From NCBI RefSeq assembly GCF_006345805.1, contig NC_043008.1, positions 69,936,001 through 70,000,000 of the forward strand: DNA of 64,000 nt, given 5' to 3'. The notes under the pieces were generated by a model that ran no database searches, was not told where the DNA came from, and worked only from the letters and a program-made list of their open reading frames with translations. Both the position numbers and the translations under genes were made by a program. Below, piece after piece: positions 1-64,000 of the stretch; position 1 is the stretch's first letter, and the number at the start of each line of letters is the position of its first letter. Source of the stretch: Octopus sinensis. Lineage: Eukaryota.

Positions 1-600
1 TGATCTTTCACTGAGCAGGACTACAGTAGGAGGGGAGGTAGTTTTATGCAATGGGTTAAGGGGTTAAAGTGAGAGAGAAAGGACCAGAACAAGTTTCTTG
101 TTGCAAGAGAAACACGAGAGAGATATGAGATATAATAAAGTTGCAAGAGTATGGGGGAGAGGCAGGCACAGTGTTGGAAAGAGTGCAAGATGTATTGAGG
201 TGAACAAAAAAAAAGATAATTTGGTGGCATAGGAAGGTGATCAATGTAAAATGTAAGTGGAAAGGACAGTATTAAAAATGGGGGATGAATATCAAGTGAA
301 GGTTTTTCAGTATTGCAGAAGACAAATAGCATTATGTAAAGCTTGTGAAATATGCAGTTTTCTTCCCATTTAATTACTGTAGTAGAGTAGTGCAGTTAAA
401 GAGATGATAATTGGTGGGATGTCTTGAGGAAATTGGGCAAGGGGCCCAAATGTGCGCACATACACAATTTGCTGTTTTCAGAATCCTTTGTCATCTCTTA
501 TGTGTGGTTCAAATTCCTGAGATCAGCATTCACCACTTCATCCCATATCTTTCTGGCTCTTCCTTTTCTGCAAGCTCCTTTCACAAGGATGCAGGATTAA
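1..600 (-). mobile_element. Degraded RTE-clade LINE 3' end (ORF C-terminus plus CT-rich 3' UTR)
   Basis: Minus strand of ~497-570 translates GACRKGRARKIWDEVVNADLR, matching the RTE C-terminal 'GRPRKTW..V..D' motif also seen at 25240-25290 and 32630-32680. Confidence 0.55.
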
Positions 601-1296
601 GTTTATAATTTGCTAACTGAATATATTACAGTGGATACCTTATGTAATGTGTATATTTGGAAAAATGGGTGTCTTGTATAACTCTATCATCTCACTCTGA
701 CACACATACTCTCTCCCTTTCTTATTCACTGCTATAAGAGATATTATTGGACCAAATATCTGTATTCAATACCATTCCCATTATTCACACTACTGTGCAT
801 ATCTCTCTCACCATGAGGCCACATGTGTGTAATAGGAATTGCATTCAATCTTTTTGTGCTCAATACACTCTTCTATCACTCCATCATGCCATTGCCCACC
901 TCTGTTACTGTCAGTTACTCTCTCTCTACCACACTCTTACCATCACTCATTTGCTGCCATCACTCTACTTTCTACTGCTTGCTCATTCCTGCTCTTCTGC
1001 CATAGAGCTCTCTACTTTCCACCTTCTTGAGCAATGTCTCAGCAATATACCATAGAATAGTGAGAACTTTATAGTTTTATGAGGTACAAGGCAACCTCAA
1101 TAGTGCTGATGTCATAATGATATGCATTCAATATATTCTGTAAATCTGTAAATTAATTGGTGATAAAAAGATACCCAACCATAGCAATATATGCGTGAGA
1201 TAAAGTGCACATTCTAAGAGGGTAGAAACATTGAATGAATACTGATTTAGACTGTACCAACCTGTCCAACCCATGGAAGATGAAAATATATATACC

Positions 1297-1337
<41 letters not shown>

Positions 1338-1534
1338 AGTGTGAGGGATTAACAATCTGGGCAAAATATTTCATAACCTCACTGTTGGCACCATTTGCGT
1401 AAGCCTATCAGTAACGTACCTATAATGACTTCCAGAAACAGCTGTAAGCCAAATGTACTCTAATAAAAGAAAAATATGTAATGACCATTATTATAACTTG
1501 TCTTATATATGTGTATATATATATATATATATAT

Positions 1535-1868
1535 GAAGGCACATGGCTCAGTGGTTAGAGCGTCGAGCTTATGATCGTGAGGTTGTGAGTTCGAATTCTG
1601 GACCGGTCTGCGTGTTGTGTTCTTGAACAAGACACTTTATTTCATGTTGCTCGAGTTTACTCGGCTGTAGGAATGAGTAGCGGTGTCACAGGTGACAAGC
1701 TTTATTGGCTGTTACCTTTCCCTCGGATGACATCAGTGGTGTGGAGAGGAGAGGCCGGTATGCATGGGCGACTGCTGGTCTTCCATAAACAACCTTGCCC
1801 AGACTTGTGCCTGGGAGGGTAACTTTCTAGATGCAATCCTACGGTCAGTCATGACCAAAGGGGGTCTC
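1535..1868 (+). mobile_element. tRNA-derived SINE, family A
   Basis: A box TGGCTCAGTGGTT (1544), B box GAGTTCGAATTC (1587), then CTTGAACAAGACACTTTATTTC core. Homologous copies at 12350 and 54300. Sits in a (TA)n tract. Confidence 0.85.
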
Positions 1869-1984
1869 AGCAGCATATATATATATTTATTGATAGTTTG
1901 CTTAGGCATAGTGATACAAATAACCTGGTGTTAGAACTCGATATACATATGCTTCAGTACAAAGCGTCAGTTTATAGAGCGGTA

Positions 1985-2213
1985 ATAAGAAATTGGAATA
2001 ACAAAACAATTTTTTATGTTATGAACATTTACCTTTATATAAATGTGTTTGCCCAAATAAATTGTGCTTCATGTTTGAAGCTCTGATGAAGTTATAGGGT
2101 AATACTCAAGCACTCAACTATGAGTGCATTGCACCTAATAGCAGAAACAGCTGTAAGCTAATGAAGTTCATAATATATTTGGTTATTTCCTTTGTCATCC
2201 CAATTCCTTATAT
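1985..2213 (+). mobile_element. Fold-back element carrying a hammerhead motif (Penelope-like pLTR derivative or retrozyme candidate)
   Basis: Imperfect inverted arms ~1985-2027 and ~2165-2213 flank the hammerhead core at 2083-2155. Ends in (TA)n. Confidence 0.6.
2079..2159 (+). ncRNA. Minimal type I hammerhead ribozyme motif
   Basis: AGCT-CTGATGA(2083-2089)-long stem II-GAAAC(2144)-AGCT-GTA(2153-2155)-AGCT. Stem I is AGCT/AGCT. Stem III is the palindrome ACAGCTGT. Confidence 0.7.
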
Positions 2214-2241
2214 ATAAATGTGTGTGTTTGTGTGTGTATAT

Positions 2242-2360
<119 letters not shown>

Positions 2361-2740
2361 CATACATACACGCACACAACTATCTATCTATTTACATACA
2401 TACATACAATCACTATAAATGGTTTATTTCAAAATATGTATTGTATAGAATTTGTTAAGATTTCAATTTTGGTGCAGAATATTTAAATATTTGATATGAA
2501 ATATGAAATATTCAATTGAAACTCACTGAAAATATTCATGCGATATATGAATTAATAATAAATTCCAGATATTACATAGGAGAAAAAGTAACACGTTCAA
2601 AAACTGAAATTGGGTTTTAATCGAAAACTGGGCTGTTCAGATGAATTTGTTTTCCTGAAACTCCTGGTTTGACTTCATATTTCTATAGACAACATCATTA
2701 ACTCTCTCTATATATATACATGTAGATGTGTGCATATATG

Positions 2741-2791
<51 letters not shown>

Positions 2792-3217
2792 AGATCAAAT
2801 ATTTCCAGTAGAATATAAAGTGATTAGTTGTGCAAGGTAGCATTAATAAGAGTCAATATGGCGAAAGCCAAAAATATAATGGAATTATGATAGTTCTGTT
2901 ATAGAGTAAGGAGATATTTAATATCTTTCAAAGAACATTTCTTCGTTGGAGAATAGATAACGAATTCTGGTAGGAAATATTAGATTTATCTATTTATTTA
3001 ATTTTTCTTTTTCCTTTCTTTTCCATGCTGTAAACTTACATGACACTGTAGGTGGTTGCTTGACCTATTAGAAATAGCAACCAAGTCTTGGTGAGATTTG
3101 GAATCAGAAATTAATCCTATTTATTCTCAACCTGTCTGGGACCACCTTTGCTTCTGTGACACAATGTTTGTTTTAAAGCGCTGTAAATTCAAACCTTCGA
3201 ATGAGATTTCTTGTAGC

Positions 3218-3410
3218 ATGCTGGGTAAAATGCTTAGTGACATTTTGTCCATCTTCAATGTTCTGAGTTCAAATTCTGCCGAAGTTGATTTTGCCTTTCA
3301 TTCTTTCAGGGTCAATAAAATAAGAAGCAGTTGAACATTGGAATTGATGTAATTGACTTACCCCTCCTCTGAAATTGTTGGCCTTGTGCCAAAATTTGAA
3401 ATCAATTTAT
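3218..3410 (+). mobile_element. SINE family B, 5'-partial
   Basis: GTTCTGAGTTCAAATTC...GCCTTTCATTCTTTCAGGGTCAATAAAATAAG motif shared with many copies (16527, 44920-46050, 56455-57290). Confidence 0.8.
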
Positions 3411-3534
3411 GTTCCAAACAGCAGCTTAATAATGACAATTTTCAAAATTTATTAAAACAAAGTTAGGAAGTTCCCCAGCATGACTCTAATGACTGAAACA
3501 AGTAAAAGATAAATGATATATCTTGACTGAAATT

Positions 3535-4269
3535 GGCATTTAAACTGGCCATATCTGATCAAAAGAATCTACCTGTTTTATGTTCAAACTGGTTAGATCT
3601 GGCCTCTCACACTTACCCTACAATATCTTTCTAAAAATAAACAAATCACATCATCGAAATCTTAAAGCTACAAAGTCATGCACGACTAATTCATACCAAT
3701 GTCAATCTATATATATAAAACTGTAGTTGTGTGAGTGTCTGTCCCCTTCGATTTAGATTCCTAACTCCTCCCACATTTTGCAGTGCAGTTTAACCAAATT
3801 CGGGTATCTTATAGTCGTGATTAATATCGAGCCCGTCTGGCTATTAGCGCGCGTCTACGATGAGTCTACGATTTTAAAAATAATTTAACATCATTTTTTA
3901 TTCCATTTTAATGCATAATTTTTTGTGTGTCGATGGCGGCGGAGTTGGCGTCCACGCTGAAACACCTGCACCTGTGTTTGCTTCTCCCCCTTCTTCCCTC
4001 CCTCGTGAAGCTATGGGGAAGGGAGTGTAAGGAAATCAACGTCGTAATGTGTTGTCAAGGAGACCAGCGTTCTTTTAGAACAACGACTTCATGGCTTGAA
4101 GACACCAAAACAGAAATGGCTAAGAAAGCCCGAATTGGCATCTATAAGGGAAGTAACTCTCTAAAAATGCTTATATAGTTATTTCCCTTACAAACCCGAG
4201 CAACGCCGGGCGATACTGCTAGTTATTAATAATTACATTTAACAAAGTAATCTGAATGCAAAAGGGTTA
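3535..4269. mobile_element. piggyBac-like MITE remnant, interrupted by a Helitron
   Basis: Ends in ...GCAAAAGGGTTA (CCCT/AGGG terminus with partial TTAA), like the MITE at 59907. Split at 3705/4223. Confidence 0.45.
3706..4222 (+). mobile_element. Non-autonomous Helitron, 517 bp
   Basis: Starts TCTATATATATAAAA after an A. Ends with GC hairpin CCCGAGCAACGCCGGG then CTAG, followed by T. A|T insertion with no TSD. High CpG retention. Confidence 0.85.
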
Positions 4270-4319
4270 GAGGCTTATAATTAAATACCAAGCTTAAGTA
4301 CATACACTTTATATTTTTT

Positions 4320-4757
4320 TTACTTGTTTCGGTAACTAGACTGTGGCCTTGCTGGAGTACCTCCTTGAATTTTTAGTCAGATGAATTGTCCCCAGTACTT
4401 ATTTTTTGTTAAGGTTGGTACTTATTCTATCAGTCTCTCTTGTCAAATCACTAAACTACAGGGACATGAACAAACAAATACCAGTTGTCAAGCAGTGATG
4501 GGGCAATAATCACAGACAGAAAAACACATACATAGTGATACATATACATATATATATGTATATATTCAATATATATATATATGTATATAGACACAATGAG
4601 CTTCTTTCAGTTTCCATCTACCTAATCCACACACAAGGCTTTGGTCGACTTGAGGCTATAGTTGAAGACACTTGCTCAAGGAGCCATGCAGTGGGACTGA
4701 ATCCAGAACCATGTGGTTAGGAAGCAAGTGTCTTACCACACAGCCATGCCTGCTCCT
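4320..4757 (-). mobile_element. tRNA-derived SINE, family C (full length, internal microsatellite)
   Basis: Minus strand starts GGCATGGCTGTGTGGTAAG...GATTCAGTCCC (A/B boxes), then CTTGAGCAAGTGTCTT. Homologous to 31612(+) and 52405(-). Confidence 0.85.
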
Positions 4758-5224
4758 ACATTGTTCAGCAATCTATCATTTCTAGCAATTCATCATTTTT
4801 AATAAAAATGACATTCCTTATCACCATTGTGGTTGACAACATCATCATTTTAACCCTTAGGAGATAGCAGGGCTAATCTATCAGCCAAATGGTTGAATGA
4901 TGTTAGTTCATTCAGTTTCCTACAAGAATATATATAGTTTTATATATGTAAAGCAATTACTTTTTTTTTTTTTACATCTTTTTTGAAAAATATGTACATG
5001 CCCTCTGTAGGGGTTGTGAAAAGGTTTCTGTCTTCTTGTCACTGAAACTCTAAATGAGGCTTTGTCTCCATAGAGTTAAATGGCCACTCTTCCAGGTTTG
5101 CAAGGGTTAGATGGAATTCATTGAGGCAGATTTCTACAGCTACAAGTAGTAACTGTTGCCGACCTTGGCCTGATTCCAAGCAAAATAATATGATGGGAAT
5201 GTTTTTCTTATCTCTTACACGTTT

Positions 5225-5610
5225 AGGACATTAGACAGTGGCCATTCTGTGGTACAGTCTTGAAGAATTTTTAGTCAAATGAATCAACCTCAGTACTTAT
5301 TTTTTTTTTTAAGTTTCATACTTATTCTCTTAGTCTCTTTTGCTGAACCAGTAAGTTACGGGGACATAAACATGCCAACACCAGAATGTCAAGTGGTGGT
5401 GCGGGACAAATGCAGACACAAAGATACACATACGCACATATATATGTACGACAGGCTTCTTTCAGTTTCCATCTACTAAATCCACTTATAAGGCCTTAGA
5501 TGGCCTGAGGCTATAAGAGAAGACACTTGTTCAAGGTGTCATGCTGTGGGACTGAACTCAGAACCATGTGTTTGGGAAGCAAGCTTCTTACTACACGGCT
5601 ATGCCTGCTT
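5225..5610 (-). mobile_element. SINE family C
   Basis: Colinear with 4320-4757. Confidence 0.85.
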
Positions 5611-5683
5611 GCTGACTTTTATTACATACTGATAAGACAAGTAGATACAAGCACACATGCACACACATTCATACATGTGTGTG

Positions 5684-5735
<52 letters not shown>

Positions 5736-6019
5736 GTAGGCACAGGCATGACAGTGTTGAAAGAAGCTTGCTACTGAACCATGTGCTCCTGGGTGTGTGT
5801 CATCTTGGGCAAGTGTGTTCTAAAATTTGAACTCAGAATGTTGAGAGGTGTAAGAAATGCTGCTAAGTGTTTTGTCCAATGTGTTTACAAACTCTGCCAG
5901 TTTTCTGTCTTATAATTCATTCTAATTTTGGTAGACAGCCAGTGATTTTGTGGAGAGAGGCCAGGCAACTCAGTTTCATTGTCTCCAGTTGATTAGTCCA
6001 CATTATTCTGTAAGGAGTA

Positions 6020-6225
6020 TAAGGCTAGTTTCCCAGTTTCTCTGGCTTGTATATTCCTCCCTGGATGTGACGCTAGTCTCTCACAGGATTGCTCATTTTT
6101 CCCTGATGAGTGGACTGAAGTAATGAAGCGCTTTGCTCAAGAACACAATACATCACCTGGTCCAGGAATCAAACCCACAATCTTAGGATCATGAGTCCAA
6201 CATGCTAACCACTAAGCCACATGAC
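6020..6225 (-). mobile_element. SINE family A-type
   Basis: Minus strand reads CATGTGGCTTAGTGGTTAG...TCTTGAGCAAAGCGCTT. Similar copies at 42175 and 58855. Confidence 0.75.
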
Positions 6226-6815
6226 TCCGCCTGTTGACTCTAATACTTGACTCATGCCTTATTTTGTATTAACCATGGACTAATGTTTGTTTTGGCTGAC
6301 CCGGGTGGAATTTGAACTCAGAACACTCAGAGCTAACTTGCTAACAACTCTGCCAGCTCACAGCCTATTTGCCTTCTAAATAATAATAATAATAGTAATG
6401 ATATAACAATACCAACAACAATATTAATAACAGTTGCATTAACCCTCTTCCTACCATCACCTTCCCGCTCCCCTTTAAAAAGACAAAACAAGACAAAATG
6501 AAAACCAAAATAAAAGAACAAAAACGGAATAATGTTTAAAGAATAGATATATCGGTATGTCTGAGACGGTGAGTAAAGTGTTACAATGATAGCCGTAATG
6601 TCGTAACAATAGTTAAGAACGAAGACAACAACAGGCACAAGAACAACAACAACGACAACGGTTTGGTGCGATAGTGATTTTTGTGGGTTCCTTGAACAAA
6701 AGACGGAACAAGAATCAATAACGGAGCAAGAATTGATCTCTTTGACACAAAGATGTGTAATTGTAATTGAAGAATATACAGCAAACGATGGCTATATTCT
6801 AAAGGAATGAAATAC

Positions 6816-6954
6816 TGTTGCTGCTATTGCTGCTGCTACTACTACTGCTGCTGCTACTGCTGCTGCTTTATTGTGTGGAACAATGTTCTGTGGGTGTGTG
6901 TGTGTGTGTGTTAGGTTATATGAATCTGTGTGCGAGTGTGTGGAGTAATTCATA

Positions 6955-7019
<65 letters not shown>

Positions 7020-7769
7020 GTGTAAGGCATTATGTGTGTGTGTATGCGTAAGTTTGCTAATCTGTGTGTATATTTGGTTGTATGTGTGTGTGTGTATGAA
7101 TGAATGTATATTAGGCATTGTGTGTGTGTGTGAATGTTAGACATTGTGTCTTTGTATACATGTGTGTGTAAGTGGGCTATCCTACATGTGTGTATGTATT
7201 AGAGGCCATATGTGTCTCTATGTGTCAGGTTATGTATGCACATATGTGTGTGTGTGTGTATTGTAGGGAAGTCAGTATGTGTATATGCTTGCTTTATTTA
7301 TGTTTGGGTATATGTGTTCATGTGTGTGTTTGTGTGTGCTAGACTATCTATCTTTGTGATTATTTTAATATATGTCTGTCTCTCTGGATGTATGTGTTAG
7401 GTTTTATGTATTACTTTGTACATATGATGTAGTTTCTGTGTGCATATGTATGTGTTAGATATGTGTGTGTGCCTGAAAGTATGCACGTGCATACATGTGT
7501 GTATGTTGTGTATATTAGTCTATATGTGTATGTGTTTGTATTAGTCTATAATTGTCTATGTATGCCCTTGTGTATATTAGTGTGTATGAGTGCATCTGTT
7601 AAAGGTACTGTGTGTGTACATATGTAGATAAGGATGTATATATATACATGTCTTTATATGAGTGTATTTTAGGGTAAGATGTGTATATGAGTGTTAAGGT
7701 CAGGGTGTGTACTGAGGTTAGAGTATGTGTGTATGGTGTATACATTGTGTTTGTGTATCTCTCTCTCTC

Positions 7770-7809
<40 letters not shown>

Positions 7810-8120
7810 ATGACTGTGCTTAAATGCATGCCATTTTATATATTGTGATGTATGCATACACACATACACTTATACAAATACACAAACATATACAGACGCA
7901 CCGGTAGATAAACATACGCAAATTAAGTGTAAAATAAAATAAAGTTTAAAACTAATAAATATGAAAAGTGAAATAAAATTTACTGGAAACATTATTTCAA
8001 TAGACACAAAAGCCAGCAATAATAACAACAACAACAATAAAAACAGCAACAACATTAATAGTAATAACAATAATAATTCAAATAGTAGTAATAATAATGT
8101 TAATAATAATTCATTTATTT
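6816..8120. repeat. Compound microsatellite field: (CTG/CTA)n, (TG)n, (TA)n, (AAC/AAT)n
   Basis: Directly visible. Explains the poly-L and HT/YI/CV ORFs. Confidence 0.9.
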
Positions 8121-8728
8121 TGCCAGCAGGACCAATTCATACACACAACAACATGTTACAAAAGGTAGTACAAAGACGTAAGTAAATGTAACATATACAT
8201 ACATACCTATATATACATAAACATATATAATTATATAAAAACGTGTACAGGGCAACAATGTTATACAGACAATATATTAGGACATATTTAAAATTGGTTA
8301 TATAAACACAGATAACTAACAAGAAATAAACAAATAAATATATACATCAATCAATAATAAACATAATAGAAAAATAAGGGAAGCAATTCATGCAAGCCCA
8401 CGCATGAATTGTTAACTGCCACACCTTGAGCTTGATCAGAGCACTCCCCCACCGTGATTCCCTCCTGTTGGTTTGACCTCTGTAAATGTGTAGTGAAAAT
8501 ATTCACTCTCAAGAAGTGTACTCAGGCAGTTCAGATGCCAAGAGTGGGTTAGAATGGGCCTTGTCATCCTGGTTGCTAGAATATAACTGTTTATAGATTG
8601 TTAAACTTGTTTCTTATTTATAGACTATGATTTTTGTTTTACAGAGTTGGAAACCCATCTCTTCAATCTGCTCATTATCATTTCCGTGTTCTTCCTGATG
8701 TTGATTCAAATTGATCCTCATTGGTTAT

Positions 8729-8952
8729 TTAACCCTTTTGTTAGCACATTTCTGTCAAAATACACTGTTATTATTTCAATTAAATTTTAAAATAATGAAG
8801 AATTCAATAGAATAACTTTATCTTTATTAATTTGGTGTCTGAAACGTAAATCTAGTTGAAATTTTGATGGCAGGTTTTAATTCAGATCACTTTATAAACA
8901 AGAATTTTGTATCACAGAACCAGGGGCCAGAATCAGGCTGGTTGGTATTAAA
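8729..8952. mobile_element. piggyBac-like MITE, degraded right end
   Basis: Starts TTAA-CCCTTTTGTT. Colinear with 59903-60131. Confidence 0.55.
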
Positions 8953-10397
8953 ATTCCATGTATTCCAAAGGGAGATATTATTATTTTTTTTTTAAGAGAT
9001 AGAGGTCTTTTCTTGAAATCTTTTCCTATTACTTCCTCTGTTATTACTTCCATGTCCATCCTCCGTCTCCTTCCTATCATGGGGAGGTACTGCTCATTGT
9101 AACCAGGAACAAGGATCCTTGACCATCAACTTCTGGCACTGAGGAGGAGGCAATTTCTTTTGCTATCCTCAAAGCTAGAACTCTGATAACAGCTGTTCTT
9201 ATTGCTGCCTCTGTTGTTACCCATTTCCTATAAGTTTTCAGTTCCTCTGGGTAGAAATCATTCAAATGACTCTTGTTATCACACATAACAGCTGAACTTT
9301 CTATCATCCTGCACCTCCAACCTTATTACTGTTCCCCTTACACCCAACATGAGGGTATAATTACAAGATTGTTTGATGGTTTTGAGGGTGTGGATGCCAT
9401 CCTGACCTGTAGGTTTTGTATGTACCCAGCAACCATATTTCATTCCATAACACTACATCAATATTCATCACTTGCCCTTACTGTGCCATAAAAAGTGACG
9501 AGCCAAGAGTCAATCACCAACAATGTTCTTTGCTGTGACACTTGAGTTATGTCAAGTTGTGAATTGCAGTATCAGCTTATGGGAAGATACTCAACATCTA
9601 ATCATGGAGCTTCTGTCATGCTATACATCATTCAGAGCTTCTTTTGAGTGATTATTCATAGACATGTAGAAACTTCCCCTGGCCCACGCAAAGTGGAAGC
9701 ATATTACCTCCCTCATTCCAGAATTCCTCAGGCAAGAAGGCAGACACTTTTATAATATGCTGCTACCATGGCTCTTTGTTTTTAACTGAATTCAAATCAT
9801 GTCTGAAACCTTCTCTTGGCTCATAATATTTGTAAAGGAACTGTTAGTATTTTTGTTAGTAAAGCTCAAGTTCGTGATGCTGCTGTTCATTGCTAGTACT
9901 CTTATTTATATCATGCAAATTTGCATTTTCGGGTGCAAAAGTGTTATTGTCTGCATATTTGTGAGTGGATCATTGAAAATTTTTTCTGCTTTTCTTTCTT
10001 TTTTTTTTTTGGAATTCTCTTATGTTTTTGCTTTTGTAAGTTTGAAATGTATTTGAAAATTTTCTTCTAATGGAGGTGTATCTAATGCTACTTCCTTTCT
10101 TATTAGCACCTCTTACTGCCCCCCTCAAGGAAGAAACCATACTGAATAGAATGCAAAAACATGAAATATTTTTGAAAGCAAATAAAATGTCTAAAAGACA
10201 GACTTGATATTGGGAATGATGTACAAATGTATCGAAGTCCCCTGTTTGTAAAATAGTAAAAAAATATAAACATTAAAGAATGAAAATAAAAATTAAACAT
10301 CCTATAAAATTTGTTAATAATCAATTTTTTCATGGCTGTCTCTTGAGACATCCATCTGCTTCAAAATATAATAGTAATAATAATAATAATAATAATG

Positions 10398-10436
<39 letters not shown>

Positions 10437-10819
10437 GCAACATTGTGAACAGCATTAATATTAATGACTGTGGTAGTGCTGACGATGACAGGATGATGAT
10501 GATGGTGATAGTGATGGTTGTGTTCATGATAATGCTGACAGTGTTGGTTACCATGGTTACAATATTCTACTATTACCGCAACTATTACCACTACCTCTAC
10601 TACTATTACTGACAGTAACAACAGTAACATTGGCTGAATAGTGTGCATATGAAATAAAACTCTGAGTAATAAGGTAGTGAATCCTCTTCCTCACCATCAA
10701 TAATGGCAGCATCATAACAACAGTAGTATCATCATTTGAATAATTTTTCTGTTTTAATGTTTGCATGAGATTTTCTTCAGTCCAGCCTCACCATTTACTT
10801 GTAACCTCTTGTCTGGAAT

Positions 10820-11190
10820 TCACCCTCCTGTGATCTTCTGCCTTTACCATGTCTTCCTATGTCTTCCTTGACATTTCATCAAACTGATGCCCTCCATACA
10901 CATCACACCTCCAGAGCAGCGAAATTTCTTTTTGGCACTCTACCATTTTAGTTCTTCACATTCCCAATTTTTCTCCCTTCTCATCTATGTTCCACTACTG
11001 ACCTTGCATTTTCTCTCAAGCATCTCACATACTTCATATTTAATGACCAGATTCCAATGCCACGCATCATCATGCTTTCATAAAAATGCATTATATAACC
11101 AACCTTTCACTTTGAGAGAGAATTTCTTGTTAGCACAGATAACTCCCAAACAGTTTTTCTACTTCAATTTTATCCTTGTGCTGCGTGTAT
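10820..11190 (-). mobile_element. Old RTE LINE fragment
   Basis: Minus strand has TTCTCTCTCAAAGTGAAAGGTTGGTTATATAATGC (FSLKVKGWLYNA), matching the post-RT region at 24940-24975. Confidence 0.55.
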
Positions 11191-11497
11191 TCTGCACCAG
11201 CCAAATTCTTGTGAGTGGATTTAGTAGACAGAAACAGAAAGAAGCCCATATTGTGTATGTATCATTATCAATCATCACCAATCATCATCATCATCATCAT
11301 CATGATGCTCACTTTTCCATGCTTGAACAGGTTAGGTGAAAATTATTGAGGCAGATTTTCTACGGTTGAATGTCCTTCCTCTCCCTAAACCTGTCCATAT
11401 TTCTAAACAAGGTAATATTTTCCCTTGGCCAAATGTGTTTCTGCAGAATATTGAAAATGAAAGATGCAGCTCGTATGACTCTAATATTTATTATCAT

Positions 11498-11685
11498 TAA
11501 GGTGGTGGGCTGGCAGCATTGTTAGCATACCAGGCAAAAAGCTTAGCAAGCATTTCAGGTATCTTCACGTTCTGAGTTCAAATTCCATTGAGGTCAACTT
11601 TGCCCTTCATTCTTTCAGGGCCAATAAAATAAGTACCAGTTGAGCACTGAGGTTGATGTAATAGACTTACCCTCTCCCCTGAAAG
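11498..11685 (+). mobile_element. SINE family B
   Basis: AAGGTGGTGGGCTGGCAG head, GTTCTGAGTTCAAATTCC and TAAAATAAGTACCAG motifs. Confidence 0.85.
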
Positions 11686-11844
11686 TATCATTTACGACTA
11701 TCATGTTAAGTCACAATAAAGACACGCATATATACATACCTCTCTCTCTCTCTTCCTCTCTCTCTCTTCGTCTCTCTCTCTCTCTGTCTCTCTCTCTCTC
11801 TGTCTGTCTGTCTCTCTCTGTCTCTCTCTCTCTATATATATATA

Positions 11845-12012
11845 TGATGGCCTTCTTTCAGTTTTTAACCATCAAATCCTTTCACAAGGCAAAGCTTTGA
11901 TTGGCTTAGAGCTATAGTAGCTGACACTTGCCCAAGGTACCATACAGTGGGACTGATCCTGAAACCATATGTTTGGAAAGCAACATTTTTAACCCTACAG
12001 CCATGCCTGTGC
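11845..12012 (-). mobile_element. SINE family C, 5' half
   Basis: Matches the head of family C copies. Confidence 0.8.
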
Positions 12013-12349
12013 TTATGATATATATGTGTGTGCGTGTGTGTTTGTATGCGTGTTGATTTGGAAGACAGAAACTGAAAGAAGCCTTCTTAGCAAATATATC
12101 ACCATCATAATATCCACTTTCGCATGCTTGAATGGATTTGATGAAATTCATTGAGAGAGATTTTCTATGGCTAAATACCGCATCATCTAATTACTGATGT
12201 GCATAAATAGACTGTGCTTCCCACTGTCCCTATATAGTATCTAGTGAAACCACAGCCAAGGTAATGGGCTTTGGTGGATTGGACCCTGTTGAGCTTCCAA
12301 CATATGTATGTATACACACAGACACACACACACACACACATATATAATG

Positions 12350-12625
12350 CAGGTGTGTGGCTTAGTGGTTAGAGCATTCGGCTCACGATCAACAGGTTGT
12401 GAATTCAATTCCCGGTGTCGCGTTGTGTCCTTGAGCAAGACACTTTATTTCTCATTACTCTAGTCTACTCAGCTGGCAAAAATGAGTAGTACCTGTATAT
12501 CAAAGGGGTGGCCTTGTCACGTTAAGGATACACGTGTCTAGGGAGCGCTCAGCCATTTGCATGTTAATCTCACGAGCAAGCTGTTCTGTTGATCATATCA
12601 GCTGGGACCCACATTGCTGTAATTG
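12350..12625 (+). mobile_element. SINE family A
   Basis: GTGGCTTAGTGGTTAGAGC A box, GAATTCAATTCC B-box-like, CTTGAGCAAGACACTTTATTTC core. Confidence 0.85.
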
Positions 12626-12637
12626 ACAATGCTCTAT

Positions 12638-12686
<49 letters not shown>

Positions 12687-13028
12687 ACATACATACACGC
12701 AAACACATATATGAACATAAACATGCATATATATAGATATGTATGTATCACCTTTGTTTTGACATCACATGATAGTTGAAAGTGACCATCATGGGCGTAG
12801 AAGTGATATTTTTTGTTTGAATCTTCTATGAAGAACATGTCTGGTCACAGGGGAACATGTCTGGTTGCTTGGAAACAGATGAGATGTGGCAACATGAAGG
12901 GCATCCAACCATAGAACGTCTGCCTCAACATATTGTGCCTGACACATGCAAGCATGAAAAGTGGATATTTATATGATAATGATATATACTAAAGTTAGTG
13001 TTTTTCAAATTAAATTCATATGTGTGTG

Positions 13029-13091
<63 letters not shown>

Positions 13092-13135
13092 GTATATGTA
13101 CATACATATATATATATCTACATACATGCATAAAT

Positions 13136-13168
<33 letters not shown>

Positions 13169-15272
13169 ACCACTATATTTATCCACCCAGACACACACAT
13201 ATCAGGAAAGAAAATGAATTACAAGCATTATATTTAAATTCGTTGGTTTACTTCCAAATTCTGTATTTTCTTCTCATGATAAGAAAAAACCCAAAAGGCA
13301 TCTTTAAATTGATAACTAAATGGAAACAAAAAAACTTGAAACCTAAAGATACATTTACACACAGACACACGCACACAAGAAATACATAAATACATATATG
13401 TATGTGTGTATGTATTTCTCTGTCTGTCTGTTTCTCTATATATACACATACACACATATGTACACATGCATGTGTATACATTTACAGTTATATGTTTAAA
13501 CACAACTAAACTAAAATTCCTCAATTATTTGTACATTAATTTGTCGATGTTTGCATAGATGGAGGTTAAAGATATGGGTTACTAAATTTATAACAACTAA
13601 TTATAATGTGAAAAAAATCTGCAAAATGCAAAAAATATAAAACTTCTAAAATATGTAAAAGTGCAAAAATACAAAAAATACATATGACTGCAGATTCTAG
13701 AGTTTCGTTTATTCTTGCTTTGAAAATTAATCGAAGCATGTGGTTTTTTTACAGCTGGATGCCCTTCCTCTCTGAAACCATTCAGTTGTGAATTCAGTGC
13801 ATCATATCTATTAAGAAATAATAAAAAAATTTAAAAATGCAAAAGAAAGGAAAATGTTTTTTTTTTTTTGAAAAATGGTTTTTATGTTTGGCATGAAACC
13901 AAATAATTTGTGCACACTGAGTGGTGTGGTTTGGATGTAATTTGGTGCCAAGTACTTGACTGGTACTTATTTTATTGACTGTAAAATGATGCAGGGTACA
14001 GCCAACGTCTCTCGCTGGGATTTGAACTTAGAATGCAATAAGATGGAGCTAAAATCTCTAACATTTTTGAGGCTAGAGAAAAAAAAAATTCCTCTTAAAT
14101 GCAATCAAAAACCAAAAAGAGGAATAAGATATATGTTGCTTAATTAATATGAACAAAATAAATGCTGAAAAAAAACACCAAATGGTTATTTAAAAAACAA
14201 AATAAATATGAAGATTACTAGAAATAATTTTTGTTTTTCCTTAGTCTGGCACTTTACCATTTCTGCAATTCCTCTGCTTAATTCACCACATCTCCCACAA
14301 AATAGTGAGGAACATTAGAAGCAGGAAAAACTAACAAACATGAATGAAAATCTCTGGCAGAAACATCAGGTGCTTTTTTTTTTTTCTAATATAGCATTTT
14401 TTTTTTTTTGCATATGTTTGCAGTGTTGAGTCTTGTCAATGTAGACCTCCACTGGCTTGCATGAATTCTAAAATAACATTTTAAAATTTTACAAATCATC
14501 TGTCTTTGAACAGCCTTTTGGCACTAAGATGGAAAGGAGAATTATTGATCTTTTTCACTGTGGGGACCCTTTTATTAGCGTTGAGGTATGTGTTGTTTTG
14601 GGGACTCAAGAATTTGTTATTCTTTAGGCATAATTCTTTACTTGTTTTAACACCACCATCTGTCCCTTACTCCAAGTAGGGTTCACTCTGTTGTAGGTTT
14701 TAGGATCTATTAGGATCAGATGCCTCATATCTGAGGGTTACTTTCTCCCATTTTTCCAGCACTTGGAAGGCTCTGTAAAGAGTAATATGATTCATTCTTA
14801 GACTCATTTAAATGAAAAGGGGGATATTGCTGTTACATTCAGAAAACCAAGTATCATTTAGAAATGACAACATTGACTTGTGTCTCTGTGATGCACTGTT
14901 AAGGAGACATAAATACATACATTTGTGTGTGTGTGTGTGTGTGACATCATCATAACATCCATTTTTCCATTCTTCTATGGGTTTGACAGTGTTTATTGAT
15001 GCCAGTTTTCTCTGGTCTCATGCCCTTCCTGTTGCCAAACTTTATAATTGCCAAGCAGGGTAATATCTCCCCCATGGTCTGACATGTTTTCACAGAACAT
15101 AAGAAATGAATGACACCACTTGAATAACAGTGAGACTCATTTGCAACTATCACATATCAAGACTAGGTGACATTAACACACACACACACGTGTGCATACA
15201 TATATGTAGCATCGTCATCATCATCATCATCATCTTTTAATGTCCATGTTCCAGTCTGGTATGAGTTATTCA

Positions 15273-15817
15273 CAGGGTGCAGGGAATAAATTGTCATTCA
15301 AATTTCACAAAAATGAAGATATCACTGACATCTCATTTCAACAGATATATTTACCAAAATTGCATAAAAGTATCTTGAAATATTAAAGAGCAAATTCACT
15401 CAATAAAATCGCTATTGGCTTCAACCACAGCCTCCAGACGACTTCGGAACTTCCTGCAACTCTTCTGGATGGTCTCCTTGTTTAAATTATTGAATGCGGC
15501 CATAATCCTTGCCTTCAGTTCATATTTGGTGTTACAAGGAGTTGTTGGTCCCTCACTCAACTGTACCCCACACATAATAATCAAGCGGGGTTGTAGTCTG
15601 GGGAGATAGTGGCCAGATGTTAGGAGTGATGTAGTCACAGAAATTGTCTGACAGCCATGACTGGATTCTCCTGCTTGTGTAGCATGGTGCAGAGTGCTGT
15701 TGTCAAACATAGGATCTTCCATCAGCCAGCCTCTTGACCCAAGGCAGCACTACCTCCTTCTGGTACTTGATGTAGGCCTCCGCATTGAGTCTGAGATCGT
15801 GTGGGAAGATAAATGGC
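15273..15817 (-). mobile_element. Tc1/mariner DD37D (maT-like) transposon, 3' part, pseudogene
   Basis: TIR CAGGGTGCAGGGAATAAATTGTC at 15273. Frameshifted minus-strand translation gives QQ[D>H]SAPC...W....LDYYVWG...CRKFRSRLEAVVEANSDFIE*. The reconstructed spacing between the last two acidic positions is ~37 residues. Confidence 0.8.
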
Positions 15818-15861
15818 AACCTTACTAGTGCTGGTGCCATGAGAAAAGCACCCAGTAGCCT

Positions 15862-16375
15862 CCGTAAAATATATATTAGCAACAGAGACAATATTAATAC
15901 TGAGAAGTAATACTGATCCCCACTTAACAGTGGATGTTCTTTAGGAAAAACTATACTGTGGTAGGTATCTTGAGAGAAACTCATATCACTTACTGGTGCA
16001 AAGTGCACTCTTATTTATATAGTTAGTGAGGAGATAAATACCCGCTACCTCCAGTATTGAGACCATCAGATCACATGATTTTGACCTTTCTCGGTCTTGT
16101 TAATGATGGATGCTCAACCACTAGAGATAACAGTCACTTGTCTACCTGAAAACAATATATAGAGTAACAGTGCCAGAACTGGCACTGGAGTTGTGATTAG
16201 CCATTGAGATTGTTAAGAAATGTTTATTGGTGTGAGAAATAGTATTAATACCAAGAGATAATATTTATCCCCACTTAAGTGTGAGTGTTCTGTTGTTAAA
16301 ATTTTACTACAGTAGATGCCATGGGAGGTATTCCCGTATTGACTTTTGGTGCAAAATGTACACTTGTTTATATTG
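15862..16375 (-). mobile_element. About 1.5 tandem units (~355-bp period) with a decayed hammerhead (retrozyme or pLTR-like)
   Basis: 15862-16020 repeats directly at ~16215-16375 (shared TATTAATAC, ATCCCCACTTAA, GGTGCAAA). Hammerhead-shaped motif at 16063-16109 on the minus strand. Confidence 0.55.
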
Positions 16376-16525
16376 CTTTTACATGTTTGACATTGTGAAA
16401 AGCATCCAGCTGTAAATACCATGCCAAAGTAGACACTGAAGTATGATGTATCTCTCAAACCCATCAAATGCTATCAAACTGTCCAACCTATGCCAGCATG
16501 GAAGATGGGTGTTAAAGGATGATAG

Positions 16526-16740
16526 AAAGTGGCGAGCTGGCAGAAGCATTAGCATGCCGGGTGAAATGCTTAGCGGTATTTCGTCTGTCTTTATGTTCTG
16601 AGTTCAAATTCCGCAGAGGTCGACTTTGCCTTTCATCCTTTCAGGGTCGATAAATTAAGTACCAGTTGCGTTCAGGGGTCGATCTAATCGACTGGCCCCC
16701 TCCCCCAAAATTTCAGGCCTTGTGCTTAGAGTAGAAAAGA
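16526..16740 (+). mobile_element. SINE family B, full length, young
   Basis: CpG-rich consensus-like copy. Imperfect ~14-bp TSD TTAAAGGATGATAG (16512) / TTAAAAGATGATGG (16741). Inserted in the (GAT)n tail of a family D element. Confidence 0.9.
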
Positions 16741-17228
16741 TTAAAAGATGATGGTGATGATAAAAGTCTTAGTAGTCCTATATTTTAAGCACCCAAACAT
16801 GACCCTCCCTACCTTGTATTGACGTATTAATGTAAATCAGTCTCTGTATAATCATGACTTCAGTTACTGATCTCTTTACCAAAAATATGCTTTATCAGCT
16901 TTTTACATGGCTCACATTCTGTTAATACCTGCACATTTAATTCTTGTTCTTATAAGTATCTTAAGTGCAGTTACAACTAATTGTTTTTGTTTCTTTTTAA
17001 GTATATTAGAAGCATGAACAAGATGTTTATAACCACCTATGAAATACTATATTTATGGGTGAGGGATAGATCGTACACAGGTTGTCTAATTTGCTAACAG
17101 AACATCTAAAACAAACCATTAATTCTTGCTTTGCTGTGAGTTTCAAGTATTAGCTGGCATTCTATGACATGTTTCTAAATTCAGCAGAGAACACAATCCA
17201 GACTGGAGTCTTCTATATAAACTACTTG

Positions 17229-17272
<44 letters not shown>

Positions 17273-17274
<2 letters not shown>

Positions 17275-17670
17275 GTTATCCGTAATAATGAAGGGTGAAA
17301 TTAATTAATTTGAAAAATTATCAATTACACCAAGTTCTTCGGGCATGTAAAAGCCTCATTCGAGAAAATTTAAGTAATACTAAGCAATAAGGGTTTAGCA
17401 ACGAGTTGCCTTACCACATACCGAATTTAGAATAGCAGTCAAAGGGTTATAGCTATTTCTTCTACTAAAAAGGGAGATCTCAGTAAAAACTAAAAAAATG
17501 TATGATAGATTGCAGTCAATTCATTCTCTCTTACCTGTTGTGTCTGCCTTCCAAATGCTGTTTTTACTGAGATCTCCCTTTTAGTAGAAGAAATAGCTAT
17601 AACCCTTTGACTGCTATTTCTAATTCGGTATGTGTAAGGCAACTCGTTGCTAAACCCTTATGCTTAGTAT
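17273..17670. repeat. Fold-back element A: ~112-bp inverted arms, ~70-bp spacer
   Basis: 17377-17490 is the reverse complement of 17560-17670 with few differences. Flanked by (TA)n. Confidence 0.9.
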
Positions 17671-17931
17671 ATATATTATATATATAATGTACACACACAC
17701 ACACACACCACACACACATATATATATATATATAATGTACATATATATTGTACATATATGTATATATGTGTATATATGTACATATATATATATATGTGTA
17801 TATATGTACATGTGTATATATGTATATATATATATATGTGTGTATTTGTATATATAAAGATAAACTTAATTGGAAATGGATGCGTAACGTTCAGACAAAT
17901 AATAATATAATCTATATATATATATATATAC

Positions 17932-18553
17932 ACGATATAGTGCATATTTATACACATAAGGAATCCACTTAGGGTGAGATTCAACACATTATAGAAACAC
18001 AAAAATAACGGATAAAATTTGACAGGAATAAATTTGGAAATGAAAAATATTTACCATCTCGTACCCCTGACCAAATTGGTTTCTGATCTTCTTTTAGCAA
18101 GTTGGGGGAACTCGCAAGGTCTGATCTTTTCGGCGAGGTCCAACCTGGGGTTAAAACATATAAGACAGAAGACAAGCACTGCTACCTGTCTCCTGTTTAT
18201 ACGATCTAACTTTTCAAATTTTTCTGTGTAATCGCAGAACTGCAGGACTGCGATTACGCAGAAAAATTTGAAAAGTTAGATCACATAAACAGGAGACAGG
18301 TAGCAGTGCTTGTCTTCTGTCTTATATGTTTTAACCCCAGTTTGGACCTCGCCGAAAAGATCAGACCTTGCGAGTTCCCCCGACTTGCTAAAAGAAGATC
18401 AGAAACCAATTTGGTCAGGGGTATGAGATGGTAAATGTTTTTCATTTCCAAATTTATTCCTGTCGAATTTTATCTGTTATTTTTGTGTTTCTATAATGTG
18501 TTGAATCTCACCATAAGTGGATTCCTTATGTGTATAAATATGCACTATATCGT
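17932..18553. repeat. Fold-back element B: 622-bp spacer-less palindrome
   Basis: Centre CTG|CAG at 18242/18243. Arms are 311 bp with no indels and about 12 mismatches by eye. Confidence 0.95.
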
Positions 18554-18776
18554 ATAACTAATACATAGTCTTCTTGACTAATTTTTTTTTGCACGTTAGA
18601 CCACTGGAAATGTAAATTTTGATTGAATATTTTAAATTTAATTAAATTCCATTTCCCTTTGATATGATTGAAACCTAGCGGATCTATTTTTAGTGCTAGA
18701 GTCGACCACATAGTGGTTACTCTCTTATATTTATATATATATATATATATATACATACATATGCATATATATATAT

Positions 18777-19066
18777 ACACATGCATATATGGGTACAGGA
18801 CATCAACAACAATAAACAAAATGAAATACAAAAGCAAATGAGTTCAATACACAAACAATGAGAGAAACAAATGGAAAACAGGACAAGTAACCTAAAGAAC
18901 GACCCTTCATCACTTGTTGGCTGTCCATCTACTCCTCATTTTGAGCATTGTCATTCGATGCTTTATGTTACTTGTCCTGTTTTCCATTTGTTTCTCTCAT
19001 TGTTTGTGTATTGAACTCATTTGGTTTTGTATTTCATGTTGGAGACATCCTGTACCCATAAATGCA

Positions 19067-19071
<5 letters not shown>
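18777..19071. repeat. Fold-back element C: inverted arms with ~63-bp spacer
   Basis: 18777-18897 vs 18961-19071 (GGGTACAGGA...TCCTGTACCC; AACAGGACAAGTAAC/GTTACTTGTCCTGTT). Flanked by (TA)n. Confidence 0.9.
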
Positions 19072-19125
<54 letters not shown>

Positions 19126-19399
19126 TATATTATTACATGTATATATGTGTACACATGTATGTGCGTACATATATATATTATGTATAAACATATTAACATA
19201 TATGTATGTGTGTACATATGTATATTATATATATAAATATATATGTATATGTATTATATGACCTCCTCTCACAAATACTAATTGGACACAGACAATGTGT
19301 CATTAGCCAGCTGGAGGAGATATCTTCCTGGGTCTAAAAGCAACAATAACATCATCCTCTATGGGACCACCGCGTTTAGTTTGCAAATAGATTTTACAA

Positions 19400-19626
19400 A
19401 TATATATATATTTAATAGACACAGTACATGTTTTTATGTGCTACTGCTACTAATAGTTTCATATGTCGAGAAATAATTCATCAGGTACAAAACACATATA
19501 ACAAACAAAAAAATTGAATTAGTACATTATGGTATGTGGTTTGTGCCTGATGAATATGTTTGAGGCATTTCTCAACATATGAAACTATTAGTATTATGTC
19601 TATTAGTATTATGTCTATTATATATA
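19400..19626. repeat. Fold-back element D with a hammerhead motif in each arm
   Basis: TACTAATAGTTTCATATGTCGAGAAAT (19448) vs ATTTCTCAACATATGAAACTATTAGTA (19567). TTCATCAGG vs CCTGATGAA. Confidence 0.85.
19543..19597 (+). ncRNA. Minimal type I hammerhead ribozyme motif
   Basis: CTGATGA(19547)-ATATGTTTGAG/CTCAACATAT stem II-GAAAC(19581)-TATTA-GTA(19591). The 3' strand of stem I is poor in this copy but present (GCA) in the mirror copy. Confidence 0.6.
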
Positions 19627-19715
19627 ATTTACCTCTCACCAGATGGAGTCTTTATTTTGCTGGTCTTACCGTCATGCAACAGTACATTGTACACACACAG
19701 CTAGATTGATATATA

Positions 19716-20034
19716 CAGGGTGCAGTGAATAAACTGTCGTCTAAATTACACAAATATGAATACAACACTGGCATCTCATTTTAACAGATGATTTTTATCA
19801 CTCTTAGTACATGTCCTCAGATTGACACCCAAACATGGAGTTTCCAGTGTAAATCCCAAGCAGTACAGCATGTTGTTTCCAAATTTCTGGCAGAGTGTAT
19901 TGCACAATGGTGCTGTTTTCTCACAGTGTCCAACTGACGCTACCATACTGTGTAGTCCACAAAATCGAAAACAAACAATGCACATGCCCGAAATTAAAGA
20001 TATAAAATAGCAACACTTTACCCATCAGACTCTA
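19716..20034 (-). mobile_element. Internally deleted (MITE-like) derivative of the DD37D mariner-like element
   Basis: Left end TA|CAGGGTGCAGTGAATAAACTGTC matches 15273. The right part matches 27480-27718. Flanked by TA. Confidence 0.8.
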
Positions 20035-20493
20035 TATATAAATATACATATATGTCTATATCTACCCATTGCCCTCTGTACCTATACATCTCTCTCTCTC
20101 TATATATATGTATGTATATTTATATATATACCTTAGACTGCATGAATTTAAATGAAATAAACTCAGTTTATTACAGTTTATCACTCTCTCAATGGATGAA
20201 TGGCAGAATTGGCCTATGACCCTTTGACTGCTGGAAAGAATGCGAGTTGGGCATCAAATAACAATTTATTGACCCTGCGGAGGTGAAGCTAAATACTCTA
20301 GAATATTTAGCTTTGGTGTTTTATTATGTCTGTCACTCCTCTGTGACCACCACTTCTATTACTCTGAGTAAACCTAAAAGCAGGATGTTACATATATATG
20401 TGTGTGTACTATATAAATATATATATATATATATATACACACACATATATACATAAAAATATGTATGTATGAGTATACATTTACACATGTGTA

Positions 20494-20535
<42 letters not shown>

Positions 20536-21439
20536 TGCATTGTAGATAGTGCATGGCGTCAGGTGGTTGTACATTTTACATTTTGGAGAAAGAGCATATT
20601 GAAAACAAAAGAAATGGTAAATTTGTCCATTTGTTACCACCAGGCAGCAGATAATATCCCTATTCCAAAGTAGGAAAAAAAAAACGGAACAAAAAAATAT
20701 AATAAAAGGAAATAAAAAAAAGAACTGTTGCATGCATTTACTCCTTTACTTTGATGTGCACAGAATATAATTTCCTTTGCACACATACTAGTTGCATAAC
20801 GTGACCTGTTGCTGCACAGATGCACAACAAAACATAGAGAGAAAACTTCACTCTGCCCACAGGAGAAATTCATTCTTAGAATGCGAAATAAAACCGGCAA
20901 AATATAATAAAGTAAATACTTTTTTAAAAAGGAAAAAAAAAAACACATTAAAAAAGAAGCGTAAAAACAACTTACGTGTTTGAAGTAAATTTCAGCTACA
21001 AGCAATAGCTGGAAATAACTGTTATAGGGTTTGAAATCATTTGTGTGTGTGTGTGTACGTATATATATATATACATGCACACACAGAAAAAGAGAACAGA
21101 TATGCATAAATATAATATTGTTATCTTTATTATTATTAGTAATGATAATATTTACTTCAGACCCTCCCTTCAGCTGTCATTTTGTACTGGCTCTTGCTGG
21201 CAGAATTTATTTGTAAGAGTGAATTATTATTATTATCATGTACATAGTCATTGTTGTTGCCGTGGTCATCGCCATCTCCATCCTTGTCATTACCATCATC
21301 ATCATCACTCACATTTTTCATTATTCTCGTCCTTGTTATCAGCATCATCACCATCATCGATGTTGTCCTCATTATCTCATCAACCTAATCATTATTATCA
21401 TCAACATCGTATTTTTCTGTCATCATCATCATTACCATG

Positions 21440-21975
21440 GAATGACAGAGTCACTATAGTGTCAGACAGAATGTCTTGCAGTATTTATTCTCTTTACTTT
21501 CTGTGTTCAAAACCCACTGAGGTCAAATTAACCTTTCATCTCTCCAGAGACTAGAAACTATAAAATAAAAGAAGGGTTCAGTGAGGAGACTGATTCCTCT
21601 TCTCAAATTTCTGACCTTCTGCCTGAATTAGAAACAATTATTATTATTATTCTGTTCTGAGTTCAAATGCTGCCATAGTCAACTTTGCTTTTCATCCTTT
21701 CCAGTTTGATAAAATAAGCATCAATTCACTACTGCAGTTGATATATTTGACTAGCCTCTTCCCTCAAAATTTCCTGCCTTGTACCTATAGTTGAAAGGTT
21801 TATTATGATCATTATTGTTGTTGCTTTGCATTGCCAGATTTGCCAGTAAGAGGCAAAATGTTTTGCACTACTTAGCAATCTCTTCATTTACATCCTTACC
21901 ATTGAGCTTAACCTTGTCTTTCATCCTTTCACAGACAGCACCAGCTCTGTTTCTAGAATAGATATAATTGACTTC
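21440..21975 (+). mobile_element. Cluster of ~3 degraded SINE B copies
   Basis: GTTCAAA and CTTTCATC motifs recur at ~21505, ~21660 and ~21918, with (TTA)n linkers. Confidence 0.6.
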
Positions 21976-23849
21976 ATAGTATATTACATAGTGATATCAT
22001 AATATTGTACTATGATATTGATATCACAGTACAATATTGTGATATCACTGTACTGTAGAGTGTTCCCACAGAACAACTTAGCAGTGTTACTATACAGCCG
22101 TGCAATACTGTGCAGTTGTAAATGTCAACAGAATCAGTTGAGCATCAGACAAAATGCCTTGCTATATTTCTTCAAGTTCTTTAAGTTCTGGGTTCAAATT
22201 TTTACATGGTCAAATTTACCTTACGTCTTTCCCTAACAGTTAATGAAATAAAATATTAATCAAGTGCAGGGATCACTGAAATTGACTAATAACCTAATCC
22301 TTAAAAATTTCTGACTTTGTCCCTAAATTAGAGATAAATATTTCACATTTACAAACTAATACATGTGGTTATGTCAAGTCACAATACTTCTACTGACTGC
22401 ACAAATAAATTAATATGTAACATATTGTCGTCCCTGAGTTAAGAACCTAAATTTGCTTCTACCTACCAGATTCAACCTTCTACTACCTTTCTATCTAAAA
22501 ATATTTCCCCACTTCATTGTTTCAATAAAATTCTAAAATAATTGTTTTTTTTTAGATTGGGCATGTAAAATGACAAAAAAGTATTTTTATTGATATATCA
22601 AAATGATGATGATTTTAAATTTTAATATAAATATCCTGAATCAGCTGCTACAAACTCAATCAAAGACAATTTCTCTTCCATAAAACAATGACAAAACCAA
22701 TAGAATATAAGTTAAAACAGTGCTCCAGCATGGCTACATTCCTACGACTGAAACCATTGAAAGAAGAAAAGAAAGAATGCAAATGTGGGTAGTATCAGGC
22801 ACCTTGGTATTCTTTGATGACTAGCAGTATCAAGTGGATTGATAATGAAGGAGTTATGTGAGTGAGTAAAAGAACAATAAAAAGAAATCAATGGGTGGAA
22901 CAGTCTTTCAAATGATGCTCATGGTTGGATTGTTAGCTGTAACAAAGACAGGACTGAGCTGTTGTCAAACAATTCTGCCAAAACATTAACAGGCTGATCC
23001 TGGTAAATATAACAACATTGGATATGAAATGATAAAAATATTTCTTTTAAAATGCAAAGAAGTTTGTTTTCTTCTTCCTGACGTCCAAGATTGTCTCAAT
23101 ATTTTTAATTTGCTAACAGCTAATGGCTGTGTTCTTCCGTATCTTCCTGTGCAATGTCTATAATTCCAGTCCTTTCAAAATCCATCCTATCTACCTGCCA
23201 ATTTTCACAGGAGTTCTTCATAATTCCGCCTTCATATTGAAACAGAATTTTCAAAAATCAAAAGACGACAAAGAAAACTCAGTCCCACCAAACAGAACGG
23301 ACAATTTTCTTGATATATTTATGTCATCTAAATTCCTTAGCTATCATATTTCTTTTTTCCTCCATACTACTGCTGTTCTTTTTCTCTCATACAGAATGGA
23401 ATATATTCTACTATAATTACAATATTTACATTTTATTCTTTGTACCGATATTCTCTTTTTCAGATATAGCAATTTGAAAAATACTTTTATATATGTGTGT
23501 GTCTCTCTTTCTCACCCTCTCCCTCCTTCTCTCTCTCTCTCTCTTTGTGTGTGTGTGTGAGTGCAAATGTGTGAGTGTGTTTGTAATGTATTTATATATG
23601 CACATGCATGCATGCAAACATACACAGATGTATACATACAAATACACATGCATAAATACATATATATGTATATGTTGTGTGCTTATATATATGTGTCTGT
23701 GTGCACATGTATATGTGTGTCTGTGTATATATAAAAAGCACACACATCTATATACTGTTATATATGTACATATATATATGTGTGTTTGTATGTATGTGTG
23801 TGTATGTGTCATAGATAGATAATGTAAATATTAGTGGATAAAGTAATCA

Positions 23850-25900
23850 AGGATATGAAAAGAGGAAAGCTGCATTTCCATGAAGGATAGTCAGCAGTGA
23901 TGCTTACAATATCTAGGGAAGTGGGATACAAGATTACCACCTGAATAAGTTAATCAAGTGATTCAGAGGTGATGACTTGCTTAGCAGTATTGCTATGAAA
24001 ACTGCCATAAGGGCAAAGATGTTGCCTTAAAGAGTAGCATAGCAACTATAGAGTAATCAAACTTCTGGACCAACTTATGAAAGACATAGAGAAAGACTGA
24101 ATAAATGTGGATGAAATGCAGTTTGGCTTTGTCCCTGGAAAAGGTACCTCAGATGCAGTCTTTCTACTGAGGCAATTGCAAGAGAAATACTTGGCTAAAA
24201 ATGAACTGCTGTTCTTGGCTTTTGTTGAATTTAAGAAAACATCTCACAGTGTAACCTGTTCAGTAATTTGGTGGACTCTGAGGAAACTAGGTTCAAATGA
24301 ATGGCTTGCATAGGTGGTTCAGTGCTATGTACAAAGATGCAGTAAATGAAGTGAAAGCTGATAATGACTTCAGTGGTGAGTCAGCATGATAGTAGGAATC
24401 CATCAAGGTTCAGTCCTTAGTCCTCTCCTATTCATCATAGTCCTACAAGCCATCACAGAGGATTTTAAGGTGAACTGCCCATGGGGCTCCGAGATGCAGA
24501 TGATCTAGTTGTCATAGCCGAATCTACAAAAGAATTAGAGAAGAAATTACAGGCATGGAAGCTAAATCTGAAATTGAGGGTTTTAGTAAGTAGGAAAGAA
24601 AACATGACCCAGATACCCTTAGAGAAATGACCTTGCTCAGTATATAGAAAACGGATTGGCTTGAATTTCATATACTGTACTCAATGTAAGCTATGGACAC
24701 ACAAAAGATGTTATGAAATCACTGGAAGACTATCTGAAAATGTAAACTTCATATGTGATAGATGCACTGGAGTAGTACTGAAGAGTACACCATAAAGTGA
24801 ATCTCTTAATTGCCCAGATGCCTCATTAGAAGTAGTTGATTGCTTTTGATACCTAGGAGATGTAATTAGTAAGAGGAGTGGTTAGCCTGAAAGTATAGTA
24901 GTTCAGGGAGCTACTTACCACCATTGGCCACAAAGATTTTTTCACTAACATTGAAGAGCAGATTGTAAGATGCTTGTGTTAGAACTGCAATAATTTATGG
25001 CAATGAAATATGGACCTTGGATGCAGATAACTTGAGAAGACTGGAGAGAAATAAAGCAAGCATGCTCCATTGAATGTGCAGTGTGAATGTGGATGAAAGA
25101 ATTAGTATAAAAGGTAGCTGGGTATAAGAGAAATCAGATGTTGTCTTCAAGAAAAAGGACTATGCTGGTATGGACATATGATGCATATGAATGAGGACAC
25201 CTGCGCTAAGTGCTGATTGCTCAGTGTAGCTGGAACTTGTGAAAGGGGAAGACCCTGAAAGACATTGGATGAAGTGGTCAAAACTGACCTTAAGACCCTG
25301 AGCCTGAGATAAAAGATGACTAAGGACCAGGACCTCTGGCAGTCTCAGTCTCCACCTATGTTACAGTTACCCTCCTCAGTCCTCATACATCATACCTACC
25401 CCTACCTCGTGGCTATATCATCTCGCTACTCTTGCTACTCCCCCTTCTCTGCCACCAGTCCCCTCATACAATCTTGCTAACCAACACTCAAATCTATTCA
25501 ACCAATCTTTGTGAAGAACACCTTGGCACCTGATCCTCAGTATCTATCTCTTACATTTCCTCCTGATCATTTTCTAATCCTGTCCCCTTCTTTCCCTTAC
25601 TAGATGTGAGTAGCCGTTCAGACCTCTCCACAAGAAACTGTTCAACCTCTCACCTTTCTCATAGTAATCCCCTCATCCCTTAGCATGAAACTGCTGACCA
25701 CCTTATCCCTAGGATTCATGGTAACCTCAATAGTACAGGTGGAATGAAAAAACCACCCAGTCCATGCTGTAAAGTGGTTGGAGTTAGGAGGGGTATCCAG
25801 CTGCAGAAAACATCCTGGAACAGACATTGGATACATTGGATCCTGTCAAACCAGCCAATCCATGCAGTATGGAACATGGACGTTAATGGATGATGATGAT
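23850..25900 (+). mobile_element. Old RTE-clade LINE: RT pseudogene with PHD-like insert, 3' UTR and (GAT)n tail
   Basis: QFGFVPGKGTSDAVFLLRQLQEKY (24119), GIHQGSVLSPLLF (24395), DADDL (24492), VDCF*YLGD (24835), GRP*KTL (25247). Many stops and frameshifts. Confidence 0.9.
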
Positions 25901-26132
25901 ATATATATGATGTCTGTATAAATGGCTATGCATACACATGGATATTTATAATGTATGCATATACACACACAAGCTGATAGATATGTATATATTGATGTAT
26001 GTACATACATAGATGCATACATGCATACGTTATGTGATTTTACGTGTGCGTGTGTATGTATATATGTATATATACATATGTGTGTATATATATGTGTATG
26101 TATATATATATGTGGATGTATATATATATGTG

Positions 26133-26182
<50 letters not shown>

Positions 26183-27271
26183 CCTATGAATATATAAATA
26201 CACACACACATGTATATATATCTTCTTGCACATACATTTCTCCTATACCTGACATATTCTATAAGATTATAATTCTCAGTGATAACAATTACATTTTCTT
26301 TTCCATGTTTTTCTCACGTTTAACCACACTCTTCTCTCTTTCCTCTCCTTCGCTTTCCCTCTTTTCTTTATCCTTCTCTTATATTCTCTCTCTCTCTCTC
26401 ACTTTCTCTCTCTCATTATCTCACTCTCTGCCTCTCTCTCTTTCTCTCTCCCTACCATTACTCCTACAACCAGTACATAACCATGGTAACGAATTAGGTT
26501 TATTCTTTTGTGTAGTTATTGTCCTTTAAATCTGTTCCATATTGTTTCCCTTCCAACCATCTTTAAGAATTTTCATATTTTCATGAAAATTTAATAAACA
26601 GAGAGTAAATTTATTTTTAATGAACACTTACAACAATTTGATGATAGTATTAAAAAAGAACTTGTATGTGTACATGTATGTGTGTATATATATATATATA
26701 TATGCACACACAAAAATATTGTGTCCGTGTATGTGTGTGTGTTTGTCCATATCAATATAAATGTAACTGCGGGTGTATATGTGGACTGAATATCCATGTT
26801 TAAATATATATATATATGCATACATGCATACACATATATTTGTATGTACATGCACACACACACACATATGTATGTATACACACACACACATACATACATA
26901 TTGAGAGAGAGAGGAGAGAGAGAGGAGAGAGAGAGAGAAAGAGAGATGCATGGCTTGTGTTAAAACTGTATATTCTTCAGCAAAGTGACTTAGTGCTTGT
27001 TTCCATTGCAATGCATCTTGGGCAGGTTTCTCTACTACTGTTTAGTGTTGGCCATGGAATTTGGAATTCTGCAGAACCCCATCATATAACTGTGTGCATG
27101 TGTATGTGTGTATATATGTGTGTGTGTGTGTATTATATACACATGTGTGCATGTGCATGTGTGTGTATTTGTTATTTGTCTCTGCCTCTGCTGATGCTTA
27201 TGAGCTTGACAGCACACAACTAGTTGCAGCTGGGGTTATGCCATAATAGTGGTTCATCTACTAAATAACGG

Positions 27272-27718
27272 TGCGTTCAAAACATAGGGTCTATCAGCAG
27301 CCAGCCTCTTGACCCAGGGCAGTACTACCTCCTCCAGGCACTTGATGAAGGCCTCTGTTGAGTCTGAGGCTGGTGGGAAGATGAATGGAGGCATAATGTC
27401 ACCATCACTAGTGATCATTCTAAATACCATGATGTTGACTGGATGTTTGCTTTTTATCACACTTGGTATTTACTTTGAGGACGCAGATTGACACCAAACG
27501 CTCTGAAATGTTCGTATTGGAGCTTCTAGTGCAAATGCCAAGTAGTACAGCATGTTGTTTCCAAATTTCTGGTAGAGTGAATTACATTATGGTGCTGTTT
27601 TCTTTGCAGACAGTGCCCAACTGACTCTACTATACTGTGTAGTCAACAAAAAAAGCAAACAATGCACATGCATGAAATTAAAGATATAAAATGGCAACAA
27701 TTTACCCATTACACCCTG
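27272..27718 (-). mobile_element. DD37D mariner-like element, 5' end plus internal transposase fragment
   Basis: Ends ...TTACCCATTACACCCTG|TA. Minus ORF KHPVNIMVFRMITSDGDIMPPFIFP...YV overlaps the 15.7-kb copy. Confidence 0.8.
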
Positions 27719-27910
27719 TATATATTTATACACACACATATACATGTGTGTGTGTGTGTGTCTGTGTGTATAGATACATATATATATACAGTACATATAT
27801 ACACACACATGCATCTTATATATGTGTGTGTATATATATAAAATTATAAAGGCAATTCTGCAACATGGCCACAGTCAAATGACTGAAATAAGTAAAAAAA
27901 AAACAACAGA

Positions 27911-27965
<55 letters not shown>

Positions 27966-28389
27966 GTTTGTGTGTGTGCGAGAGTGTCTGACTGTGTTCA
28001 TTTTAAAAATAATTTTTAAGAATAGAGAAATATCTAAAAGTAAAAAAAAATAAATGTTGAAAACAAGAAATTGTAAAATGATATTTAATAGAATTTAAAA
28101 TTGTGAAGTGACAAAAAAAAAATTAATAAATAAAATAATGCGTGGGGTAGTTAAGGAAACAGAAATAAAAATTGTTTTGCTGTAAATTGAAACTTGTTAA
28201 TGACATAGAGAGCAAGAGGGAAAATAACAACTATAACAATAACAATGATAAATAATAATAATAATGATAATAATAATAACAACCACAACAACAGTAATTG
28301 TTACAATATTAATAATTTTATTTAAAAATAAAAATATTAATATTTATGATGAAAATGATAATACAAAATTAACATCAACAACAACAGCC

Positions 28390-28426
<37 letters not shown>

Positions 28427-28781
28427 TCTGTGTGTGATGTATAAAGAATAATCTCATCATCTCTTTGAAAAAATTATGAGTTTCTCAGAGAAAGCCTTGA
28501 AAGAAATAGATGAAATGATAAAAAAAACCCTTGATCTGACATATATGTATGTTGGCATACATATGAATAGATGTGTATATGCGTTAATCTCCCTTACCCC
28601 CTCTCCCTCTCTCTGTACATGCATATATATATGTATATATATATATATATGCATCCAGCCATGCATCATACATACATACACACAAACATATATATATATA
28701 TATACATATATACATATATATACACATATATTACATATATATTTGTACATATACATATACACACACATACATGTACATGTG

Positions 28782-28831
<50 letters not shown>

Positions 28832-29455
28832 ATCATCATTTAATGTCCATCTTCCATGCTGGCATAGGTTGAATGCTTTGACTTCAACAAGAATCTGCTG
28901 GGTCCAGTATCTGCTTTGACATGATTTCTACATCTGGATGCTCTTCTTAATGCGAACACACTTTCCAATGTGTACTGGATGCCTTTGTTGTGCCACTGAC
29001 ATTATTTAGGTTGCACTGCAGCTCACAAAATCTACAAGCCCCAAGGAATGGTAGCCATATAGTACCCTTATATTAGATAGGAGAAGAGATTGGGGTAGAA
29101 CAGGTTCATATTATAGAGGCACTACATTGCTACCCGTATTTCTGAGAGAAAATGAGAATAAATTGCCAATATCTCCAAAGAGATAAATATGTTTATATAT
29201 ATATATGTATATGTGTGGTTGTGCATATATGCCTTCATCATCCCCACTGTCACTTTACTGTCTGTTGTCCATGTTAGCAATCGTTTGATCCAGTGACCAA
29301 GGTCCAAGTTAGTTCTTACTCCTAAGTTCCGTGTTTGGCAATTTGTCTTTGACTTGGTGTCATTTGTAACACCAACCATATTAGAAAGTGTATTCAGAGG
29401 CTTTTATTGAGACATTCCCTCTTGGGATATTGACATACCATCGATAAGTCTAGAC

Positions 29456-29737
29456 CAGTGGTTCCCAAACTCCTTCAGGCTGCACCCCCCCTTGGTACTC
29501 AGGCCATATTCCTAGCACCCCCTCACTCTCTCACCACAAATATAGACTACTTTCTGCAACAAATTCAAAACAACTGTATTTCACAAAGGAAACTTAAACT
29601 TAATTAAACTAATAATATATTGTTTTTTTAATTCTATCACCCCATTTTGGCCCATTATCATTCAACTTTTCTTCAACGTCCCCTGGATCTTTCCACCATC
29701 CCCAAGGGGGCAGTACTGCCCACTTTGAGAATCACTG
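29456..29737. mobile_element. hAT (Charlie-like) MITE, 282 bp
   Basis: TIRs CAGTGGTTCCCAAA / TTTGAGAATCACTG. 8-bp TSD GTCTAGAC (29448) / CTCTAGAC (29738). Confidence 0.85.
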
Positions 29738-29799
29738 CTCTAGACTGACAATTCTTCTTGGACCTGTATTGTCACTGTTTGGAAACCATGTTAGTCAGT

Positions 29800-29950
29800 T
29801 AATCACTTAAAGTAGAGGCAACCTGTAGAAGAGGGAGACCTAGAAAGACATGGAATGATGTATTGAAGGCTAATCTCAAAATATCTGAAGGAGATGACAG
29901 AGGACTGAGATATGTGGCACATTGTTATATCCAAGAAGATCCATCCACCA
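29800..29950 (+). mobile_element. RTE 3' ORF fragment
   Basis: Translates VEATCRRGRPRKTWNDVLKANL. Confidence 0.7.
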
Positions 29951-31611
29951 CAACAGATATTCTTTCTTTTACTTGTTCCGGTATTTGACTGCAGCCATGC
30001 TGGAGCATGTGATGCTAATAGCCTGTTGTTAGAATTCAGTATTCATACTCTTCAGAAACTATCATCATCATCATTTAACATCTGCTTTCCAGGCTGGCAT
30101 GGTTTAGACAGTTTGCCTATGTTAATTAACAGGCACCTGTGCTGGTGGCACATAAAAAGCACCCTTCAAATATTGGGCCTTATTGAGCCAATGATAAGTG
30201 ACCAAGGCCTTTGGCGATATGCTGTGCTTGAGAAAACTCATCAAGCCAAGTGAAATCATTACGTGATGTTGGTGTCACATAATTGGCACCCATGCCAGTG
30301 GCACGCAAAAAGCACCCATTACACTCTTGGAGTGGTTAGTGTTAGGAAGGGCATCCAGTTGTAGAAGCAATACTAAATCAGATTAGAACCTGGTGTACAT
30401 GGTATAATACTGAGTACCTGAAATGTTCATTTTGCGATTACACTGCTTCATATAGCAAAAACAGCTGTAAGCTAATGAAATTGATTATGCAGTTCTTGTT
30501 ACATTGTCATTCAGTTAATCCATATTATATATATAAATGTATGTGTATATATGATGGACTCTCTCATTGAAGATGATATATGTGTGTTCAGTGAGAAAAC
30601 AGAAGAAAAAGTGATCCAACCAAATAGATAGTCAACAACACACATTACTATTACAACCATTCACCAATGTTAACAATCCATTCACTTCTTTTGTGCATGT
30701 ATGTGTGTGTTCATGTATGTGTGTATATAGATATATGTGTGTGTATATAGATATGTGTGTGTGTGTGTGTATGAATATTATAATGCAGCTGATATGCCTG
30801 GGCTAGAAAGAAATGTCGCAAGCTTGCTCTGCTGGGTATGTGTTATTAGCATACATAAACAAATGAGCACAATTGAACTGAGGAAAAAACTTTGATTTAA
30901 GAAGAAGCAGATGCTGTGTATGAGAGAGAAGAAGGCAACACTGATTGGAACACGTGATGTGGATGGTTGCTGACAGTTAGGTAAAGAATAAAGGCGACTA
31001 TAAGAAGACATGGGGGGGGGGGAGAGAAGTGAAGCCTGATCTCAAAAGCTTAAACATCACAGAGATTGATGATAAAGGATAGGAAAAATGGATGAGGTGC
31101 TGTGCTGGAGAAGACCTCTCAAGCTCATGCCAGCTTGGGAAAGAAATATCATAAGGAAGAGGATGACTGTAGTGGTGGCGATGAGGAAGTTGATTCATAT
31201 ATATATCAGTGTGTATACATATAGATCTATATAGATTTGCATACAGATATATACAATATATATATGGGTATGTTGCAGCACCTAATTTTTAACATTTTCA
31301 GATGTATAATTTAGTTACATGCTATGTACATATGTATCACATGTTAATTATGTTGAAGATTTGCTTTTTTTTTTAACATGTATACGTAGGCTCAAAGGAA
31401 TCCCCCCCCCACATCATCATCATCAATAATTAGAGCCCATATTCCATACAATTATGGGTTATATATACCTACACAAATACATATATAGAGAAATATATAT
31501 ATGTGTACATATAGCAGTATATATATGTATATATATCAAAGCCTTATGAGTGAATTTGTTAGACAGAAACTGAAAGAAGCTTGTTGTATGTGTGTATATA
31601 TATATATATAT

Positions 31612-31805
31612 AGGCGCAGGAGTGGCTGTGTGGTAAGTAGCTTGCTTACAAACCACATGGTCCTGGGTTCAGTCCCCTGCATGGCACCTAGGGCAAGTGT
31701 CTTCTACTATAGCCTCAGGCCGACCAAATCCTTGTGAGTGGATTTGGTAGAATGAAACTGGAAGAAGCCCGTCGTGTATGTATATATGTGTCTGTTTGTC
31801 CCCCC
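31612..31805 (+). mobile_element. SINE family C, 5' part
   Basis: GGCGCAGGAGTGGCTGTGTGGTAAG A box and GGGTTCAGTCCC B box. Confidence 0.85.
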
Positions 31806-32349
31806 AATGTGAGTATGGAAAAGTTGGCATTAAAATAATGAAAATGGTAAATAATATGGCAAGAATATGACTAACTGATCTCTCCTTACAAAAATTCTCT
31901 TAATACCAAATATGGTATCTTTAAGATGGAATGTTCACTCCTGAATATATATGTTGTTCCCTCACCTGTCGCATGTTTTCTGTAAATTTGAACCATATAT
32001 ATATATAGTTGAAATTTACAGAAAAACGAAAGTTGAAGACAGGAGTATAAACAGCAAGCAGGTATATTAGTTAGATGCTCAGGAAGGTGAGAAAGTCTTT
32101 TATGTTTTGAGCCTATGCTCTTCAACAGAAAGGAATGTGAGGAAATAAACAGAGAGCAAATAAAAAACTTTGGGAGTTAGTTTAATAACATGTATAGTTT
32201 AATAATATGTATAGATGTATAAATTAAAATAATTGATGTTTAAAATCCCCGGGGGAGTGGTGAATAACCTGGTCAGGTTGTCCATGAAGGTCAATGATTG
32301 GTGTAGCAGCATTATAGCCAACTGCTACAAATGCAAAAGTACCACATTG

Positions 32350-33052
32350 CCTGTGTAAGGATAGCTATGCTACATGGCTATGAAACAAAGGCTGTGACTA
32401 CTAAGGATATGTGAAGACTTGAAAGAAATGAAGCCAGTATGCTTTGCTGGATGGGTAATGTCAGTGTGCATATATGACAGTGTGTAAGTGGTCTGAGAGA
32501 AAAACTGAGTGTATGTAGCATCAGATGTAGTGTGCAACAGTGATGACAAATGGTATGGCTATGTAATGCATATGAATGAGGACAGTAGCATCAAGAGGTG
32601 CTAATTTCTAATTATAGAAGGAACATGTGGAGGCTTAGACCTAGGAAGATGTGGGAGGAATTGGTGGGAAAGGATCTACAAACTTTGGGTCTCACAGAGG
32701 AGATGACAAGGGACCAAGACATCTGGGAGTTTGCTGTACTTGAAAAGACACATCAAGCTAAGTAAAAGCATGGCTGCTCTTGCATAGAGGCTCATCCTTG
32801 CAACCCTCTCCAGCTGAGCATCCCTAATCTTGTGGGTTCATAAGTGCTGGTGCCATGTAAAAAGCACCCATGCCAGTGCTGTGTAATAGCATCCAGTACC
32901 CTTTGTAAAGTGATTGGTGTTAGGAAGGGCATGCAGCCATAGAAACCATGACAAAACAAACGTGAGGCCTGAACAGCACTTCAGCTGGTCAGCTTTTGAT
33001 AAACCATCCAACCCATGCCGGCATGAAAAACAGACGTTAAATAACGATGATG
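32350..33052 (+). mobile_element. RTE 3' fragment plus 3' UTR / family D tail
   Basis: AMLHG..ET.A, RLERNEASML.W and RPRKMWEELVGKDL. Ends ...GTTAAATAACGATGATG. Confidence 0.8.
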
Positions 33053-33154
33053 TATATATTGTTTATGCATGTGTGTGTGTGTGCTGGTGCCATGTAAAAG
33101 CACCCATGCCAGTGCCATGTAAAAGTGCCAGTGCCGGTGCCTTGTTAAGAGTAC

Positions 33155-35282
33155 TGGGAGGAAGTCTTATCTAACTGATCGACTGGGGAAGTCTTATCTA
33201 ACCCCGATATGTCCAAACAATTACTATTGAGGTCTATAACAATTTCAATCTCTGTCCTACTTCTGAAATAGATGCTGAGAACATTGAGGAAGTTATACAG
33301 CAGCCTCATCAAATCAACAGAGGAAGTTGCACTGGCTACTCTTCCCAAAAGGAAGAGTAGGGGCCAGAGCAAACCTTCTAATTCCCCAATGTCATCGAAG
33401 CCAGAAAACCATCTAAAGTCTATATCACTAGCTTACCACCGTTCTCCATCCCCGTCACTGAAGATCCACTCATAGCTGCCAGGAAGAATCTTGATGAGGC
33501 TTACTTGAACGCCGAGGTCGAATTTATCAATGGAAAATTAGTAAACTATCGAAAGAGCACATTAGTAAAAAACACCATCTCGCCTGGAAATCCATCAAAG
33601 ACCTATCAGGCAAAAATTCTGGGTCATCAATTGGAATTAAAGGGGATCAGCTAAGAAGCGTTTAGAAAATTGGTCAACCCATTTTAAAAACCTCCTTGGG
33701 AAGAATGCCAAAATCCCTGATAACCCCACTCTCCCAAGTGTACCTATATCAGACACGCTGGACATCAACACCTCCCCTTTTACCATATTTGAACTAACAG
33801 CAGCCACCAAGCAACAAAAGCCTCGAAAGCATTTGGTCCCGACAACATTCCGGCTGTGATTTGGAAGGATGATAGATTTCACACACTTTTGCTTAACCTC
33901 TGCAACCACACACTTTCCACCTTTGTCGCTCCAAAGATTTGGCACCAGTCTCAATCATTCCAATACCCAAAAAAGGCGATTTGTCCCTCGTCACCAACTA
34001 CAGGGGCATATCTCTAATGTCAATTGCTGCAAAACTGTACAACAAACTGATCCTAAATCGTCTTGTCCTTTTTGTTGAACCTTTGCTCCGAAAGAACCAA
34101 AATGGATTCAGACATGGGCGCTCAACGCTGAGCCAGATACTATGCCTGCGCAGACTTATTGAAGAATCAAAAGCATTTAATCGCGATCTTGCAATGGTAT
34201 TTGTAGACTTTTCTAAAGCGTTCGATTCTGTAGATAGGTGCAAGATGTTTGAAATCCTTAAGCTCTATGGGATACCAGACAAAATTATTTCTGCCATCAA
34301 GGTCCTCTACACAGATACGTCTTCACCATCTTAACCCCTGATGGAGAAACATCATCTTTCTCGATCGAGGCCGGAATACTGCAGGGAGACACACTCGCCC
34401 CATTTCTTTCATCATTGTTTTGATTATGTGCTACGTATGTCAGTGATAACCATCTCTGGCAGGGCTTTGAAATAAAACCAGAAGAAGTTCCAGACACCCA
34501 GCTGAGTACTTGACAGACACTGACTTTGCTGACGACATCGCTCTTATCAGTGATTCTCTCTCCAATGCCCAGTCTCTTTTACAATCTCTTGAACAAGCCT
34601 CAAATTGTGTAGGTCTTTACCTTAATGAGACCAAACTGAATACATAAACAAGTGCCTGTCCAACAGTGATTGCATCATCCACACTCTCAACAGTGCACTT
34701 TAAATATGGTTTCTGATTACAAATATCTTGGGTCATACTATCATCATCTGGAAAAGACTTTCTAACTAGAAAGGGTATAGCCTGGTCAGCCTGTAATGAC
34801 ATGCATAAGATCTGGTCATCAAATCTAAGTAGAGACTTCAAACTTGAAATATTCAAAGCCACAGTCGAACCAATCCTACTATATGGCTCAGAAACCTGGA
34901 CGTTATCAAAGAAGCTTGAGAGGTGGTTGGATGGAACTTACACTCGCCTCCTTATGAGAGCTCAAAATCTCTCGTGGAAGTGCCATCCAACCAAAATGCA
35001 AATATATGGGAAATTACCACCTGTGTCATCTCTTGTGAAAGGTAGGAGAGTCCAGTTTGCTGGACATTGTTGTAGAGCTGGAAAAGAAGTAATTTCTACT
35101 CTTCTCCTCTGGAAGCCATCTACTCGCAACACCAGAGGGCGCACACTCTCCTACCCTGATGTAATCTCCAGGGATACAGGCATCCAGCAACAGGACCTCC
35201 GTAATGCTATGATGGACCGTGAAGTCTGGCGCAACATGGTAAATTCCATTGTCTCGACCACGGTCGAACAATGATGATGATG
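33155..35282 (+). mobile_element. Young 5'-truncated RTE-clade LINE
   Basis: TSD AAGAGTAC at 33147-33154 and 35283-35290. (TGA)n tail. RT motifs throughout. No endonuclease domain remains. Confidence 0.95.
33160..35274 (+). pseudogene. Reverse transcriptase of the RTE LINE, frameshifted
   Basis: KAFGPDNIP, PIPKKGDLS..NYRGISL, QNGFR.GRST, FVDFSKAFDS, GILQGDTLAP, TDFADDIAL (~34520-34546), YLGS, LLYGSETW, MMDREVWR. Confidence 0.95.
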
Positions 35283-35504
35283 AAGAGTACCCAGTACACT
35301 CTGTTAAGTGGTTGGAATTGGGAAGGGTATCCAGCCACAAAAACCATGCCAAAATAGACAAATGGAACCTGGGCAGCTCTCCAGCTGGCCAATTCCTGTC
35401 AAACTGTCAACTCCTGCCAGCATAGAGAATGGACATTAAATGATGATAATATATATAATGTTATGCACTTATATAAACATATATATATATCTATATATTT
35501 TATA

Positions 35505-35549
<45 letters not shown>

Positions 35550-36354
35550 TGTGTGTGTGTGTATGATTGTGCATATACATATGTGTGTATATATGTATAT
35601 ATGTATATGCACATGTATATATTCATATGTATGTGTATGTATATAAATGTGTGGGCGTGTACACATTAGAATATATATACATATATGTATGTGCATGTAT
35701 ATATTCATATGTATGTATATAAATGTGTGTGCGTGTGTATATATTACGCATACATGTAAATGAATGTGATTGTGTGTCTGTATATGCACATAAGAATATA
35801 TATACATATATGTGTGCGTGTGCATTTATGCATATGTAATCCCTGTCACATGAAAACTATTTTTCCTGGCACACTGAAATTCCTAAATATTTTAAGCTTT
35901 TCATCGAATCAGTTTTACCTTCATGAATATATTTTTCATTTTTTTAAATAAATTTTATTAATTTTTTTTTTGGCAGTGGTGGTGGTATACCTACTCTATA
36001 CTTTTAGCGTATGTTATCAAAATTATTTGTATTCTTATTAATTTATACACACACATATATATATGTATATATATTTATGGATTTATAACATTTTTTTCCT
36101 TAGAATATTCTTAGCGTGTTGGCATTTATATGGAGAGTAATGGTGGTGGTGGTGGTGGTGTCCCTGAGAGTGGTGGTTTTGGAGATGGCATAGTTAGATT
36201 TTGTTTCTTCTGCAATTTTCTGTCTTGGAAAGCTTCGTCTTCCAGTTAAAGATGTTTGCAGGAACCAAGCCATAATTATCAGTAATGATTTCTGTTATAT
36301 GAAGATGTGAGATATTACATAATTATAATGAATATTTTCTGATAATTCGTTTTT

Positions 36355-36401
<47 letters not shown>

Positions 36402-36939
36402 TATATATAAATTTATGTATACACACACACACACACACATATACACATACACACAAAATGTTCCCAGAAGTATGTTAGCATTTAAGTGTTAAAATTTCTG
36501 AAGATCACAAGCTTATTGGGTATATACCTACATATCTAAATGTCTATCTTATGCACATACATATGCATCTCTCCTGTTACCCATTTATGTATATAAATGC
36601 ACACATACTTCATACACTCTCACACGTACACACATAAATATACACACACACCCACCCATGTATATATACACACACACACACACCCACCCATGTATACACA
36701 CACACACACACATAGAATATGATAAGTTTAATTCACTGGTGATCTAAACAAATAGATATGCCAAGTAAGTGCTATAGTCGGTCAGTTGTTAGGTTCACAG
36801 CTGAGGCTGGAACTAGGGATCCATAGTAGGCTTCTGAGTTAGGAGATATATATTCATGTTCACATTACCTTAATTAAATATTCTAAATGACTTGAGATAC
36901 TCATTCTGTCTTGATTTTTGTTGTCCTTCTTCCTGTTAA

Positions 36940-37705
36940 GGCAAGTGAAATTGAAATCAAATTCGATGACTGGCATCCGAGCTATTGGAGCGCTAAGAGC
37001 ACCATCCGAGTGTGATCATTGCCAGAGCAGCTAACTGGCTTTTGTGCCGGTGGCACATAAAAAGCACCATTCGAGTGTGATTGTTACCAGCATCGCCTTA
37101 CTGGCATTTGTGCTGGTGGCATGTGAAAAAACATTTGAGCGAGTTCGTTGCCAGTGCCGCTGAACTGGCTCCCATGCAGGTGGCATGTAAAAAATACTAT
37201 TTGAGCATGGCCGTTGCTAGTACTGCCTGACTGGCCCTCGTGCTGGTGGCACGTAAAAGCACCCACTACACTCTCGGAGTAGTTGACATTAGAAAGGGCA
37301 TCCAGCAGTAGAAATTCTGCCAGATCAGATTGGAGTCTGGTGCAGCCATCTAGTTCACCAGTCCTCAGTCAAATTGTCCAACCCATGCTAGCATGGAAAG
37401 CTGATGTTAAGCGATGATGATGATGATATACATACATACATACATATATATATAGCCAGTGCCCCCTGACTGGCTCCCGTACCAGTGGCATGCAAAAAGC
37501 ACTATTCGAACATCATCGATACCAGTGTCCCCTGCCTGACTCCCGTGCCTGTGGCACGTAAAAAGCACTCTTGAAATGGTTGGCATTAGGAAGGGCATCC
37601 AGCTGTAGAAACATTGCAAGATCAGATTGAAGCCTGGTGTAGCCACTGGCTTTCTAGACCTCACTTAAACCAGCATGGAAAACAGGCATTAAATGATGAT
37701 GATCA
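36940..37705 (+). mobile_element. Two family D elements (RTE-type tail) with an internal ~65-bp minisatellite
   Basis: Unit core GTGCCGGTGGCACRTAAAAAGCAC at 37044, 37110, 37174, 37240, 37479 and 37545. Tails GGGCATCCAGC...CATGGAAA...(GAT)n. Confidence 0.8.
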
Positions 37706-37710
37706 TGAAG

Positions 37711-37752
<42 letters not shown>

Positions 37753-37755
<3 letters not shown>

Positions 37756-38186
37756 AAATATTAGGGAATAAATCCAAACTTACAGGGAAAAATCAGATTT
37801 AGGATTGAATCCAATTTTATAGTAAATTATTATGTTATATTAAATTAGAGATAAAACCACTATTAGGCAAATCAAACAATGAAAAACTTAAGCCAATACA
37901 TAAAATTAAGTTATATTATTTTAAATATATATCAAAAGTATTAAAAGTTTAAACCTCGCTTAGATAAATATTTCAATTACCTGAAGATTGACTGTAACCA
38001 TAACTCGAATTATTATGAATTGGACAGCCATGAAACGATCGTAGTGTTTTACTCATTATCTTTTATTAAACTTTTAATACTTTTGATATATATTTAAAAT
38101 AATATAAATTAATTAATTTTATGTATTGGCTTAAGTTTTTCATTGTTTGATTTGCCTAATAGTGGTTTTATCTCTAATTTAATATA

Positions 38187-38187
<1 letters not shown>
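37753..38187. repeat. Fold-back element with ~120-bp arms and a hammerhead in the loop
   Basis: 37835-37952 is the reverse complement of 38066-38187. (TA)n on both sides. Confidence 0.9.
37975..38049 (+). ncRNA. Minimal type I hammerhead ribozyme motif
   Basis: TAC-CTGAAGA(37981)-TGACTGT/ACAGCCA stem II-GAAAC(38032)-GATC-GTA(38041)-GTG. Stem III is the palindrome ACGATCGT. Confidence 0.7.
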
Positions 38188-38218
<31 letters not shown>

Positions 38219-38226
38219 CACACGCA

Positions 38227-38261
<35 letters not shown>

Positions 38262-38563
38262 TGTGTGTATGTAGCATCGGATGTAGTGTGCAACAGAGAA
38301 GACTGCATTAATATGACTATGTAATACATATGAATGAGGACAGTTGCATCAAGAGGTTCTAATTTCTAATTATAGAAGTAACATGTGGAAGGCATGGAGG
38401 GCATCCCAGGAAGATGTGGGATGAAGTGGTGAGAAAGGATCTACAATCATTGGGACTCACAGAGGGGATGATGGGGGACCAAGACATCTGGCTTCATTTC
38501 TTTCAAGTCTTGATATACTCAATAGTCACAGCCCTTGTTTCACTGCCATGTAGCATAGCTGTC
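38262..38563. mobile_element. Rearranged RTE fragments: plus piece 38262-38491 joined to inverted piece 38488-38563
   Basis: The pieces match 32510-32726 (sense) and 32360-32437 (antisense). Confidence 0.8.
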
Positions 38564-39427
38564 TTTGGATCATTTTAATAGTGTGACAAGGAATCCCATC
38601 TTCCACAAATAGAGAATCTTCTTTAATCATAATCATTTCACCACTCGAGAAGTTTGGAAGGAGTCCTTTCTGCAATATGGACACATTTATTTGAGTTTTT
38701 CTTTCCCTCATACTCCACCAGCTCTGATCAACCATTGCTCCAAATTGTTACCCAGACCATTTCAGAATAACTGCTGTGTTTCATTGCTGGTTGCAAGCTT
38801 TTCACATCAAATTCTTGATCACAGAGTCTCCAGACCCACACTCAACCACTGTTAGGAAACACAGCAAATCTGGACTTGTGACCCAAAATGCTAATGGCTT
38901 CTCTACCATCTCACTGGCCCAATTTTTTCCCTGTTTCATATTGGCTGGCCAAAGATGTGGCTTTCTTCTTCCTGCTCTGCCATAGTAACCAAATTTGTGG
39001 AGATACCTGACAGCTGTTCTGGGACTGCCATCAACTTGCTCTGCTATGTCAGAGGTCTTGAAATGAGGATTATTCTCCACACTTCTCTTAGCAAAGAGAA
39101 GAGTCCTGTCAGACAGCCCTGGTTGATCTGGACAAGGTGATGTGGACTCTCTGATGAATTGCACAATCACTTTATTAACTGTAGAAAGTGGGATCCCAAG
39201 GTTTTGTGCTATTTTATGCTGACTATATCCACCACCAGAATGACCCACAATATGGCCTCTTTGAAATTCAGACAGTTCCAAAGCTTCCTTTGTACATGAC
39301 ATGATTAAGCAGTCACATATAGAATCTAAAACATAAAATGTCAATTAATAAGAAATATAAACCTTTACGAGTTAGAATAAACAGAAAACGATGTTTTATG
39401 GGGTGTCTATTTATTCTAACATGTGTG
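38564..39427 (-). mobile_element. Tc1-like transposon, 3'-truncated pseudogene
   Basis: Terminus TA|[40 protein letters not shown]...[12 protein letters not shown] (HTH), [10 protein letters not shown], and FVEDGIPCH (degenerate QDNAPCH) just before the break. Confidence 0.85.
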
Positions 39428-39579
39428 TATATATACAAATATACATATATGTATACATGCATATATAGATATATATATTCATATACATATACGCACATAT
39501 ATATATATATACAAATATGTGCAAAAGTATACACCCACACACATATATGTTGTCAATTGTGGAACAAGACTGTCACTAC

Positions 39580-39621
39580 ATAAACCTGATGATTGTGTAA
39601 CACATAAAAGTACTAGTTTAT
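39580..39621 (+). ncRNA. Compact hammerhead motif with GAAA>AAAA core mutation
   Basis: ATAAAC-CTGATGA(39586)-TTGTGTAACACAT-AAAA-GTAC-TA-GTTTAT. 6-bp stem I. Confidence 0.6.
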
Positions 39622-40843
39622 TTATATACATATATGTTATATATATATATACACATATATATACATGCATATATACATACATTTATTTATATTCTCATAA
39701 ATATATTTACATGCGTTCATACTCACACATGCACACATACATAATGCTTATGATTGGTTTAGTGATCATGGTAAAATGTAGTTTGTTAGTCACCAACATA
39801 AACCTGGCTTGTATAGAATAGAAAACACAGATGGCTCAATAAGTGATCGATAAAGTTTATTAATCAATGCATCAAAGACTGTTCATCCCATATCAAGATT
39901 AGACAGAAAATTTTGATAAGATGACAGGACCTATACTACTCCATTTCAAAAGCAACAACCATTGCTTATGAGGCAGTAATCAAATCTGTAAATGAATGAC
40001 ATAAAAGAGTTTATTAAGTACTACAACTGTTTCGAAAGCACATGAAATGCATTTTATATAACAGTGCATGTGTTCTGTAAATGTCCAGGTGTGCTTTTTT
40101 GCAAAGGTGCATAAAAGTTTTTTTGTCTGCTGCAGAGGAGATGGCAAAAAATTGGCTAGCAGAAAAAAATTAAAAATTAAGAGTGGCGAATGATATTTGT
40201 AAAGAAACAATGGTGTGCTTTACTCATTGATTGCCTTAGTGAGATAGATAGGGGTGTGGTTTCATTTTGTTATCCTACACAAATTCTTGTAGCAGGTGCA
40301 ATAGATTATAATCTCATTAATATATACATGGGTTCAATGATAGTATTGATGAAAAATGATTAATAAAAGCTCATATGGTGAAAAGAAAGACAGCGAAAAA
40401 CATATAAAGAAAAATGACAAAAATAAGGCGATAGTTTAAGGTTATTTGCATGTATACACCCATGGATATACTGGGCTACACTCACACATATAAGAAAGGA
40501 GAGAGAAAAACTATGTAGATGTATGCATACTAAGCATATCAAAATGCTTATTAAAGAGATTATCTATATTGCTAAGGTAATTGATGACTAAAGCCTTCTT
40601 TTGGTTCTTTTGCTGAGTCTGATCTCCACTTCCGTTTTTATAATTTTTTTTCTACTAGCCTAGTTTTAGCATTCTCTTCTGCAGCAGATTATTTCCAAGT
40701 AAAAAGTCATATGTACTCGAGGAAAAAGCACATCTGGACAGTTGCAGGATAATTGTAATGTTATGTAAGATACATCTGATGTACTTTTGAAATAGTTATG
40801 GTTCTTGACAACCTTTTCCATCTCTTTTCATTTACAGCTATTT

Positions 40844-40875
<32 letters not shown>

Positions 40876-42174
40876 AAATAAGAAATATATAAAAGCCCTG
40901 TAAAATTTAGCTACCCAGTGTTTACTGGTCAAAATATTAAATTTATTTTGACATATTTTCTGCATTTGAAGTAATTGAGGTTTGAAGAGTATGTGTATTT
41001 TGGAAAAAGGTAAAAAGAAGAAACATATCAATCAGCAGGATATATGTGTGTGTGTGTGTGTGTGTACATATACTAAAAATTATGTGCATGCTCCCCATTG
41101 GTTAGTGTGTAAATAAAAGCACTAATCACATGTTGTCCACATGTCTCTCTCTCTCCCCATTCCCCAGTGATTCATCTGAAAATTCATTCCACCGGATAAT
41201 CAGCAATGATGAGCTCTGACGATTCATAAATGTTGTATGTTATTCCTCATTTCTTAAGGAAGCCACAGGAAGCAAGTGTGATAAGTTGTAAATGAAGTGT
41301 GTATGTCTTATTTCTGTTAATCTATTAATATTATTAAAGGTCTCCCTTATCTACCACAACTCTGCGTGTATGATCTCTCTATTGGACACCTTGCAAACAC
41401 AACCAGTTATATGAATGACTGTTCTCTCTGTCTGTCCCTTTCTATTACTTCATATGCTTCTATCTCTTGTACTCTTCCTACCAACCATTTCTCTCTCTCT
41501 CTTTCCCCCTCTCTCTTTCTCTCTCCTTTCTCTCCCCACTCTCTTTCTCCCCTCATACCTATCACTGAAAATTCAGATCATGTTCAGCATTGGTGTCTCA
41601 TAGATATAGGCATATTTAATTACCTTTTCTCAACAAAACTATATTGAGCAAATATGCTTAGCAAATATTTATTATTTCACTTAATTTCCTTAATATTAGG
41701 GGTTTCCTGTAACCAATAAAGATTGTGTATGTGCTCCCTGTGTTGGACACTGTACAAACAGCTAATCAATGAGTGGTGGCTTCCATACTCTCTGTTCAGC
41801 TTGCTAGCTAACTTCCTCTGCTACAAAGTATTATGGAGACAAGCCCTTCCATACACTCCTTGTACCATGGGAATAGCTTTAATCTAAGCCTTCTATTCTA
41901 CACTGTATAGTGTACTCCTGACAAACTGTAACAGTTGCAACTGGTTGCTGAGTATCCTAAAAAACATGACCCCAGAGAAATACCAAAACACAACCAATCT
42001 AGGAATTCGTGGGTCACACTGCAAACTCTTGGTAGTATTGCACCACATTGTGGGCACTCCTTGAACCATATATAAGTGTGTGTGCATGTGTGTGAGTATA
42101 TATATATATATGCAAATATGTATATGTGCACTCTTCATCATCATCATTTACCGTCTGTTGCCCATGCTTGTTTG

Positions 42175-42475
42175 CTTACTCCTTCTTGGGCCATGCCTGA
42201 CTCATAAGGGCTGGTTTCCCAGTTTCCTTGGTATATAGGTTTCCCACCTGGACAGGATGCCGGTCCGTCGCAGGTGAGCTGCAAGTTGCAGGAGGAAAGA
42301 GTGAGAGAAAGTTGTGACGAAAGAGTCAGCAGAAGTTTGCCATTATCTTCTGCTGGAGCCACGTGGAGCTTAAGTGCTTTGCTCATAAACACACACATTG
42401 CCCGGTCTGACATTCGAACCCGCAATCCCTCGACTGTGAGTCCGCTGCTCTAACCACTAGGCCATGTGCCTCCAT
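42175..42475 (-). mobile_element. tRNA-derived SINE (A-related), young, nested in a family D tail
   Basis: Minus-strand head GGAGGCACATGGCCTAGTGGTTAGAGC...GGTTCGAATGTC. Apparent TSD TGTTGCCCATGCT at 42156 and 42475. Confidence 0.85.
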
Positions 42476-42901
42476 GTTGCCCATGCTGGCATGGGTTATG
42501 TGTATATAAACAAGTTACATGACCTCTTCTGCTCACATATTATTACATGTGAATATTGTCATCAAGCTACCACTGATAAAGAATAACATGAAACTACCAT
42601 TTCAAAGAAAATCTTCCTTCAAATCATATCTCTTTGAATGATGCACAATTTAGCATGAAGTTTAGTAGCATAAAATGTAATATGTATATATTATATTTCT
42701 AAAAATATATTCACCCTACACATTTTGACTATTCATAGACACACGCAAACACATGCATTAAATGACGATAATGTGCATATACATGAGTGTGTATGTTTGC
42801 GTTTGGGAACTCATGTGAGTACATATGCATCATATGCCTACATACATACATAAACATGCACACATATGCATATCAACCAACCAACTAGAGATTTTTCATG
42901 A

Positions 42902-42987
42902 AACTCTGATGAAGTGAAGACGTAGAAAACTTACCTGGCCCAGACTACTTAATCCAACTATAATCTTCACTGAAACATGTGTAAGAT
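42902..42987 (+). ncRNA. Minimal type I hammerhead ribozyme motif
   Basis: CT-CTGATGA(42906)-AGTGAAGA/TCTTCACT perfect 8-bp stem II-GAAAC(42972)-ATGT-GTA(42981)-AG. Followed after ~45 bp by (TA)n. Confidence 0.7.
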
Positions 42988-43035
42988 GACCTCATGAAAT
43001 AATTTATGAATTGATTGTCCAGTTTGGTTTATATA

Positions 43036-43068
<33 letters not shown>

Positions 43069-43070
<2 letters not shown>

Positions 43071-43780
43071 GAACAAAACGCCCCACCCCCACGTCCAATG
43101 GATGGTGCTGAGTTGTCAAACATTTAAACCAAATTTTCTCAAAACAAATTGTCCGACCATCCCATAGGCCTCCCGTTTGAGAAACACTTATTTAACCTAA
43201 ATTTGAGACACCAGCAAAAGAAGAAATAAAAATAGACTTCTTTTCTATTCCAAAGAAAAACGATTTTATTCACACAAATATGCAACTGAAGAGTTTAAAG
43301 TAGCAGTAATGATAAGGCTGTTGACTGGGAGAACACAAATATGGTTTAAACAGTAAGCTTGGCAGGAAAGAAACGTGCCTTTAAGCAGTACAAAAACAAA
43401 AAAAAAATGGAAGGTGCAGTTATGTACAGGTTGACGGAAGAAAGGCAGGACAAAAACGATGCATCCAAATGGGTTAGCTCGAGGTAAATTTAGATGGAAA
43501 AGCATGATGATATTTTTGTGCAAACTATATGTGCATTTTTCTCACGTATGCATAGTATCGATTGCAACAGCTGATGTACTTGTGTGTACAAATGCACATT
43601 CCCACGGCTTTATCAATTGCATTCTCACCTGGAATCGATTTTTGTAATATTTTTCAAGACTTCTACATGCTCTGATACTGTCGGTATCTACATGTAAAAT
43701 TTGAGTGCAATCGGATGGAGGATACCCGAGATCCTAGAAGACACACACACAAACAGACAGAATGGATTTTATATAATAGA
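43069..43780 (-). mobile_element. Non-autonomous Helitron-like element
   Basis: Minus strand begins A|TCTTATATATAAAA followed by GTCT/GT repeats, like the Helitron at 3706. The 3' end is GC-rich but the CTAG is degenerate, so the left boundary is approximate. Confidence 0.55.
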
Positions 43781-43899
43781 TATATAAATGGAGTTAAATG
43801 CAGGTGTTATTCAAATTCTTTTACTTCCGACACATGGCAGTATAGGCAGTAATGTGCAATGTTTTACCAAAAGGAAAGCTATAATTGCCATTAGATATT

Positions 43900-44048
43900 A
43901 CTAAGGGTGTTAGAAACACCTACATTGCTCAAAATAAGAGCTAAACCGGGCAATTACAAACCCTGTTTGTATGTATACAATTACGTGGTTTGACTGCAGC
44001 ATTAGAGCATTTATTTCCAGCGATGTAGGTGTTTCTAACACCCTTAGT
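43900..44048. repeat. Fold-back element with 38-bp arms
   Basis: ACTAAGGGTGTTAGAAACACCTACATTGCT (43900) vs AGCGATGTAGGTGTTTCTAACACCCTTAGT (ends 44048). Followed by (TA)n. Confidence 0.85.
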
Positions 44049-44049
44049 C

Positions 44050-44089
<40 letters not shown>

Positions 44090-44689
44090 ATTCATACATA
44101 TATACATACACACACATATATATATGTTACACACACCTTTTTAAAATATATGCATGAGCATGGTTATAAAATTTCATAGCTTCTTATTACATTTGCTGTT
44201 TGTGCTGTATCAGTGTTTCAAAATGTTTTAATATTATACATGATTGTTTTGCTATCATATGTTGTAAAATCATTATTATATATATTGTAATTCTTTTCAT
44301 TCATTCTTAATAGTGTTGGCATTTCATGTCTTTATCTCTATTGTAAATTTTGCTTGGAGAAGAAGGTGAAGAGGAAAATTTAGAATCCAGTAAAATTTAT
44401 TGAAATTTGAGTGAAAGTGGTGATTATGGTACATATAAACTGGCCTGCTCCCAGCATCCTTTTGTTAGTTGCATTGATAGCTGGGAGTGGGTTATCTTTT
44501 CAGAGTCTGATTAATTTAGGATCTGTGGGGTTCCTAGATTGATGCTTAACTGGTAGCCCTATTCTAGGGACATTATACTGCTTAATCAATTCTATGTTAA
44601 CACTTTTTTAATAACTTGACTATGCAGTGTGTCCTAATTCATTGTCCTTGTGGAAAATAGAGAAATCATCATTGTTATTGTTTTATGGA

Positions 44690-45575
44690 TGATGGAATGA
44701 CTGAACCAAAGTGTCAAAGAAAATACTTAGCTATATTTTTTCCGGCTTTCTATGTTCTGAGTTCAAATTCTGCCATTTCAGGATGAATAAAATAAGTCCC
44801 AGTTAAGTATTCAGGTTGGTATAATTACTCTCCCCAAATTACTGGCCTTGTACCAAAACTTGAAACCACTGTTGTTATTATTATCATCATCATTATTATT
44901 ATTACTATTATTATTATTATTATGGGGGCGAGCTGGCAGAATCGTTAACATGCCAGGCAAAATGCTTAGTGGTATTTTGTCTGCCTCTACGTTCTGCATT
45001 CAAATTCTGCTGAGGACGACTTTACCTTTCATCCTTTTGGGGTCGATGAAATAAGTACCAGTTATGCATTAGGGCCGATGTAATCAACTAGCCCACTTCC
45101 CCACCAAAATTCTCAAAGCCTTGTGCCTAGAGTAGAAATAATCAACATTGTTATTATTATTAAGATGGTGAGCTGGCAGAATTGTTAGCATGCCAGGGAA
45201 ACTGCATAGCGGTATTTCATCTGCCGCTACATTCTGAGTTCAAATTCCACCGAAGTCAACTTTGCCTTTCATCCTTTTGGGGGTCGATGAAATAAGTACC
45301 AGTCGATTAAATAGTACCAGTTACGCACTGGGGTCGATATAATCGACTTAATCCGTTTGTCTGTCCTTGTTTGTCCCCTCTGTGTTTAGCCCCTTGTGGG
45401 CAGTAAAGAAATAGGTATTTCATCTGCCGCTACATTCTGAGTTCAAATTCTGCTGAGGTCAGCTTTGCCTTTGATTAAATAAGTATCAGTGCCACACTGG
45501 GTTGATGTAGTTGACTTAATCCTTTCTCTCAAATTTGAGGCCTTGTGCTTCCAGTAGAAAGGATTATTATTATTA

Positions 45576-45617
<42 letters not shown>

Positions 45618-46065
45618 GAAGGCAGTGAACTTGTGGAATTGTTAACTTGAAAGGCAAAATGATTACTAGCATTTCATCAGTTTTTATGTTCTGAATTCAA
45701 ATTCTACCTCGGTTGACTTTGCCTTCCATCCATTTGTAGTCAATAAAATAAGCACCAGTTACATGCTGGGGTTGATGTAATCAATTTAACAACTCCCCCG
45801 AACTTGCTGGCCTTGTGTCAAAGTTTGAAACCATTATTACTAATGAGGGGGAAAGCTGGCAGAAGTGTTAGCACACTGGACAAAATGCTTAGCAACATTT
45901 TGTCTGTCTTTCTGTTCTGAGTTCAAATTCTTCTGAGGTCTACCTTGCTTTCATTTATATGAAATAAGGACCAGTTGTGCACAGGGGTCGATGTAATTGG
46001 CTAACCCTCTCCACTAAAAAATTCTAGGCCTTGTACTGATAGTCAAAGGGATTATTATTATTATT
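44690..46065 (+). mobile_element. Head-to-tail array of 6-7 SINE B units joined by (TTA)n
   Basis: GTTCTGAGTTCAAATTC-like motif at ~44755, 44992, 45232, 45435, 45688 and 45913. Confidence 0.9.
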
Positions 46066-46910
46066 ATAATTTGTTTTCCTTTTAAATTTGCCTTATATGC
46101 AATGACTACTGAGTATCAACTAGATTGTCATATATTGTGAAGTGGGCAATCCTAAATTGGTTTTGTATACAAATAAGTCTGCAGGTCAATCGGTGAAACG
46201 ATGGTCAATTCATTGATGATGTAATCTCTCAGTCTCTCTCTAAAAAAGAATTTTGTTTGAGACATTAGATTTCTTTTCTTCCTCATGGCATAAAACATTT
46301 ATTCCTGAGCTTGAATTAATTGTAATATTATTTACTGACATCTTACCTCACCAATTTCTTCTGATTCTACCATTTTGTTTGTGATGTATGCTCTTTGGTC
46401 TTCAATAGAAATATTTTCTTGATTTTCCACTCAAAGAGAGAAACCTCTTGCTGAGGCTGCTGCTGCTGGTGCAGTTACTGTTTCTAAATTCTAAATGCAT
46501 CTCCAAAGTCATTATTAATCTTCTAGAAGTCAAGATCTATGGTAGAATATTTAAACTAATTCATAGGAATGTATGAAGTTGTGAAACCTTATTTTCTTTT
46601 AATTCATAAAAAAAAAATTAAAAAAAGATTTTTTTCAATGTTGTTTCATAAACAGCAACAGGAAAAAAATATAACAAAAAAAAATAAAAGTTACTTTGTT
46701 TCACTTTTTAAAAATTTTATTTACTTTTTTTTTTTTACAATTAGTCTCGAAAAAAATTTTGATAAAAGAAACATTTATAAACGTTATGAATACATATTAA
46801 AATATAACTGACTTTACACAAATAACAAAGCTAGACTTAGCCAATACTTATTTACATTTCAATGGCCAATGGTGAATATATTGCTGCGACTCTATAACTG
46901 AATATACATT

Positions 46911-46953
<43 letters not shown>

Positions 46954-49269
46954 ACTAACAAATAAAATAAAATGATGATAATAAAAAAAGGTGATTGTGT
47001 TTTTATTTGCGATTAGTTTATATATAGAAGTATTTGCATATTCTCCTTTATTATCACAGTCCTGTTTTATTTTCTGTGTTCTGTTACAGACAATAAGCAG
47101 CTATCTATGACGATTGTCTGTTGGGACCCTTCCAAAAGATCTACTTAATCTTTGTTTGGAGGGAAAGTTTGGGAATTTGAATAAGTAAAGTTGTAAAACA
47201 ATGTTGTCAGATGTAGGAGATGATTTTAGTAGGTATATATCATGTAAAGGAAAAGGGTGGTGGTAGGTGGAAGTGGAGCTAGAGAGAGAGAGAAGGAGTT
47301 GAAGGTGGTGGGGTATAAGAGGAATATTTTATTAGTTTGGATAATAATGGTAAAGAATGGTTGTGGAACCAAGAATAGAGATAGACATGCTTACCGTAGG
47401 TAAATGAATAGACACATGGATAGATAGATAGATAGATAGGTGTTTGTGTGTGTATGTGAATATATATATGTAGTTAGATAAATAAGTTGACACATAGACA
47501 GGCAAATAAATAGATGATTAGGTAGAATAGGTATAGATAGATAGATGAAAAGACTGATAGCCTGAGCTATAGATATTTGATACACAGATGGATAAATTAT
47601 TTCATTCCTTAGGTAGTGGCCAACTTCGGGCTATGGTAGAAGATGCTTGCCCAAAGTGATGTGCTGTGAGAATGAAACCCCACATTACATGGTTGTAAAT
47701 CAGAACTTCTTAACCCATGGCAACGTTGGCATGGGTGAAAGCTTGCTAGATAGATAGATACATTATATGACTGTCTGCAATAATTTAGTTCAGAAGCAGC
47801 TATATACAAGACTATATACAATTAGGAACTGGTAATTGACAGAAGAAAATGGAAAAAAAAGATACATGAAAGAGAAATAGCTGTACATAAAAAAAATATC
47901 TATCTATATATAAAAATATATAAAAAAAATAAGTACCTGACACATTTGATGTTAGACAATCAGAAATAGCAATTTTCTTATCTGAAAATGTCTTCTGGAA
48001 GATTCCTGCTTATATACACACAGAGTTAAGTAATATTAGTTAATTACAAAGTATATTTTCTTACGATGTGTTTAGAACATGCACCCACATATGTTCACTT
48101 GCAATGCCTACAGACAAAGCACACAATTGCAGCTACACGTGATGCATATATATATATATATATATATTTGGGCATTTATACTTACATACACAAACACGAT
48201 CTGTCTGCATGTATGTGCTCTAGGATGTACAGACGCGAGAAATAAATATTCAGTACATGTAGTAAAATTTATTTGTTTATTTATTCAAAGCCAAAATCTC
48301 CATGCCACTTACACACCCAAGTTACCCATTCTTACTATATTCCTCAGGTGTCTTGAAATACACGATAGAAATGGAGAAATGGGGAAACATGCACTGGCTA
48401 TGGTACACTGTAGACTCAGTGCCATATATATATATATACATATATATATATATGTGTGTATATATATATGTATGCATATATATATATATGTATATATGTA
48501 TTCAAATATATAAGTATATATATATATGTGTTCGTATGCATATATGTATTATGCGGTAGTGTCTCAGCAAGTAGAAATGCACCTAATCAACTAAGAGAGT
48601 AAAGATAATCTCAAAATAAAAAAAACAGAAATTTGGTAAATGGTGGAATAAAATTATTATTTTGACCAGAAATGCTGGGTAGCTGTATCTACAAGATTTG
48701 TATTTCTTTTAATCATAAGATTATATATATATATATATACATTATATATATGTTTGTATGTGTGTATATATATGTATATATATACTCACACATATACTTA
48801 TATATAAATAATCAGAAGAACTAGAATATGCAAATTAGTGCTTCATATATATATATATATTTTTGTTGTGCAAGATTTTTTATGTGAAGTCGTGTGTTGA
48901 AACAGATATTGTTATATTTCAGAATGGTCATTTTGCCAGTTTAGCCAATAAAAACACACGCACTATATATTTGGTGTTATTTTGCTTCAGTGTTATTAAT
49001 GATACCTCCTGTTACCCAGGAGGTATCATTAATTTCTAATCTTCCATGGAAACGTAGCCAGTTATGGGGAAATATTACCTCATTTAGAAACAAGTGAGGT
49101 TTGGTGACTAGAAAAGCCTCCAGCCATTGCAGATCTGTCTCAGCAAATTTCATCTGACCCATGCAAGCATAGAAATTGCAAGTTAAAGTGATGATGATTA
49201 TGATGATGACAATAATGAAGATTATTATGATGATTATGATGATGATATTCTAAATGTAGAGTATCTTTT

Positions 49270-49570
49270 ATCTTTTACTTATTTTAGTCATTGGACTATG
49301 ACTATGTCGGGGCACTGCCTTGAAGAATTTTTACTTGAATGAATTGAACTTAGTACCTATTCTTTTTAAGCCTGGTACTTATTCTATCAGTCTCTTCTGC
49401 CATTAAGTTATGGTGATATATGCAAATCAACATGAGTTATCAAGCAGTGGTAGGGGACAAACACAAAGATACACACACATGCGTGCACACATCTGCATGC
49501 ACACACACACACACACACACACACAAATATATATACATTCTTTGGGCTTCTTTCAGTTTCCACTTACTAA
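49270..49570 (-). mobile_element. SINE family C, 3' part
   Basis: Colinear with 4320-4620. Confidence 0.8.
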
Positions 49571-51942
49571 AGCCAGAGAGTTGCACCAGACTCCAATCTG
49601 TTTTGGCTTGTTTTCTATGACTAGATGCCCTTCCTAACACCACCCACTCCAATAGTGTACTGGGTGTCTTTTATGTGTTACTGGCATGGGTACCCTTTAT
49701 GTGTCCCTAGCATGAGTATCTTTCATGTATCACTGGCATTGGCCATGACTACGAATCCACCTACCTTGACATGTTCTTTCCAAGCACAAGAAATCACCAT
49801 ATCACAGGCATGAAGAATATTTAAATGTTACTGAAATAAAGACAGTAAACGGTGAAATAAAAGAAATTCCCTGTTTATTTCATTGGAGTAAAATTTATTA
49901 TGAGTCAATGAGCTAAAATTTACCAGTGTGATATTCATCCATCTTTTCTGCTCACTATTCTTGGAAGGGCCATGGGAGCAGGGACTTCAGGCACCTCCCC
50001 TATAGGGACCTATCAGAAGCAAGAGTCATTACACTTTCTGGTTAGTTTCCCAAGTATTACAAACTATAGGTATTATCCTGTTGTCTTCTTCTTGGTCTAT
50101 CTCTTGATGTCCTATTGGCTCACCTTGAAGAATCCATTTTGGGGTTCTTTTCTGTGATATAATAATTGTATGTCTTGAGTAGCAGAGCTATGACGTCTTA
50201 GTGTGGAGAATTAACGATTTAACCCACAGAGGTTCCCTAACCTCTTCGTTATTTGTTTGTTAATTATCCTATACTAATGGAAGTTAGAGGTGGTAGAGTG
50301 GATAAAATGTCTTGCAGTTGTTAGTTTTGTCTCTTTATTTTCTTAGTTCAAATTCAACCATAGTTTATAGCTGACATTAAATTTTATTTATCTGAAGTTT
50401 AATACTAGATGTATCAGCCAAAGTACATCAATTTTTTTTTGGTGTATTTCAATCATCATTTCTATGCTTATGTTGTGTAGTATTGCCCACTTCTTCCCCA
50501 TCAAATTTATAGCCTTGTACAGAAGCTGTAAATTATATTATAGTCTTTCATTCAGTTTGCATCTCTTCTATTCTCTTGTCATGTTTTTAAGCAACGCAGG
50601 TATTCTACATGCCTCAGTAAACTCTTAAACATTGACAAAGCTTCTGATAGAATTAACTAGCATTAGACTTGGCATTCAACTTCAGAATATTTTATACAAT
50701 GTGTATTTTTATAAATCTTTCAAACCCTTTCCAAAAATATTTTTAAAGATTATTTTAAGAATTAGATTTGTTTTTTGTTTGTTTCGGTAAAAGATTTAGC
50801 TGGAATTAGAGAAACTAGACCCAGTACATTTGCATCATGTTCTGAACTTGCAAATTCTCCGTACACTGGAAAACTTCCCTTACATTGGCAACCTTCCTAG
50901 ATGTGAAAATATTTAAAGATATATTACCTTTTCTCCTTATTAAAGAATAGAAAAGTAAAAACTTTGTGTGAATTCATGAATATACAATTATTTTTCACCC
51001 TTTTTATATCAGAAGATTCCTCTTTCAGCAAACTTGTGAGATATTATTTAATATCGTTTAAGAGATAAAGATATCAAATTGGTAAAATGTAATATAATTC
51101 CAGATTCATTCTAATATCTGAAATTATATTCTTGTAATCAGTTAGTAACATCTAGAATCTGTGAAATTATGGTTCAATTTTAGAGAATCACATTATTACT
51201 ATTATTATTATTGTTATTATTATAGCATTTATACGACACAACAATACCTTACAGTTTTGTTAATTCAAAAATGCATTTTTTCTATTTTTTCTCTTTCTTT
51301 TTTTCTAATTCTAATTTCTCTTGAGAGAATTCTTACTGAGATATTTCTTTTGATAGAACAGAACTCGGTATCCTGGTGCTGATTTTTTATTTTATTTTTT
51401 TATTGCTATCTCATTTCTTAAAATCTTCCTATAATCTTGTAATGCTTTACTTCTTTTTTTCCTGCCAGTTTATGATTTCAAACTTTCTGAGTTCAAATAC
51501 TGCTGAGGTTAACATCACCTTTCACTCTTCAAGGGTCAGTAAAATAAAGTACTGGAGGGTTGATATGATTGGCTATACATCCCACTGCCATATTTGAAAC
51601 CTTGTCTCACAGTGAGGAATCTCTCAGTATTTCAGATACTAAGATACAAAGTTTGGAGATTAAGAAGTTTATTTTGTGCTTTCATGGTTTCAAGTTCAGA
51701 TTTGTGTGATGCTTTGAACAAGTGTCTTTTACTATAGCTTAAGCTAACCAAAGCCTTGTGAGTGAATTTGATAGATGGAAGCTGAAAAGATCCCTGTTGT
51801 ACATGTGTGTGTATATGTATCATCATCATTTAAAGTCTGCTTTCCATGCTGTCATCTATCTATCTACATACCCATCTACCTGCATACCTACCTACCTCTG
51901 ACGGTCTGTCTGTCTGTCTGTCTATATATATGTATATATATT

Positions 51943-51982
<40 letters not shown>

Positions 51983-52404
51983 TTATAGTCTGTATGTGTA
52001 TGTCTTCGTATTGTGTGCTAGTTGCAAATAAATATTATCATCATACAAGTGGTGTCATTTGGTTGCAATATTCCATGAAAAGTCATCTGGACTACTGGAC
52101 TAAAAGAGAACATTACCTTACAGGTGAAGGTTGGCAACAGCAAGAACATTCAAACATAGTAAATTTGCTTCAATGAATTTCATCTAGAAAAGCAGATGTC
52201 AAATGATAATGGTGATGATGATGATGATGATGGTGATGTTTGCAACAGATGATGATGATGACATTTGTAACAGTGACATCCAAGAAGTCCTACACATTAA
52301 ATATAGAAGTCTTGGTTTCATAGATGTCAGGATCTTCCTATACAATCCGAATAGAAGTAGTTCAAAGATGTGTGAAAGCACAATGCTTTTTATCTTTTTT
52401 TTTC

Positions 52405-52797
52405 TTTTTACTTGTTTGTTATTAGACTGTGGCCATGCTGGGGCACCACCTTGAAAATTTTTAGCTGAGGGAACTGACTCTGGTACATATCTTTTATTAA
52501 ACCTGGTATTTATTCTATTGGTCTTTTTTGCCGAACTGCTAGGTTACGGAGTCATAAACACACCAACACCTGTTGTCAAGTGGTGGTGGTGTGGGGCAAG
52601 AACAGATATGAAGTCTCACACACATATGCACACACACACATGTTAGGCTTCTTTTAGTTTCCCTCACCAAATCCACTCACAAGGCTTTGGTTGGCTTCAG
52701 GTTTTAATAGAAGATGCTTGACCAAAATGTCACACAGTGGCACTGAATCTGGAACCATGTAGTTGGGAAATAAACTTCTTATCACATAATCATGCCC
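52405..52797 (-). mobile_element. SINE family C, full length
   Basis: Colinear with 4320-4757. Confidence 0.85.
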
Positions 52798-53002
52798 AAT
52801 TGTTAAGAATTCCTTTACACCCAACCCAGCCAACACTTCAGCCCCACTTTCTCCATCTTCAGAACCTTTCCTACTTCAGCCCCAATATTCTTCTTTCCCT
52901 GCTCTCACAACTATTTTCCAAGTGGTTCCACAGTGGTTACTCTCACACCACTTATTGTACAAGTCCATGGTCAAGTAACCCAACAAAAAAACGACAGTAA
53001 AA

Positions 53003-53050
<48 letters not shown>

Positions 53051-53259
53051 AACCCTGAAATCCCATACTCCTCTTTGCCCCACCACTAACAAACTCTGAG
53101 TAAATCAACCATAAAACAAACAACATTTTACTTCTATTATTTGTGCTTTGCTACTCAATCATATTAACACATTATTACACATCAGAACAGCTGATTTCAC
53201 AACAGATAGCACTGTAGCAGACTCTCTTAACCTTTGCAATGTAGTATTGGCAAAGCATC

Positions 53260-54000
53260 GTGATGGTGGTGGGGGGGAACGTTGTTCTTGAAGGAGGTGT
53301 GTGTGTTACATGGTGGTGGTGGCAGTGGCGGTTGTAGTGGTGGTGGTGGTATTGGTGGTGTTGGTGTCTGTTGCATGGTAATATTCATGATGGCAGTGGT
53401 GATGGCAATGGGCATGGTGTCATGGTGGTGGTGGTGGTGATGATGGTTGTGGTGTGGTAGTTGCAGTAGTAGTGTTTAGTGTAGTAACATTCATGGTGGC
53501 AGCTGTAGTAGTGGTGGTGGTGTTGTTGATGTCTGTTGTTTGGCAATGCTCTTGATGGTAGTGGTGGTGGCAATGGATATGGCATCATAGTGGTAGTGGT
53601 GGGGGAGAGTTTTATGATATTCTGGTATGATAGAAGTAGTGGTAGCAGTAGAGTTGAATGTGGTAGTGGTTTGTCTTGTGTCTGTAGTTGGTAGTGTTCG
53701 GTGTTGGTACTAGCAATGGTGTCTTTGTGGTAGTGGTGGTAGTAGTTTGTGCTGGTATAGCTCTGGTTGTATTTCTTGTATTGTGTTAGTAGTAATAGCA
53801 ATGATGGTAGAGCTAATAATATTTCTGATTTAGTAATGGTATTGGTGGTAGTTGAGGGGTTGGCGTTTCTGAAGTGATGGTGATGGTTTTGGTTGATGTT
53901 CAATCTGTTGGTGTGTGTATGTGTGGGTCTTGGTGTAGTTGAACTAGTGGTGGTGGTGTTTGTGGTATAACTGTAATAATTTTGTTAGTGTTGTGGTTGT
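53260..54000. repeat. Degenerate (GGT/AGT)n low-complexity tract
   Basis: Directly visible. Produces the Pro/His/Thr-rich minus-strand ORFs. Confidence 0.85.
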
Positions 54001-54299
54001 CTAAATCCTGGTCAAGCCTGACTTACAATTAAACACAATCCATCCACAACCATCCCATCAATTTCAGCAGCCAGGATCACATCCAGTGTATCTTTCTTTT
54101 AAAATGCTAGGGTTTGATTGAGAGACATCTTGCTGCTATCTCTAGCAGGTCGAGTCCTTGCTTTTAGAGTTCTTCATTAAAACATCACCAATGGTGTTGG
54201 TGATGGTGGTGGTGGTTATAGTCATTGTTTATCATAGTAGTTCTGGTGGTAACTAGTGGAGTTTGTGATGCTATTTATTGCATAGTTATAGTGGTGGTT

Positions 54300-54620
54300 G
54301 TGAAGGAATGTGGCTTAGTGGTTAGAGTAATTGGCTCACGATTGCAAGGTTGTGAGTTCAATTCCTGGTGACACATTGTGTCCTTGAGTAAGACACTTTA
54401 TTTCATATTGCTCCAGTCCACTCAGCTGGCAAAATTGAGTAGTACCAGTATTTCAAAAGGCTAGCCTTGTCATATTCTGTCATGCCGAATCTCCCAAAGA
54501 ACTACGTTAAGGGTATGTGTGTCTGTGTCTGTGGAGTACTCAGCCATATGCACGTTAATTTCACTAGTAGTTTATTCTGTTGATTGGATCAAATGGAACT
54601 CTCATTATCATAACAGACAG
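54300..54620 (+). mobile_element. SINE family A
   Basis: Colinear with 12350-12625. Confidence 0.85.
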
Positions 54621-54743
54621 TGTCAGTTAGTAGTAGTGGTGGTAGTTATAGTAGTGGTTTCATCCCCCCCTCCACACTCTCCAGTTGATGCAATAAAAGA
54701 CGAGGGAAGAAAATGCAGGAAGAATGGAGTGTATAGTGCAGAG

Positions 54744-55346
54744 CAGTGGTTTTCAACCATTTTTAACTAGTGAATCTCTTTGATTCTTAATTTTACTGGG
54801 ATAGAACCTCCTAGCCATTCGATATTTAAAAATACCATGTTATGTTATCATTAAATATTATTAGGAATTGTATGAAAAAACAATTGTTAAAATATTTTGA
54901 ATATTGTAGAGGTATAATCAATTTATTACAGATAAATTTTAACAAAAATCCAATGCCCCCTCCCCTCTCAAAGGTCTTTTGTGTTGTGAGTTACTTGGTG
55001 ACCCTGTCAGTGCAAATGCCACATAAAAAGCATCCAGTCCACACTGTAAAGTGGTTGGCATTTGGAAGGGCAACCAGTTGTAGAAACTTTGTCAAAACTG
55101 ACCTTGCTTGTGCTTGTGCCACATAAAAAGCACTAAGTCCACTCTGCTGGGTGGTTGGTGTTAGGAAGGGCATACAGCAATAAAAATCCTGCCAAAGCAG
55201 TCATAGAAGTCTGGTGCCGGCTTCTGCCTGGCCAGCTCCTGTCAAACCATCCTACTCATATGAGTATGGAAGGTAGATATTAAATGATGTTGATGATGAT
55301 GATGATGTATATTCAAGGGCCATATGGAGCTTAGTTGAAATCACTG
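54744..55346. mobile_element. hAT MITE with a nested family D element (~54985-55308)
   Basis: TIRs CAGTGGTTTTCAAC / GTTGAAATCACTG. 8-bp TSD GTGCAGAG (54736) / GTGTAGAG (55347). Confidence 0.8.
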
Positions 55347-56456
55347 GTGTAGAGCATTGTAAGGTAAGAAACAATAGAGATGATGAAAGGGTATATTCAG
55401 AGTGAGCATCAAGGGTGCTGAGGTGCGTTGTTAGCTAGTTGAGGAGTCATAGCAGTAGTAGTAGTAGTAGAGAGAGAGAGACATAGACAGACAGAACTCT
55501 GAAATATCAGTCAGACATGACTGGAAATTATAAGTGGATCTTTACTTTCAAAAATATTAATGAAAATCACTGAAATATAATAGAATAAAGACTGCATAAT
55601 GCTGATGGATCAATACTTAGCAAGGGTGATGGTGGTGGCACTGGTAGCAGTGGTGTGGTGGAGGTTCCGGTTGGTAGATGTGGGTTGGCAGGAATGAAAC
55701 CAATTTGCCATTTAAACAGAAGAGAATCATGAAAATTTGATGCCTTTCACTTGTGTTTGTTTTCTGTTTGTCTCTTTTGTTTTCAATCAAGTAATCAGGT
55801 GCTTCAATTAATACAGAATTGATTTCAAAAACTGACTGTAATTAGGCTAAAAGCCCTTAAATTCTTTAAAAATCCCTTAAACTCAGAATCTTGAAGACTA
55901 ATGGTTCTGCAGAATTGAAAACAGCAAACACACACATGCACACACATACATACACACACAAATAAAAAATAAAAAATACACACACATGGAGAATTTCAGA
56001 GTTCATAATGGTTACTGCCAAAGAGAATCGCATCAGTTGTATGGTTTATTATCCCAACTCATCTCTCTCATCCCATCTCTCATCTCATCTCATCTCATTG
56101 CTTTATTCCTTACTCTTCTTTCCACCCCTATTGAAAAAAGAAAAACAAAAAAAAAAAGGGAGCAAAAGAAGTATAAATAACAAAGGACAAGCCAATCAAC
56201 TTCATTCACCCATGTTCCATTGTCATGTGTTGACTTCACTTTGATTGGTTTAACTGTAACAACAATGGACATGGTATTCCTCAAAACAAACTGATGTAGT
56301 TACCCTGATTTTTATAATTCCTCCACCCTGCATTGTGTTTCATCAATAATGAAACATTTCACTGCAATTAACAAGAAATACCCACTTCTCTCCCTTTCCT
56401 ACAGTAGCAATAATAATAATTATTAGGATTATTATTATAATTATTATTATTGTTAT

Positions 56457-57290
56457 TAAGGTGTGAGGCTGGCATAAACATTAGCACATCAGACAAAATG
56501 CTTAGTAACATTTCTTCTGATGCTTTATAATCTGTGTTCAAATTCTGCCGAGGTCGACTTTGCCTTTCATCCTTTTGGGGTCAATAAAATAAGTATCACC
56601 TGATCTTGTTGGCCTTTTACCAAAATTTTAAACCATTATTTATAATATTTAAGGTGGGGAGCTGGCAGAAACGTTAACATGCCAGACGAAAAGCTTAGCG
56701 GTATTTCATCTATCTTTATGTTCTGAGTTCAAATTCTGCCAAAGTTGACATTGCCTTTCATCCTTTTGGGGTCGATAAATTAAGTACCAGTTACATACTG
56801 GGGTCATTCTAATCGACTGGTCCCCTCCCCCAAAATTTCGGGCCTTGTGCCCAGTGTAGAAAAGATTATTTATAGCATTTACATGAAATATCATTATTAT
56901 TATTATTAAGACAGTGAGCTGGCAGAATCGTTAGCATGCTGGACAAAACACTTAGCAGTATTTTGTCTGTCTTCACGTTCTGAGTTCAAATTCCACTAAG
57001 GTCAATTTTGCCTTTCATCTTTTCAGAGTTGATAAAATAAGTATCACCTGATCTTGCTGGCTTTATGCCAAAATTTTAAACCATTCTTTATAATGTTTAC
57101 ATGAAATATCATCATCATCATCATTATTATTAAGGCAGCAAGCTGGCAGAATTGTTAACACACTGGATGAAATGCTTAGTGATATTTTTCCCATTGCTAT
57201 GCTCTGAGTTCAAATTCTGCCAAAGTCGACTTTACCTTTCACACTTTCATGGTTGATAAAATAAGTACCAGTTGAACACTGAGGTTGTTA
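56457..57290 (+). mobile_element. Head-to-tail array of 4 SINE B copies
   Basis: Heads at ~56457, 56651, 56907 and 57131. Confidence 0.9.
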
Positions 57291-57689
57291 TAAGTGTGTG
57301 AATCTGAGAGGGGAGCATGTTGAAGAAGATCATAATTAAATGATCCTCTTCTATTTTCTTTTACCCAAAGTCAGAAACTTTTTAGCACTCCCTTGTCCAT
57401 GACAATGCTATGTGAAATTGGTGTGTTCAGGGGTGGATCAACAAACAATCTCACAGTGTTTTTGTAATCATGGCTAAAACATTATTACTTTTAGTTCACA
57501 GTGATTTCTATAGATTAAGAGGAAATTCTAATGGTGAGCATTACTTATAGTCACACACACACACACACACGCATAGAGAAAGATAGATACACACACACAT
57601 ACACAAATTATAATATGGCACGGAAGTGGAAACATTGGTTTTAGAATTGTTATTTTTCATTAATATTCACTTACCATTATGTTAACAGG

Positions 57690-58040
57690 CACCACCATCA
57701 CATAACTACCATCACCACATTAGCATAACTGCAACTGCCATCAAAATTAATTACCATCACCATCAGAATACCACTCACTACTACCACCACTACTGTTACC
57801 ATCATCACAAAGACTATTATTGCCATCACCTTAACAACAACAACAACCACCACCACCACCAACACAACTGTCACCACCACTATCACAACTCCATCATCAT
57901 AATCCCAACAACCACCAGCACTACCTTCAACTCAAATACAAACTACCATGAAAATCACATCACCACCACCACCACCATCACCTCCACTGCCACAACCATT
58001 ACCAATGCCACCACTACCATCTCCATCTTCTTCACCTAAC
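57690..58040. repeat. Degenerate (CAC/CAT)n low-complexity tract
   Basis: Directly visible. Confidence 0.85.
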
Positions 58041-58171
58041 ATTTATAGAACAATATAACAATATATAAAAGTCTGCATCAGTGACAGAAAGAGTGTGGAG
58101 TAGGAGATGAGAGAACAATAGTTGCTAATAGACTGAGAATAGAATAGAAACAGATGGCTTTCAAACATACA

Positions 58172-58209
<38 letters not shown>

Positions 58210-58854
58210 CATTCACAACTGTTCATTTGCATCAAATTGAAGAATGGTAAATATATGCTTAAAAACAACTGATTCTAAACTATAATATAAAGTGCCGGCA
58301 TTATTGGTAGTACAGGTGTTGTTGTTGGTGGTGGTCGTAGTAAAAGTGGTGGTGGTTGATGTTTTAGCTCCAGGTCATCCCTGACTAAGCATTCCAGTGA
58401 TCAGACATTCCAACTATGACCATTCCATCTTTTTTCCTATATGGAGAAGAATTCAGGACTATGTTTGCCAACATAAACTTTTTCTTAAGATGATTATAAT
58501 TTGAGGGTTATTTGGCTGCTATTTCTAGAAGATCAGTGACCACATAGAGACACCCATGTTAAGAGGAGTATTGTTGCCACTAGTGGTGTTGATGTTAGTA
58601 ATGATATTGATGATGGTGTTGAAGAAATATGTAGCACTAAAGAAAATGAAGGCTGAAGGAGAGAGTGAGAGATAGGCAGGATAACTGTGTCTGTATGTGT
58701 GTGTACACATACATACGGTCATTTTCGATATGCAAGAATGGAATAGTTAGGGCCACTGCACTGTGCACCAAATGTAACCAAATGGTGCTGTGAGTTCCAA
58801 AAGGATTTAAAAAAAGAAGGAAAAAGTTCCTTTCTAAGTCATATTGATTCATAG

Positions 58855-59050
58855 GCCTGGTTTCCTGTATTCTCTGATTTATATATTCCCCACTTGGGCC
58901 AGATGCTGGTTCATCATAGGAATACTCACTTTTACCACCTGAGTGGGCTGAAGCAATGTATTTTACACAAGAACACGATACATTGCCCAGTCAGGAATAG
59001 ATACCACAAACTTGCAATCATGAGTCCAACACCCTAACCACTAAGCCAAG
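58855..59050 (-). mobile_element. SINE family A-type
   Basis: Colinear with 6020-6225. Confidence 0.7.
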
Positions 59051-59129
59051 TGTTGTTTTGAGTTTCAAGGCAGACTGACAAAGAAAGGCTTATGTATGTA
59101 GCAAATTCACTGACACAATTAGCAGTAGC

Positions 59130-59600
59130 AACATTTGTGACAGTTTTTCAAATTCTCCAAAGGCTCCGTAGATGATCTTAATAGATTCTGATTCCTAGGC
59201 AACCTAATTAGCTGTGGAAAGATGTCAGAATAAGAGCAAGGTGTGAAAAGTTTGCTAAGTATTATCTTTGCTGGCAACACTGAAATTTTTTTTGTAATGA
59301 AGGATAGGTTGTATGATACTTGTCTACAAAGTGTGATTCTGGATGGTAACAAAATATGGGCAGTTCAAGAGGAGAATGAGTAACAACTGGAAAGAAATAA
59401 GGCAAAGATATTCTTCTAGATATGTAACAGAATATCTGAGCATGAAGAAGCTTAGAGAAAACTCAGTAATAGAAGAATCAGATGTAGTGTGGAAGAGAGA
59501 AAGTTACCCAGCTATTTGGAAATTCCTCAAAATGTCAATGGAGGTGCCTGTGAGGAATCCCCAATTCAGATTTTTTGCCCATAGTTTCAAATGACTATAT
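59130..59600 (+). mobile_element. Highly decayed RTE fragment
   Basis: RF*FLGNLI and KDRLYDTCL resemble 24830-25060. Confidence 0.5.
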
Positions 59601-59906
59601 TAAAATGTAGATTTCAGAGAAACAAGGATTACACCTTTCATAGCCATTTATTTGGGGACCTCTTGTTCTGTAATGGACCAGTTGCTTTGATGATAGTTAA
59701 AAATCATCATCCTTTAACTACCAGATTTATTTGAAGAGTGAGGTGGTGAGGTATCTTCCTGAGTATCTGAATATATGCACATGTTGCTAGAATTTCCTCT
59801 TAAATTGATTTTTCAGAAAACCCTACATTTTCTAAAGGTTGTTGGTAACAAATCAAATCACAATGGCTATTCAGATTATGCTGTGTTTATAAAATTTCTT
59901 GCTTAA

Positions 59907-60127
59907 CCCTTTTGTTGCTGTATTCATTTTGAGATGTTCTGTGTTTCTTTCAATTAATTTTAAATATAAAAAAGAATTTAGTAAAATAACTTAGGTATTA
60001 TTAAGCTGGTGTTAGGAACATAAATTGTGACTATGAGTTAGTGGAAGATTTTAATTAAAAACTCATGAAAACAAGACATTTGTACTACAGAGAGAGGGTG
60101 GTTTCAACCGGGTTGGTATCAAAAGAG
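59907..60127. mobile_element. piggyBac-like MITE, 221 bp
   Basis: TTAA|CCCTTTTG ... CAAAAGAG|TTAA. Confidence 0.75.
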
Positions 60128-60136
60128 TTAAATATT

Positions 60137-60349
60137 CTTTTCTACTCTAGGCACAAGGCCCAAAGTTTTTGGAGAGGGGGCCAGTTGATTATATCAATTC
60201 CAGTATGCAAGTGGTACTTAATTTATTGACCTGAAAGGATGAAAGGCAAAGTCGACTTTGGCAGAATTTGAACACAGAATATGAAGACAGACAAAATACC
60301 ACTAAGCATTTCATATGGTGTACTAACATTTCTGCCAGCTCGCCTCCTT
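60137..60349 (-). mobile_element. SINE family B, full length
   Basis: 16-bp TSD AAAAGAGTTAAATATT (60121) / AAAAGGGTTAAATATT (60350). Confidence 0.9.
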
Positions 60350-60484
60350 AAAAGGGTTAAATATTGTGATGTTGCCTCTCTTCTTGAAATATTTAAGTAA
60401 TTAGCAACATAATACTCAGAGTTATGATTCAGGAAACTTCATTTTCTAACAATAAATGATAATTATATATATATGTGTATATAA

Positions 60485-60521
<37 letters not shown>

Positions 60522-61019
60522 CATGTGTGTGTGTGTTTGAATACGTACACACACAGATATACACAGAAATGTACTCATGTATATATCTATGTATGTATTA
60601 ATATGTGTGTGTGTGTGTGTGTATGCATACACAATGCTGGTGAGAAAGAGAGGGGAGAGAAATGGGAAGTGTATCAACTGTAAAAAGACATGACAATCCG
60701 TTTTAGTTTGGAAACTCAGACAGTCTGGAAGTGTTCAATCAAAGACAATTAAGAAAAATTATGGAATCTACCCAAATGAGGATTCTTTTGTTATTCAACT
60801 GGAAAGAAAGTGAAAGTAGGACGGAGTGAAAGGGTGAGAGGGAGAGAGAGAGAGAGCTAGATTGATAGATAAAGAGAGAGAGAGAGAGAGAGAGAGAGGA
60901 AACAATAGAAGGGGAAGGAAGTGAAAGAAGGCGAGAAAGAATAAATGACTGAACTCTATAAATACAGATACAAATAAATAAATGAATAAATAAATAATGT
61001 ACTATGCAGCTAGTGAGAT

Positions 61020-61171
61020 TGATGACAGTGATAAGAATAAGTAAGAGTAGCTATAACAACTACAGCTACAATAACCACAAAAACTGCAATGACACTAGCA
61101 CCAAAAGTTTTACTACAACAATGACAAGAACATCAACAATGACTGCAGTTTTACCACCATTACTACTACTA

Positions 61172-61219
<48 letters not shown>

Positions 61220-61570
61220 TTGCTGCAACAATAACAATAAAAATAGTAAAGCTAAATCAAAGCGAGAGGAAGTACGTTGTTAAAACATCAACAACAACAA
61301 CAACAACATCAATTATCGTAACAACAGTGACTACAACCATAGCAACAAGAACAACCGTAACAAAAGTATCAGCAACAACAACAACAATCACACCAGTAAG
61401 AGCATCAGCAAGAACAACAACAGTAACAATTATATCAACGATAACTATAAAACAATAATAGGAAAAAGATTAACAACAACAACAACAGCAGCAGCAACAA
61501 TTACAACTGCAGCATTAACAACAACAGCAACACCAACAACAAAAATTACTACAACAATAGCAACAATGAG
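61020..61570. repeat. (CAA/CAG/CTA)n low-complexity tract
   Basis: Directly visible. Confidence 0.85.
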
Positions 61571-62470
61571 GACACCTTTATTTTCTAAATCAACAATTGC
61601 AGAAGAGAAGCAAAGTGTCCTGAAGAAAAAGAAGGGGAGAGAAAAAGTGAGAGAGAGAGAGAGAGAGAAGAGAAAGAGAGAGAGAGAGAGTAAACATAGA
61701 GAGAAAAGAGAAAAAGGGGATGTGTGGGAATAAAAGAAGGCAAGAAGGATGGGGAGGAGTAAAAACTAGATGACATCAAAGAGATGAAAGCAAAGAAATT
61801 ATGGTTGATTACATCTTAGAAAAAGATTCATATTTAGCTAATCACGATATTGTTTCTTCAGTTGTCATTACTATAGGTTTTTATTCTTTACATATTCACA
61901 CACACGCACACATTATTATTATTATTATTGTTATTATTATTATTATTGCATTTCTGTTGAGACTCGTGAGAGACAATTATATTATGTGTCTTCCATTTTC
62001 TGTCAACTCTCTAATTATTTATTCCTTCATGCCTTTATTTATATATTTATGATTTTTTTTCCCTTGAGATGGTGCGAGTTGAGTAGGTCTGTAAATGTAG
62101 ACATTTGTTTCAGCACCTGAAATCCCTGAAATTAATATCTTGTCTATAATAATTGCCCTAAAACTTCCCATGTTAGTCATGCATTCATTCTATATTTGTT
62201 GATTGTGTGCTTCAATGATGGATGTTATCATTTTTTTCTTCTTTTTTTAGTTTTCTCCTGCTTAGAGTATCAGTACTAAGAGTTTTGACTAAAGACTAAA
62301 GCTACCTCTCTGTTTCTCGGTTATAATACAATATAGAGTAATGATTGCACATGAATTTAATATCTATTGATCATCACAATCATCAACATTGTTGACAACA
62401 GTAGTAGTCCCCATTGTTATTATCATCATCATCACCATCATAATCATTGTCATTATCATCATCATTGTCC

Positions 62471-62501
<31 letters not shown>

Positions 62502-62964
62502 GCCTGATAACAGTGATAAGAATAAGTGAGAGTAGCTATAACAGCAACAGCAACTACAAAAACTGACACTAACACCAAAAGTAGCTTTTCCATGCTTGTT
62601 TGGGGCAGACAATTCATTGAGGCAAATTTACTATAGTTGGTTGCTCTTCTTTTTGCCAATCCTCATCTACTTCCAAGCTAGGTAATATTTCTCTAAATTC
62701 TGTGAACATGAACATCATAATGACCTGACAAGTTTTTCATGAAAGATTGCAAATGATTGGCACCACTCACATGATTGTGACATTTGTTTGCAGTTAGTGC
62801 TTGATACACATACATGCACACATATACGTACATTCACACAGATGTGCTTATAAATGTATGTGCATGAGTGTAAAATTTAAACAAGTAACAGATATTATTG
62901 CCATAAAAAGGCTAAAAAATTAATCCCCAAACTGAATCTTGTCTTATACTTCCTTATCAATAAT

Positions 62965-63172
62965 CTTTTCTACTATAGGCACAAAGCTTGAAATTTTGGG
63001 GACAGAGCTAGTCAAATATATTGATCCCTGCACTTGTACTTATTTTATCCATCCCAAAAGGATGAAAGCAAAGTCAGCCTTGATGGAATTTGAACTCAGA
63101 ATGTAAAGGTAGTTGAAATACTGCAAAGCATTTTGTCCAGTGTGCTAAGGATTCTGCCAATTCACCACTTTA
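62965..63172 (-). mobile_element. SINE family B
   Basis: GGAATTTGAACTCAGAA and GGATGAAAGCAAAGTC are reverse complements of the family B motifs. Confidence 0.8.
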
Positions 63173-63369
63173 ACTTACTTATTAATAATAAATATACACT
63201 CACATGGATAAACAGAGTGAATATTTCATATAAAAAAATCAGTTGCTAGTACCACTGGTCATAGATTATTCCTATATTTCCACTAATGAAATCTATTTTT
63301 CCAAAACATACAGAATTATCTTCTTTTGTTTGGAGAATATGCTTCTTTCTATGGCTGTGTTCCAACCCA

Positions 63370-63750
63370 GGCTGCAGCAACAAAGTCCACCCACCATACT
63401 TTTTGGTCCTTCATCACTGCCTTGATGTCATGGATACATTCCAGACCAGTGTCTGCAATCAAGTTGTTGATGTGTGATGACGTTTTCCTCTTCTTTCATC
63501 ACCATGAAGTGGGTTACTCAAGACTAATTTGGATACAGTGACCAGATAATTGCAGCTGTCTTCACCTGATCTTCTCGTAAACTTTTGGCAGGTCTCCATA
63601 AAGGCATTCATTTGTCATATATTGCTGCCATTTCACATTTAGGGCCATTCACAGCATCCTTGTGTAACATCCATTTAGCCTGTTTGATAACTTCTTTGTC
63701 AGTGTCCATGTTTCACTGCCATATAATAACACTAATTCGACAGCTGCAAT
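63370..63750 (-). mobile_element. RTE 3' fragment related to the 33-35 kb family
   Basis: Minus strand YGSETWTLTKKLSNRLNGCYTRML*MALNVKW...LYGDLP aligns with YGSETWTLSKKLERWLDGTYTRLLMRAQNLSW...IYGKLP. Confidence 0.8.
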
Positions 63751-64000
63751 GAATGAGTGAGCTTATTTGCATAAATCAGTCCCATGTCCATGACTAGTAT
63801 TTTGTTTTATGAATCCCAGGACGACAAGGTCAAAATTGACCATGGTAGGATTTGAACAAAAGTCATTGTGAATCATGGCTCTGCATTGTGCCTAATATCT
63901 CTCATTATGATCCATGTTAAAGTAACCTTTGAACATTAGTGTCTTGTGTCCTTCAGGTTTTAGGGACAGTTACCTGGTTTCCATGGTGAATAAGTGACTG

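Follow-up and report, generated by a model that had tools for sequence, protein, structure and literature searches.

A palindrome at 17932..18553 of the Octopus sinensis window, by which we mean the whole 64-kb stretch of DNA analysed, is a real, aged structure. It very probably records one insertion, likely made in a single event by a Penelope-type reverse transcriptase (RT)/endonuclease acting in trans, in which two 5′-truncated copies of a repeat unit lie head to head in a TA microsatellite. The palindrome is ordinary for this genome, as head-to-head copies are routine in the repeat family concerned.

Repeat finding and arm alignment give arms of 17932-18242 and 18243-18553, which pair without indels and with exactly 12 mismatches (96%), where the original prediction had counted about 12 over 311-bp arms. 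The palindrome had also been called spacer-less, which does not strictly hold, because one pair of mismatches falls just 4-5 bases away from the centre, leaving effective arms of 17932-18237 and 18248-18553 and an effective loop of ~10 nt (18238-18247). As to the other 10 mismatches, six are CpG transitions when the contexts are read by eye, and four of nine are so under a stricter automatic rule; the original prediction had put the share at roughly half. Polarised against 54 projected family copies, the arm-specific changes are four on the left and six on the right; ten differences have been gathered by the arms with zero indels. The whole palindrome folds with z = −56 relative to 20 shuffles.

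Fold-back chimeras are a known error type of long reads, and an assembly or chimeric-read artefact could look like this. On the other hand, the ten differences between the arms are CpG-rich, the insertion ends are asymmetric and typical of the family, and contigs spanning the centre occur in three of the four public runs examined, from three studies, reaching 31 or more letters to either side and having a depth of 5.6-7, corresponding to a single copy. The contigs from run X2 (144 nt, 18171-18314, depth 7) and run X3 (78 nt, 18196-18273, depth 5.6) have no differences, and that from run X5 (70 nt, 18208-18277, depth 7) has one, a variant of its own; run X1 has no centre-spanning contig among the matches listed. 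One of the centre-spanning runs may be the assembly's own source, and an artefact is refuted unless all three come from the source sample. We consider it vanishingly improbable, and the earlier claim of a real structure rather than a chimeric read stands.

The inverted repeat lies where it had been placed, but the insertion runs 115 bp further, to 18668. On the left it follows a (TA)n target tract (17913..17930). The left arm (17932..18237, minus strand) is an inverted, 5′-truncated unit copy, whose 3′ end is a fixed family site termed site A (..TATCGT) and whose 5′ end is 166 nt upstream of a predicted hammerhead cut. The right arm (18244..18553, plus strand) is, by arm and family comparison, a direct unit copy up to site A that starts 175 nt upstream of the cut, and in this arm only the unit continues to a second fixed site, site B, as a 115-bp tail (18554..18668, plus strand). 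Each arm contains a degenerate type I hammerhead, the right copy at 18346..18422 (plus strand), assigned from a 65-row alignment, pair counts and private variants, and its mirror on the left at 18063..18139 (minus strand), assigned from alignment and private variants. Between the arms is the head-to-head junction with its 10-nt loop (18238..18247), of which 18238-18243 is not collinear with the family unit. Both arms begin at a small family hairpin, CTGCG-N4-CGCAG (18248..18261, plus strand), evident in the sequence and in the arm fold, which could possibly have served as microhomology for joining the arms. Abutting site B is a 3′-terminal, 5′-truncated piece of another hammerhead family, younger than the first and with a 502-bp unit (18669..18734, plus strand), and a (TA)n tract (18735..18777) forms the right end of the composite insertion. 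The window copy amounts to 1.2 + 0.6 units with a broken hammerhead core.

The arm is a dispersed repeat with 979 first-look candidates genome-wide (40 scored, 54 matches), and the remaining half of the unit has 873, in a host genome of 2.7 Gb that is rich in microsatellites. With a tandem period of 498-510 bp in five natural dimers, the family consists of hundreds of copies of a non-coding, hammerhead-bearing tandem unit of ~500 bp. No description of it was found in the open-access papers searched. Family loci were sampled from BLAST top matches and from searches with two exact patterns, which matched 116 and 329 times and of which the first 100 listed places were used, and after removal of duplicates by sequence this sample of the family comprised 172 loci. 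Among their 308 segment 3′ ends, 131 are at site A, 129 at site B, which is about 113-124 bp beyond site A in the family and 115 bp in the window, and 48 elsewhere. TA/AT runs follow 107 of the 131 site A ends and 107 of the 129 site B ends (214/260 together). The 5′ ends are scattered, and variable 5′ truncation and partial tandems are present. We set aside the idea of a TATA/initiator-like promoter around unit position 120-150, since 5′ ends there are not enriched in an unbiased sample. A MITE or foldback DNA transposon was rejected, since inner breakpoints and arm lengths vary from copy to copy, many copies have no inversion and the units are tandem; constant terminal inverted repeats common to all copies are absent from the family.

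The 172 loci contain 102 head-to-head junctions. As was to be checked, the arm has hundreds of dispersed copies, and others are palindromic too. The stem is at least 40 bp in 88 junctions, and the loop is at most 20 nt in 20 of these 88. Palindromes with a short loop are frequent in the family, which makes this structure unremarkable. Its 10-nt loop, the shortest of 23 BLAST-selected loci, was rejected as an extreme, as pattern-sampled loci have many short loops. The window copy is distinctive for arm length alone: both arms traverse the lesioned hammerhead, and the 309-bp stem is the longest among the 20 short-loop junctions, the next being 170 bp.

Both ends are at A or B in 76 of the 102 junctions, and 73 of these 76 have one arm at each site, where 50% would be expected if the ends were independent (P = 1e-18). 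The two 5′ ends are at most 20 nt apart in 21 of the 76, against a permutation mean of 9.1 (P = 5e-5). Nesting could bear on a one-cDNA route with the same element and enzyme, in which the second arm arises when the cDNA snaps back at the CTGCG-N4-CGCAG hairpin, primes itself and then joins the target at site A; self-priming has been proposed for head-to-head Penelope palindromes (PMC3846280, in the part accessible). At this locus the left arm falls entirely within the span of the right copy and a hairpin lies at the junction, while short loops are in excess across the family and 37 of the 62 junctions classed for nesting are nested. The other 25 are non-nested, and the arm reaching further 5′ is about equally often A-ended and B-ended (32 vs 35), which needs two cDNAs, because one cDNA folding back cannot make non-nested junctions. 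For this single locus we give one-cDNA fold-back an outside chance. The bias toward A plus B, the close 5′ ends and the non-nested junctions fit two target strands priming one RNA at two sites, with both cDNAs often halting at a common point and then being joined by microhomology.

Insertions of PLEs (Penelope-like elements) are described with an inverted 5′-truncated copy, a one-sided tail and junction palindromes in accessible sections of PMC8557442 and PMC3846280, and according to the available text of PMC11167929, a PLE protein in purified form can nick and extend each of the two strands and begins at two positions on the RNA, by which the tail is defined. For the window, we propose that the enzyme would have nicked both strands of the (TA)n tract, and each 3′ end would have primed cDNA on one RNA, one at site A (17932/18553) and the other at site B (18668), the two priming sites leaving the tail on one arm only. 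Both cDNAs would have passed the hammerhead on an uncleaved template, as the two ribozyme lesions are found in one arm as in the other. They would have ended no more than about 9 nt apart, at the small hairpin, and been joined by microhomology, and afterwards the arms would have diverged neutrally by 10 substitutions, mostly CpG decay. The earlier idea of a head-to-head pLTR insertion survives in that family data argue for a Penelope-type head-to-head insertion with a hammerhead, but ‘pLTR’ describes the layout and such parentage was found at none of 236 loci.

Alternatively, a single copy could have been duplicated and inverted, or the arms homogenised, by hairpin/cruciform repair after insertion. 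Two variants are confined to the two arms, with no further occurrence genome-wide, and four substitutions and one deletion occur in both arms while being rare among the 54 projected copies, all of which would suit such repair. Yet the end of the left arm coincides with family site A in (TA)n, there is no duplication of host flank, and the window ratio of shared to arm-specific variants (1:9) equals the family average (13:115) under one rule. The CpG share is 2/11 for shared and 16/99 for arm-specific variants (P = 1.0), which bears neither way on whether the shared variants predate insertion. Repair is a very unlikely origin, and we retain the insertion of two cDNAs.

The hammerhead elements lie where the original prediction had put its hammerhead-like 3′ half, GATC/GATC stem and degenerate core, as judged from sequence and alignment. 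In the right arm, stem I is 18346-51/18417-22, the core 18352-57, the stem II GATC 18359-62, GAAAC 18402-06 and GTC 18414-16, with the predicted cut between 18416 and 18417. Both arms show U4C, which is a subfamily trait, a missing G8 and a broken first stem I pair. The G8 loss and the stem I break each have two exact matches genome-wide, which are the two arms, while the intact motif has 24. U4C is reported to reduce hammerhead activity strongly in vitro (PMC3088659, accessible text). With no intact CUGANGA core and closed stem I, the ribozyme of the window copy is predicted to be dead in both arms.

Across the family, 65 natural copies of three subfamilies were aligned, omitting 10 of 75 full motifs (second copies from one locus, plus two copies with internal deletions). 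The sought homologues with a hammerhead core exist: the core is CTGAAGA in 29/65 and CCGAAGA in 17/65, GAAA is present in 63/65, and the cut triplet is kept. The stem I pair adjoining the core pair changes from T-A (36) to C-G (23) in step with the U4C change. In the named structure, 87.4% of cells are paired, compared with 82.7% when shuffled and 28-41% when slid. Double-sided changes fill 90 cells against 38 in shuffles (0/500), a figure inflated by the relatedness of the copies, and the number of covarying pairs in the 65-row alignment is not above that in shuffles (100/500). Because the counts follow subfamily splits, the covariation represents few independent events. These comparisons support, with covariation, one putative type I hammerhead per unit.

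An older copy, L084, folds as a three-way hammerhead, unlike young copies and the arms in the window. With RNAalifold, stem I and the distal part of helix II are retained, but an alternative hairpin near the cut is preferred over stem III and the stem II base. Rfam reports no hammerhead in 15000-21500 or in the arm, giving only microsatellite-driven miRNA matches, and none in an older family copy with canonical core either; the hammerhead of the second family (502-bp unit) scores 25.4 bits, below the 34-bit threshold. A scan of the window unit for the CTGANGA core found none, and the young subfamily reads CCGAAGA.

If the ribozyme acts in the family, cleaved RNA could show up as 5′ ends at the cut. 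Among the 99 different 5′ ends with an anchor close to site A, nine fall in the interval from −4 to +6 around the predicted cut. The expectation there is 2.4 from the downstream rate (P = 0.0008) or 3.2 from the nearest 56 nt (P = 0.006), the cut site having been predicted beforehand and the −4 to +6 limits chosen after the data were seen. The three densest 10-nt intervals of 5′ ends are those at the cut, and past the cut the truncation rate per base falls from 0.0065 to about 0.004. A second sample, overlapping in part with the first, has 99 anchored segments, of which 30 end at most 27 nt from a pattern starting 24 nt past the cut and six in the next 25 nt. The two window arms begin well upstream of the cut, as expected for an uncleaved template. 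The pile-up hints, from genomic sequence, that cleaved RNA may be copied in vivo.

In vitro, unprocessed RNA was dominant and no reads ended at the hammerhead cut, according to the accessible portion of PMC11167929, to which the excess at the cut is a modest counterpoint. Nothing further on 5′ ends at a hammerhead cut was found in the open-access papers searched. Tentatively, and with confidence a little short of even, we suggest that the insertions record Penelope-type transposition in vivo, with one RNA primed at two fixed sites by both strands, many templates being hammerhead 3′ cleavage products and the window copy serving as a ribozyme-null control. Were this so, unprocessed RNA would not be the main substrate in vivo, against that in vitro report as far as its text is available; the lesions would have let both cDNAs pass the cut, giving the longest short-loop palindrome in the sample; and the U4C subfamily would have gone on spreading with a weakened ribozyme.

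A candidate partner of the ~500-bp unit is an abundant genomic element (18,453 candidates) with open frames of up to 850 aa, which encodes an RT (PF00078, above cut-off) and, behind a CX5CXXC linker, matches GIY-YIG weakly at the C-terminus. Its two alternative ends, some 40 bp apart, lie in (TA)n, and a minimal hammerhead motif of the U3-A8 type is present in the 3′ region of 27 out of 30 copies. That motif (L103-L136, e.g. L133:4576-4615) has a 5-bp stem I and a 2-bp covarying stem II; a U3-A8 hammerhead variant is described in the accessible part of PMC4209133. The element and the unit have only a 15-nt word in common (P = 0.0025, Markov resampling). A tblastn search with the genome's PLE protein gave no match in the 64-kb window; matches occur in 4/236 family loci, and the unit is the terminal repeat of an ORF in 0/236. 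The unit is likely a free non-autonomous, retrozyme-like repeat moved by a PLE enzyme in trans. At one locus, L164 (minus strand, about 1470-2800), the family unit runs straight into the middle of another PLE-like RT/endonuclease region on the same strand, with 32% identity to the abundant element, by template switch or nested insertion.

Of 46 matches to the 18669-18734 fragment (812 candidates), 30 extend across the full 64 bp at 100%, and its young family (L061-L072) has many identical copies, head to head in 7/10 loci. At 17281-17670 there is a head-to-head insertion of a third family (377 candidates) with a ~600-bp tandem unit and a canonical CTGAAGA type I hammerhead, the sense arm of which starts about 9 nt past the predicted cut. 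More inverted repeats flanked by TA, each with a short loop and in many cases one arm longer than the other, lie at 18790-19060, 37750-38191, 43880-44050 and 19448-19593 and likely arose by the same insertion route. The frames among 33897-35274, 15396-16014, 38802-39344 and 16502-16743 resemble what we take to be remnants from a LINE RT and two Tc1/mariner transposases, and a dispersed SINE-like repeat (families D9-D16) is listed with them.

At the rate implied by a divergence of 0.09 in 25 million years (available text of PMC13282606), the insertion would be roughly 4.5 million years old (10 differences/306 bp), or about 2 without CpG sites, within a range of 2-5. If read through by a host transcript, it is predicted to form a dsRNA stem of ~306 bp. 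None of the contigs listed from three putative RNA runs has the private variants of the locus, which says nothing either way on its expression. Contigs of 452 and 478 nt from X10 and X12 (depth 129 and 85), both putative RNA runs, cover nearly the full unit of another family copy, with 16-17 differences from the window locus and ends that resemble locus L005.

The locus itself is minor, one of many such insertions, and what is new is one more retrozyme-like family inserted in Penelope style, the layout being already known. The hundreds of independent insertions provide statistics on Penelope-like steps that still await validation, namely how the second strand is primed, how inverted copies originate and what part the hammerhead plays. 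Moreover, the route routinely seeds long near-perfect palindromes, potential substrates for dsRNA and editing that can persist for millions of years. Octopus-type animals are a group known for heavy A-to-I editing.

The comparisons with known systems given here hold for the accessible parts of the papers cited. Metazoan non-LTR retrozymes (PMC7229834; bioRxiv 10.64898/2026.07.22.740005) likewise have non-coding tandem units, one type I hammerhead each with a short stem III and a palindromic loop, low GC and dispersed copies, and at the family level the non-coding tandem unit with one type I hammerhead is present here too. In contrast, the unit is ~500 bp rather than the published 150-450 bp or so, occurs mostly as monomers and partial tandems and has a U4C core in its youngest subfamily. 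The inverted insertions of the family are not described for retrozymes in the accessible text of those two sources. With PLE minimal hammerheads (PMC4209133) the motif shares the extra base after A9, the G10.1-C11.1 pair, the palindromic loop III and the closeness of motifs on opposite strands, but it has an extra A before GAAA and a long helix II with an internal loop, and the window copy is without G8. With endonuclease-bearing PLE insertions (PMC8557442, PMC3846280, PMC11167929) the match lies in 5′ truncation, partial tandems, the head-to-head inverted copy, a tail at one end, two RT start sites, microsatellite/AT-rich targets and a hammerhead upstream of the start sites, whereas the family unit has no ORF and its tail is 113-124 bp instead of 30-40 bp. 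The window element does not have the ORF with RT and GIY-YIG of an autonomous PLE; it has the traits of a PLE-mobilised element, namely variable 5′ truncation with partial tandems, a head-to-head inverted copy and two fixed 3′ ends with a one-sided tail.
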